From positions 21,824,001 through 21,888,000 of the forward strand of contig OZ281495.1 in assembly GCA_965637545.1 (NCBI GenBank): a stretch of 64,000 nucleotides of DNA, written 5' to 3'. Source of the DNA: Phallusia mammillata. Taxonomy: Eukaryota. How positions within the stretch are numbered: the first letter of the stretch is position 1; each line of letters starts with the position of its first letter. Under the pieces are notes generated by a model. It saw only the letters and a list, made by a program, of their open reading frames with translations, was not told the origin of the DNA and made no database searches. The position numbers and the translations under genes were made by a program. Shown here one piece after another: positions 1-64,000 of this stretch.

Positions 1-964
1 CGTTCTGTGTCCTTAGTGCGTCTTGTCATAACTCTTCGGGGAAAGCACAATACGTGTAGGCGTCTTTTGTTGCCAGGGCCACAGTGCCTTTTTTCGGCGT
101 TGAGACCTTTCTCTGTATTTGAGCTACGCCTCAGTTACGACACCCGATGACCAAAGTTTTTACAAATGCAACACAACCGAAACAAAGTTTGAAGTAAACC
201 AATACGTTTTTTTTATAGAAGTTTTGTTCTTTCATTTCAAATGTAAATTAGAACAAAAGCATTTCGCTTCAATATCGACTCGCCTGATCATCACAAAATA
301 ATTCGTTTTTTATGATATGTAAACATTTCCTATTTTGTGAAAACATAAAAAAAGAAGTTTTTTGGAAAACAAGTTTGCGTATTTCAAGCTTAATAACGAG
401 GTCGTTATGTAGGTCGTCATAATTAATTATGACATTCAGTTAAACTTGAGCAAAATCAGCAATGCTACAAATAACATTCATGTAAAAACAAACAAAAAAC
501 GGTAAATCTACACTACTCACAACCTCTGCGGACAGTTCAGTGTATTTCCGGAAAATTATCTCCAAACGGATCACACATCGCTGGAAGATGGTCAAGGTCC
601 GCTTGGGGCTTAAAGTGTTATTTGCCACCATTGAACAAATATATGTGTGCAGGAATTACACAGCAAAGTATTGTTAAGTTAATTCCATTGTGATCAACAA
701 TGGGTTTTGTTTTGCACAAATAAACGTGGTACAAGTCGAGTGTGTGAATACAGCACGCCTCAATGAAATGACATTAATAATTTAAAGCAGTACGCAATAT
801 AAAACCCATTAATTTTTTATTATGAGATAAAACATAACCCCTTTTTCAGACACAAAAAAATTTACTTTGGTGAATATTTCATATTTGAATTTCATCATCG
901 CTGAAGATAAACAAGTTGAATTTGAATACGACCGACTTTTTTGAGTTAATTTAGTGCGTTTATC

Positions 965-2980
965 ATGAGACGTAGGTCAGCAAGTTACGTCACCATTGAC
1001 GAGCCTAGAAAGAAGAAAAATGCACAGCGAATAGGTAACCTTGTAAGATACGGAAACGCAGTCTTCCAAATACATGAACTAAAAGAAGACACTCGTCTTT
1101 GTAAAGCATTGGAGGTAGGTACGGTAGATCACAAGTTTCCGCAAAACATGACTTCATTAAATGTCGTTGCAGGTGACAGCTATAATTTCAGTTGTGTTCC
1201 TGGCTTACTACTCTTATTATTACTACGAATCGTTGCATTTCCACGTTGCCAAGGGATATGCGCACCTGGGCTACGCATCAGCTCAACATGTAGTCGGTCA
1301 AAGGTATCTAACTGGACGTGGCATCAATAAAAACGAAACTTTGGCGATGAAGTGGTTCAAGTAAGTACACATGTTCGCCATAGTCTTAATTCTAAGTCAA
1401 CTAACATGTTTTGTTCACCCTTAGAACCAGGGAGTCGAACCGCTTGTCATACGGGTTCAGGTTCGGTTCGCGTTCACTTCGTTTTGTTTTTAAGGGTTCG
1501 GTTCAGGTTTTTAAAAATGTGTATTTTCGGGTTCGGGTTTTGTTCCGGTTTGGGCAAATTATCCGGTCCGAACCGGTTTGCGGTTTTTAAACCGGTTCAA
1601 ACTTTCATTCGTTTCAATTTAATTCTACCTATCAACTTCCCCGCTCTTATCAAACCCCACAAGATTTTTGACCGTTTTGACCACATTTAGTTATTTTTGA
1701 CACGCCCTATAAGTGTTATCTCGCGTATTCTTAAGTACGCTATTTTGAAAAAAAACGCAAAATATAAAACAGACTGCATTTTTTACTGGTTCAGTTCCGG
1801 TTCGGATCCAACGCCAAACAAAACATAGGGTTCAACTCCGGTTCGGGTTTTTAGAAAATCGTAATTAGCGGTTCGGGTTCGGGTTTAATGAAATTAACCG
1901 CTCAAACCGGTTCGCGGGTTCGGGTTCAGTTCCGGTTCGACTCCCTGCTTAGAACAGTGGTTCTCTAACTTACTAATTTTTTTTGTCATAACGGTCGCTT
2001 AGCAATATTCCCGAGCACTCGCGGTGCAAGCAAAATATATTTATGTATAACTTAAAATAAATTTGCAATACAAAACCTGAAGTTAACAACTAAATTTATT
2101 CCTTGCGAAAATATTTCCACAACATTCCTTCCGGATAATTTAGTTTCGTAAGATTACCTCACGTGGGAATGTTTTTATGACGTCTTAAACACCACTAAAA
2201 CAACAATAAAATTGTATGCAAACAATTGGTGTTTTTCGTAACTTGAAAATATAGTCAAGAACCGACACCAGCAGACTCCTTTAGTCCCAGTATTTAATAT
2301 AACATTAGATTGTAGAAACACTTTCAGCTTCTCACGATCCCTCTGAAATCGTTTGGCACACTCCTAAGGACCGAGGAGCTCAGTTTGAGAACCGCTGGTA
2401 CAGAACGAACCATGACAAAATGGACAAGCAATCGATAGTGCCTGTACACAGTGTTTTTTTAAGGTGTTTCTCCAGCGGTTTCCCAAAATTTAGACTTGCA
2501 ACTACAACTACAGTTTTTGGTATTTAAATGAAACACTTGCGCTCTCTTAAAACTACTTAGCGGTCACCCAAACCAAACCTTAAAAAAACCTGCCTGTACA
2601 TACTAATGGAGCAAACCATGCTTTGTTGTGTCCAATGTTTTCTTTTACCAAGCGAAATATACTCAACTCAACTGTGCAACAATAAGGGGAAATTAGGGCA
2701 GCTATAACCCTTTCCTTGTCGTTGTAGGCACGCGGCCAGACAAGGACACCCCGAGGCTTCATTCAATCTAGCAGTGGGGCACATTCATGGACATGCCGCT
2801 GGGCTCAAATACGGGTTTGTAAAACTTGTTGCAAGCAAGAAGTTTTTCATTTTTGAGCTTGTTAAAATGACTTTCCTTTTTAGGGAACCAACAAAACTAT
2901 TGAAGCACGCTAAAAAGCATGGAGTGAAAGAAGCTGACGACGCACTTTCATTGTGTGCCAGAAGTGGATGCGACTTGTGA
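965..2980 (+). CDS. Small Sel1-like repeat (SLR) protein with one predicted transmembrane helix, 173 aa, 4 exons
   Basis: Exons 965-1114, 1173-1360, 2728-2814 and 2884-2980 join in frame through GT-AG introns (522 nt). A hydrophobic segment VTAIISVVFLAYYSYYYY is followed by SLR motifs GYASAQHVVGQRYLTGRGINKNETLAMKWFKHAARQGHPEASFNLAVGHIHG. AATAAA at 3003-3008. Confidence 0.85.
1428..1947. mobile_element. hAT-superfamily MITE (520 bp) in Sel1 intron 2
   Basis: Perfect 15-bp TIR CAGGGAGTCGAACCG (1428-1442 / 1933-1947). Perfect 8-bp TSD CTTAGAAC (1420-1427 / 1948-1955). Many subterminal GGTTC/AACCG motifs. Confidence 0.92.
1955..2397. mobile_element. hAT (Charlie/Buster-like) MITE, older copy, in Sel1 intron 2
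   Basis: TIRs CAGTGGTTCTCTAACT (1955-1970) and AGTTTGAGAACCGCTG (2382-2397) match 14/16. The TSD is only 4/8 (ccttagaa vs gtacagaa). Confidence 0.7.
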
Positions 2981-4140
2981 TTAATCATACAATTTTACAA
3001 AAAATAAAAGCTAGCTAACATGTAAATGAAGTGTGTTACGATTTTACATCTATAAGTTCAGGTATAACATCAAAGAATTTACAGAGAGTGCACATAACGC
3101 AGGGTATAGTTTTCCATGTTTCGACCAACCGAAAAAATAGGCCCAAAAAGTGGACACACTCGAATTCAATTGCCACGTGTCGTTACCTAACATATTTTGC
3201 ACATTTGTACAGATACGTCATCATCACCTTGTTCACTGTACTCACATGCGATGTAACGATTACACGCTCACTGTATACCGCGTTTTATTCTGTTCTTCCT
3301 CAAATTAAAAAAACAACTAACTTTAAGGTTCTAACGCCATTCTAATAATCGGACAAGCTCAGACGAGCAGCAGCTTATACCGGCAAGAACTTACAGAGTT
3401 AAATATACTTTTTATATTCAGGCAAAAAGTTCGACGTCAACCTGACCAGCAACCCTACCTGATCAGCTATATATATATAGCCTATACAGTAGGACTTACT
3501 TATATAAATGTCATTAATAGTTCACACAGGTTGCAAACACTATTAGGGGGTGTTGCAATGCGACGATTCATATTTTGGTAAAAATGGTCCGGCGCTGACC
3601 CACATACAGACATAAAATTCCTGATCGGGATTCGTCTCCGGGTCCTGGGTTCGAACCTTGTGAAAAAAATCCGTATGCAGTCACCCATGCAGTCGACAAC
3701 GTTCTTCATACGTTTTAAGTTAACACCTGAAAAACTGTGGCATCAAGGTGTCGAAACAAACGCTTATGGCACGTTTAGTTTATTTGGTGTAAAAAACGCT
3801 TGTACTACGTCAGAGGTACCAGGGACTAAGCATCAGGACGTACTTTCTTTTTTGCACACCTGATTTCCATTATTATTCATGTGGATTTCTTTCATAAAAT
3901 GTTATGTCCCCGCCAAGCAGAAACCTATGGGTCCCCATGAATCTGTATTTGCTAAACGAAGCTCAGATACCTATCTGGCACGAGTGTAAATTGAGAGGTT
4001 TGAAAAAAACGACCGAAAGCTTGAGTTTGCCGATATTCGGCCAAATCAGCGACTATCTTCGAAAATTCGGTTTTGACCAAATAATTTGTTGCGATTCGAC
4101 TAAAACCGAATCTTTCAAGGTTTGCGCACATACTTTAAAG

Positions 4141-4333
4141 TAGGGCTTCTCAAAGTTTCTGAAATTTCTACGGGACCCCTCGATGGGTATAGCCTATACA
4201 CGTGAATGATGTTTAAACAATAAATTTACGCACGTATACCATTTATTGTGACAATGACATAAAAACGCATGATGTTTCGCGACCCCAAAGTTTTATTTCG
4301 ACCCGAAACCCCAACACAGTTGGAGAAGCTATG
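4141..4333. mobile_element. Degenerate hAT MITE (193 bp)
   Basis: TIRs TAGGGCTTCTCAAA and TTGGAGAAGCTATG match 10/14. Flanks CTTTAAAG (4133-4140) and CTTCAAAG (4334-4341) match 7/8. Subterminal GACCCC motifs. Confidence 0.55.
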
Positions 4334-4824
4334 CTTCAAAGCATAAGTGCCTTTTTCGCCGAATACATGCGATTCAATTATTCTATGGTAGTAGCACAAT
4401 TGTTTACTTTGGCAGCAAAACTCGAGGCCTCACAAACGATCCGTTGACTTGGCCTAATGACAAGTTTCAGCCCGCACCTAATTTAGTTGTTTTGGTGCAT
4501 CACTATAATTTAAATAAACCACACCTTTTTTCAACGAACGGAACTAATAAACTTGATTTGAACAAAACAAAGAAACAACACGTGTTTGTTAAAATAGGGA
4601 ACCTATTTCAATATTGCAACATTTAGGATTGCACCAAACGCCACTGGTTATTATGATGAAAATGATAATGACATCGAAAAATATGCGCATAATAGAAAAA
4701 CATTGAGATAAATGAAAATTATGACGCCAGATGCACGGTTCGCCGATTAAAAATGGCACTAAAAATTAGGTTAGAACCTTTAAATTAATTTAATCGCCAG
4801 AAGCCAACGTAATTGAGTTGTTGG

Positions 4825-6263
4825 TTAATCACAAACTTCTGAGGGAAGGGGAGTTCCTTCAACAGCAGCAACCGCATTTTCTACTGCCTTTCCTATCATT
4901 GCCAAACGAGCCATTTCCGTAGCACTTCCACAATGCGGTGAAATAATAACGTTGTTCATTGTTAAAAGCGGGTGGTTACGTGGCAACGGTTCAGGATCAG
5001 TCACATCCAAGGCAGCGGAATGTATTTCGCCGCAATTTAATGCTTTAACAAGAGCTTCTTGGTCGACAGTAACACCTAAATGGCACAGACATTAATTTGA
5101 TCTACACAGGTTAAAGTTAGTTAATTATCACCAAGTGTGTACACAGTAGTCGCTGATGCGCGAGTACTAGCAGCAAACTGGTACAAACTTGCACTTCCAA
5201 TCTGTTGCAACAATAGTAATGAAAGCTCACCCCTAGAGACGTTAAGCAACGTTGCAGACGTCTTCATCAATTCGAATTGCTTCCAGCCCATAATTTTCCT
5301 AGTTTCTGGTGTAACATTTACGGCAACCAATACATAATCACATAATGGTAACATTTCATTCAACGATGAGAAATATGTTGCGCCCACTTGTTCTTCATCC
5401 TTTACACTCCTATAAAATCTAAACGTTGGGCAAAGAGTTTAACAATCACAACGGTAAAACACAAACCTGCGACTGCGGTTGTTGTACAACACTTTCATGT
5501 TGAAGGCTTTTGCCCTAAAAGCAACTTTGTATCCAATACCTCCCATTCCAACAATACCTAAAGTGGTCCCAAATACACCTTTAGCCACATCATTTTTTGG
5601 AAAAAATGTGGTACTTGGTGACATTGCAAGTTTTACACCTGTTCATGAAAATGAAACAAAAAAGTGGAAACTAAATTGAAACCAATAACATACCAAACAT
5701 TAGTGTGGTAGTGACTTACCATTTATTAGGTTTCGGCCAGCTGCTAAAATTAACGCCACTGCCAGGTCTGCAACAGTTTCATCCAACACTTTAGGTGCGT
5801 TGGAAACTTTTACACCATAAGATCGGACCATTTGCACATCAATATGATTGTAACCTGCAGCAGCAACTGCTACTATTTTTAGTTTTGGAAGTCTATCTAT
5901 TAATTCTTTGGTAATCTGTTAAATTAAAGGCAATTGATTGTTACATTTTATCACCAGTTCTATTAATACTTAATATTAGGTCAAAAACAGTCAGTGATAT
6001 GTTGTAACTCTGTACAACTACATTAGTCTTTTAACAGAAACACATACACACAAAAATATTGCAAGTAACTTAAATTGTTTGGTCACCTTAGGCTGCTGGT
6101 GAATGGAAAAAATAGCCACAATTTTGTCGGAATAAACTTCGGAGTTTGAATTAAACTCTTCATTCCATACAATACTGAAATGTTTTTCAATTTCCTTAAC
6201 AAAGTTGGCTGGAACCTGATACAACTCATCTTGTGCAGAGCAAAGACAGTATGGCTTGGCCAT
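4825..6263 (-). CDS. D-isomer-specific 2-hydroxyacid dehydrogenase (glyoxylate/hydroxypyruvate reductase-like, 2-ketogluconate reductase-like), 324 aa, 5 exons
   Basis: Exons 6263-6087, 5915-5720, 5638-5467, 5409-5231 and 5075-4825 join in frame (975 nt). Rossmann motif LGIVGMGGIG; catalytic Arg (NVSRG), Glu (DPEPLP) and His (SPHCGS). Confidence 0.92.
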
Positions 6264-6835
6264 TTTGGAAATAAAACAAGATTTTATTAAACCAACCTAA
6301 AGAATAGTTTATATTGATAAAAATTAAGCACAATCCTTTTGGCATGTTGGTAAGGTAATGTCAATAATAATAAAACAATACTTAATCTTTTTAGTTTTTT
6401 TCCCATGCAACATAAATATATTTTTTAACTTTTACAGTACAAACTAAGCCATACACGTTCCATCTTTGGTAAAAAATAAGAATACCGCAATATTTCAAAA
6501 CTAACTATTCTGCATTCATAGATTTTGGCACCTGAGCACAATATTCTTTACTTCAACCCTGAGCACTTCACTCTGGATCATGGTAATTACACTGTTGTTA
6601 AAAATAAATAAAATGCAACAACAAATGAAAATTCAGGGAACATTTCCATAAGCACCACCACAAATTAAAATCTGAGAACATATAAATTAAGCAACTAGGG
6701 ATTTAAAAAATATTGCAAAACAAAACACATAAAGGTTACACAATGAAGACTGATCAGAACTTACACTTGCAGCAATCACAAATCATAAAAAGATAAAATA
6801 ATACAACCAGGCATGATCCAAATGCATGTTTTTTG

Positions 6836-8593
6836 TTAAACTGCTAAAGTTTTGGCAAATGCCTCAATCCAGATTGAAACTGCAACTGCACCAGCATCAG
6901 GCTTTGCCAACAGGTTGGAAGCAACATAGCTGGCCCTACCGGCTCTTGCTTTCATGTTGGCAGTGGATTCAGCAGCATCACAGCATGCTTTGCTGACAAC
7001 TTTTGCAACTTCCTTTGGACTGCTTTTTTTCTTGATTTGATTCTGTAAAGAAGAATGGGCAGCTGTCAGCGCATCAAGCATTGTGCGATCACCAGGCTCT
7101 GCTCCGCCATATTTGGAAACTGCATTTACCCCAGCTTGGAGACAGTCACAAATTGTAGCCATATTTAAATCCTTGGCTAATCCAGCTGCAGCAGTAAAAA
7201 ATAGGCTATATAAACCACCAGATGCACCTCCCATGGTCTCCTCAGCGCTGCTAGCTATATTTAACAAAATTTTGTCTATGGACAAAGCTTTCCAAGTTTC
7301 ACATTTATCTAGAATGTCTGTTGCCCCCCTTTTTATGGTAGAACCACAGTCACCATCACCAGCTAGTGTGTCCAACTCATTTAGTTGAACTTCATTTGCA
7401 ATCAGTGCCTGACAAGCATTGGTAATGGCTTTCAATACTGCATTTATAGTTGGATCACATGCTGCATCCACCTGCTCTTTCTGTTCTGAATCAAAATCTG
7501 CATCTTCTTTAGCTGCCAAATATAACGAAATGCTATTTATGTCATAGCCAGTGACCTGAGATTTACATAATGTAGGCCAATTCGGAGCATTCGTACTGGC
7601 ATCAAGGCATATTAAAATTTCCTCATCCAATTTCAAAATGTTTAAGTTGAAACCAGACATATCCAAAGATGTCATGAGATGGCCAAAATAAACTCTGACA
7701 ACAGTAAGTAATTTTTCCTTCAGGAAAAGAATAGCTTTTCTGGCCAAAACATGCATTTCCAAAACAGAAAGGCCTCCCAAGTTATTAAAAATCAAACTAA
7801 TTTGGTCACCTTCCTGCAACCTAATGTGACTAGCATTTTGAGGATTTGTCATGTGATTAATCATTGCAACAATAGTATCGTCAGCAGAAAGAATCTTTAG
7901 TCTTTTTATACCTGCCTCCCCATGTACCCCCAAACCAAGTTCCATTTCAGTAGGGTCCAAAACAAATGAGCTTCCACTGCCAGGAACAGAACACCCACCT
8001 AAACTGACACCAATTGTGCCCATTGCGGATGCTGCTCTTGTAGCCACTTGAACAACATAATCCAAAGACTTCCCCATTTCAGACAAGGCTCCAGCAATCT
8101 TCATAACTGCTACAATTCCTACAAGACCACGTTTACCAGCTGTTTTATCTTGACTTTCTAAAGCACAATCTTCACCAACCACCACCATCTTCACTTTTAA
8201 TTTTAAAGCCAGTGCCCTTTCAAGAGCAATACCAAAGTTCAAGCGATCTCCAGTGTAGTTGGCAACAATAAGAAGTACACCAGCGGGTGACGCAACAGCT
8301 TTGATAGCAGCTAGAATATCATTTGGGGGTGGGGATGCAAATATAGAACCAGCCACCGCAGCAGTAAGCATACCTTCACCCACAAATCCAGCAGCAAATG
8401 GCTCATGTCCAGATCCTCCTCCACAAACCAGAGAAACCAAGCCTTTTTTACGAAAATTTTCCACATCTTCACGAATCACCACCCTATGACCCTTTAACAG
8501 TCGTTGCCCAGGGTTTTGCATAGAAATGCTCTGAAGCATCTCATCCACACATTGCCCAGGATCATTCAATAACAAACGATCAACACGAGACAT
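6836..8593 (-). CDS. TKFC: Triokinase/FMN cyclase (dihydroxyacetone kinase, DAK1+DAK2), 585 aa, single coding exon
   Basis: Uninterrupted ORF from ATG 8593 (MSRVDRLLLND). DAK1 motifs GGGSGHEP, NYTGDRLNFG and GLGVHGEAG; DAK2 motifs LDTLAGDGDCG, GDRTMLDAL and GRASY. Confidence 0.95.
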   Translation of the reverse strand: MSRVDRLLLNDPGQCVDEMLQSISMQNPGQRLLKGHRVVIREDVENFRKKGLVSLVCGGGSGHEPFAAGFVGEGMLTAAVAGSIFASPPPNDILAAIKAVASPAGVLLIVANYTGDRLNFGIALERALALKLKVKMVVVGEDCALESQDKTAGKRGLVGIVAVMKIAGALSEMGKSLDYVVQVATRAASAMGTIGVSLGGCSVPGSGSSFVLDPTEMELGLGVHGEAGIKRLKILSADDTIVAMINHMTNPQNASHIRLQEGDQISLIFNNLGGLSVLEMHVLARKAILFLKEKLLTVVRVYFGHLMTSLDMSGFNLNILKLDEEILICLDASTNAPNWPTLCKSQVTGYDINSISLYLAAKEDADFDSEQKEQVDAACDPTINAVLKAITNACQALIANEVQLNELDTLAGDGDCGSTIKRGATDILDKCETWKALSIDKILLNIASSAEETMGGASGGLYSLFFTAAAGLAKDLNMATICDCLQAGVNAVSKYGGAEPGDRTMLDALTAAHSSLQNQIKKKSSPKEVAKVVSKACCDAAESTANMKARAGRASYVASNLLAKPDAGAVAVSIWIEAFAKTLAV

Positions 8594-9361
8594 TATTCTT
8601 AATGTAATAACACAAATCAATAACAAGCAATTGACACGTTACCAAAATGTCTGCAAAAAAGAAAAGTGATGTGGTTAATGGGTTATGAATCACATTATTA
8701 GTAGATAGCAAAACCCAGCAAAAAAACAATATGCTGATGCAAGATATTTTCTGGGACCTTTCCAACATTAGTTATGTAAAATTTTCCCCTCATTAGTATC
8801 AAAATAAGAGAACCAAAGTGGGACACTTGGCAATCAGCTGCAACATAATTATAAACTTCAAGGCAGCAAATAAAAAAATTCTCTATTACTGAAGTGCCCC
8901 TAAGCGCCAATTATAAATTCCATACATCTTTTAATTCGAATAGACACACACGCATGCTCTAAAAGAATTACACTCGCAGTGTAAGTGCATTCAAATTCAA
9001 ACAACAATGCAGCAAGCATACCACGTAGCTAGCGTGGTTGCTGCTGCAACTGCTCAACCGTGCAACATAACAACCGATCCAAGACGAAAAATATTGAAGA
9101 GACAGACGATGTCCGACAGAAGATTAGCGCATATTTGCCATGTGAACAAACATAAACGAACTGAGGCTTTACTTCTATATCATAACAATAATAATTTATA
9201 ACTTTGTAGTAACAAACTATTACTTTCGTACGTTTGTCGTACACATAAAATTATATCGTAACTTTAAGAATGGGCGTCAGGGTAACAACAGAAGCCATGG
9301 CATTGCTGCCTGAAGCGAAAACAGCCGATAAACTCATGTAAACGAGTTTGTGCAAAATAGT
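8594..9361. promoter_or_regulatory. Probable bidirectional promoter between TKFC (-) and the F-box gene (+)
   Basis: Head-to-head start codons about 770 bp apart. The interval from about 8935 to 9480 is CpG-rich, while both flanking gene bodies are CpG-poor. TSS positions cannot be determined from sequence. Confidence 0.6.
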
Positions 9362-12300
9362 ATGGAACCATTACGGGAATACGTTTTGACAAAAAGTAAA
9401 GCATATTATTCATCGCCTACAAGCAAAACCATAGCAAAAGATCGGAGCAGACGGAATGCTTTGACCCTCTTACCTCCAGATGACAGAAATAGTTTTGAGG
9501 AAAATGCTCAAAAGATTCAAGCTGTCTGCACATGGTTTCAAAGCTGGCAGGCATGGCAACAAAGAATTCTTTTTTCTGGTCTGATTCATCGCCTAACTAA
9601 ATCTCAATTGCGTAGTGTTAGCATGGCAGTTGAATCCATATTTCACAGGGACTTCATTGCAAGTTACAAGGAAGTTTACCCAATGAAAAAAGTTAAAGCA
9701 GGTCAAAGATTTACCTCAACCACTAACACTTTGCGCACAACCTTTGAAGCGTCAATTAGTCCTGACAAACTTTCCAAGTGTGTGGAAGGTGAGTCAAATG
9801 ATATGATTGATAAACAAACAGCTTCAAGTCCAATATCACTGTCAGTAAAACAAAATGTCAGTAGTGACAAACCTCCATTGCATCGGGCAGTATCAAAGAA
9901 AATTGACAGAACCATTAATGAAGACTTTGATCAAATTTCAACTAGCCTTAAAAACTTGTCCGCTGTTAATGAACAAAATCATGCTTCACCGAATGCAAAT
10001 GTTCATCTTTCTGTTGCCAAATCCAGTTTGGGTGCACATGCCGTTGTTAAAAATGAAAGCAAAATCTTATCCAATACTTCAGTGGCATCTATTCACTCTG
10101 TTGCACCAAGTTTATCTCCTATTGAAGAGGTCAACCCAGAGACAATATTCTTACCCGGAACTGAAGAGAAATCGACTGTAAAAACACCTGCTCATAATAA
10201 TACATTGTCAAGAGCAAAACAACATCAATCTGAAACATGTCAAAGGTGAAAACAACTCAATATATGTATATTTAAAAAAATCAAATATAAAACACAATTA
10301 AAATTCTTTATGAAAGCAAAACATCTGAACTGACCATTTTTGTTTTGTTTGCTAGCAACAAAAATCTAGAACAAATATCACGACCCGAATCTACTACATC
10401 TTTATGGACAATGGGCCCTGCTGATTCTGTTAATGAAGAATTTGATTATCAGAGTCATGTTACTCCCCTGGATGTCAATCTCGGTGACTTCTTTGGTCAT
10501 GATGGGAAACCGAAACACCTTGGTGGATTCATGACCAGCCAAAGCAAAGCAGGAAGTGAATTTCTGCACAGGTAGTACACAAAAATTGTGATTGGAATAA
10601 ACTATATAACAGGGGTGGCCAAACTGCGGCTCCCGAGCCGCATGCGGCTCATTGAGCCTTTGATTGTGGCTCTTTGATGCTGCACATGCATTCCCCATCT
10701 TGCAGTTGTTTGACCAGATGATAAAACAATGCATTCTATCACATATTAACAATAGACTGACTGTTTGTCATAACCAATGTACATTCCGAAAACCAACCGA
10801 AAAGCACAGAAGCGTGTTAGATTGTGCATTGTAGTCAAATATATTTTTAGATTTAAGCTGTAAGTCAAGGCAGACATTAAACACATTTTACATTTGTATT
10901 GCAACTTTCCCATCATATCATCCTAATTTCAAACACCTTGCAGCCCAGATGGAGACACACAGTATCACCATACAACAGTGGTTCTCAAAGTATGGGTCAC
11001 GACCCAAACATGGGTCGCGCAGGGTCAAAAAATGGGTCGCGCTATAGTGATTCAATTCTGAACAAACTATTACTGCATTAAGTAAACACAAACAAACTTA
11101 CTTAATGCAGTAGCAAAGTCAACTCACTCGACCACGTTGTACAGTAAAATGAACCAATCATTACCATATACAGACGACAATAGGCTTCCAACTTTACTGT
11201 CACGCACATGGCGATTGTAACGTAGTAACACGGGGAATAATAGGACAAGTATTCGTACAAGGAAACATGTTTAGATTTGGGATTCACTTCTATCAACGAT
11301 CATGCTGCAAAGCCACGATGTGTGTTGTGTTATGTAGTGTTGTCGAACGAATCGACCTCGTTAAGCCTGCAGCCATTTTGGCATGCTATGCTGCGACGAC
11401 GTGGCCTCGAAATTGCAGTCCGTTTCGTTGTCGAACAGGACAGTTAAAAGTCGAATCACAGACCTTTTACTTAATATAAATATTAAGTGGTCTCTTGAAT
11501 GAAAAATAGAGCCGTGCATTGAAGATTTATGAAGGAAAAATTTCAATTTAATGAAACACGCTACGATAAATCAATCATTGTTTCATAGTACTGTGTACTA
11601 CAACTGGCTGTCTGCGTCTTTTTTCATGCATATCAGAAGAAAATACATTATTTGATGTTTGAAGCTTGGGTCGTGAGATGTTCATATAACTCAGATTTGG
11701 GTCGCGGTCAAAAAAGTTTGAGAACCACTGCCATACAACAATAATCATTATTTGAGAGCATACACTTCGTTGTGAGTGAATAAATTCGTTTTTTGATTTT
11801 TTTGTGTTGCGGCTCTTTTAAAACTAAGTTATGTGACATGCAGCTCGAGCGTGAAGCAGGTCTGGCCATCCCTGCTATATAATGTGTACATTTTTTTATG
11901 CATAGATTAGATCATCAAAGAAACAAAATCCCGCTTCCCACATCTACTCAACTTTACAAACCCTCAAAACTATGGTCCTCTGAAAAAGCTCAAGTACCTG
12001 CTAAAACCAATCAGTTAAAAGAAGGCTTTCGGCAGCAATTGACCCAAATATGGAATGTACGAATGTTTACTACTGACATTTTAAGTATGACACTAATATG
12101 TTATTGTTATACAGTGGGCCACAAATTGGCAGGAACACATTTATGTTCGATTATTACTACAATTATTTAAATACAGTGATGGTTCATTTGAGAAATTTGT
12201 GGCAGACTGCATCAAGGAAAGGATAAATGAAGGTATGCGCTCACAATATTGAACTTAACTTCTGTAATTTAATATTTTATGTTTTACAGCAAATCTTGGA

Positions 12301-15300
12301 GAAATTAATGCCCAGCTTCTTCCTGACCAATTCTGGGTGAATGTTTTTGAATACCTTACACTCATTGACCTGTTGGCTGCTGGCCTTGTCTGTAAAAGAT
12401 GGTGTGCTTTGGTTAACAGTGATGCATTGTGGAAAAACAAATGTGAAGAAATTGGTAGGAAGCTGTTATTCCGGGATGTAATTTGCTTTATAATAACCAG
12501 GATGTCTATTATTTTCAGGGAAAATGTACAGCATTCCACATTTGACCAAACTAATTGAGCAAACAGCTGCACACAATGAAACCCTAGATTGGAGGCAGGC
12601 CTACATCGAACTTCATCAGAGGTTTCATTTCAATGCTGACAAAATTGCGGCAGCAGTTCCCAAAACAGGAGAATCAAAAGAAGGTATTCATTTCTGCACT
12701 GTTGCAGAAAATAATCCCAAATGTTTATCTAAATCATAAATTTGCATGACGCCACCCAAGTTTGCCTTCAAAGTCATAAATGTATGTAGTACCATTCACA
12801 TGATTTGAAATCTACTTTTGTCATCAAGCAGCTTTCCAAAACCCACCCACTAAATTATTGTAATAACTCTTTCACTATCCATTTACATAACATCTTGGAA
12901 AATTATCACTTTTATTTATTCAAGAAACAAAGTCATCTGTGGAAACTGACACTCCGTGGAGTTTGACAGAAAAATACAAAGGCTACACTTCATATTCAAA
13001 GTTGAAAAATACTGCTGCTGCCACAAAAAAGAAATGCAAGATACCAAATGTCATTATCTTAAATTTTAAACTTGTTTAAAGTTTTTGTTGTTTTATTTTA
13101 GTTCTACCATCAAAGCAAAAATTTGGAAGGTATCTAGGTAAGTTTTTTTTTTTGTAAATCTACTTGTACTTAATTTTTCTTTTATTTAAAAACATCCATT
13201 TTCCTGTATGGGGTAACAGAAGAAGTAGACCTTGAGGAGACAGCAGATACTGTGGAGGCAAATAAAAAATTAATACCAGTTTCTCCAGCTATTTTACCAC
13301 CTAAAGATAACCCTGCGGGTGGTGGATTTCTTGAAATGTGGAAAAATATAAAAGAAGGTCGAGGCTGGGGTGGTGTAGCTGCTTGACATAGCAATGTTAG
13401 AGTTCATAGTTGCTGTAGTGCCTTTAGCAAAGGTTGTTAGAACATGTGAGTGTGTGCCATTTGTTTTGCGTTTATTGGATATTTGAATATTTTTTCCTGT
13501 AATTTATTTGTAGATTGGGCACTGCATGTTGTGTTTTCTCAGTCTTGATTTGTTTTTTCCCCCAGTCTGTGGTTTTCCTGTGAAATGTGAATGTTTTTAA
13601 ATATCACTTTTTGTAAAACTTCCTATAGCCTGTACAGAAATACTTTAACCTTCACATAGACAACTTATAGCCAAATCGAGATAGTTTTTACGTGGTAAAC
13701 TCACCCAATCCTACATTATTTACTGCAACATTATTAACCAAAGTTACTGAGGTTTTGATATGCCACCAGAACTTCCAACAAACGACATAGAATCAGTATC
13801 AAGGCGCAGCGACCGTTGCTTTGACGTTGATGTGTATGATGAGCTTTTTTCCGAGGAGGAGGCAGAGAGTATGGCCAAAAGAAACGAGTTCTTTTGTGTC
13901 GACTACAGATTACCGCAGGATAATCGTGATAGGTAACAACATTAAGACGGTAAAACATATAGTTTTGCAATATACGTTCTCTTCGCTACACCATACAGAA
14001 TAAATGTTAACAAAACAACTTTTATTCGTTTGCTATGTTTACTTGAACTCGGTAAAGTATCGATTGTTTTGCAGGGTTTGGTTGGTCAATAGTGTCATAC
14101 ATCCAGTGCGAAGAGTGCAAATTCTTGAAGTAAGGAGTATAAAGAAGTCTATGTGTTCGACAACACAATTAAAAAAACATAATAAATTGATTAGGCCCAC
14201 CGTGGACCAGTTACTTGCGTGATGTGCAAAGGGAAACGGATTTTTTCGGGCGGACTTGACAGAAGAATACGAATTTGGTCCGACACCGGAGAGTGTTTTA
14301 TGAAGATGGAAGACTGCCTTAAAGGTATATAAGAGCCATCAATCTTATTTGGCGACACTTACAACTGTGTTTTCTTCCACCAAATAGGATAAATTCAATT
14401 TAGAATGTAAAATATAATTATAATTTAGCAATACATATATCACCACGTGTCACACCTGATAGAGTCAACTTTGTCTGTGTTATGTGTAACATAGTACGTA
14501 CGATTAAAAGTAAAGCTAAATTCAGTGCTAGTGTGTATTTGAGGATTAAACCATCATCACTGTATCCACTTATTTTTTGCTTGTTGTAGGTAGCGTTTTG
14601 GGTATTGGTGTGATGTCCAGTGCAAAGTGCCGAAAGCTGTATGCTGCATCGTGGGACACCAGCGTCTCAGTGTGGGACAGCGTTACTGGAAAGCAAATAC
14701 AGTGTTTGGATGACCACACGGATACAGTGTCAGCTGTAGCAGTGGATACTAAATACATGTACGAAACATTGTTTTTATCCAACATGTTTGGATTTGGAAT
14801 GCTAGATCAGAGGTCGCCAGGCATTTTCTCTCGTTTACTCCTTTGCAGATATATAACTTTTCTCGAAGTTTTAAAAACCGTTTTCCCAAACAATCGTGCT
14901 GATATTTACTCCCAGAACAATAAAAACCTACCGTATTTACCATAAATAGTTCACAAATCAATAAATTCTCTTCGTTTTCTTGGCATTGAATGGTAGGGGA
15001 TGAACGTGTTTTCGCATAACGCTAATGCGTTTTTTTGTAGTGTATCGTGTTCGCACGACGGCACAATAAGGGTTTGGGATGTTATCACGTACCAATGCGT
15101 AAGAGTTCTTGATCATCATCAAGGGGCGGTCCACTGTCTTTCCTACGAAGATGCATTAATCATCACTGGTGGAGCAGACAAGTATTTTTTACGTTTTTGT
15201 GCACGCAATTCACTATAACTGTCATTATCTGCTAACTAAAGCATACATGTGAATTATAATAGGGTTGTTTAAGCAGTTTTCCGGTACAGTATATTGTTCT

Positions 15301-17020
15301 CGTAAAAATGGATGGGATCGTGTAAATACGCAAGAACTTTTGATTTTTTTAACCACCCATTTTGGGGTGTTTGGGGGATTCGATAATAGAGGGTGAGAAG
15401 TTTGTAATGTTGCGCCTTAACCAAACGGAGGCAAAATGGTGTGCTTGCCCTGGAATGTTTTGACTCTGACAGATTTTAAAGTCGTTTTTTGGCGCAGGTA
15501 TTGGCGAAACTGGCAAGAGGTTATGTTCCCCCGCCAAAAAACTACATATGTATTTTTCCCGCCGTTTGGCAAATGCTAACTTACAACCGAATCGACATAA
15601 CTTTTTGAAAAACATCAACGTTTTTTTGATGTGCCAAAATTGCATGGAAGGTTTCAAAATGTTAATTTAAGCAATAATCTTATTTCTTATGTAGGTTGGT
15701 GTTTGTGTCCGACCCAGACACGGGATGTGTGCTGAAAACTTTTCACGGACATACATCACCGATCAATGCGATTCAGGTATCAGCAGTTTAATTGCGGCTT
15801 GTATTTTTTCATACAAAGTTAATTTACTTAAGTGGGAATTTTGTTTTGAAAATTGCAATTATTTGCTAACATACTGATTTATTGTTATAGCGACAGCAGA
15901 GCCTTATTGTCACCGGAGACCTCGGCGGCTACGTGATATTTTGGTCGCTAAGTGGCGATGAAGGGCTAATGGAGTTGGTGAAAGCCCATGACAAGCAAAT
16001 TAATCAGATCGCATTTCACGGAGGAAGATTCTTTACTGCCTCTCAGTAAGAAACCACGTAGATAACTTGCTTGGCTTATCCTTGTTTTTAAATAAGTTTT
16101 TTTAACGGCATAACTTTACATTTGTGTTTGATAAAGCGACAAAACAATCAAGGAATGGGAATTGATGACAATGACATGCGTCCGTGTCATGCAGGGTCAC
16201 ATGGCACCAGTTACCGGAGTTCAGGTAAACACAAATTTATGTAATGGTTTTAATACATAATTATATATGTGGTGCGTCAAGTATTGAAGTCTCGGTCTGG
16301 CATTACAACAGCTACTGTTCCCTGAAATAAAATAAAAAATGCCGCCATGCGAAAAACCGTGAAGGCGTAGTGAACAATTATACAGACAGTTATGTTGCAT
16401 TATGTGTTTGTTTTATACCACAAAGGGGCTTTGAAAAAACATTAAGTTTCTTACGTAGAGTTGGAATATAAAGTATCTTGTTAAATCAATAATTTTAATC
16501 AGTGGTAGGATTCAATTTTTTTGTCAGCCGGTTCTGTTACAAAAAGTCCATGGACAGTAACCATTAGTGCTAACCGGTTCGCTGATCTGATAAAATTTCG
16601 TAAGACGTTTCCATAGAACCGGTGCGAATCGGCTAAATCCGGCCACTGGTTTTAACTCTGTCGAACTGTACTGAAGTGCAAAACCTAAATTTATTTGGGG
16701 TGCCATGGAAACTCACCGGTCCAGGGGTTGCCGAGTGTACTGCAGTATGGAGAATGTCGCATATGCCCCAAAATTATATTTTGCATGTAAATGCGGTATA
16801 GACGATACATGTGTTACTTTGTACTTTAAAAGGGTCCAGTATGGAACCGCCAGTGACAACATACTTGTTTAGGTCACTGTAACTTCTTTTTTTTACTAAA
16901 TCGGTTTGTTTCTTGCTCTTTACACAGTTCACCGACCGATACCTCGTGAGTTGTAGCAAGGACGCCACTATTCGTCTTTGGTGGTGGGGAAGCGATGATG
17001 ACGACGAAATGAACCAATGA
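9362..17020 (+). CDS. F-box/WD40-repeat protein (FBXW-like; D-domain-like helices, F-box, 7 WD40 repeats), 982 aa if spliced as one ORF
   Basis: Frame-consistent exons: 9362-10245, 10356-10571, 11906-12056, 12115-12232, 12290-12454 (F-box LLPDQFWVNVFEYLTLIDLLAAGLVCKRW), 12519-12683, 13102-13137, 13220-13357, 13770-13932, 14075-14129, 14195-14324, 14590-14758, 15041-15181, 15695-15776, 15891-16045, 16137-16224, 16928-17020 (2949 nt). The donor at 13358 (GTCGAG) is poor, so the locus may instead be two ORFs (9362-13386 and 13760-17020). Confidence 0.75.
10610..11874. mobile_element. hAT MITE (about 500 bp core) in F-box intron 2, interrupted by a second MITE
   Basis: TIRs CAGGGGTGGCCAAAC and GTCTGGCCATCCCTG match 13/15. 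Perfect TSD CTATATAA (10602-10609 / 11875-11882). Subterminal GCGGCTC motifs. Confidence 0.88.
10976..11730. mobile_element. hAT (Charlie/Buster-like) MITE (755 bp) nested in the previous element
   Basis: Perfect 14-bp TIR CAGTGGTTCTCAAA. Perfect TSD CCATACAA (10968-10975 / 11731-11738). Subterminal TGGGTCGCG motifs at both ends. Confidence 0.93.
16500..16648. mobile_element. Short hAT MITE (149 bp) in the last WD40 intron
   Basis: TIRs CAGTGGTAGGATTCA and TAAATCCGGCCACTG match 12/15. Flanks ATTTTAAT and GTTTTAAC match 6/8. Internal ACCGGTTC motifs. Confidence 0.65.
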
Positions 17021-19255
17021 GTGCAAGAACATTTTCGCGACTGTGCCAATTTACATATAACGAGCATTTTACCTGTTTTGTCGTTTCCTGTTGTTACCTA
17101 AAAACGTTACTTTGTCGTATTTTCGTGTGAATTATTTTGTCGTAAAATGATCACTGTAAAATGCCATCGCACGCAAATTGAGAATGACAATAGTCCTTTA
17201 GGGAACCATAAGTCAATTTTCGCTTAATAACACCGTTCGCTGTTAAATATTTCTGGTCGTAAACTTTACGGCAATTCGTCGCAGACCGTTTGAAGCAACC
17301 CTATATTTCATCGTTTCAATCCAGGTTGTTATCGGCAATTGCCCCATCCTTCAGTCATTTTTTACCTTCTCAGAATTATTTATTCCTGATGCATTACCGA
17401 TGTATACAGAATGCATTTAGATGATTCAATAACATATAATTTTAACAAATGTCCTAAATTTGATGTAAAGTCTGTGGAGAAATCCTCTGCAACCATGTCA
17501 CATGAGTTTCAGCTCAAATCAACTTCAGTGTTCAATCAAGGCTACAATATACGCCAATGACCTATTTTGGGCTCTGTTTTGGCAAGAGAGTCATAACCCT
17601 CGTGATAACGAATTTACTGCCTAAAAGTGTATTGGTTTTAGATATTAAAGTTTTATTCTTTACACATAACTACTTACATAATCCCACGAGACTTCTTTGT
17701 TCCTTGAGGATAAAGACAATTAAACGGCTGTTGATTGATCCTGCGTAGACTGGGACGTAAAAGATCTGTAGAACTCATAACGTGGCGGGTGGTTTGCCCT
17801 TTCTTCCACCAAACAAACAAATGGAGAATGATCCAATGCTTTATTTTCACCTTGTTACCATTTCAATAAAACATTTAGTTGTGTTTTGGTAGCCTACATT
17901 ATTTTCATCAGCGTTTAGTAAGAAGTAGCATTTATTACGGCCAAGGTGTTTGTGTGCATTATAAGACAGGCCTACTAGATCCCTGGAAACAAACTGTACA
18001 GCAGTGAGTGAATTTGCTATACTCAGTCAGATTTTAATAGGCTATTTGTGCTGAAGGTTACTTTAGTGACTAACCAGAAGACAAGGTTGTTTTGGCGTGT
18101 CAGACTTGGCCTGATATATTTTATCAGTGGCAGCTCGTAAAAGAAACTGTGAAATGTGGTAATAAAACATGTTTAACTAACTTACCTCCCTCTAAGAATT
18201 TTCAAACCACGATCGGTTACAGAGAGAATTTTTTATAAACGAACAATGGCAATCTGAACAGTTGCAAGTTGCCTAAAACGCGTGGGCTGTCCGAAATGAA
18301 ATTTCTGTAAAGTTTTAAGTAGAAAATGTCGTGAGTGGCAACTTTATTTTGCTATTTATTAACAATAGAGCTTACGTGGGTTATATATCAAACAAAATGC
18401 CCTTTATTGCACAAAATATCCAACAAAATCCCATCTTAGTAGGGTGGAGTCTCCTACCAGGATAGCGACGCATGCGTGGGTGAAAAATAACCAAATATAC
18501 TAGTTACCTTGAGAAAGACCTCTTCAGAGTCGTGTGCCGCCTTGTTGACGGCGAGGCGGACGAAACAACGCCTTTGTTCTCATATTAACAATTCAAGGGA
18601 ACAATTGCGTACAGGACCGAACCGACTGGACCACCAGCGGCCTTGATTCGGTGACATCACGGATAAACGTGGCTTGTTTTGTGACGAACTCGGATAGCGT
18701 GCGAGGTCGTCCTGGATGCGAGGTGCTCGAAATTTTATTGGTGGCTAAATCTCGGCAAGTGGCATAAAACATCCTTGTAGTGGGAAACGCGCTCAAGCAT
18801 ACGTACGCTATTTCCCGTAATAGGTTTGAGGTTGTCTGAAACATCGCGGCGTGGGGGAAAAGTGTTTACACGCGATGGAAATTTTTGTTTCGGTGTGAGC
18901 CGCGGTTTCAACCAAGCTGCAATCCGGTGTTTAAACACGCATTAATGTTTCTCCTCAAACGAATTTTGCGCTCGTGGTTGCTTGTTCGTGAAGATAAAAT
19001 TATGTTTACTTTACAATATATGTCACAATTATGTAGCTTTAAGTAAACAACCTGTTGCGTTTAAGTATTTTGCTGAGTCAGACAAACATGTGTAAAGGGA
19101 TAAATCGAAATATAAAGCATGCTTTATCAATAAAGCATGTCTACGTCGACTTGCAAAGAAACACAAAACATTTCCTAAGCAATTTTTAAATTTTATATTA
19201 TTTTAAACCTATAGCAAAAACGTCAAAAATCTTTTTTGTGATCAAATACCTAGAG

Positions 19256-19621
19256 CAGTGGTTCCCAACGCCCCCCAGGGGGGCCACGAGCTGTGTTCTG
19301 GGGGGCCACATGAGTATATTCACCAGAAACACCCACAAAAAGCCATTTTCTTTTTGTAATGTGCATGTTGCAAAATAACTTTTTTCCTAATTTAATCGAC
19401 TATTTCACACACTATTTGCCTATATTAAGGTTTTTCACGATTACGGATTCTTTTTTACTCTATTCGATCTGTGTAAAGCCGAAATTAGTACCGAATTCAA
19501 ACACGGGTTGTCATTTCATTTTTTAAGGGGGCCACAGGACTTACAGGATTACTTGAAGGGGCCACAAGGTCAAAAAGTTACGTGTAGGGGGGCATGGTCC
19601 ACGTAAGGTTGGGAACCACGG
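19256..19621. mobile_element. hAT (Charlie/Buster-like) MITE (366 bp)
   Basis: TIRs CAGTGGTTCCCAAC and GTTGGGAACCACGG match 13/14. Flanks ACCTAGAG and ATCTAGAG match 7/8. Repeated GGGGCCAC subterminal motifs. Confidence 0.85.
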
Positions 19622-20718
19622 ATCTAGAGCTTTTAAGAGGGGGCGCAATGGCGGCACTATGCGGAAAAGTAGAATTCGGCAAAACATGTAGTTATTTGAA
19701 CCCAACAAACAGTGCTCGTTCCAGATGGCACAAAAAGGACTATGCAAGTTGCGTAACCCTTGCACAAGTGAACACAGCAAACAGGCCCAGGAACAGCAGA
19801 CCGGAAGGCGCTATCGCTATTGGGACAAACACAGGAAGTAGATGCTTGCTTTATAAATGACATACCGGCCCTTTTCAAACGAAAAATTTCGTTTTAAATA
19901 TATCTTGACACGATAAAACACTTTAAATTGGTATACAAGTCCCCACCCATGTGCTGGAACACGTTTAGTAGGAAATGGGCAGCACAAATAATGCAAGTTG
20001 ATAAATTTGGCCAGTTGTTTAGCAACAAAATTTAACAAGCAATCGTTGGCCCAAGGACAATTCTGCCATCAAAAATCAGTTCCATCAAAAATCAGCCTGG
20101 AAAAATCATTTGCTTACAAAAAAATCGTTCTCTAAACCATTTAAATGTGATCAAAAACACTAATTACATGCTTTTAGGGCCCCGTTGTGGACTTAACAGA
20201 TTTATAGCAAATGATCGAAACCACCAAAAAGCGAAAATAACCTTTTACTAATGAGCTTCGAAAAAGAGAGTTGAAGGATGACGCCAGTTTTATGGAGGCG
20301 CAATGAGATCGCGGAAGCGACACAATGGACGCTATTCACCTCGCTTATGATTTCAGTAACTATGTGGGCTTTGGGGGTTTGTTCAACGAACGCGTGGCCA
20401 TTGCACGTTCTATGGGAAATGTCGGAATCCCGGTAGTTTTGCAAATAAACTGGGCTTACAAGCCCGGCGGTCGGATATGCACAAGTTGACTCGACAAATA
20501 TCAACCACTCGCTCGTCTGTAGACGATTAAGGTCGTACAGGCGCCCGTCAATTAATCACTGCACATTCACTCGTGCCTTCCCTCCGGATCACGACAATGC
20601 ACAATTGCGATTTTCAGACAAGTGTTTGTTGATTCTAGCAGAATAGAACAAGCACGATGATAACTTTGGCGCCCGTGTCGCTTTGATTAAACAAGACTAG
20701 GAGACGCTGTGCTCGCGC

Positions 20719-20733
20719 TTCTATTTGAATAAG
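20719..20733 (+). other. Spliced-leader-exon-like 15-mer
   Basis: TTCTATTTGAATAAG equals positions 2-16 of the Ciona SL exon ATTCTATTTGAATAAG (recalled from the literature). It is followed by GC, not by a GT donor. Confidence 0.3.
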
Positions 20734-23700
20734 GCATGCCGTGTAGGCGTGGGGCTAACTAAAAAACTAAGATTTTCATTTTGTTGCAAATTTTTATCAA
20801 AACAACCAAACGACACAAACATACCTGGATCAACAACAATATAAATTGCCAGAATACACCAATTCATCACGAAACCGAAAAAAATAAACTCGAAATCACT
20901 CGAACAAAATGTTGTTTTATTTTAAAAATTGTACGGTTGAGAACAATGTACATTTACCGTAAAGCAAGTAACAGATTTACTCCAAGCTGATAAAAGAACA
21001 TTTAAATGCATTCCCGCGATCAGCAGATGATACATGTTTTGGGTTTGTATTCTATTGCTTTGTGCAGATTGACAAAAATGAGATTATCTCCACTGCAAAC
21101 AGATTTTCAATGTACTCAACACGCTTGCTCCACTCATACTGGCGCCCGACCATTGTGTTTTGTGTGGTTTCAGGGTTCAAACAGAACTGGAATGTTAGCT
21201 TCGCGGATTTTGAACGTTCCTATCTGATGTGTGATATACTTAGTACCAGTCTCCCAATTCACGACGCTTACGGTCAACGGCGGATTATTTGAATACTAAA
21301 CGACCAGCTATCCGTGTTACTGGGCCTGGTCAGCAGTTTGGCGTTTAAAGAGCGAGAAAAATGATGGATGTGTGGCAATAATCAGTCGTTTGTGTGATCG
21401 GCGCTGTTCTGTCCTGCGCTATGAGGACAAACAAGTCCCCATTCTGAAAAGCATATGCACAAGTAAACATTGTGTCATTGTGTCAATGGTATACTGGCTA
21501 AGCAGTGCTAATCTTTCGTCGCTAATTATGTGAGGACTGAAAAAGAATTTTTGGTCGTGCAAACAGAGATAGAGTCGTTGCTGACATCAGTTCTTTCAAC
21601 ATGTTTTTTAGACGCAACGAATCTTCTCTCTTCTTATGCAGTTCAGATAAAAAAAAACATTAAAAAAGGAAGCAAAATAACGAAAAGGTGAGGTGATAGA
21701 AATGTACATGGGGCGTGAACAAAATGTGTTCTTCTCTATAAGTGTCGAATAGACCAAAACAAAATGGCTCCGTAAATCAGTAGACAAGTTTGCTGTAGTC
21801 AGGTAAACTTTAGGTGCGGAAAAGGCTAATTCGCGAGGACCTGTTGACAGATTTGTCGTAGTACGAGTGGGTTTCACTTTATTTTTGGTATGAGGCCATT
21901 GCAATGAAGGCGTGTGTAATTGGCACTTGTCGGTATTGTGGAGGACACGCGCGGAAGGCCTGCGGTGAAGTGATCCAAATGTGCCAAGTGACAAAATGCC
22001 TTGTCGCAAGTATTCACTGAAGCACCCTTGGCCGGTCAAGGGCCGGGTAAGCGACCTCCCCACACCTGACCCTATCTTAAGAACGATGTATCTCGCCCGC
22101 GCTTACCAAAGAAATCCAACGGTCGTTGCAGAAGATCCCTATAAGCCTGACCTTGCTGCTCCTTGATAGGCTAAGAGAGGAGGCTGGACGGTTCAGGCTT
22201 TTGAACATTGCACGCTATGTTGCATACAAAGCAACATGCACAACGTTTTAAACTAATTGCAATATGTAGGGAATTTTTTTAACAATTTTAATCCCACTTC
22301 CTCTTTTAGAAATCTAATTGTGCTGTGGTAAACTGATTTTAGGTTTGTACAGTGCCGATTTGTGTTGCTTTGGATTACTTCATCAAATATAATGGATGTG
22401 ACACATTACACGTGAGTTTTAAAAATATTGTTTTAAGGTTTTGTTGTTGTTTTTGCACCAAATTGTGCTGTAATCCAGCTCTGGTTAAAACTGTGGTGAT
22501 GAGCCTAAAGAGTTGTGACTACTAGCCTAAGTATTGAACCATTACTAAACAGATAGGACAGTCCAATGATGAGTTTAGATGTATTGTTAGTAATCGCAGT
22601 ACTTTGTCAAGCTTATCTAGTTAAATGAGGTATTCCAGACGTGTTATAAAGCATTTTTATGAGAGTAAATGCTGACAGAAACGTCCGCAAGCCTGATGAT
22701 ATGTTCGTTTGCGTTTGTTATGTCTGTAACAACAAGTGACAGACTGTATTTTTTGTGTGGAATTCCGAGTTCCTTCCATTCTAAAGTGTTCATTGTCTGC
22801 CATAACAGGAAAAGTTACACGGTTTTGTTGTGCTGCCGCGACTTTGCTGAACACAATGGCACCAAAGTCACTTTGATATCACGTTTAAAAATTGGCCTCC
22901 ACTTGAAAGGAGTTCACACTGCCGAGTGGGCTGTTTGAAGGTACAAGCAGTGGTTACGTAACGCTAGAATGAAATACTCTACCCGTCAGGTAATGTTGCC
23001 TAAAATGGACGGGTGAGTCGTGTTACGACCAACGTAAACCGGATGCTTTCTACAAACTACTGTCGCTCTTCGGTGGGAGAGGACTGCGGATTTGGGTAAT
23101 CCAGCAGCGTTATAAAATGTGACACAGAGTGAAATGTAAAAAAGCTTAGTCATCGAAGGGGGTACAATGAAATGACAAACCGCTTTTGCGCACAAGTTTA
23201 TAGAAGAACTTATAAATCATCGCCCCCAAAGTCTAAAGTTAACGTAGGACATGTCACTATCGCTAAGTGTGCGTCCGTTATGACAGAGAACCGCAATAGA
23301 ACAACGCTTTGTCACAAATTTTACCACATGACACTTTTTCTAAAGGTCACGTTTCACTAAAGGTCACTTTGGTACTTTTTCAGGCAAACAGGTTTATACG
23401 AGAAATTTTATTTTCTGAAATTTTATTTAGGCCTACCTGCGATTAACAATAATGAACAAAAAAATACAAAAAGGATAGTTGGCTACAAACCAAACATGCT
23501 TGTGTATGTTTTTTTTCTGTGTAAGATGTTTCTTTCGTCGAACTGAGATGACGAAAACGAGTTATAGATTGTACAACACGACTTGCAAATGCTTGTATTT
23601 ATCACACCAATGACCGACAAGACAATGTTTTCTCACTCGACTTATCAATGAGCTTGCAATCAAGATTTAGACTACTAGCCGTCACAGACTACTAGTTTCT

Positions 23701-23895
23701 CCCAGCGAACTCACACAAAATGGCTGATTAAATCCATGCTTATCTTTGCAACGTGTTTAAACCTCACGCGTGTCTTATCATCGTTAATTAGAGGCCGTAA
23801 AAACGAAAAACTTTCCAGATTCTGGAACGCCTTTAAAGAAGATGGTTTCTTTACGTTGATCGCTGTGTTCACTTGACTGATGGTATATTGTGGAC

Positions 23896-26159
23896 ATGGA
23901 TTTCTACAAATGTTTGATCGCCGCTGTATGGTCGCTTCTGGCAATGAAGGCAGCAGTTGGCACGGAACTGAACCGAGGTAAACTGGATGGAGTGGGACGA
24001 ACATACGTACCTGCCGAATCGACAATTTTAAGCACGCCGGATCGTATACCGAATACAGCTACCAAAACAAAGTTAACGTCAGGTGTAGGCAAAAACAACA
24101 TCGAACAGAACGATATTTCATACGATAAGAATCTTAAAGAATTCTCGGGATCAAATTCCATACCCAGTCTCATTTCGATGGCATTCAGACAGTCAACAGA
24201 CAAGCAGCATCCCTACACCAAGTGTCAACTACCAGGTCTACAGGGAAACGTTGTACGGAGTTTTCAGAACCAAGGTAAACACACGCGTTTTGTCATCCCT
24301 AATCTAACCGGGTTATTGTGCAAATGGCAAAGGCGTAACAGAATCGCAGGTCAAGTTTTAGGGTCTTTGTCAAGTTGACTATTCCTCGCGTTCTGTTCAT
24401 TAGCACATGGCTATCAGGCGTCAAATTACTACCAGTCAGGGCTGCGATGAAAGAAGCTGTCAAATTTTATTCCATGGTTTGCGTTAGAGCATGCAAGAAA
24501 ATTTGCAGCAACTGTAGAGAAACTGTTCACTTATGAAGTCACAAAGGTGCCGCCGACACGTCCGTCGGATCATTGTAAAATTAAATGTTAAGCATCGAAG
24601 TGTAAGTTCGAAACTGCGTCTTAACCACGTTCAGCCAACAGTGGTTAGACAGCAGCTGAGCTAATGTTACTTATGATAAGAATTTTGAAGTCCAAACGAC
24701 GCAGGTTGCTTTCTCATGTCGCCGCGCCAAGTACAAATGTTTGCCATTCTCCAACATTCACGCAGGTTCGAACTAGGACCCATATGTAATACAAGTCTAT
24801 TGTTTGAAAGCTGGTGAAAATAGACAGTCTCATACACACTGTCTTGCGATGTGGTAAGAAGCACGTCAGGAAGCTTCATTAGGCACGTTGCCAATGAGCC
24901 GAGGTGACAAAAACTGCTCAAATTACATAAAGCTATCGATGTGCTCCTGCTACAATCACAAATGCAAACATTATCTTTACGTCAAGTGCCACATTTCACG
25001 GTGTTTAAGTTTAACTTTAGAAACAGAGCGTTGTTCATTTTATCTGATCGGCCACTGTTGTTTAAAAGACCATTTCTGTTCAATTGCTGTCAAGCTCTAT
25101 TAGTATGGGTGAATGTTTTCAGGGTTAACATTGCCGCTGGATGATGAAACATGGGTGATCGAATTGCGATACAATCTGCCAAGGAATGTTGCAAACGAAA
25201 CAGTTGTGACAGGTGTGCTGTACAGTCAAATAGAGGCTTTGTTTCAAGAACATGAAAATCGATGGCTAGGTTCTGGTCTTTCGGTTGATTTGGAAGTTCA
25301 CGAGATCTCGTTACAAAAATGGAACAAACTCGTGCGCCATTCGGCGTGGCGCAGCCTGACGGACAAAGTTGTTAGTAGCACACATCACAACAAACCACAA
25401 ATGAGATCTGCAGGTAATTTACTACGGTCAATATTAGCAAGACCCTACGCATCGCGTCGTATCACCATCAATCACTTTCGCGTACCGGAATCCACAAAAG
25501 TATTAGATGTCACTGCGACAGTGGACAAGCTGCGCGACCGCCTTAATCGTCGCTCAAAGTTTGTTTTTCTCAGTCGGGTTCGCAGGGAATCGTCTTTCGT
25601 TTCAAGTGGCAGCATAGGCAAGTGCCAGCTGCCCTTAGTCCCACAGCTGGTGCTCATCACCCTGGATAAGCATCATTGCAACGGGAGCAGTGCTGGACAT
25701 TCCAAAGATGATGACGAGTTTAATCCATTTTTGCAGAGGGTGCGAAGAGGTACCAGTCAGGAAAAAAGGCGTCGAAGAAAAGATCATGACGTGGTGGTCA
25801 CTGAAACTACAGGACACTTCGCCAAGTCGGATATGATAAAATCGGCCGTTTGTCAAAGGCATTCTATGTGGGTCCGCTTTGACGATCTTGGTTGGTCGGA
25901 CTGGATTATAGCCCCGCGCGCAGTTCAGGCTTACCGCTGTGCAGGGGAATGCCCGTATCCTCTTGGGGCCAGTCTCAACTCGACAAACCACGCGTTAATG
26001 ATGTCGTTGATGAATTCGGTGGAGCCCGAGAAGTCAACTAAGCCATGTTGTGTACCTACTAAGTTGAGGTCTGTTTCCCTACTTTACATCGATAATGCGA
26101 AAAACGTAGTACTGCGACAATTCGAAGATATGGTAATCGAATCTTGCGGCTGCCAATGA
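23896..26159 (+). CDS. GDF1/3: TGF-beta ligand of the GDF1/3 (Vg1/univin) family, 471 aa, 2 coding exons
   Basis: Exons 23896-24274 and 25123-26159, phase 1 (1416 nt). Signal peptide; prodomain motifs CQLPGLQGNVVRSF and LVLITLDKHHC resemble Vg1/GDF1/3; furin sites; 7-Cys mature domain ending NVVLRQFEDMVIESCGCQ. Lies in tandem upstream of Bmp2/4. Confidence 0.85.
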
Positions 26160-29100
26160 TGTTGCAAATCCAACTTTTTGGTATGTTATAAATATCCAGA
26201 TAAGCGTATTTGGGTTGTTATCCATTCACATGACTATTTTTACCCTGCTACCAGCGGTTGATTGGGTTTCGACTTAATCTTTCTGGCATATTCGTATACT
26301 GCATATGACCCGCGTTTGGCGACAGTATGCTTCGCCTGTAACAGATCCGTGACCTTAGACTGACACTTGTCAGGTAACAGCACAATACGCAGAGTTTCCT
26401 CATGAATCATTTTGTTTCGTTTCCGTGTGTTTTATGTCGGTGTTTCCATTTGTCTTTCCACCCTCTTAACACCGATGGGCACAAATTGGTTGTAATTGTC
26501 TGCTATTAAAGAGAGAGCAAATAAATCGTTTGAATGCTATTATGCTTGGTATTTTAGCTAGACTTGTATTACGAGACAATACATCAATTTTCCAAAACGT
26601 TTAAATGGCGGTGAACATAAAGTTTTATTGCCTAAATGTTATCACTCTATGCTTGTCCATGGCAACACTTAACTTAAATGATCAAGTTACATACCGCATC
26701 TGGAAAGTGTGCAGAACTAAAGCGGTTCGTTTAAACCAAATTCTTGACATTTTGTTTCTTTTGTTTGAAATGAGGAAATTGCTCTGTTGTGCAACAACAC
26801 GTTCGGCCGCCCGTGCCGCTGTGGGTCGTCGCTGCACTTTCACGAGGTTTTAGGTTGCACGGACCACACACTACCACTGAATTTGCCCCTGGAGAAACGG
26901 TATTGATGCCGTAATAAAAAAACATCAGCTGTAACAGTGTAACCTAATCACTTTGTTTTTAACGTCTGTGCGTTATTAATGTGTTGAAACAGCGTTGAAG
27001 TCGCTCTCACTCAGTGTTTTAGTTTTGCAACACACAGCGTTTTGACTGGTGGATTGTCGTTTGTCGGTGACGAGTAAACAAGGCAACGATTCGCGGAATT
27101 AATACTAAAAGGCGAAGGTATTACAGTCTTGTATCTGCAATGACAATCTCTTATCATGGGCCAATCAGAGCCGTACTTAATGTGTTGACTCTCCATGCAG
27201 GGCGGGGTGGTTGTGACGTCGCCGCGGCTTTATTAAGATCCTTAACTCCGTTATAATTTACTGGTGGTGATTCGAGGTTAAGATAGTCACGTATTGATAG
27301 AAAAAAAAATCCCAAAATATTTTTCCAGTATGAGATTAGCTTATGCGATCATGCCTGCAGTACAACGTAAGTTTAAAATCAGTTTAGTTCACATAACTCA
27401 TTAAAGTAATACAAGGAATTATGGCCTTTAAACGGGCACTGGCGACCGCAACAGTCTTTCCAACATTCACAAATTACTTAGAACTGTATTTGCACAGGTG
27501 TGAGGCTAACCGCATGATGGCACTGTAACCTCAAAACCGCACCGGTGACAAGTGACGAACACGCGTGATGCAAACACTCTGGCATCCGAGTTGGTAACAG
27601 ATCCGTTTCACCTAAGCCCTGAGTGTGGAAGCACAGCGCGTTGTATTGTATTATACTGAGCTGGGTCACTCTATGCATGTGCCATTTTTGTGGGGGCTTA
27701 ACACTGAATCAGCGCAGTGGTTTTGTGGTTATCTTGCATCACAAGCAGGCCTACCACGACTCGAGGCGAACTTATTGTTTAGAAATTCGATCTTTTACTA
27801 GAAAATTATAGATCAGTGGACACGCAGGAACAGTAAGATTCGCTTGGGCGCGAGTACAAAAGTGCAAACAGGTTTAAACCATATAAAACGGCTTTGTTTC
27901 ACATCAGTATGAAACAACTTGTTATGATAGCACAAAAATTATCAAGCTGTCGCTCATTGAATTTCCTTGTGATTTTTTAGTGCAATGCTCAAACAAAACA
28001 TGCAGAATTACAGCCATGGCAAATGTTGCGGTGCATTGGAAGCAAACAATTGGCGCCGGTTAGGGCTGGAAATGTGAGACAAGAAGCCGGGAAGATGTTG
28101 TCGTTTATTAGATCTTTGCGTTTGTTTTTCGATTATTCGCGCGCGGGATTTAAGGCGCTGGGGCTGTAAATCACGGGAACGCGCAAAGTCTGATGCTGCC
28201 CGCTCGGCGTCAGTAAGATAGCTTGTGTTGTTTGAGGAAGGTATTATCTGACGAAAATGCAAGTAAAAAACCTCGCATCGACCTTAATTAATTAATTCTT
28301 GTGTATTACTTTGTGCATTAACAAGGTATTTGAAATGAACAAAGCCCCGACCAGAAGGAGGGTTTGTCCAGGCGGTGATGATAGAGAGTTACGTTGCTTT
28401 AACCGGTCGCGTATGTATAAGGAGACTGCAAAGAAAGTTTACGAAAAAACGGTTGATGTGTTTAGGTTGAAAACATTGCGTCGACAAAAGATTTGTTTTT
28501 GAAAGGGTTTTGCCACAGCTGCACGAATATGGCAAACAAAAAAGTTGTTCTGTTTGGGATAAAAGTAATGTACCCTGAATCTAGAAAACGCAAAGAATAA
28601 TTTGTTTAGATCAATTTAAGAGACAGGAAATGGTGCTTTAGAATCGGATATAAATGGTATAGAACTCGGTCTTCAATGCTATTACATTGAATAGATCGTA
28701 CTGGCTGGAGCGACAGGAGCAATTAAACTAGCGGTATTGACGGCCTCAGTCTTTTATAGCGCATTGTTGTAAAATGACAAAGAGAAGAAAAAATAACACA
28801 TGGACTTGAATATATATAAATGAACTATTTACCGAGGCTACCATTTAAATCGCGCAGTCCTTCGGAGCCGCAGATGCCAATCTATGCTCATTGACTACAT
28901 ATTACATTTTTATGCTCTGTGAATGTATGAAAGGCAGATCGTACATGGAGATATTTGTCATTCATAGGCGCGAAAAAATATCGGGAATAATCTACAAATC
29001 GGTCTACTAAGAAAATGCTTGGAGTAGGGCGCAACTCTTGGCAGTGGTGCCCGGCAAAGAAGGCAGACAAATTATGGTTGACTTATTACAGTACTTACGA

Positions 29101-32100
29101 CATCGGGGCCGGCGGTGTGCCCTGACCGTGCAAGATGTGTTTTTTTGCCGCTGTTCACTGACATAGCTTGCCAAAGCAGTTACAGTCGTGCCAAGATATT
29201 GTGGAACATTGAAAAAGCACATGAAATTTTGATTGGGAGGAAGACGTGTTATTTGCAAAAAAATGCGTTTAATTTGCGCCTCTGTGATGTGGTGCTGCGC
29301 CGAACGTCGAAATTATATCGCTGTGGTTGGCACATATCGCGAGAGTTGAGTTCATTTGATGAGATTGTGCCGGGAGGGCGAAGGAGTTTCAAAATAGTGT
29401 GAAAACAAGTCAGCGGTAACCTTTAATTGTCGAGTTGAGAAGGTCAGGTTCAGCGCCGGAGCGTGTGGCATTGTCGCACGCTAAATCGAATTACTTTCGT
29501 TAGAGACCAAGCCGCCACTGGGGTAGAGGAATGCGGAAATTAGCGAAGTGGCAATTTTAAACCCGACTGGTTACAGGTGCGAACTCAGTTTCATACATAC
29601 TTGCCCCGAACATCAAAACCGCACAGTCTGCTCAAGGGCGATTGTTTGTGGCTTATAAGGTGCGATTAGGCAGAAGCAATTATGCCCGTAGCCCGCAACA
29701 GGTGGCTGAAGATTGAGCCTACAGGTTGCGTGCAGTGAAGCTGTCAACCTTGTCAAAATTCACGAGCCTTGCCAAAACAATTTTCAGGCGCACGATGTTG
29801 TTTAGGGCAAAAATGTCAGCCCTAAGAAAGAAGGAAACAATGACCTTCTTCAAAATGAAAAATTGCTGCAACTTTACAAATTTTGCGCCAAAGATAATTT
29901 AACCTATGGCAAATAAGTTTCGAGAATAAGTGAGGTGCGCAGCGTACACAGGAGCATTAGTTTATATAATTGTTGTGCTTGCAAAAGCTTGTGCCGCGCC
30001 CACGACATCCACGGTTTCATTACAACACATTTCAGTGCCGTGTAAGCAGGTTTTTACAGTAATGTTCAAACAGAGCGGTTGCAGGTTTGCTGGTAGTCCA
30101 AATATTTACGGTCACGCCCGGGCGCACATGTTGCATGCGACACTGTGGATATACCGGCATGTTTCGGGCACAGCACGCGTCCTGCCCATTTGCTTGACCC
30201 GCACTGGTAGAATGGATCGAGCGGTGGAAGGTTTGAGTGTTGTGACAACGTTTTTGCCCAGAGAAAAGTCGTTCTTGACGCGCGAGCACCAAATTCCAGT
30301 CACAAAAGCGTACCAATTGTGTCAGTTTTTGTGATACGGGTCCTTTCTCTGTCGTCCAAAACGGGACAAATTTTTGGCGAATTGTATCGCGGCAAGCGCA
30401 TGGAAGAAGGAGAGATGGGTGGTGGCAGAGGCGCCATTTGGATGCCTCGCTCCCTGGCGGCGCCGGCTAGTCGCACCGAGGTATACATCGAAGTCGCGAA
30501 TAATCGGCGAAAACCGACACTCGCAGTGTTGAGTCATTGTTTTGTGTTGGTTTTATTCTTGTAAATCGCGCCCAATAGGCCGGTGATTATACAGGCACGT
30601 AAAATATGCAGTTTAGAAGCGCTGGGGCATTTAGGAGGGGCCGCGGCAAGAATAGGCAATTGCCAACAAACCCTATCCAGTATTCCAAATGAGGCGCTGA
30701 CGTCGTCACTGCGAAACTACTCGAAATCGACAGACATCTTGCTTGCGATAGGCATCGTTCCGGGGGCAGATGAGCTTGGACGTCGCCCGCGTCGCAACAC
30801 AAATATTTTCCTACCGCGGTCAAAAATTGGTGAAGACAAATTCCATTAACGCGTGTTCGCGCCCTTCATCAATAGAAAATTTATAAGCGCGCCACCCTAG
30901 TCCGGCCAGTGTATACTTGATCAGTAACAAATTATACGCTCGAGTGGCGACTAAAAACTACCTTCACGCTCAGCGAAGCAATAAGGCCATTTGTAAATGC
31001 ACCCGATCGTAAGGATTTGCCCCAGCCGAGAAAGTTACACGGGGACGAGGGGATTTGGAGCTGGGCTTACTGCAGTGTTGTCTGCTTTATTTCTTCAAAA
31101 ATGTTGCATTGCCGTATGAATTCAAGATACATCAAATTTCTGATTAATACCATGAACAATATGACAACTCACAAAATTTCGTTTATATTTTCAAATACAA
31201 TCGAAATACCTTGAGCGAGCTAAACTGAATGTGTGTTTTTTTAAATGGTATGTTTACGTTGTCAAGTTTATTGTTTCCTTTGCCCCAAAAATTATTGGGC
31301 AGGAGTTAAAAACCACCTAAGGAAATAGGCTATAAAACAATAGTTAAAGGCTGAAGTAAACAGTCATCAAATCGGGAGTCAGGTAGTACGCGTAAATTTT
31401 CCATGGATCAGAGGCGGTTAACAACAAGCGCCTGCACCTGTTACGGTTTTAGACAGCAACGTTACAAGCCGAACGTGGGTCGAGTGCTTCGAAATTACAG
31501 GATGCAATAAGTGAAGATTTTCAATTTCAGAAAGCGTCAGTCAGCTTGCAGACAGCTGACCATGCGTAATAGATGGTTGTCGGGCCACGAACGCGACCAC
31601 TAAAGCACGTGAAATATTTCGTTGCAGATTTCACGACTTTACGAAAAATCTTGCAACGCATTGCTGTAAATTGTAGCCGGGTCTGTTTACCGGTGCTAAA
31701 ACGAGACAAGACGCCTATCGCTGACAATTACTGGATTATCACAGCAGAGGCGGGGAGCAAAAACGACTGATCAAGCAGCTCTAACTATCATCGTTGAAGA
31801 AATAGAAAAACTCTAACCTCCTGGTCAACCGCCGGGCAACAGGTGAGATTTTGAAACAGGATGTAAGCTTTAATTATTACGACCTTGCGGCATATAATCG
31901 GCGGCGTCGTTAATTAAAGTAGCATATGAGTAATTGAAGATGTGTTTCTGTGATTTTTCGTGCTTCTCCGTCAGATTTTTGCCCGAGCGCGACCGCAGTA
32001 ATTATAGGTGATTTGCAGAGGTCCTCGTTAAAACCCAACAATCGAATGCTTTGCTACATTGCGCGTCTTACAAAAATATCGCGTCGCGTCCAGGTGACAT

Positions 32101-35100
32101 TCCGACGAGAAGCGCACATCACAGGCTTTGCGTCGGGCCACACGACTGCAATTATACAATCTTGAATTTTTCAAACTTCGCACGTGGGCATTTTATCAGC
32201 CGGTTCTGAGTTTTGCGCCAAAATGCAGCTAAACTCTGCCAATCACGAATTTACGCAGTCTGTGGTGAAACTATCGTGGTGTCAATATCATGGGACGACA
32301 TGACCCCGAAAAAGCCATCTTGGTATTCGACCTTGAATCTGCGACTCGCAGCAATGTGCGGAACTTGGGACATGCCGCGCATAACATTTAAATCTGTGCC
32401 GATATTTCCTGATACGACATAAAAGAGAACCGAAAGCGCGGACGAAAATTGCCACGATCAAACATACGAAATACGCGGAAGTTGCGGTTTTCAAAAGCAT
32501 AATCCGTAGACGACTGTGTCGCGGGCGGGGACCCCCGCAAAAGACGATCCGCTTACCTTTCGCCCCTTCTTTGTTGCTGTGGGTGTTTGCCTTGGTGTTC
32601 TGTAACCCGCTCGTAATTAGCGAAACAAGACGTCTAACCTTCTAGTCGAAGGCATTGTATGACATTTTATTGTGCTGCTCTAGCCAGAGCGGAGCCGGTG
32701 GCCATTTATCTCGATACTTTAACCACCCGCATTTAGTCCGGTTCCGATTGGGAAAATTGTTACACCGCACACACTGGCGGAATGTGAAACACGTATCAAG
32801 CCTATTCGAGTGGTGTTTTGACTGGAATATGCAAGACGGTTATAAGTTACATAAGAAACGCACTAATGTTTTAAGTGGAGGAGTGGCCGGGTAGAAGGAA
32901 AAGGTTAAGCCGTTGTCGCAGTTTCGTTTCGTATAGCGACCACACTGCAAACGCGGATTTGATGGGATCGACTAATTTGTTTCCAAAACATTAGACAATA
33001 TTGATACTCCTGTTTACTCATGGACGGCGCCCGAGTTACCCCCAGTGTTGTTCGGAATAGGAGGATTAGCGACGCCCGTGTTGGACTTAGTCAAAGGTCA
33101 CTTTTCTTCGGCGGCCGTTACGATATACCGTCTCGAAAATTTCTAGCAATTATTGGCTTTGCGGAACAGTATCCGAGCCGCGCGCCTTTGAACATCGGAT
33201 GATCGTTGGCAAGCATGATTGTTTTACATGGGAAGGGGAGAAAATGCAAACCCGGACCAAAATGTGTGTGTGAGCGAGTGTTGAGTTAAGTATGCACGAT
33301 TAACAGCCATACACAAATATTACTACACTGAAAACACTGTTTCTTTGTTTGGTTTCTTTGTACAAACGCCGAACAGGTGCACAGTTGCGGGAAAACGTTA
33401 CACAACTAGACGTTAATAATAGTTTTTCGGATGTCCCAAAATACCACGCGAACACATTAACCCTGCATATTGTGTTTTGGGCACAACACAGGAAAATCCA
33501 AATGCGGCAACGCGTGATATGTTGGGGTATCATCATTCGTACACAACAACGCTATTAAAAGCGACGCAGACATTGATACTTCGATCTGATGCTTATTACG
33601 ACCTCATGAATGGCTTTGCGCGATTATTTGTTGGCGAAAAGAGCAGTGGTGCATTTACATTAGTACTAACGCTATCAGGGTTATGTACACAACAGCGGGC
33701 CATCCTTGGACAACATGGGAAGCCCATTGTTGACAATCGGAAAACGACAAAATGGCGTTTTATCATGCAGGTTGCCCCGTGACGGTAAACAAGCGGAACC
33801 TTGCACACGGGTGGGTGGGTCGAAAAATACAGCGACACAGGGTTGAGTGGAGTTTCGTAGAACTACACGAGAGCAAACATTAACCCAAATGATGGAAGCG
33901 ACCCCGATATGGTGGCTATGGCACTATTTGCGAAATTGGATACTTCTGTTTATATTTTACGCCCTTCCGCTTCACACGCACCACCGTGAAGGCACGGTAG
34001 CACACCTTTGCAGGCGTTTGCCGTCCGCAGTGAAAATTTACCAACATATGGTCGGCAACGACAGAAAAAACAACGCCTAAAAAAACTCGTCCGGCTGTGG
34101 CGCCACAAGTCAACCAACACGCTAATCCTCTCGGTCGCTCAGAAATATAGAGGTGCCGCTAAAAAGGGCATTTGGAACAGCCCAAATGCACGCCGCACTG
34201 ACCACCGCTCGTCACCTCGCGGACCATTCGTAAATAATGCTCTAACGCGGTCGAGCCTATGAAGGCGAGCTTTGTTTAATACATTGCAAGGGCTTCTCCT
34301 ATATATCTTCTCCATTGCGGCTCAAGACTTCGTCCATTTAGCGAGGTACTTTACACACGTCGGATGCGAAAGAACGGCTTGTAGTGTGTCTCAGGTGTTA
34401 ATTGACATAACCCTAAAACAACTGTATAGGAAATCCAAAAACACAAATTCAAACTTCAAAGTACACGCTGTGTTTTGATAATTTGCCACAAAGTTGTCGA
34501 AACGTGATGTGACGTACGGGAAATGTAAATAAACATGTAGTCGTGTGTAGCAACATGTCGCACGCATGGAATCTGGCCACGCCAACGTGTTTCTCGCACA
34601 AGCACAGTCTCCACGCAGGCGAGATACGATTTGCTGACAGGCAATGTGTACGGATGAAAAACACCTCAGGTATTCGCCGACCCGAACAGGTTTCCAAGCA
34701 GCGTTGCACAGCTAAACTGACTTTCGCTTCACTTCAAGCTGTGTGTGTATGTTACGGTAAATGAAAATACACGCACACGAGAAGACGGACCGGCCACAGT
34801 TGAACGAACGCCGACATTTGGCCCTAGGTAAAGCCCTTTTAACTGTGTAATTTATGGCATATTATTCCTATTGGCCAGTAATGTTTTAGTCAACGTCGAT
34901 TAAAAGTTGTGTACGGATTTAACCGATAAATCAAGAACCGCTATTACTTTGCGACATGAAGGAAATAATATCATGTTAAACAGGCGAATTCGTTAGCTAT
35001 AGTAACCGCGCTTTACAAGGAAATCTGCAGACTTGGGTAGGGCTCAAGGGGTGCGTGATAAGATCAGGATCGGAAGCGACGACAAGCATACTTCCAACCT

Positions 35101-38100
35101 TTTTTGCATCGCAAAATTCGTGAATTCGCCAACATAGCCCCAACAAGCAAAGCAAACAAGGCGGCGTCAGCACTGCAGCACCAATCCCGACCGGTATTGG
35201 ACGGGGCGCGCCCAGATTAATCTACAGGGTTCCCAATATATAGCGCCAAGGTAGAAATCAGTGCAAGCGCGGACCTTCACTACTTCTTTACAGGACTTCT
35301 TTGACTGATGTTGGTAATCGAACCCAAATCAGATGTAGACAAGGCGCTGATATGCATCTAGCCAATTACTTGGCGACGTATAGGGCAATTTCAAGCGTGT
35401 TATTACAGCCATTTACCTTGTACTGCTTGCAGGGGGCGTCGTAATGTTATTTCGGCGACACAGAGATTTTTCTTGCCAAGTACGCACCGTTGGTGTACTG
35501 CGATTCAAGAAGGGGCTGTGATCACGGCAAGTGTGCCGCAGCGGGCGACGTCGCCATCAAGCGAGCTATAGGTTGTTTATTATGACACAAATGGTGGACT
35601 TCAACAGTCCGTCGTGCACGGGCTGGCGTTACGAGGGCGCTTCCTTGAAGGCCGAAATTGCCGAAGGTCGCTAAAATGAATGATTCGTTAGCTGCTCGCA
35701 AATTGGCCACCCGATTAATCATGATAGTGCCAAGTCAAACGATGTTTTGATCGCGACGGCGCTGTGATCCCGCTGACAGAAACCGGTGCACGAGATAAAA
35801 GCGGTAAATCGACTCAAATTGTTAGCCACTGTCCAGTGGTCGCCGGGACATCCATCAGCGTCCAATGGCCGCCATATTTCTCTTGCCGAGCGACCTTGGT
35901 CATTGAGCACACACGCTAATCCTGTTTTGCCTGGGGTGATAGGCATGTAATGCACGTGCGTAAACGTAAACGTCCCGGGTCCGCGCTCCATTCATCATTG
36001 TCATAATTCGATGGACAATAATAATAAACGAAGGTGACCTTGCGTTGGGACTTGCTTCGCGAGAACGTGCACCTCATCTTGCCACTACAAAACGGTTGCT
36101 TGTCGGAAGGAATGATTCATTGGCTCAGCGAAATTGACAAGCATCTGCAAAAATTCCACAAATTTGACGCTTCGGTCATGGATGCTTGTCCCTTTGCCGG
36201 TTAACCTTAGAGCTTCGCCCCAACAAATTGACCGCAGCCGATGCGAAATCGCTTGATCGTTCCATCTGGTGTAGCAATTTGCTACAGTGCGCTGACATCT
36301 CCAAGAGGATCTCGTTGTTGATGCGCACGTGAGAATATTAGTAAACATTAAGCTGAGGTATTTCAAAAGGTTAGCTTTCAATCACGAAGATTTAGCAGCC
36401 AGCCCGCATAGGATCGTGTTTTAGCGCATTTCAATCATATGCCAATGAGACTTCGCTCGCTGTTGTTTTAGAGCGCGAATTCTAAGGCAGACTCGGCGAG
36501 TAACAGTTCATTAGTATCGCTTCAACGCTATTTGCGTGCTTTAGTGGCCACGACTCGGCAGATCGTAGTGAAGTGCATTAGGGGGCTTACAACCCTCAGG
36601 CACTTCAAGAATCCGCACCCCATTTCTTGACCCAGGCGTCCAGGTCGACAAGGTGGCGACCTAAAGACACACAACCTTACGCACAAGGTGGACGCGCTGA
36701 CCACGCCTCCGAGTCCGGTCTGATTGACTTAATCTGACACACGGGTGTCAAAATTTGACCGCCTAATTACCAACTTTGTATGGGATATCACGCCTCATCA
36801 CATAAGCCCTGGTGTTTTTGGCAATTAGTGGTCAGGAAGCCTGATCCGGAAGATCGATAAGAGAAGAGTCCCCGATGCGTCCTGCGCTAAGTTAGGGGAC
36901 GTTCCGTGCTGAACAATTGAAACATACAATTACGCAATTTCAGAGCACCGCCGCACAGACGCAATGGTTGTTAGGGAAATAATTTCACTTAACGTGCTAG
37001 TTTGGACAGTAGATCCTACACTGAACGACAACGCCGCAGCAGTGTCCCCACCAGTTAGCAAACCAGTGAAACTTTAGGTGCAATTGGCTAAATAATAGAA
37101 GGAAGTTGTATCGGCCCGATAAACCGCACGATCGTGTACAGATTGAATTGTGGCAAGGCAATTATTAGTTTTACTATAAGGCCATTGTGCTCCTAAGACA
37201 GTCGCTTTGTAATCACACAGACAAGCATGTCAAGTCACTTGACGATGGTGTAATAATTGCTGCCTACACGCGTTACTTAAACAAGTGTTCTTCAAACGAC
37301 ATTATACGTTGTCAGTCAGTCAGAGCAGTGGGAAAACTACGCCGTACATAACTGTGCTGGATGGACCCGGTTCAGAGCCACACTTTGTGCCGTTCTGTTT
37401 GAAAAAGGTAGTCGCAAATGTGGCAATCAGTTTCCAAGTGGCGGTTTAACGTGGGAACGCAAATTTTATCGTGAATATTAAGCACGCGCATCCATTTTCT
37501 GCTTATCCAATCGGTGGTTAAACATACATCGTACGAATACATCAGGTTCCCGTCTATGGCGCTTCATAAACTATCCCAAACAAACAGAAAACTAAAACAA
37601 ACAGCGAAACTGGTTCGACAACACAATTATGTGATTAACGTCGGAGGTAAAAGTCAGTTCTTACGGCCCTTTGACGGGTAAACCAGACTTGCAATCGCGC
37701 AAGGAAGTGTGACTCGTGTTTAAAAGGTAATTATTGACCGTAACATATTAGTGACCGCTACGGACACACCGGACGGCAAAAACACGAACGGCTTGAAGAC
37801 ACTTTGCCAAGTCGTAACAGGCCAATGTAGTTCAACATTAACTGCGTTTAATTCTGGCACAATGAGTAACACATCATCTCTTAAAACAGACACGATAAGT
37901 AGTTAATAAACTGTTAGACACACACATAAAATGATGGTGATAATCGTGCGTTTAGTAAGCTCTAAAAGATGATGATAGAAGTTTAATGCTAACTAAACTC
38001 GACATGCGTCATATTTGGTTATTACACCTGACCTCATTTTGGGAAACATCGATTGCAAAGATAAATTTACCAAACCCTAACCACTTTCCGCGGCGGATCG

Positions 38101-38755
38101 GTTCATTGTCGCGTGTTATTTGACGTTGTCAAGGGATAGGCATTGTTTTCGAATATCAATAGAGCCCAGTTTAAAATCCTCATCATTCGTGCGACCATTG
38201 TTGGATCCAACGTTTCGATGTCAGAGTCGCAGGTCAGTCCATACCATGAAGCGCGTAAGTGATGCGCTTTTAGTCTAAAACCGCCAAACGCACGATCATA
38301 CAAACGAATCGTTAATTTGCGGCTAAGAATCAGACACAAAATCAATGGAAATCGGTTAAAAAGAGCCCATTCACAAAGCTTGGAACACAATCATTCGCAC
38401 GACCCTCTGCAAACAACCTTGCGATGTCATCATATTTGCACAAATGAGCACAAAATGTTCATGTGTTTATTGTGGCGCCCGTGTGAGTCTATATTGATTC
38501 AACGGAAGTACAACCGGGAGTTACTGGCAATCGACGACGCGAAATCGTTCCGGGCAGCGTTGTATGGTAATTCGCTTTAAAAAACAACACCAAGCTTGAA
38601 CCTGTAAGTAAAATTATACCCGTGCAAATCGGAATTTGATAAATTTGCCGAAAATGTGAGTTAATAAGTATGTAGGAGCACATTACACGAGCGGCGCTTT
38701 ACTATTGAGCAGACCGCCTAGTGGCCGCGACGTCCTTTTTCGCAATTTCTCTTCG

Positions 38756-38878
38756 GTAAGTGGACACGCTGCAAATTATTTATGTCTGTGACTAGACGGT
38801 TGTGTTCAACAAGTAGAAGTTTTTAGTTTTCTAACGTATTTCTAAGCCACGAAAATTCAGGTTGAATTTTGTTTGCAG
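38756..38878 (+). other. Probable 5'-UTR intron of Bmp2/4 (123 nt)
   Basis: Donor G|GTAAGT at 38756 and acceptor TTTTGTTTGCAG| at 38878, 137 nt upstream of the ATG. Confidence 0.55.
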
Positions 38879-39015
38879 ATATTGTTTATCTGAAAGACAA
38901 TTTACCGGTTGTGTGGAACTGAGGATGCGTAGAAGCGAGCAGAGGTAGCCACCGGGAAAAAACGACCTCTGCAAAAGTTCGTTTGGAATATATTTCGTTG
39001 TTTTACAACACAGTG

Positions 39016-41336
39016 ATGATGGTGGCGAAAGCGAACTGTGTCGTTATCCTGGCTCTGGTTGTACACCTGCTTGTCGACTTGAGCTCAGGGCTTCTGTCGC
39101 AAATGGGCCGGGCCAATTTGCTCTCCCAGGCCGCGGAATACACCGGCGGCTCGAGGGAAGAAGAGGACGCCCTTGTAAGCGAATATGAAAACCGACTGCT
39201 CAATATGTTTGGTCTCACGCGGCGACCAAACCCTGCGCCCGGAACACAGGTGCCGCGAATCATGCAACATATGTACAAAGCGCATATGGGGGACACGTAC
39301 CGGTCCCAACATGGAATTACGGACACTTGGGAAACGGGATTCGATTTGCCAAGTGACGAAATTTTAAGCAGAGTCAACACGGCGCGAAGCTTCATGCATA
39401 TAGGTAAGGGTTTGAGAATTTTGTACCATTTATTGTAGGTCAGAAATTAGGCCGAAAGTGTGAAAAAAAAGAAGTGCGACAAACAAAGTTTTCAAAACAA
39501 AACAACAAGAAACATACAAAGATAATGAAATAAGCTATTGCTGCCAGGCATAATGTATGACCAAGTATTGCTCATACAAAGATAATGTTAAAAATGGTCG
39601 ATTTTAATGACCAGCATAAACTTTTGTGGACATTCGATTGTCTGTCACGACGACCCGAGACACCATAAGATACCACGTGACAATTACAACGGTGTCCGGA
39701 TTAATTAACAAAAGCCGAGGACATCCGCGGATTTAATCAAACGAAAATATCTTCTCCGGCTTAGGAGAGAGTAACAACGCAACGCAGTAAATAGATTTAC
39801 ATGACTTTTTAACCAGCTTACTACGGCCATACTTAACTGTAAAGATGCTGCGAAGTCTATGCAAAAACTGTGTAATAAACGGTAAATATGTACTTTGTGT
39901 AAAAGTCACCAACTAACTTTATCAGCGACTAAGTATATTTTGCCCGATTAACTATCATATTCTTTTCTTCAAACTGTACTAGTCAGCGAGACGCGCATGC
40001 GACCATATGAAGTTTAGGAGACATTACCAAACAGCACTGGTAATATGCACGTTGAGCGCCCAAAGGTCAACAAAGATAATAATAGCTGTTATGTGCTCTA
40101 TTCTTTAGAGTCTAAAGTTTAGACAGACACTGTTAATACAGTTTTTAGCGGCTCATAATGGACGCTTTAGTGTGATGTTATTTGTAGTAAAACATTTTGT
40201 CCTTTTTGTGGTAATTATTTGTCTTTGTGGGGTCAACAATAACAAACAGCGTAGTCATGCACTGCTCTACAACATTTTACTTGTATATCGTCTGAAGGAT
40301 GGATAAGACTTTGTGTAAAACTGACATTTTAGGAAAACAATGCTGTCATTATTTGTTTCATACTAATGCTGAAAGACATTTGTGGGTCAAACTTTTAGCT
40401 TCACATAAATGTTAACCTCTATTTGCTTTTGCAGATGACGACGAGTACATTCCCGGAATTCCCGACAATCACATTCGCTTGCGGTTCGACCTATCGCCGT
40501 TGCCTTCATCCGAGGTCGTCCACGCCGCCGAGCTGCTTCTGCATCGCGAAGCTGTCACGCGACACCTACCGGTGGATAGCGATCACGCTCACAGGATAAA
40601 CGTCTATGAGATTGTAAAAGCGCCACGTTCACGTAACGCCACGCAAGTTCATAGAGGAAGCGATCGCTCAGCTGCAGCGACAACAATTACGAGACTACTT
40701 GATACGAGGTTGATCGATAGCAGGAACAGCACCTGGGAAAGATTCGATGTGAGCCTGGCAACACTCAAGTGGACACAGAGCGAGCAAAACGCGAATCACG
40801 GTCTGCTGATTGAGATCGTGCGCGACGATGACGGTCAGGCGCCACACGGTGACAGCAAACGCCACGTTCGCTTGAAAAGAGACTTGCATACCGACATCAG
40901 CGATGATGAGTGGCAACATCGACGTCCACTGTTGCTAACGTACACAAATGATGGCAAAGCGACGTCATTATCCCGACGAAAGCGAAACGCAAAGAAAAAG
41001 AATCGCTCCAGGAAGAGAAGGCGACGGAATTGCCAACGGTACGGCCTGTACGTTGATTTTGAGACCGTGGGCTGGCATACGTGGATTCTTGCCCCACACG
41101 GCTACGAGGCACATTACTGTGAGGGGAGGTGTCAGTATCCACTCTCCGAACATATGAACACCACTAATCACGCTATAGTGCAAACATTAATGGGCTCGGT
41201 AAAATCGGACGTACCCAAGGCGTGTTGCGTGCCTACAGAGCTTGACGCAATATCAATGCTTTACCTGAACGAGTACGATCTAGTCGTACTAAAAACCTAC
41301 CAGGAAATGGTGGTTAAGGCGTGTGGATGCCGCTAG
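39016..41336 (+). CDS. BMP2/4: Bone morphogenetic protein 2/4 (Dpp orthologue), 429 aa, 2 coding exons
   Basis: Exons 39016-39403 and 40435-41336, phase 1 (1290 nt). Signal peptide; prodomain motifs [17 protein letters not shown] and [11 protein letters not shown]; mature domain [20 protein letters not shown] and [17 protein letters not shown]. Confidence 0.97.
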
Positions 41337-42113
41337 AGGAGGCACTGTGCTGTGCGATATAAAATCAGCACAAGATGTTGTTACAAGTCAAATGGGTGAT
41401 ACTTCACATACGGAAGATGTGATGATCGGTCAAACGTACCGAAGGAGCTTCAGGTGGAAACGAAAAGACTAGCGTGGTTTGTTCCAAAAACCCGCAAATC
41501 CTAACACTTCATTCAAGTCTGCAAAACATATTCGCGTCCGTGCCCCTTTCATACGCGCATTTCTTGCCAAACGACAGGGTACATGCGCTTCACCGGTTTA
41601 CTTCTTTCTACACTACCTCCTGTCAGCAAGGGTACGGTCAGGTCGAATAATCGCATCACAAATCCTTTTTAGGCACTTGCATTACTACCGGAATACTGGA
41701 ATAAGTTTCGTAACAAACTTTGTCATATTAAGTTCCTACCTGGCCAGTGTCAAAATTGTGGCCCAATTCTATTTTTTATTGTCTGTCAAATCGCATCGAT
41801 AAAAATTGCATTCCATATAACTTATTTATTATTCTGAGAGCCCTGCAACGAGACACAGTGTCATTTTGTAATGCGCAAAAGCTCATATATTTATTGCAGA
41901 CGCCAATGAACGCGTTTGTATCCAGGCAAAAAGACGAATCATACAGATCGTTTTCTGTATCCATTTCATTATGATCAGCCATTAACATGTTGCTAAAACG
42001 AAGCAAAAAGTCAGTGCACGAAATGTAAACTTGCCAGGGATGACAAAATCGCTCAGTGGACCAATTCACCATGACCCCGCTTCGACGCATTGTCAGATCG
42101 GCCTCCTTAGTCG

Positions 42114-42182
42114 CTTGTTTGTCGGCCCGTCACTTCGAGGTGCAGATACCGGGACCTCGAAGTGACGGTCAATCTTCACAAG
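42114..42182 (+). other. Stem-loop in the probable Bmp2/4 3'-UTR
   Basis: Perfect 15-bp stem CCGTCACTTCGAGGT (42127-42141) / ACCTCGAAGTGACGG (42154-42168) with a 12-nt loop. Further pairing CTTGT/ACAAG. The first AATAAA after the Bmp2/4 stop is at 42237-42242. Confidence 0.5.
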
Positions 42183-45100
42183 GCTATTACGTAGGCTCGG
42201 TTCCCGCACGGAGTTGTGACACTGAAAGGCTCGTTAAATAAATATTTTGCGTTTCAAAATGTTTCGCTAAATCACGCGGCCCTTTCTCTTGCTTGAGAAC
42301 TGGGCCGGGTTTCGGGAATGCAGCCCTTGCCACACCTTCAACGCGGCTCACATCATACACATACATTAGCCATCCATATTAAAAAGTCCGGACTAAAAAT
42401 AGCATGAGAACCAAGGCGCCGTTACACAAAGGGCTCAATTGACGGTAATGATTTAGCGCATCCCATAATTATTTCGTTACTCTTGTATTGCAAAATGCAA
42501 GCCCTTTACTTCAACTTGTTTTTTTTTACTTATTTTTCCCGCTGTTGTTTTCATAATTTTTTATGGTTTTTCTTTCGTTTACGCATTGATAACGAACTTA
42601 CAACTTTTAAATGCTTTTGTTTTTCTAATTTTTTCCTATTTATGCGTCTGTACAAATAAACTTCCAAAGTTTCTTTGATTTCTGAGTCGGTGGTTTAACG
42701 AATCAACCAAAAAGTTTTTTTTAATGTATCAGGAACAAAGATTTCTTTGACAGTTGGATTAGCCATAATGTCCAGCGGTACCTGTTGTTTGTCAAGTTTA
42801 GGCTACACACTGCAACCAGCTGTGAAAATGTAGCTCGTCAGACAACATAACCACAGAGATCACAGCAGGCCATGAGCACGTGTGCTGACACACCTTTCGG
42901 CGGTTTGCCGCTTGGTGCGCAAACTGCTTTGCGGTCACATCTGAAAATGCTAATCCTATGTAACCGCCACATGAAACAAAATGGCCATCGGGCTTGAGTC
43001 ATACTGAGCTAAATATGCGTTAAAAAGCAATACGTTTTGACATAACATGTACTGGAATACATTGTAAACAGCAAGGCGACGACAGTGATTAACGGCATTC
43101 GCCCTGACAAAAAGCGAAATTCACAGGTGCTTGGTCCGTTGAAGTGATATTGAAACAAGACGTTTCGCAGTAAGATCTCGGCACACAACTGACAATTTCC
43201 TCGTTAATCTGCTGATGAAAAGTCAACGCCTACCGATTACGTTCCCCACTGCGGAAGCAAACATTAGGCGTTGAGCTAATAAGGACAGGTGATCAGAAAA
43301 ATAACAAGCTCCCCGAACAATGTGATTTCACACCTGATACCACACAGGGAGCGGGGTTGATTGTCATCCAATAACACCTCAAATCCAATGGCATATGCTT
43401 TGTTTACAGTTTATTTCTATGCGTTCAGATAATCGGGTAATGGCATCACGTCAAACATCGGGGTCTAATACCACAGTCGCCACAGCTGCTAATGAGCGGA
43501 TAACATCAAGTATCTGTACCTTGGTGTGAAAATTGCCATCTTAAAAGCCATAAATTAACAATGCACCTTTCTCGCATCTTCTCCTCGCGTGCAGTTCGGT
43601 TATAGATCGCGTGCGACCTTGTCGGCTTTAATTAAAACGTAACGTAACGTCACGCGAAGCATTTCATTGAACTCCCGGTGCAAGTTGGAGCATCTTTGCG
43701 GTATATGTCAAACGTTCGCATCATGAGATATCAATTCCGGGCGTCTAAACATATTCCGGCCATTCCGTGCACCCACCAAAGCACAAATTAAATCGTGGCT
43801 TAAACTTGACCATGTGCGTGACAAGAAATCATGCACGATGAGGAAACCTGTTTGTACACTACTTTATAGATGTTTCAAATCATCCACGACAGCTACAAAT
43901 CAGTTTTCAACTGAGCGGTTATTCGGGGGGACCCTTTTTTCAACAGAAAGTATAAAAGCGTTATTCTTACTTAGCATTGTCTGGGCGTCACGTTTTGCTT
44001 TCATGATCATATCCCCGCTCAATTACTTTATTTCAGGGCCGTCAGATTTCATCGGGCAACGTATCATCGCTACGTAAGCAGGTGACCCACCTTTCCCCTG
44101 TCACGCCTCATCTGTGTCGTGGCGTCAATACAGCTTGTGTCTAGTGACGACATTTATAAACAGATACGACAATTTGATCCTATTACCGCACATTGTGTGG
44201 CATAATTATGCAGAATTACCTGTGATCAGGACATGTCACCTTAAGGTGTCATTTTAAAACAGTGACTTGAAGAATACAAAAGTATTGGTAACAGAGGTAT
44301 TATAGGTCAAACTGGCCGACCAATCTGGATCACGTCATCGTGTTACATAGTTCTCGCAATTATCCTGGAATAAATTCTGAACGGTGGTTTAACTGATTAT
44401 GTCACAGCACAAAATAGTACCCTGTGGCTTGGAACGAAGTGGAAATAAATTTTACATAAATTCCAAAGACTCTTGGTTTCAGAACACAACGGATAAATAA
44501 CATCTGGTAACACATTTTCCCCACGAATTAAAACCCAACCACTTTGTTTTGACCTTTCACCCAGAAATATAGTTTTCGGTTCCTACATTTAGGTCAAGCT
44601 CGTCAGCTTTTTGCAAAGTGAAAATTCTTTGGAACAGAAAGAATCAGTCAACGCCTAAAGTAATCAAAACGTAGAAAACATTAGCGTGTTGATGGTAATC
44701 CGCGAGAACTTCCGACAAAGCCATCTCGGTTCACTACATTTAGCAAAAACTCCAAGTCGTTTATTTAACATCTGCACAAAGCCCGTGTTTCGCAAAAAGT
44801 TTTTCAAATATGCGGACACACATGAACCGTGGAACCAAATGACCAGCGCTAAAGAGGTTACCGGACTACATTCGCCAGTCAAATGTAATAAGCAATGAGC
44901 CTGCACCTCCTGGGGTCAAAATCTGCCCGACCCCGGTTAAAATCCTTGTCGCAAGGTCAAGTGTGTCAATTCGACTCCAAGACCCAAAGGTGACGAAAGA
45001 CATATGTCACTTCTCATTTCAGGACCCTTCGAGTTTGTTAATTACCCCCCTATTCAAGTAAAATATAACGTTAAAACTAAAAACAATTTTAAATTCTTGA

Positions 45101-47249
45101 TTGAATGGGAACGATCTGTTATGTTGGAAATTTATTCACAAAAATTGTGGGCGCTGCATCAACTTAACTAAAGAATAAAAGCATCCCTGATACACAATGT
45201 TTGAACTGTTAGGGCCAATGAAGAGTGCGCCTGGGCGTAGGACAACACACCAAGGTCCAATAAAACTTGCGGACGTGAGAAAGGAGCGAAGGAATTTTCT
45301 GATATAGCCAAGGCCGCGAGTGTGAGTGACATTCACACCTGTATTTTGCCTCGGCGTGTGGCGCGTCTAAAGTCTCCTGCATTAAAGCGCGCCCTCTTTT
45401 AAACTGACACGAACGATTTGTTGAGACACTTGAAAAGGTATTTGTTATATTATCTGTCCTGTTTAACACGCTGGAATGAACGTGTCGAGTGTGGCCATCT
45501 AAATAGTGCCTGTGTAAGACCTGCAGTCTTGTGTCTTGGCACGACATGCTCAAGGTGACCATGTGTGGTCCTATTGCGCTCAATCAATAACACTTTAAAA
45601 ATAACCCAGTCATATTTTTGTTCTACTTTGGTGAATTATCAACGTATATGATGACACATTCTTGGCATACGAGTTTGGTGAAGGTGTATTTTGATTCCAG
45701 GCCGATTGCACTGAGCCCTTGGGAGGACATACACATGCTCTGCTATAAAAACAAGGTGCCAACAAAGCGGCTTTAGTTATAGCCTGAATTCTTTAATATC
45801 AGTGATATGCGCAATTAGCGTGGGTTCACAAAATCTGACGACTTGCAATTTCAGCCTTATTTGTTAAAAAAATCGTTACAGTTACAAAATCCATAAGCCG
45901 GCAACCACCAACAATCCTTTCCTGTACACACAAAAAAAACATAATGCAGGTTAATCTGCGGGCAAACACTGTCCCCGGTGAACCGACGGGGACCCCAAAA
46001 TGCGGGTGGCCGCCGTCGACCGGATTGTTAACCAATCAATCAGTTTCCCGTCGCCCCTTCGAATCGACAAGATAATGTACGGCCCTGTTTACATATATTG
46101 CTCCTCATTGGTTTATGTCGATCTGTTTGCCTAGATAACGACGTGGCATGCGATAAGGCGATCGAGTCTCTCCTGCGTTTCCGCCGCCGGGGCGTGAGGA
46201 AGATGGATCACGTGATCGGGATCGCCATGCGGCGCGACGCCAAACACCGGGAGAATTTGGAAGTTATTTGCCGAAGCTGTGCAAACCACAGTTCAAGAGA
46301 AAGCTGGCTTACATGGCCAAAAATGTGCTACTGGATATAACGCTGCTGTTAAAAAACGATTTTATGTTTGCGAAACATGCTCAAGTACCATCTCTTGGCA
46401 GAGCAAACGTCGCAGGTGACTTCGGTAACACGAGCGGTGTTAGGTAATGAGAATCGGCGAACTACATATTCCGACACATGTAATTGTTGGTCATTTGTCT
46501 GTTACCTAAAAACCACAGGAGATGGCCTAATAAGAACACCTGCACTGGGGTCTGCCAGCAAGCGGATGTAGCAAGTTTAGTTCCGTGCAAGCGGAAAATG
46601 TCAGTTAGCTTGTGGCGGGACTGAACTTAGCACGACACTGAAAATATACATTCAAATTTTGATTTACTGTTATGTGCTAGTAAAGATTTATCTCATAACA
46701 AAGCTGAAAAATCAACTATAAGGTGAAATAACTATCGTGCGATCAACGCTGTGTACACAATGTTCTCACAACGCGCCTAGTTCAAAGGTACAGCCAGTCT
46801 TTCATCTGGATTCATTGTTTTCATAAATGTTTGTCACGCAACGATATTACAACAACATGAGCGTCCCGGATACGAGAATGAATTTGTATTTTCCCCCACT
46901 TAAGCACATAATTTATACAACCTGTGTTTAAGAAAACAAACTAACAAGAAAAATTGAATAAGCACCATTAGGTGTTTTCTGTACTGACACCGATTCATGA
47001 GAACAGCGGGCATGACCCCAAAGCACTCCCATCATTAATTCAACGCTCGCTAGCACTTTTGCCAGCGAATCAGAAATCAGATAAATAATTGCACGCGTCG
47101 GGCGAGCGTGGATTCGAATTATCTCGCTACGTCAAATACATTAACTGCGAATAAATGCGGCCGCCACAAGGTCAAGTCGTACCTCATCATACATGCAAAC
47201 GAATGGACGTTTTTTGTTTAAGGATTAAATGCACTTCAGTGGTTGAAAA

Positions 47250-47960
47250 TCTGCCTTAGCTTTGTGTTACAGCGCCGCAGAATACTGTGCTTCGACATGG
47301 GAACGTAGTACTCACACTAAAAAATTGGACATCCAACTGAACAGAACAATGCGAATAATATCAGGAACTCTAAAATCCACCCCTATTACATGGCTACCAA
47401 CAATGAGTGCAATACCTCCCCCACACTTACGACGCAGAGCATCAGCTATGAAGATGATACAGAATCTTCAAACACTTCCCGAGGAAATTCCCCTCACCAA
47501 AATTATAAGACAAGCACCAAAAACACGTAGACTAAAATCCAGGCATCCAATCTACAACTTAGAGACTGACAACACTTTCGATATGACTGAAAAATGGAAA
47601 CAATATTGGTTTAATAACATGCCCGCTGGAGGAGAGCTAGTAGACGACCCAACAACTCCACTGCCAGGTTTCGACTTAGCACATAGACGTAACTGGGTAG
47701 CAGCGAACCGACTGCGATCAAAACACGCTCGCACTGCCCACATGCTTCAACGCTGGGGCGAAAGAACGAGTTCGGAATGCCCTCACTGTGGGGCAGATAA
47801 GCAAGACACCGACCATCTTGTCCTAAAATGCCCCACAACCAAGTTACAAGGTGGATATCGGACCGTACATGAATGCGATACAGCATTTAGCGACTGGTTT
47901 CAAAATATATCCGATCACATCTAAGTTTTTTTGAGACGTGGAAACCATACGACAATATAT
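47250..47960 (+). mobile_element. 5'-truncated Ingi/Vingi-type non-LTR retrotransposon (3' end of ORF)
   Basis: Open frame SALALCYSAAEYCASTWERSTH...RIISGTLKSTP...LPGF...NRLRS...CPHCGADKQDTDHLVLKCP (CCHC knuckle), stop at 47924. Perfect 12-bp TSD AGTGGTTGAAAA (47238-47249 / 47961-47972). Confidence 0.9.
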
Positions 47961-48619
47961 AGTGGTTGAAAACAACAAAAGTGGCCCTATATGTTGCCTG
48001 GACGTTTAAGCACAGTAATTGGCATGTAAACTTGAACAGACATGAAATTGTATTGATTTGATGCGCTGCAGCTGAACACAATTGTGGTGATGAAAGACGA
48101 ATTAGACAGATTGATGCGAGAACCGCGTCAGGCAAAGTTCATTGACCGAGATGTCAAGTCGACCACAATTCGACAACGATGATAATTCAACAAACCAATT
48201 TGCATGTACCCTTAACGGACACAAAGTTATGCATAAAATTATATATTTATGGGTCCCCTTCCTTGAAGGGGACACATCTTGATTTTACTCGATTTCTTTT
48301 TTTTTTTTTTCTTTTTTTTTCTTCTTTTTTTTTTTCTTCCCTGAAGTTTGTCCACCCCATTTTGCCCTGAAATGTTTGATGGATTTGGATGAAACTTTCA
48401 CAGATGGTAGATATAGTTGTGTAGATGTGCCATCTGCTTCGTTTGTCATGATAACCCCAGTATTTACCCCGCTAGACCCCAAAATGTAAAATGTGGTTTG
48501 TGCGCACCACAAACGTTAGTTTTGTGTGATGTTATAAAGACAACTACATATGGTACTCATGTTTAAGGATTGCTTGGTGAACGTGTTTGCGGATAGCAGT
48601 CAAGGGGGTTGTTCACAGC

Positions 48620-48838
48620 CTTGTGACGTCATAAGTCATTAGGTTGTTTGTTAAAACGCCCCCTAGTGGTCAAAATTGAAACATTGGCCAATTTGGACAA
48701 AATTTTACAGGATTGTTGTTTGGGTCATCTTGTGACGTCATAAGTTATTACGGTTGTTGGTTAAAACGCCCCCTAGTGGTCGAAATTGAAACATTGGCCG
48801 ATTTGGACAAAATTTTACAGGATTGTTGTTTGGGTCAT
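48620..48838. repeat. Tandem repeat, 2 x about 110 bp, each copy carrying a CTCF-like motif
   Basis: Copies start at 48620 and 48729. CGCCCCCTAGTGG occurs at 48657-48669 and 48767-48779. Confidence 0.9.
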
Positions 48839-48872
48839 TGCAGTTTCATATTTTCAACATTAGGGTGAAGAA

Positions 48873-49310
48873 CCCCATCAGTTACCCCACTAGCCCCCTA
48901 AAATGGGTGAATATTTAAACAGGGTCGGAATTGGCTGAAATTTGGATAGCTTGTATAATTTGCCATTTACAATTGATGATTGTTGTGTTAAAACCTGTAG
49001 CCCCAGCATTTACCCCACTAGCCCCCTAAAATGGGTGAATTTTTAAACAGGGTTGGATTTGGCTGAAATTTGGATAGCTTGTACAATTTGCCATTTACAA
49101 ATGATGATTGTTGTGTTAAACCCTGTAGCCCCATCAGTTACCCCACTAGCCCCCTAAAAAGGATAAATTTTTTAAACAGGGTCGGAATTGGCTGAAATTT
49201 GGATAGCTTGTACAATTTGCCATTTACAAATGACGATTGTTGTGTTAAACCCTGTAGCCCCAATAGTCACCCTGCTAGCCCCCTAAAATGGGTGAGTTTT
49301 TAAACAGTGG
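48873..49310. repeat. Tandem repeat, about 3.4 x 128 bp
   Basis: Copies start near 48873, 49001, 49129 and 49258 (CCCCA..AGTTACCCCACTAGCCCCCTAAAATGGGTGAA...). Confidence 0.9.
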
Positions 49311-52300
49311 GCAATTGTTGGAAATGTTATGCCATTTATAGGTATCGATTGTTGTGTTTTACTTCTTTGTTTTAAACTAGACAAACTTTAAACAATGCTT
49401 GAATTGAGTCGATTTGTATAGTTTGAACTTTGCATAGCATGACTATTTAATCCTAGTACCAATCACAGTGTTTTACTTTACAACACCAAAGTTTCTTATG
49501 GTTATCTCTTGAAATGCAGTGTTTACAACTTTGCATGTGTGGGGACCCATGAGTTTCTGCCTGCAGAAACAACTAACGTTTTAAAAGACGGTGGCAAATA
49601 TGGGACCCAATATAAAATAAGTGAAGGAATTATATTTATGTTTTAAAATAGATCATAGTGTATGTGCAAGGGCAATATGTGCTAAGCCACCCTTCTAGTT
49701 TTTTATTTCTTTTAATTCTATTACTTCAGTTGTAAGGAAGGTCTTGGTATGTATGTTTGTCTGTCTAGCTGGTGGGCCACCTGTTTCGCTGATGGACGAC
49801 ACAGGAAGATGCCAACACAGCTGCGCAAAGCAACCACCCTTGAAGTTGTAATCGAAAACCAGAAGACGAGTCGATCCAGCTGACCACCAGGACGTTGTGT
49901 TGTCATTCCTGTCTTGGCAATCGGCCTGACCACAAGCGTATGCACGTGTGATGGAAATCTGCACCAAACAACATCATAATGGGACAAGCTTCCATAACAA
50001 ACCCTTGCCACAACGCCCTGATTGATCCAGGGAAACACTTAGAGTGATGGATGAGACCCAAACCGGACAACGTCCAACTATGAGAAGAGGTCTTGAAATA
50101 AGTCCAAAGACTTACACGCAATCTAGGCATAAAGGACGTTGCTACAGAAGGACGTCGCATAGGCGCAGCAGCACAATAGGAAGGTATGCAATCCTGATTC
50201 GCTTGTGGGAGGGGACGATCTACCGAAAATTATCAATGATCGTTCAATGAGATTGTGAAACAGGTGTCGGCTCAGAGCGTTCATCCGTTAATGCTAATGT
50301 AAATAGGCTGAGAATGTTCTCACGTTTATTCGCGACGCTGTGTCTTTGCAAATGATGTAATGCTGGAGTTCCAAACTTGGATTTTTTTATTTTAATTTAC
50401 AATGTACAGGGCTGTTAAGCAATAAAACATCATCAGCGCTCGACTGGGAAAATGCAGTATTGTCCACCATGATGACTTACCAATCGTGTCAATCGTTCAA
50501 AACAGGAAAACCGTTGTGATAAAAAGGCTCAATACCACATTGACGTCTATTTATAAGCAAATGAGTTCTTCTGTCATTTGACAAAAAGTTCAATTACGCT
50601 TTTGATAGTATCACCATAGGCTAGGCTATACTTGACAGAGAAAGGGCACAATTAGTGATGGAGATGACACCTGCGACCATGTCGATTTAAATTCGGGCAT
50701 GTACTTGGGCAATATGCACCGGTTCGACATAAAGTACCAATTTTCAACCAGGTATAATTTTGCAGATGCGCATTTGCGGCCACAATTCGGGATCGACGAT
50801 GGACACCCGAAAATTACCAAAACCGCTTCTTTTTCTGGAAACGCCCGCTTTCGTCGATGACCCCTGATATTTAACACTCGGTCTGGCGCATTGATGAGTT
50901 TTTGCAATGGTCGCCAGAGTGACTCTCCACTTGTAAACGCCATCACACCAAAGACTTTTCAATCGGGCCGAGTTTACAAAATACCACCACGGCTGTAAAC
51001 AACAGTGGTCAATAGGAGGTTGTCTAGGGGTTGACGCCGATGCTACGACGTCTAACATGCAAGCCGAGGTAAAATGGATTCAATAAAAACCAGCCGGCGC
51101 CAAATACTGCGCAGCGACACTGTTGCACCCAGGTAAGTCCTTTCGGCCACGCGTTTGGCGTCGAGTGGCATCATTTGAGACACACCTTTCTTTTCTCAAG
51201 GGGAAGGAAGGGATCAAGGGTCAAGACGAGGGTCTCGGGGTTTTAAGTGATATTGCATGTGACTTGTGACGGGGATCCCACTCGAACACGTGGTCGGTGA
51301 CGTGCGCACACGGAAACGGAAGATGCGAAAGACGCAGCTCGCTTACAAAGGGACCGCAAGTTTCACTTGTGGCAGTAAACTGAACACCCGGTAAGTGGTT
51401 CAACTTGAGCGAACTTCAATGGACGATCGGTTTAATCTGAAAACTTCACAGCGCTGATGTCTAGCCGGTCAACTGCTGATGAGCTTGCGACTTCCGTTTG
51501 GGTACTTATTTTTCGAACTACGCCAAAAATCTTCATGTGACCTCTAACTTTCGGCTTTTGACCGTCACTTCGCACGGGTATAGACAAACTTTTCACATCC
51601 GATCACAGGCTAATGTTGAATTTAAAATGTTTTAAAGCTGAGCGACTCTGCTGATGGGAAAGGATAGGAATGGCAGTACGAAAATTCGAGCCCTTTAAAC
51701 TTGCAGAGTAAATAAAAATATGTCGGTTATGATTGTACATACACATCTATTGCTTCCTAAACATTTTACAGTCTCCTATCACTGACAATATATGAGAAAA
51801 TGGCGTGGAAGAAGATGCCGAAGTAAACCTTTCTCCGTCGTTTTGATCATTGCGAAGTACGGACATGGGACAAGATTTAGTTCGATTTCGGGTCGGCCCT
51901 ACCCCTAGTGCCTTTAGAATGTCGTGTCTGGATGGGGTAAATCTTCTTCACAAGGTGACAGATGGGAAAGTTGCTTGTCGCTGTATGGCAAAAAATAGTG
52001 AACACGAAAAGTGATGACCGCGGGAACGCGAGACATAGGACATATCCACGTGGACGAAGGAAACCGCAACATATACGCCAGCTCAGCTATGATAATCGCA
52101 TTGTTGTGGGAATGTTCGACAGCGTGACCAAACTGATATTCATGTTGGGGTACACGAGTGGGTGGCCATTGTCCAAGAAAACAGTGGGCTCGTTTCCAGT
52201 TTTTAATTTCCGTCGATTGTTGCGGCGTGACAGTTTACCTAGGGCAGGCGTTCTTACACAAACTTCCCAATCTAAACCCTTGAGAATATGCGCCGCACAA

Positions 52301-55300
52301 AAGACCTGGCGAAGAATGGAGGCGGGCATTTGATCAGGGTCTGAATTAATCGCAGCTGCTTCTCACACTTAAACTAAAGGTTCCAGCTTCTGTTACTTGT
52401 CAACGATGTCTATTATCATGCGACGTGTGAACGCCGGTGCTAGGTAAACTTACAATCAATGACACATCCCTACTTTGATCCGTTGCGAATTGAGACACCC
52501 TTGAGTGGCATTCCGTGCGCATTCACACTCACAATCAAGCGAGTTGTTTGAAAGCGACACGAGACAATGATAGGGGGAGTGGATCTCCTATTCCGCCGGA
52601 AGAATGCAGAAAGGATAGCAAGGTGCGAAACGATCGTAAATTATAAAACCGAACCAAGTACTCCCGACACCTGTACGTATTCAGGGGCAAGTGGCCAGGT
52701 CGCAGTTCTCGCGAAGGGTTCATCGCAACAAATTTGTCGACATCTCCCGATCTCCCACCGTTGCTGGCTCGCTTGGGCAAAGCAAACAGCGGCCCAGTGG
52801 CACGCGGGTATCCCGTTACGGCGCGGGGGAGGGACACTTCGTGTTGCCTTACTACTGCCCCATTGTCACTTAGATAAACATTATTTTAAGCTCTCCTAAC
52901 GATAAGATGTCGCAACGCGCCACGCGGAGTGTAACATAAGGCCCTAACCTGGCGAGCCAGTTTCTCACGCTCGCATGCCTGTTTTTGTTATAACCGTCAC
53001 CCGGTTAGGTGATATATAAACGAGAGTTTGTTAAAAAAGCACTACAATTTGTAAATTTTAACAAACTGCCAAACATTTTTTCGTATATTGATTTTGTCGT
53101 ATTGTTTTTTTGAGAACGAAAGTCTGTAAGGGGGAGCGGATCATTTATCGGCTTTTGGATTAAGTGAGGAAGCAGATCGGATGCGGTGTCGAGTTTCTGC
53201 GGTTGCCATTCCCACACACCGACGGTACACGGAATTAGACGGATCAAGAAATTGTTCAGTTTGATCAATGAACAGGGGCTCCGACCCCCTCGACACGCAG
53301 TCAACAGAAACCGAAAAAAGGCTAACGGAGCCATTTTATATCTTCCCTTTGTTTTTAACTGACAACTGAAGTAATCACAAAGGCAAAAAATCTATTTTAT
53401 CTCTGCGTTTGACCAGGTCCGCCCGCGAGAATGTTTATTCTTGAATTACTGTCGACATGTGACTGTATACATTAGCCGCTTTTTGGCATATTGTCAAATA
53501 AGTGTATTTGCTTGGCCATTTGTTCATTTGCTCGCCATCAAAATATTGTGTTTGAGCAACGCTATTTGTTTCTCGCCATTCCGCTTTGGATTCCCGCATT
53601 GCCAACACTGACATTGTTTAACGGTTTCCTTCGGTTACACGCCTATCCGGGCGTGATTGATTGCTTTTATTTTTCCGCCGTGAACAGCACAACAAAACAG
53701 GATTTTCATTTTCAGTGAATAGTTTTTCGTATGCTGTAATGGCGCCAGAGACTGTCTTGAAAAGCGACTTCGGTACTTGCAGCCGCGAAATAGCCACATG
53801 CATCTCGGTGCTGTAACATTAACCGACGACGTTCCTAATCCCCTAATCTGTCACAACAGAAGCACCGCGCAGCGGCCTCTTAAATTAGGGTCAATCGAAG
53901 CGAACCCCGAAACAAGTCAATCGGCGATGATTCGCACAAAAACAACACACACCGATTGCGTGTGATCGAATGGCATCCCTACGATGCACCCTTCTCTGCC
54001 CGAGCCCAGACAGTGCCCCCGCTAGACTCGGACGCTAATGCGTCATTATGGTTTGGAGGAAAAGTGATTTTCGTTTCTCGATCATTCTGACGGAACTAAT
54101 GCGGGTTCTCCGGTTTCCAGCGCCGCCAGGAACAACGAGCTAAATTTGTCACTGCATTGGTGCCAAAACATGTCTACACCCTTTACATTTTAAAAACGCT
54201 GGCTCGAATGTACTTCCAGGCGCCAGGAATGCTAGTTGGCAACGGACGCACAAAAAATGTATGTGGGCAAATAATATACGGGCACTACTAACGGCTATGT
54301 AGCATTATATGCTTAAAGACAGTTCACACCTGTTGCGTTGTGTCACGATCTGTCATAAAACTCAGATAACGCGAATGGATTATCGCGTAAAGGTATATTG
54401 CCCGATTTGTTTTATCGGGCCGACTCAATTACACAGCAACAGAGCAAGTGCAGTGTTGCTTAAACAGCACGCATCACCAAACCACAGATGAATTTGAACT
54501 TCCCACTCACACAGGGCCTTGCGCAGCAGCTGTTTTAGTGAACTTGTGGAAGGCAAGCGCACGCATCCCCGCAAATACAACTCAACATACAAGCGATCTG
54601 GATTGTCAACACCTTAGCCTTTTGTTGAGCGATATCAAGCCGATCTCGAAGGCTGCCGCTGCACAGGTGTTTTGCGGTCCCGTGACATCATCGCCATGCG
54701 GGGTCTGACAACGACTCGTTTACAGTTTCAAATCGCGATGTCTTATCGCGGTACTTGGGGATTGAATTAGCTAAACGGCCATGAAGTACTTGACCTACGC
54801 ATCTGGCGATTCCTCCAACTACGGCTCCATAAAGATTTAAACAGAACCGCACACCATCAAGTAATATGGGCAACAACTAATAAAGCCTAGAAGATGAACT
54901 TTAAATCACATCTGTACCTTAAATGAAAGCTTAGAACAGGACTACTGTTTGATAGTTCACTTCCACTTTTTCCAAAGTTTTATTCCTGGGGTTTACAGTC
55001 ACGAAAATGGAAGATTGCAGTCTCTCTGTAACAGTAAATTCAGGCAAGGGTAACGTTATACTTAAAAACCCAAATACCGTACTGTAAGTTTTATTTTATC
55101 TTCGGTTAACCTTTGTGTTCTTATGTTACATCGCTCGCCAACGGCGAATCTTGCTTCATATTAGACGGGGATTCATATGCGGTTGCCAAAGAAGAAAACA
55201 CGCTCGGCCACCACTAATGCCACAAAGCAATGTCCTTGTCGGTTCCGACCATTCAAGCCAATAATTGTGCAACTCTACTCTTCAACACGTGTTACATGGG

Positions 55301-56479
55301 TTAGTCATGCAGGTGTCTTAATCTTATAAACTCGACGGACAATCTGCGCTTCTCGTTTGCCCGGTAAATCTAGATCCCAGGTTGCCAGATAGCAGTTTTT
55401 TGTGTCAGGTCATGAAGCAAACCCCTTTCAGTCAAATTCGGTGACACGTGGGATATTTGAAAAATTCCAGTGACGGTATGTGAATATTCTAAAAAAACGT
55501 TCTCAAACGCTGAGGGCAATTATAATCTTAGTTTGTCATTTTTTCTCTTCGTGTGGGAAATTCAATATGAGGAGGTTCAGCACAATACAGCCGGCATTTT
55601 CAGTTTTGCACATATGTCTATACCTTAGCAGTGTTTGCAAACGGATGACCATTTACGTATGGGTTTGGCGCGTGGTTTTCATGGTGCATGGATAGAGGCC
55701 AAGTTTCAGGTCATTTACTCGTGATCCTAACTACGTTTTTACAAGTCGTAATAACGGAGATCCATCTTCATTAGACAGCACCGAATTAGAACTTCGTAAA
55801 CCGACAAACTCAACTTCCCATCACTCATCACTATAGTCAAGGGTGGTCTAATCAAGCGTCGTTAGATGATACCGGCACCTTGAAAAAAAGTTGCTAAGCC
55901 ACATCGCAACTATTTTGTTTCATCTAATTGCACCGCAACAAACAGGTTGAACTGCGTGCTTGGACGCATATCAAACACGTAGTGTTACTAGATGTTAGCC
56001 GCAACCACGCGCCCGACAATTGGCGAACAAATGACAACGTCAAGTCTTTTGTCGCTTTCTGGAGATAACGTGTAGGCCTGTTGTTTTCTGCGGTTAAGGC
56101 CGGAGATTCAGTGAATGACAACAAGCTGCGAAGCAAGATTTTTAACCACAAGAAAACCAAAAGCTACGAAAAACGGCAACGTTAGTGTTTCCACGCCGTA
56201 AATTTCGAGCTAACAATAGGAAAAAGTGCGGAATTTAGCTTTCACCGTGATTGTTCTTTCGTTCCCTATAAGTGTAATTCGCCAAACAACCGGTTGCTCA
56301 TACCGAGCACCCACACAGCACGAATTTTCGCGCCCATTTGCCGCACATTTAGGGCGCGACAGATTCAATAATCCCGCATATCATCGGCGCTGACATGCGG
56401 CATATCCGACCGGTCGCTGCTTGCCGTCACTCGCCACAAACCTGCCACCATGCCACGGGTCAAATGAGGTTATATTGTC

Positions 56480-56517
56480 CACTTCCGTCCAGCGGCAGCA
56501 CTTCCGTCCAGCGGCAG
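56480..56517. repeat. Perfect 19-bp direct duplication containing ETS-type sites
   Basis: CACTTCCGTCCAGCGGCAG x2, followed by a partial third copy CACGTCCGCTGG. Confidence 0.8.
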
Positions 56518-59500
56518 CACGTCCGCTGGGGCGTGAGATGCTTCCCACTAACACAGTTCGTGCGCGGGTCACACAAATGAAAATATTTCCGAGCAGCAAA
56601 AACACCGCCGGTGTCACTGCTGAATACTGAACATGACACGCAACCGTAAGCGACAACAGTTTGCTGGTGTTTACTCTAAGAAGCGACGCTGCGGCATTGG
56701 CCCAGAGAAGAATTCCCCATTTCCCGTGTTGGCAGATCGTTGACAACCCCCCAAGAACGTTGCTATTTTATCAAAGGCAAGAATAAATTCACCTTTAAGT
56801 CTTATGGTGACAGCGTGGAATTTTACACCCAGGGCCGACTACTAGCCTAAAAATATCGTTGCTTTTCGTTTTTTTTATCTTTATGAGCATTAAAAGGACA
56901 TGACACGACAAGTACATGACCCCCGCAACTTCCGCTTCCTGGATGTCCCCGAGACGTCATGTTTTGACGTCACATGTTTGTTGGTTAGCCAGGAACCTTT
57001 GGGATCACTGAAGGGCATCTTGATATCCGAAGCGATACAAAAGTTCTTCCTACCAAAAACGAACACAGACAAACTTTATGCGGCAACCAGCAGCTGCAAG
57101 GACGACTCCAGTTCGCTGATGGCTGCGAAAACTAACGTGCAGCATCAAGGGCATATTCGCTGACACAATGCGACCAGGGGAGTAAATTATCGCGTTTCGG
57201 AAGCGCGTTGGATTTCTAAAAGTCGCGAATTGCTTCGACCCTTGTTTTGGGTCGATCCCGGATGGAAATTGGAGCGCTGCCCGGCCGGCGTCACAAAAGC
57301 TGTTGATGAGGTCACAATGCCGCTTCGGCTGCTGCGGACAATGCGGAAAACAAAAAAGCGGGACCGCCGCGCGAAAGAAACTCTTTTTGATTTCCCCAGA
57401 AACACCGCAGACAGTCTATTACGGAACACGCATTACCTAATTTTTTCTAAGACTGTTTGATTTTGTTGCAAATCCTTCACGCCGCTTTGTGGATGTGCTC
57501 GACGCAGCGTGTCAACTGCGTACAGGAAAATTGTGATTTATTACCGGGTTTAGCTGGGTGCCTTGTTGCGAAATGTGGAAACAACGCGATGTCGGTTGAA
57601 AGCTGTAAATTAAATTAACGCAGTTTAACGGTGAGTCGTTTGCCCTTCCAATCCATTTCAACCGAACACTGAGTTATTGTTAAAAAAATATGTTTTTCAC
57701 ACGCCGTTTGAAGCCTGAGCGTGAGAATGCAAGGTTGTAAAGATCCATAATAAGATATTTTCACAACATTCGTAGTGCTTTCTTATATGTATGGCCTATT
57801 AAAAAACAGGGTACTGAAAACTACGGTTAGTTCGACAATATGTGACCTTAAATTACAACAACATCACGGGTATAATTTAACCACTTGCCAAGTGGACATC
57901 CAAGCTTCTGTCCACCTCCAGTTGTGCAAACAATCACATCAGCTGACTTCTGCCTTGGGTGATCTATCACTGTGTTTGAGACCAGGCGGTCAAATTTCCA
58001 AAAAATAAGGACAAAGAATCGAAGTTCGTGGCAAAACTAGTATGATTCACTGATAGAGCTTGCCTTGACAACACGTTGACCCCGCAAAAAACAAAACAAA
58101 TTACAATAACAGTATCATAAAATTGGTAATGTTATTCTTTTTATATCTATTTAGTAGTATGAAAGTTTTCTATTTTTTCTTAAAAAATCAAAAACAATTA
58201 TTGCTACCAATGATTGTGTTTAATTGCAAAACAACAATAACTAATTTTAGCTGAAGTTGCGAAAATCGGACCTGCTTTGAAACAGTGTGTGGTCCTTCAA
58301 TCCCGTGACAACATGTGCAATGAGCAGGACAGGTAGATAAAATTAAGCCCCCTTACGCGTCGCGGCCCAGCTGACAATCTTTGAAGTCGTTCCTCTGCAT
58401 AAACAGTTGTTTTTTGGGCGGCGACATAACAGACAGTCTGGTGATCACAAGGACGCCGGCGTTACGTATTTACGATACGTAGTTGGGGAAATTTGTGTTG
58501 GTTCTCGCGCCCATATTTCATCCACTACAAACGTAAGCTACCAGCGAAGGTTGCGTGCAGTCCAGAACTGACGAAATCATGAAGTGATGCCTAAAACAAC
58601 AGCGCGGCCTCGAACGTGTGATGGATTTAGACAAGGCTCCTGGTTTTGAAAGTGTGATTCACTTTACCCGCTTTCAGTCGACCTCTGATATGGATGTCTA
58701 CTAAACAGCCTGTTGTTTTAGCGCGGTACTTCGCAGCGCTGCCCCACCGTACATTTTACTGAAACATGTGTGCCCAAGCGCTGTGGGAAATGACATTTTA
58801 CTAATTGCTGATTCCTAATCATGATACACCCTTTTCTGTTCCCTTTAAATGCCAAACAACAAGCAAAAAGGTCGACAAACCCGAAAAGTCCAGATACTCA
58901 AATCGTAAAAGGTCTCGTGGGACCAAAACCTTTACCACATGTTCGGTGGTGGTTTAAGTTGCCAAGGCACGTCGGTTATAAAACTTGTATACTGTGCTTA
59001 AATACGATTCCCAACCACAAAGTTGGTAATTAACAGTTTTTCGTCGACATCATGGTTTTACGTAGAATTTCACGTCCTGGAACCCAGAGATTAAGCAAAG
59101 GTAAGCCAGGCTCCTTGGCTTGTCACACAGTCCACTTGGTTTTTGATCAAAGCTGGCTAATTGTAACCAAAGACTAGGATCGACTGTCAGCACCTGCCCG
59201 TGTCCAGTGGCCAAATGACCTGCACATGTTGCTAATGAGCGTAAGGCTCTGTGCAAATCTGCTGGTGCAGGTTTTACCGTGCTGGTAAGTTTACTTAGCA
59301 AAATCGTGACTCTGCCACGTTCCTACACGTTTATGATAAAAATCTAAAAGGCAAGTTTTCTATCTAGCTGGCTTACATTTTTTGATTAAGTTTTAAGGAA
59401 AAAGTTACTTCATCCAGTTTTCAAATAGTTTTGTTTAAGCTATACTTAAAACTACAACAGGAAACCACGGAAATCTTGGAAACTACTGTCTTCAGGATTT

Positions 59501-60768
59501 CCATATTTACGTTTGGTAATTCGTCTTGATCGGCGCAAAAAATCTGGGATTCTCACCCGGTTGGATTATGAAAGGAATGACTCGTTGGCTACTCACGGAG
59601 CAAGCGAAGGAGATAAAAAAATTCTTTGCTTCGACGTCTTATGTCAAAGAAGTAATACTATGAACGATTTTTATTCTCGGCGTGGGAATTTTTTTCTGGT
59701 ACATTTGTTTGGTGACAAAATGGTCGAAAGTTAATGGATGCCCAAACAAGGATTTGTGATGTATGTAATCATGCACGGCACATTGTGACGTACACATACC
59801 CAGCTTAGGTTCAGTGACGTCAGGTGCGCGGGAAGCAGCACGAGTGCTTTCACTTGTCAATCTTGACTAAATAAAGCAAACGGGAGAAGAACAAAGACAA
59901 TTTGTGGCAGCAGTGGGCGCTTACAAAACAGATCGCTTCCTTGCGTCTGATTCGAGATAAAACGTCTCAAATGCAGACGGCGAGGAAACGTGAAGGTTAC
60001 AGGTAGTGATGCCACTCGGAATAGTGCGTTTTCCTACACACACCCACAAAGCATCCGCCATCTGAACGGGATGCGCGCACGGGCGCCCCTTCCTGACATT
60101 ACGCTGTTGACGATGTAACCGCACTGGGGCAATGATTTTGTAAATCCGGCTTTCTCCCCCACAGACGACCGCAAAATAAGCTGATGCACAGGTGTTCAAG
60201 AGCATGACCCTAGCGTAGGTGGTGGAGCTTTGGTTAGTCGATACACACAATCTTTAATAACCCACATCCAACCTTCTGACCGTAACCGCCGGTTTATATG
60301 TCTGGCTGCTCTTACACGTCCACACCTGCTTACCACCCATTTGTACACGCAATACGGCACTTTGTAACATGTTAAACAAAGCAAACAGTTTACATAAACC
60401 AGAGGGTGGAACTTATTTAATTTAAGTGACTGAAATAAGATTGTTTCCTAGAAAACAAATTACTGTCATACGTACGTAATCGCTTTTGTTGTTAAACCAA
60501 GCTTTACTTCCTCCAATACGGCTCTGGTAAACACATTGTGTAGAATGTGTACGTTGCGTTCCTTCCAGGTATCGGTATGCAGTGATAGTTAAGTAATATT
60601 ATTCCAGGTTTCATAATTTCAAACCTACTATACGCTTTACGTTTCTATAACTTTATATTTGACATTGGAGTGTATTTTGAATTTACGCAAATAAAAAGCA
60701 AATGTTTTGCACTCATGACGTTAAACTACCTATAAGTAGAAATAGTGACCGAAAAGAGACCCTAGGAC

Positions 60769-61008
60769 CATGGGCGCCGGCAGAAAATTTTGCAAGAGGG
60801 GGCAAGTTTTGGCTGATACTTTACCGCATCAAGAATTTGTTACATATGAAGCCATAAATCGTGTACTTTACTATTGAGTTGCCTAAGAGTTAAAACATTT
60901 AACGATGTAACAAATCCCCACGCTGCCACTTTAATTAGGTTTGCTGCAAAATATGTTAAATTGAGGTACACTGAAATTCCAGGGGGGGGGGCAAGTGCGG
61001 CGCCCATG
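60769..61008. mobile_element. hAT-type MITE (240 bp)
   Basis: Perfect 11-bp TIR CATGGGCGCCG. Perfect 8-bp TSD CCTAGGAC (60761-60768 / 61009-61016). Subterminal GGGGGCAAGT at both ends. Confidence 0.92.
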
Positions 61009-64000
61009 CCTAGGACGTTGACCCTCTTGATATCTCAAAGTGTATACCAACACGTATGAGTAACTCACGCTCTATCAACGTTAAAATGACATGTCGAAGA
61101 AAACGAATAGCTTTTAACTACGAGTTTCCAGCATAACAGTTCAAGACCGACACAGTTAGATCAGCCACTTGCGCCGCTAATGTATTTTCAAAACACCTGG
61201 AGACGCCTTTGCCCGGCCTGTTTGCGATGGGCACTGACAACGAGGAATTCGCGCTATATACGGAATTCGCAGACGACGCATACAACAAATCTTATATATT
61301 GCGTGTATACTGATGATGTGTATGTGTTACATTTGGTGTTTCAATTGGCATACTATTAGGGTCACTGTTATTAATAAACCACACAATCGTGAAGTAACGC
61401 ACTTACAGAATTTGGTGACTGCATATTGCTGGATCTCATTTTTTAGAAAAAAATGTTTATTGATCGTTGGATATAGAACGGGAAAAAAGGTAATTACTAA
61501 TCATTTGGGAAAAAGGATCTTTTGCACGCTAAGTTAGCTCACTGACCTTTCCGCACATTTCACACCAAAGCGATCGCCTGTCAAATCAAACAAGCAACAA
61601 AACGCTTGAGGAAGTGAGTGTTACAAGCGGGATAGCGGCAAAGAATGCGACAGTTTCCTCGACGATTTAACGATTGAAAATTACATGTCTCCAAAAACAC
61701 CTGCTCCTAGGCCCGGAATGCCTCCGCCTAATTTTGGTAACAAACAAGCACCCGTGTCCGTCTCCAAACCACCTTGTGTCACGCCCGAGTACCCCCACCC
61801 ATAACTATACGAACGCCCAAACCAAGGCTGATGCGGGCACGTGCGGCCAATTTCACTAACTCACAAATCGCCACCTTCGGGATTCGAAATCATAGCACTT
61901 GAACGGAAAATTTACTCAAGGCAAATTGCTATGTTCCGCTGATCCCTAAAAGCTGCGAAAACTTCAGTAGGGACGGCAACGCAGTGCCCCCTTGCGGACA
62001 CTCGAACGAAGGCAGATTAAGAATCGATTTTACATGCAGAAAAATCAAAACACAACCTCAACAAAAGCATATACGAAAAAACACAAATAAATAGGCTTGA
62101 TACGTGCATGGCAGTGGCAAGTCTTTACGCCGCATACTCGGAAAACATACGTGCGTTCTGGTAATTTCTACCTAGGAATTCGTAACTTTGAAAGGGACCT
62201 TTGTAAGCAGAGTACCAATTCCGTGTCCCACATCATAACTTTGTTTCACCTAGACACATGCAGTCCCCGAGTGTACAGCAATTTGCCGCTGACAACCAGT
62301 TTAATCCTCTGTTTGTTTTCACTTTAGTGAGCCGCAACAGCTAGAATTAGAAGCTACGAATTAAGTAAACACGCCATAAACCGACAAACGGCAATTAATC
62401 CTTTATTTGCGTGCAACACCTTCTGTATCATGTATACGTGCAACGTCCAAATTCGTGCGAGGCTGGTGTGCGGTTTGCAAACCAACACAAGTAAGTATGA
62501 CGGACTTCAAACGTGGCTTTGCTTCATCGAGCTTCCCGCGTCTGCTACGAGATTTACGCATTTGTGACGTCCAATAGGTGAATCACACAACTTTAATTAC
62601 TGCAGCTGCTCCAGGTTTTGCTCGTACCCATCTTTGAAAGGCGTTAAAGATGAAAGCGCCGATTCGTTGAGTTGGGCTGCGGCAGACCTGGGCGCGGTCG
62701 AGGCATTGTTGCTGCAAACCTCCAACCAATGTGTTGACTACAAACGCCAATGGGACTTCAAAGTTCAAAAACGCTGATCAAAAGCCATCGTGACGAACCT
62801 GTGCCAAGTTATTCGCAAATATTTAGCAGAAAAGGCAACGCGAGAGGTGTGAGTTATATCTTTGGGAAAGGTAAGGAAAAAGACCGCAGATGTCATGTTC
62901 CTGTGCGAGAACAGAGTTTCTCGTCGCACCACACAGTTTAGTAATCTGTTAATTTCATTGTTTGCGGTGGAGCATTTGCACTTGCGCCGTTAAGCGTTTC
63001 GCCCTAATCTAATAACCGTCCGCCGCAGGGTCGACAAGTTCATTGCGTGCCCTGTTTCCTGCGCAAGGTTTGGGGCATTCCTCCAAATGCAACCAATGAA
63101 GCGTTATTCGGACGTTTGATGTTCTTGCAAGTGAACGCAGCTGTTTGTGCATTCGTTGTGAGTCTGTTTGGTTACAAAATCATAGATTAGGTGATGCATT
63201 GCCCTGAACTTTGGTAATCCAAACCGTGTAAGCCAAAATAAACGCGGGTCAGACTTGCGAGGAAATAAACATCCATCATTGCTCACGAATGTGAATACCT
63301 TTGCAAAACTGCCGACTGTGAGGTGGCATTGATGTATAGCTAATGTGCCCCTACATACAGCATATTTGTATGTATACCACTCATCGTGTGCAGGGGAAAT
63401 GTGTACATTAGGAAATGCGGCTTAAATGGGTCTCAAATTTTTTGGTTAGCTCTTTCATGCTGCAGCATCCAAAGCTTTAGCGGTTTGGCTTACGCTTGAA
63501 CGCTTGACTCGCAGAGAAAATCAGACGAAGGTGCATCAAAGCAACATTGGATCAATGTAAGGGTTGCTCGCAATCAAGCGACGATGACACAAACACACTA
63601 AACGGCCGCGACAGACCCGTGACCGATTTGACATCAAATTACAACCAGGCACTTTCGCCGGGCACGGGCCTCAACTTCAGCTGATAAATTAAGAGATCCC
63701 TTCGGCATCGCTTGACATCACACAGCTGGGCGAAGAGCAAATGCCAGGGTAAAGCCAATGCGGAATTATGGTTGGGATGCGATAACGTCTGTGGAAATAG
63801 TGCAGAAGAACGTGTTTAGGTAAAGCTGTTTTCAAGTACAGCATGTAAACATCCAACGGAACAGGAGATTGGTTAAAAACAATCAGGTTCTTGTAAACAG
63901 ACGTGCTCAAATGTATTTGAAGCATTGTCTAACAGTGGTGCATGAAAAATCTCCATCCGTTCCAGTTTATTTTGGTAACGGGTCGGAAATGCCCGGATCG

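What the first reader, a model, noticed from the sequence alone, without database searches (positions are those of the whole stretch)
4825..8593. Probable TKFC-dehydrogenase dicistronic unit linked by a 3'-UTR intron: a two-gene C3-metabolism operon
Seen on the minus strand: TKFC stop (6836), 71 nt, a perfect donor GTAAGT (6764), 468 nt, a strong acceptor TATTCTTTAG (6297) with a CTTAAT branch-like site, 33 nt, then the dehydrogenase ATG (6263). The spacer has no AATAAA/ATTAAA upstream of the acceptor. The only AATAAA (6288-6283) lies after the acceptor, 19 nt before the downstream ATG. The 572-bp spacer has only 2 CpGs, so it has no promoter-like island. Established: ascidians have operons resolved by SL trans-splicing; TKFC phosphorylates glyceraldehyde/DHA and GRHPR-type enzymes reduce hydroxypyruvate/glyoxylate. 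Inference: one acceptor may be shared between cis-splicing (TKFC mRNA, polyadenylated at about the next start codon) and trans-splicing (dehydrogenase mRNA), or an unresolved bicistronic mRNA exists. A junction 71 nt after a stop codon could also expose the TKFC mRNA to NMD.
Basis: partly seen in the sequence, partly recalled or inferred. Interest (0 to 1): 0.72.

Follow-up and report, generated by a model that had tools for sequence, protein, structure and literature searches.

The report
Ordinary ascidian two-gene operon, no UTR intron
A sea-squirt triokinase gene and the hydroxyacid dehydrogenase gene behind it form a typical ascidian operon, in which the second mRNA receives the spliced leader exactly where the first mRNA ends, and the proposed intron in the first gene's tail is not used.

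Summary
RNA contigs from four studies contradict the central idea.

**What the contigs show**
- The dehydrogenase mRNA begins at G6296. One contig carries the complete 16-nt Ciona-type spliced leader ATTCTATTTGAATAAG joined at AG 6298-6297.
- TKFC transcripts read straight through the GTAAGT at 6764. No 6765^6296 junction appears in any run.
- Overlapping contigs tile the whole spacer from the TKFC coding sequence down to 6298, the acceptor itself. The spacer is therefore an unspliced TKFC 3'UTR of about 537 nt abutting the trans-splice site.

**How this fits the known pattern**
- This is the published Ciona operon architecture: no intercistronic DNA, no canonical AATAAA before the boundary, and a single-exon first gene.
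- TKFC followed by a 2-hydroxyacid dehydrogenase and then Sel1 is also the gene order in Ciona and Clavelina, but not in Styela.
- One CpG-poor domain runs from the TKFC start into the dehydrogenase.

**Limits**
- No poly(A) tail and no unresolved dicistronic RNA was seen.
- An internal promoter is not excluded.

**Verdict:** a new member of a known kind, of low interest. An earlier follow-up of this scan reported spliced-leader use elsewhere in this genome.

The parts
8653..9349 (.). Divergent intergenic region between TKFC (minus strand) and the F-box/WD40 gene (plus strand). It is the candidate promoter region of the operon.
   Evidence: CpG o/e is 0.90 for 8651-9349, against 0.18-0.27 in TKFC and the spacer. 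RNA contig depth is zero at 8796-9100 in all four runs (table 2). The promoter role is inferred.
8651..8652 (-). AG of a splice acceptor (TTTTTTGCAG) in front of the TKFC 5'UTR. It is a possible trans-splice site for the first cistron.
   Evidence: The X1 contig covering TKFC ends exactly at 8652 (table 8); sequence. No SL letters were seen here, so this is only consistent with trans-splicing.
6836..8593 (-). TKFC (triokinase/FMN cyclase, DAK) coding sequence, a single exon of 585 aa plus the stop.
   Evidence: Dak1 and Dak2 domains. 63% identity to Ciona TKFC. Covered without any joint by the X1 contig 6607-8652.
6299..6835 (-). Unspliced TKFC 3'UTR, which is also the outron of the dehydrogenase.
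   Evidence: Contigs tile it: X1 6607-8652, X1 6402-6632 and X17 6298-6535 (table 8). No Rfam family, no repeat, and no ATG-initiated ORF longer than 39 aa.
6759..6764 (-). GTAAGT donor-like hexamer. Contigs read through it unspliced; rare use is not excluded.
   Evidence: The X1 contig reads 157 nt past it. An X6 contig of about 6741-6894, inferred from tables 2-3, also passes it. No joint is listed. The chance of the hexamer occurring is 0.22.
6483..6498 (-). 16-nt element TTGAAATATTGCGGTA, shared exactly with the Clavelina TKFC-dehydrogenase spacer. Function unknown.
   Evidence: None of 300 dinucleotide shuffles reaches 16 nt.
6308..6315 (-). AATATAAA, containing the variant poly(A)-signal hexamers AATATA and TATAAA, 9-17 nt upstream of the boundary.
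   Evidence: A signal role is inferred. Most Ciona operons lack AATAAA within 40 nt of the boundary (PMC1488885).
6297..6298 (-). AG of the SL trans-splice acceptor, which is the intercistron boundary.
   Evidence: The X5 contig carries 18 loose letters behind 6298. Their reverse complement, CGGG+ATTCTATTTGAATA, followed by AG gives the full Ciona SL (table 7). The X6 contig ends at 6297 and the X17 spacer contig ends at 6298.
6264..6296 (-). Dehydrogenase 5'UTR of 33 nt. It contains the AATAAA at 6288-6283.
   Evidence: It is present in the SL-bearing X5 contig and in the X6 contig. No spacer contig runs through it.
6087..6263 (-). Dehydrogenase exon 1 (coding part).
   Evidence: Joint 5915/6087 is seen in all four runs (table 5). 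The spliced ORF is 324 aa.
5720..5915 (-). Dehydrogenase exon 2.
   Evidence: Joints and a 2-Hacid_dh match at E 9e-17.
5467..5638 (-). Dehydrogenase exon 3.
   Evidence: Joints and a 2-Hacid_dh_C match.
5231..5409 (-). Dehydrogenase exon 4.
   Evidence: Joints and a 2-Hacid_dh_C match.
4825..5075 (-). Dehydrogenase exon 5, coding part with the stop.
   Evidence: Joint 5072/5228. The best solved relative is human GRHPR, E 2.6e-19.
4400..4824 (-). Dehydrogenase 3'UTR. It continues below 4400.
   Evidence: The X1 contig of 1700 nt has 309 nt beyond the laid stretch. The other runs end at 4520-4665 (table 8).

Best explanation
This is a Ciona-type, SL-resolved, two-gene operon without intercistronic DNA. 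I propose that transcription starts in the CpG-normal region upstream of TKFC (about 8650-9350) and runs through both genes.

On a given pre-mRNA one of two things happens. Either the RNA is cleaved and polyadenylated at or within 2 nt of the AG at 6298-6297, giving a TKFC mRNA with an unspliced 3'UTR of about 537 nt. Or the 16-nt spliced leader is trans-spliced onto G6296, giving the dehydrogenase mRNA and discarding the upstream part as outron.

The GTAAGT at 6764 is a chance hexamer that the splicing machinery does not use detectably.

- **Shown:** SL on the dehydrogenase mRNA at 6296, unspliced read-through of 6764, RNA tiling of the spacer down to 6298, the four dehydrogenase introns, and the synteny.
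- **Inferred:** a single promoter, poly(A) addition at the boundary, and mutual exclusivity of the two products.
For: 1. table 7: the X5 contig matches the window without mismatch and carries loose letters at 6298. Their reverse complement plus the AG gives CGGG-ATTCTATTTGAATAAG-GTTGG. That is identical to the major Ciona SL listed in PMC1488885 table 1.
2. table 8: the X6 dehydrogenase contig ends at 6297.
3. table 8: X1 6607-8652 joins the whole TKFC coding sequence to 229 nt of spacer with no joint. X1 6402-6632 and X17 6298-6535 tile the rest, and the last ends on the A of the acceptor AG.
4. tables 2 and 5: introns are skipped and 8796-9100 has zero depth, so the spacer signal is RNA and not contaminating DNA.
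5. PMC1488885: in all 19 Ciona operons where both ends could be mapped precisely, the upstream poly(A) site abuts the trans-splice acceptor, sometimes 2-6 nt upstream. In 16 of the 18 illustrated, there is no AATAAA within 40 nt. The same is true here.
6. PMC2760879: 60% of 5'-most operon genes are single-exon, as TKFC is here.
7; an intronless TKFC is followed on the same strand by a 2-Hacid_dh gene, 606 nt downstream in Ciona and 547 nt in Clavelina, and then by Sel1 on the opposite strand.
8. CpG o/e is 0.18-0.3 continuously from the TKFC start to dehydrogenase exon 3. It is 0.9 upstream and 1.19 downstream, so the spacer looks like gene body and not like a promoter.
Against: - No contig shows poly(A) letters at 6298. 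The 3' end rests on one low-depth contig (3.8x) from one run.
- The tiling of the spacer combines two runs from different studies.
- No contig bridges 6299/6296 in unspliced form, so a dicistronic precursor was not seen.
- Trans-spliced mRNAs lose their true 5' ends, so an extra promoter inside the spacer cannot be excluded.
- The stop-to-ATG spacer is long (572 nt) compared with what one pictures for operons, although this length is UTR and not intergenic DNA.
- Several other tunicate assemblies have an intronless TKFC with no dehydrogenase within 6-8 kb. The linkage is therefore not obligatory.
- All runs are contigs labelled RNA only by guess, although the splicing proves RNA.
Confidence: 0.7

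Rival explanations
1. These are two independent tandem genes. The dehydrogenase has its own promoter inside what is also the TKFC 3'UTR. Its short outron is removed by SL trans-splicing, and TKFC read-through merely overlaps it.
For: - No dicistronic contig was seen.
- About half of Ciona genes are trans-spliced whether or not they lie in operons (PMC1488885).
- A 16-nt element conserved with Clavelina lies 185 nt upstream of the acceptor and could be a regulatory site.
- The dehydrogenase contigs are several times deeper than the TKFC contigs in all four runs. The tool warns that contig depth cannot rank genes.
Against: - Spacer RNA is continuous with the TKFC coding sequence and stops exactly at the acceptor.
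- The spacer has gene-body-like CpG depletion (o/e 0.18), unlike the flanking intergenic regions at 0.9-1.2.
- The architecture matches the published operon hallmarks point by point.
Confidence: 0.2
2. The segment 6764-6297 is a cis-spliced 3'UTR intron whose acceptor is shared with SL trans-splicing. The product is a spliced TKFC mRNA that ends near the next ATG, or a spliced dicistronic mRNA that is possibly NMD-sensitive.
For: - GTAAGT and the acceptor exist at the stated places.
- In Ciona, first-intron acceptors can serve both cis- and trans-splicing, with donor strength setting the ratio (PMC11155486).
- Contigs drop rare variants, so a minor isoform is not excluded.
Against: - There is no 6765^6296 joint in four runs of four studies, while all four true introns are reported in each (table 5).
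- The X1 contig runs unbroken across 6765. A retained splice branch would have broken it there.
- Spacer contig depth (6.8) is close to the TKFC depth (10.1) in X1.
- The hexamer is at chance level (P 0.22) with a poor exon-side context.
- No donor is conserved in the Ciona or Clavelina spacers.
Confidence: 0.06
3. A stable unresolved bicistronic mRNA is the functional product. The dehydrogenase would be translated from it by reinitiation or internal entry.
For: Dicistronic cDNAs exist for some Ciona operons (PMC1488885).
Against: The dehydrogenase mRNA is seen as a separate SL-capped species in X5, and contigs end at the boundary in X6 and X17. No bridging contig exists in any run.
Confidence: 0.03

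Closest known systems
Ciona intestinalis/robusta SL-resolved operons lacking intercistronic DNA (Satou et al. 2006, PMC1488885; Satou et al. 2008, PMC2760879)
   Same: - The two genes are same-strand neighbours.
- The downstream mRNA carries the identical 16-nt SL.
- Upstream RNA ends at the acceptor AG.
- There is no AATAAA within 40 nt upstream of the boundary.
- The 5'-most gene is single-exon.
   Different: - The species is different.
- The poly(A) junction and the dicistronic precursor, both documented for the best Ciona cases, were not seen here.
- The upstream 3'UTR is fairly long at about 537 nt.
TKFC followed by 2-Hacid_dh in Ciona (L001) and Clavelina lepadiformis (L002)
   Same: TKFC is intronless, the spacing is 547-606 nt, an AG acceptor lies within 2-20 nt of the downstream ATG, and a Sel1 gene lies downstream on the opposite strand. 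Clavelina also shares the F-box/WD40 gene upstream.
   Different: - Ciona has two tandem dehydrogenase paralogues. The one next to TKFC is the more distant relative of the window gene.
- Ciona has an AATAAA 11 nt before the candidate acceptor, and another soon after the stop.
- I had no RNA data for these species.
Ciona genes whose first cis-acceptor doubles as a trans-splice acceptor (TS-1stAS genes, PMC11155486)
   Same: A donor-like site lies upstream of an acceptor that receives the SL.
   Different: In those genes both the cis and the trans products are observed. Here only the trans product and the unspliced RNA are seen, and the donor would sit in another gene's 3'UTR.
C. elegans SL1-type operons without intercistronic sequence
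   Same: The upstream 3' end and the downstream trans-splice site coincide, so the two mRNAs may be mutually exclusive products.
   Different: The characterised C. elegans cases keep a canonical AATAAA, as stated in PMC1488885. The phylum and the SL are different.

Membership tests
Ciona-type SL-resolved operon | Neighbouring genes lie on the same strand | tested here: met
   TKFC occupies 8593-6836 and the dehydrogenase 6263-4825, both on the minus strand.
Ciona-type SL-resolved operon | The downstream cistron's mRNA carries the spliced leader at its 5' end | tested here: met
   The X5 contig reads CGGG+ATTCTATTTGAATAAG joined to G6296 (table 7). This is identical to the SL in PMC1488885 table 1. 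It is one contig, and two others end at 6297 and 6298.
Ciona-type SL-resolved operon | The distance between the upstream transcript's end and the downstream trans-splice site is under 100 nt, typically 0 | tested here: met
   RNA contigs tile from the TKFC coding sequence to 6298, and the downstream exon starts at 6296 (table 8). The end rests on one low-depth contig.
Ciona-type SL-resolved operon | Poly(A) is added to the upstream mRNA at the G of the acceptor AG, or 2-6 nt upstream of it | tested here: inconclusive
   The X17 contig stops at 6298 but carries no A-run. Contigs cannot show ends reliably.
Ciona-type SL-resolved operon | An unresolved polycistronic transcript spans the boundary | tested here: inconclusive
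   No contig bridges 6299/6296 unspliced in four runs. Contigs drop rare species, so absence is not shown.
Ciona-type SL-resolved operon | A single promoter lies upstream of the first cistron | not testable with these tools
   The only evidence is indirect: a continuous CpG-poor domain across the spacer, with o/e 0.9 upstream of TKFC.
Cis-spliced 3'UTR intron | Transcripts join 6765 to 6296 | tested here: not met
   No such joint appears in four runs, while four real introns are reported in each. Contigs read through 6764 (tables 5 and 8).
TKFC / dihydroxyacetone kinase | The protein has Dak1 and Dak2 domains in one chain of about 580 aa | tested here: met
   Dak1 covers residues 24-337 (E 3.9e-106) and Dak2 covers 411-580 (E 1.7e-42). 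The named TKFC of Ciona, Clavelina and Styela is 60-63% identical.
GRHPR-type D-2-hydroxyacid dehydrogenase | The protein has a 2-Hacid_dh catalytic domain and a 2-Hacid_dh_C NAD(P)-binding domain | tested here: met
   Exons 2-5 match both families.
GRHPR-type D-2-hydroxyacid dehydrogenase | The gene is an orthologue of GRHPR rather than of another subfamily | tested here: inconclusive
   For the last exon the best solved relative is human GRHPR (E 2.6e-19). For exon 2 the best are archaeal glyoxylate reductases, with GRHPR weaker. The whole spliced protein could not be searched by reference.

The most novel reading that the evidence does not exclude
The GTAAGT at 6764 competes at a low level with the spliced leader for the acceptor at 6297. 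A minority of precursors would then be cis-spliced into a compact dicistronic or NMD-exposed TKFC isoform. Cis/trans competition at an operon boundary would in that case help set the TKFC:dehydrogenase ratio. Such competition is known only for first introns of single Ciona genes (PMC11155486), not between cistrons.
Probability: 0.07. Interest if true: 0.55.

Novelty: new member of a known kind. Interest (0 to 1): 0.24.

Why it matters
Roughly a fifth of Ciona genes lie in operons of exactly this form, so a further example in another ascidian is expected. The modest points of value are these.

1. The locus is a clean, RNA-supported example in which an apparent 572-nt 'intergenic spacer' is really the upstream gene's 3'UTR. 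Annotation pipelines and readers tend to misjudge this.
2. The TKFC-dehydrogenase pair is kept together in three genera spanning phlebobranch and aplousobranch ascidians. It is apart in the stolidobranch Styela, where TKFC has introns. This gives a dated case for asking how operons with single-exon first genes arise, for example by a retrocopy landing in the outron of a trans-spliced gene.
3. The two enzymes act on neighbouring three-carbon metabolites, so co-regulation is a testable but unproven idea.

Tried and rejected
- An exact-sequence look-up of the window's TKFC protein in the assembly collection found nothing. I therefore could not fetch this organism's own transcript contigs as readable loci.
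- The spliced dehydrogenase protein has no reference form and I did not type it. Whole-protein homology search, naming and orthology tests were therefore replaced by exon-wise Pfam and PDB searches.
- The transcript contigs L004 and L005 were uninformative. Of the two, only L004's 3' part is long enough to have held a dehydrogenase, and it does not. L004's TKFC groups with amphioxus and not with tunicates.
- Alignment of the three spacers shows no alignable conservation of the donor or the acceptor context. It yielded only the 16-nt element shared with Clavelina.
- Rfam at a relaxed threshold found nothing at 4000-9500. The spacer is not a repeat within the window and holds only a 39-aa ORF.
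- I considered AATAAA 6288-6283 as the TKFC poly(A) signal and rejected it. It lies inside the SL-bearing dehydrogenase 5'UTR, and no spacer contig reaches it.
- I did not use contig depth to rank the two genes, following the tool's warning.
Full report
**Observation**

- The TKFC ORF runs from 8593 to 6836.
- GTAAGT lies at 6764-6759.
- The acceptor AG lies at 6298-6297.
- AATAAA lies at 6288-6283.
- The downstream ATG is at 6263.

The spacer is 572 nt, 28.7% G+C, with 2 CpG where 11.3 are expected. It has no AATAAA or ATTAAA before the acceptor.

The upstream protein has Dak1 and Dak2 domains. The downstream gene has five exons: 6263-6087, 5915-5720, 5638-5467, 5409-5231 and 5075-4825. Together they give a 324-aa D-2-hydroxyacid dehydrogenase. 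Its last exon is closest to human GRHPR among solved structures. Exon 2 is closest to archaeal glyoxylate reductases.

The donor hexamer is not beyond chance. It occurs at least once in 22% of shuffles of the spacer, and at 0.26 per kb per strand window-wide.

**RNA evidence**

I laid contigs from four runs of four studies on 4400-9100. They are RNA: all four dehydrogenase introns appear as CT..AC joints in every run, and the region upstream of TKFC (8796-9100) has no depth. Three results decide the question.

1. *The spliced leader is on the dehydrogenase mRNA.* The X5 dehydrogenase contig matches the window without mismatch and carries 18 extra letters behind 6298. Their reverse complement is CGGG followed by ATTCTATTTGAATA. 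With the AG at 6298-6297 this gives ATTCTATTTGAATAAG joined to G6296. That is letter for letter the major spliced leader of Ciona (PMC1488885 table 1). The X6 contig ends at 6297.
2. *The proposed donor is read through.* The X1 contig 6607-8652 contains the complete TKFC ORF and continues 229 nt past the stop, straight through 6764. A short X6 contig of about 6741-6894, inferred from tables 2 and 3, also passes it. No joint from 6765 to 6296 is reported in any run.
3. *The spacer is fully transcribed.* It is tiled by X1 6402-6632 and X17 6298-6535. The latter stops on the A of the acceptor AG.

**Interpretation**

Satou et al. 2006 described Ciona operons as lacking intercistronic DNA.
- The G of the acceptor AG is the residue to which the upstream poly(A) is added.
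- Some ends lie 2-6 nt upstream of it.
- AATAAA is absent within 40 nt of the boundary in 16 of 18 cases.

Satou et al. 2008 added that 60% of 5'-most operon genes are single-exon. The locus here matches each point.
- TKFC is a single-exon first cistron.
- Upstream RNA ends at the acceptor.
- Only variant hexamers (AATATAAA, 6315-6308) lie nearby.
- The SL is on the downstream cistron.

The '572-nt spacer' is therefore the TKFC 3'UTR (6835-6299) plus the 33-nt dehydrogenase 5'UTR. The CpG pattern agrees with this reading: o/e is 0.18-0.3 continuously from the TKFC start to dehydrogenase exon 3, against 0.9 upstream of TKFC and 1.19 downstream of the dehydrogenase. The spacer resembles gene body and not a promoter. 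That last point is an inference from the known gene-body methylation of ascidians.

**Comparative evidence**

The closest TKFC proteins are those of Ciona (63%), Clavelina (62%) and Styela (60%).
- In Ciona and Clavelina an intronless TKFC is followed on the same strand by a 2-Hacid_dh gene, after 606 and 547 nt respectively. A Sel1 gene then lies on the other strand. tblastx shows the window is collinear with both.
- Ciona has two tandem dehydrogenases. The second is the closer relative of the window gene.
- In Styela, TKFC spans 12 kb with introns and has other neighbours.
- Other unnamed tunicate assemblies have an intronless TKFC without a dehydrogenase within 6-8 kb. One has it 5.4 kb away, behind a piggyBac-like insertion.
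- A TKFC tree separates the Styela clade from the rest.
- The spacers do not align, and no donor is conserved. The exception is a 16-nt exact match between the window and Clavelina.

**What is not shown**

- No poly(A) letters were seen at the boundary.
- No unresolved dicistronic contig was seen.
- There is no information on transcription start sites.
- The 3' end rests on one low-depth contig, and the tiling of the spacer combines two runs.
- An internal promoter remains possible (about 0.2).
- A rare cis-spliced isoform remains possible (about 0.06). Shared cis/trans acceptors are documented for first introns in Ciona (PMC11155486).

**Verdict**

The sequence observation is confirmed. The operon reading is supported in its classical form. 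The 3'UTR intron, the shared acceptor and the NMD reading are not supported. This is a new member of a known kind and of low interest.

An earlier follow-up of this scan (s1-408621) reported SL trans-splicing elsewhere in the same genome and named the species Phallusia mammillata. I confirmed SL use at this locus but did not verify the species.

Noticed in passing
window 6483-6498 (minus strand); L002 10211-10226: The exact 16-nt string TTGAAATATTGCGGTA is shared by the TKFC-dehydrogenase spacers of this species and Clavelina lepadiformis. None of 300 dinucleotide shuffles reaches that length. It is absent from the Ciona spacer and holds one of the spacer's two CpGs. Its function is unknown.
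   Followed up: partly
window 6836-8593; L001, L002, L003, L006-L013: TKFC is a single exon in this species, Ciona, Clavelina and several unnamed tunicate assemblies, but has introns over 12 kb in Styela clava. Together with the known excess of single-exon first cistrons in Ciona operons, this suggests the operon arose when a TKFC retrocopy landed in the outron of the dehydrogenase gene. This was not tested.
   Followed up: partly
L001 10362-12840 and 13368-15260: Ciona carries two tandem 2-hydroxyacid dehydrogenase genes behind TKFC. The distal one is the closer relative of the window gene, so the gene abutting TKFC in Ciona is a paralogue. The three genes might form a three-gene operon.
   Followed up: no
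L012 10478-12762 and 13214-13405: In one unnamed tunicate assembly a piggyBac-like transposase gene (DDE_Tnp_1_7, DUF4817) sits between TKFC and a dehydrogenase exon-2 homologue 5.4 kb downstream. This looks like an operon pulled apart by an insertion.
   Followed up: no
window 4091-4824 (approximate lower end): The dehydrogenase mRNA has a long 3'UTR. One contig runs about 309 nt beyond 4400, past the AATAAA at 4297 and 4247. Contigs of other runs end at 4520-4665, which hints at alternative 3' ends.
   Followed up: no
window 9497-13453 (plus strand): tblastx matches to one 939-aa Clavelina gene with F-box and WD40 domains run collinearly across this stretch. This bears on the separate finding that the F-box and WD40 halves may be split at 13220-13932.
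   Followed up: no
window 8651-8652: The only contig covering the TKFC 5' end stops exactly on the AG of a TTTTTTGCAG acceptor 57 nt before the ATG. The first cistron may therefore itself be trans-spliced, but no leader letters were seen.
   Followed up: no
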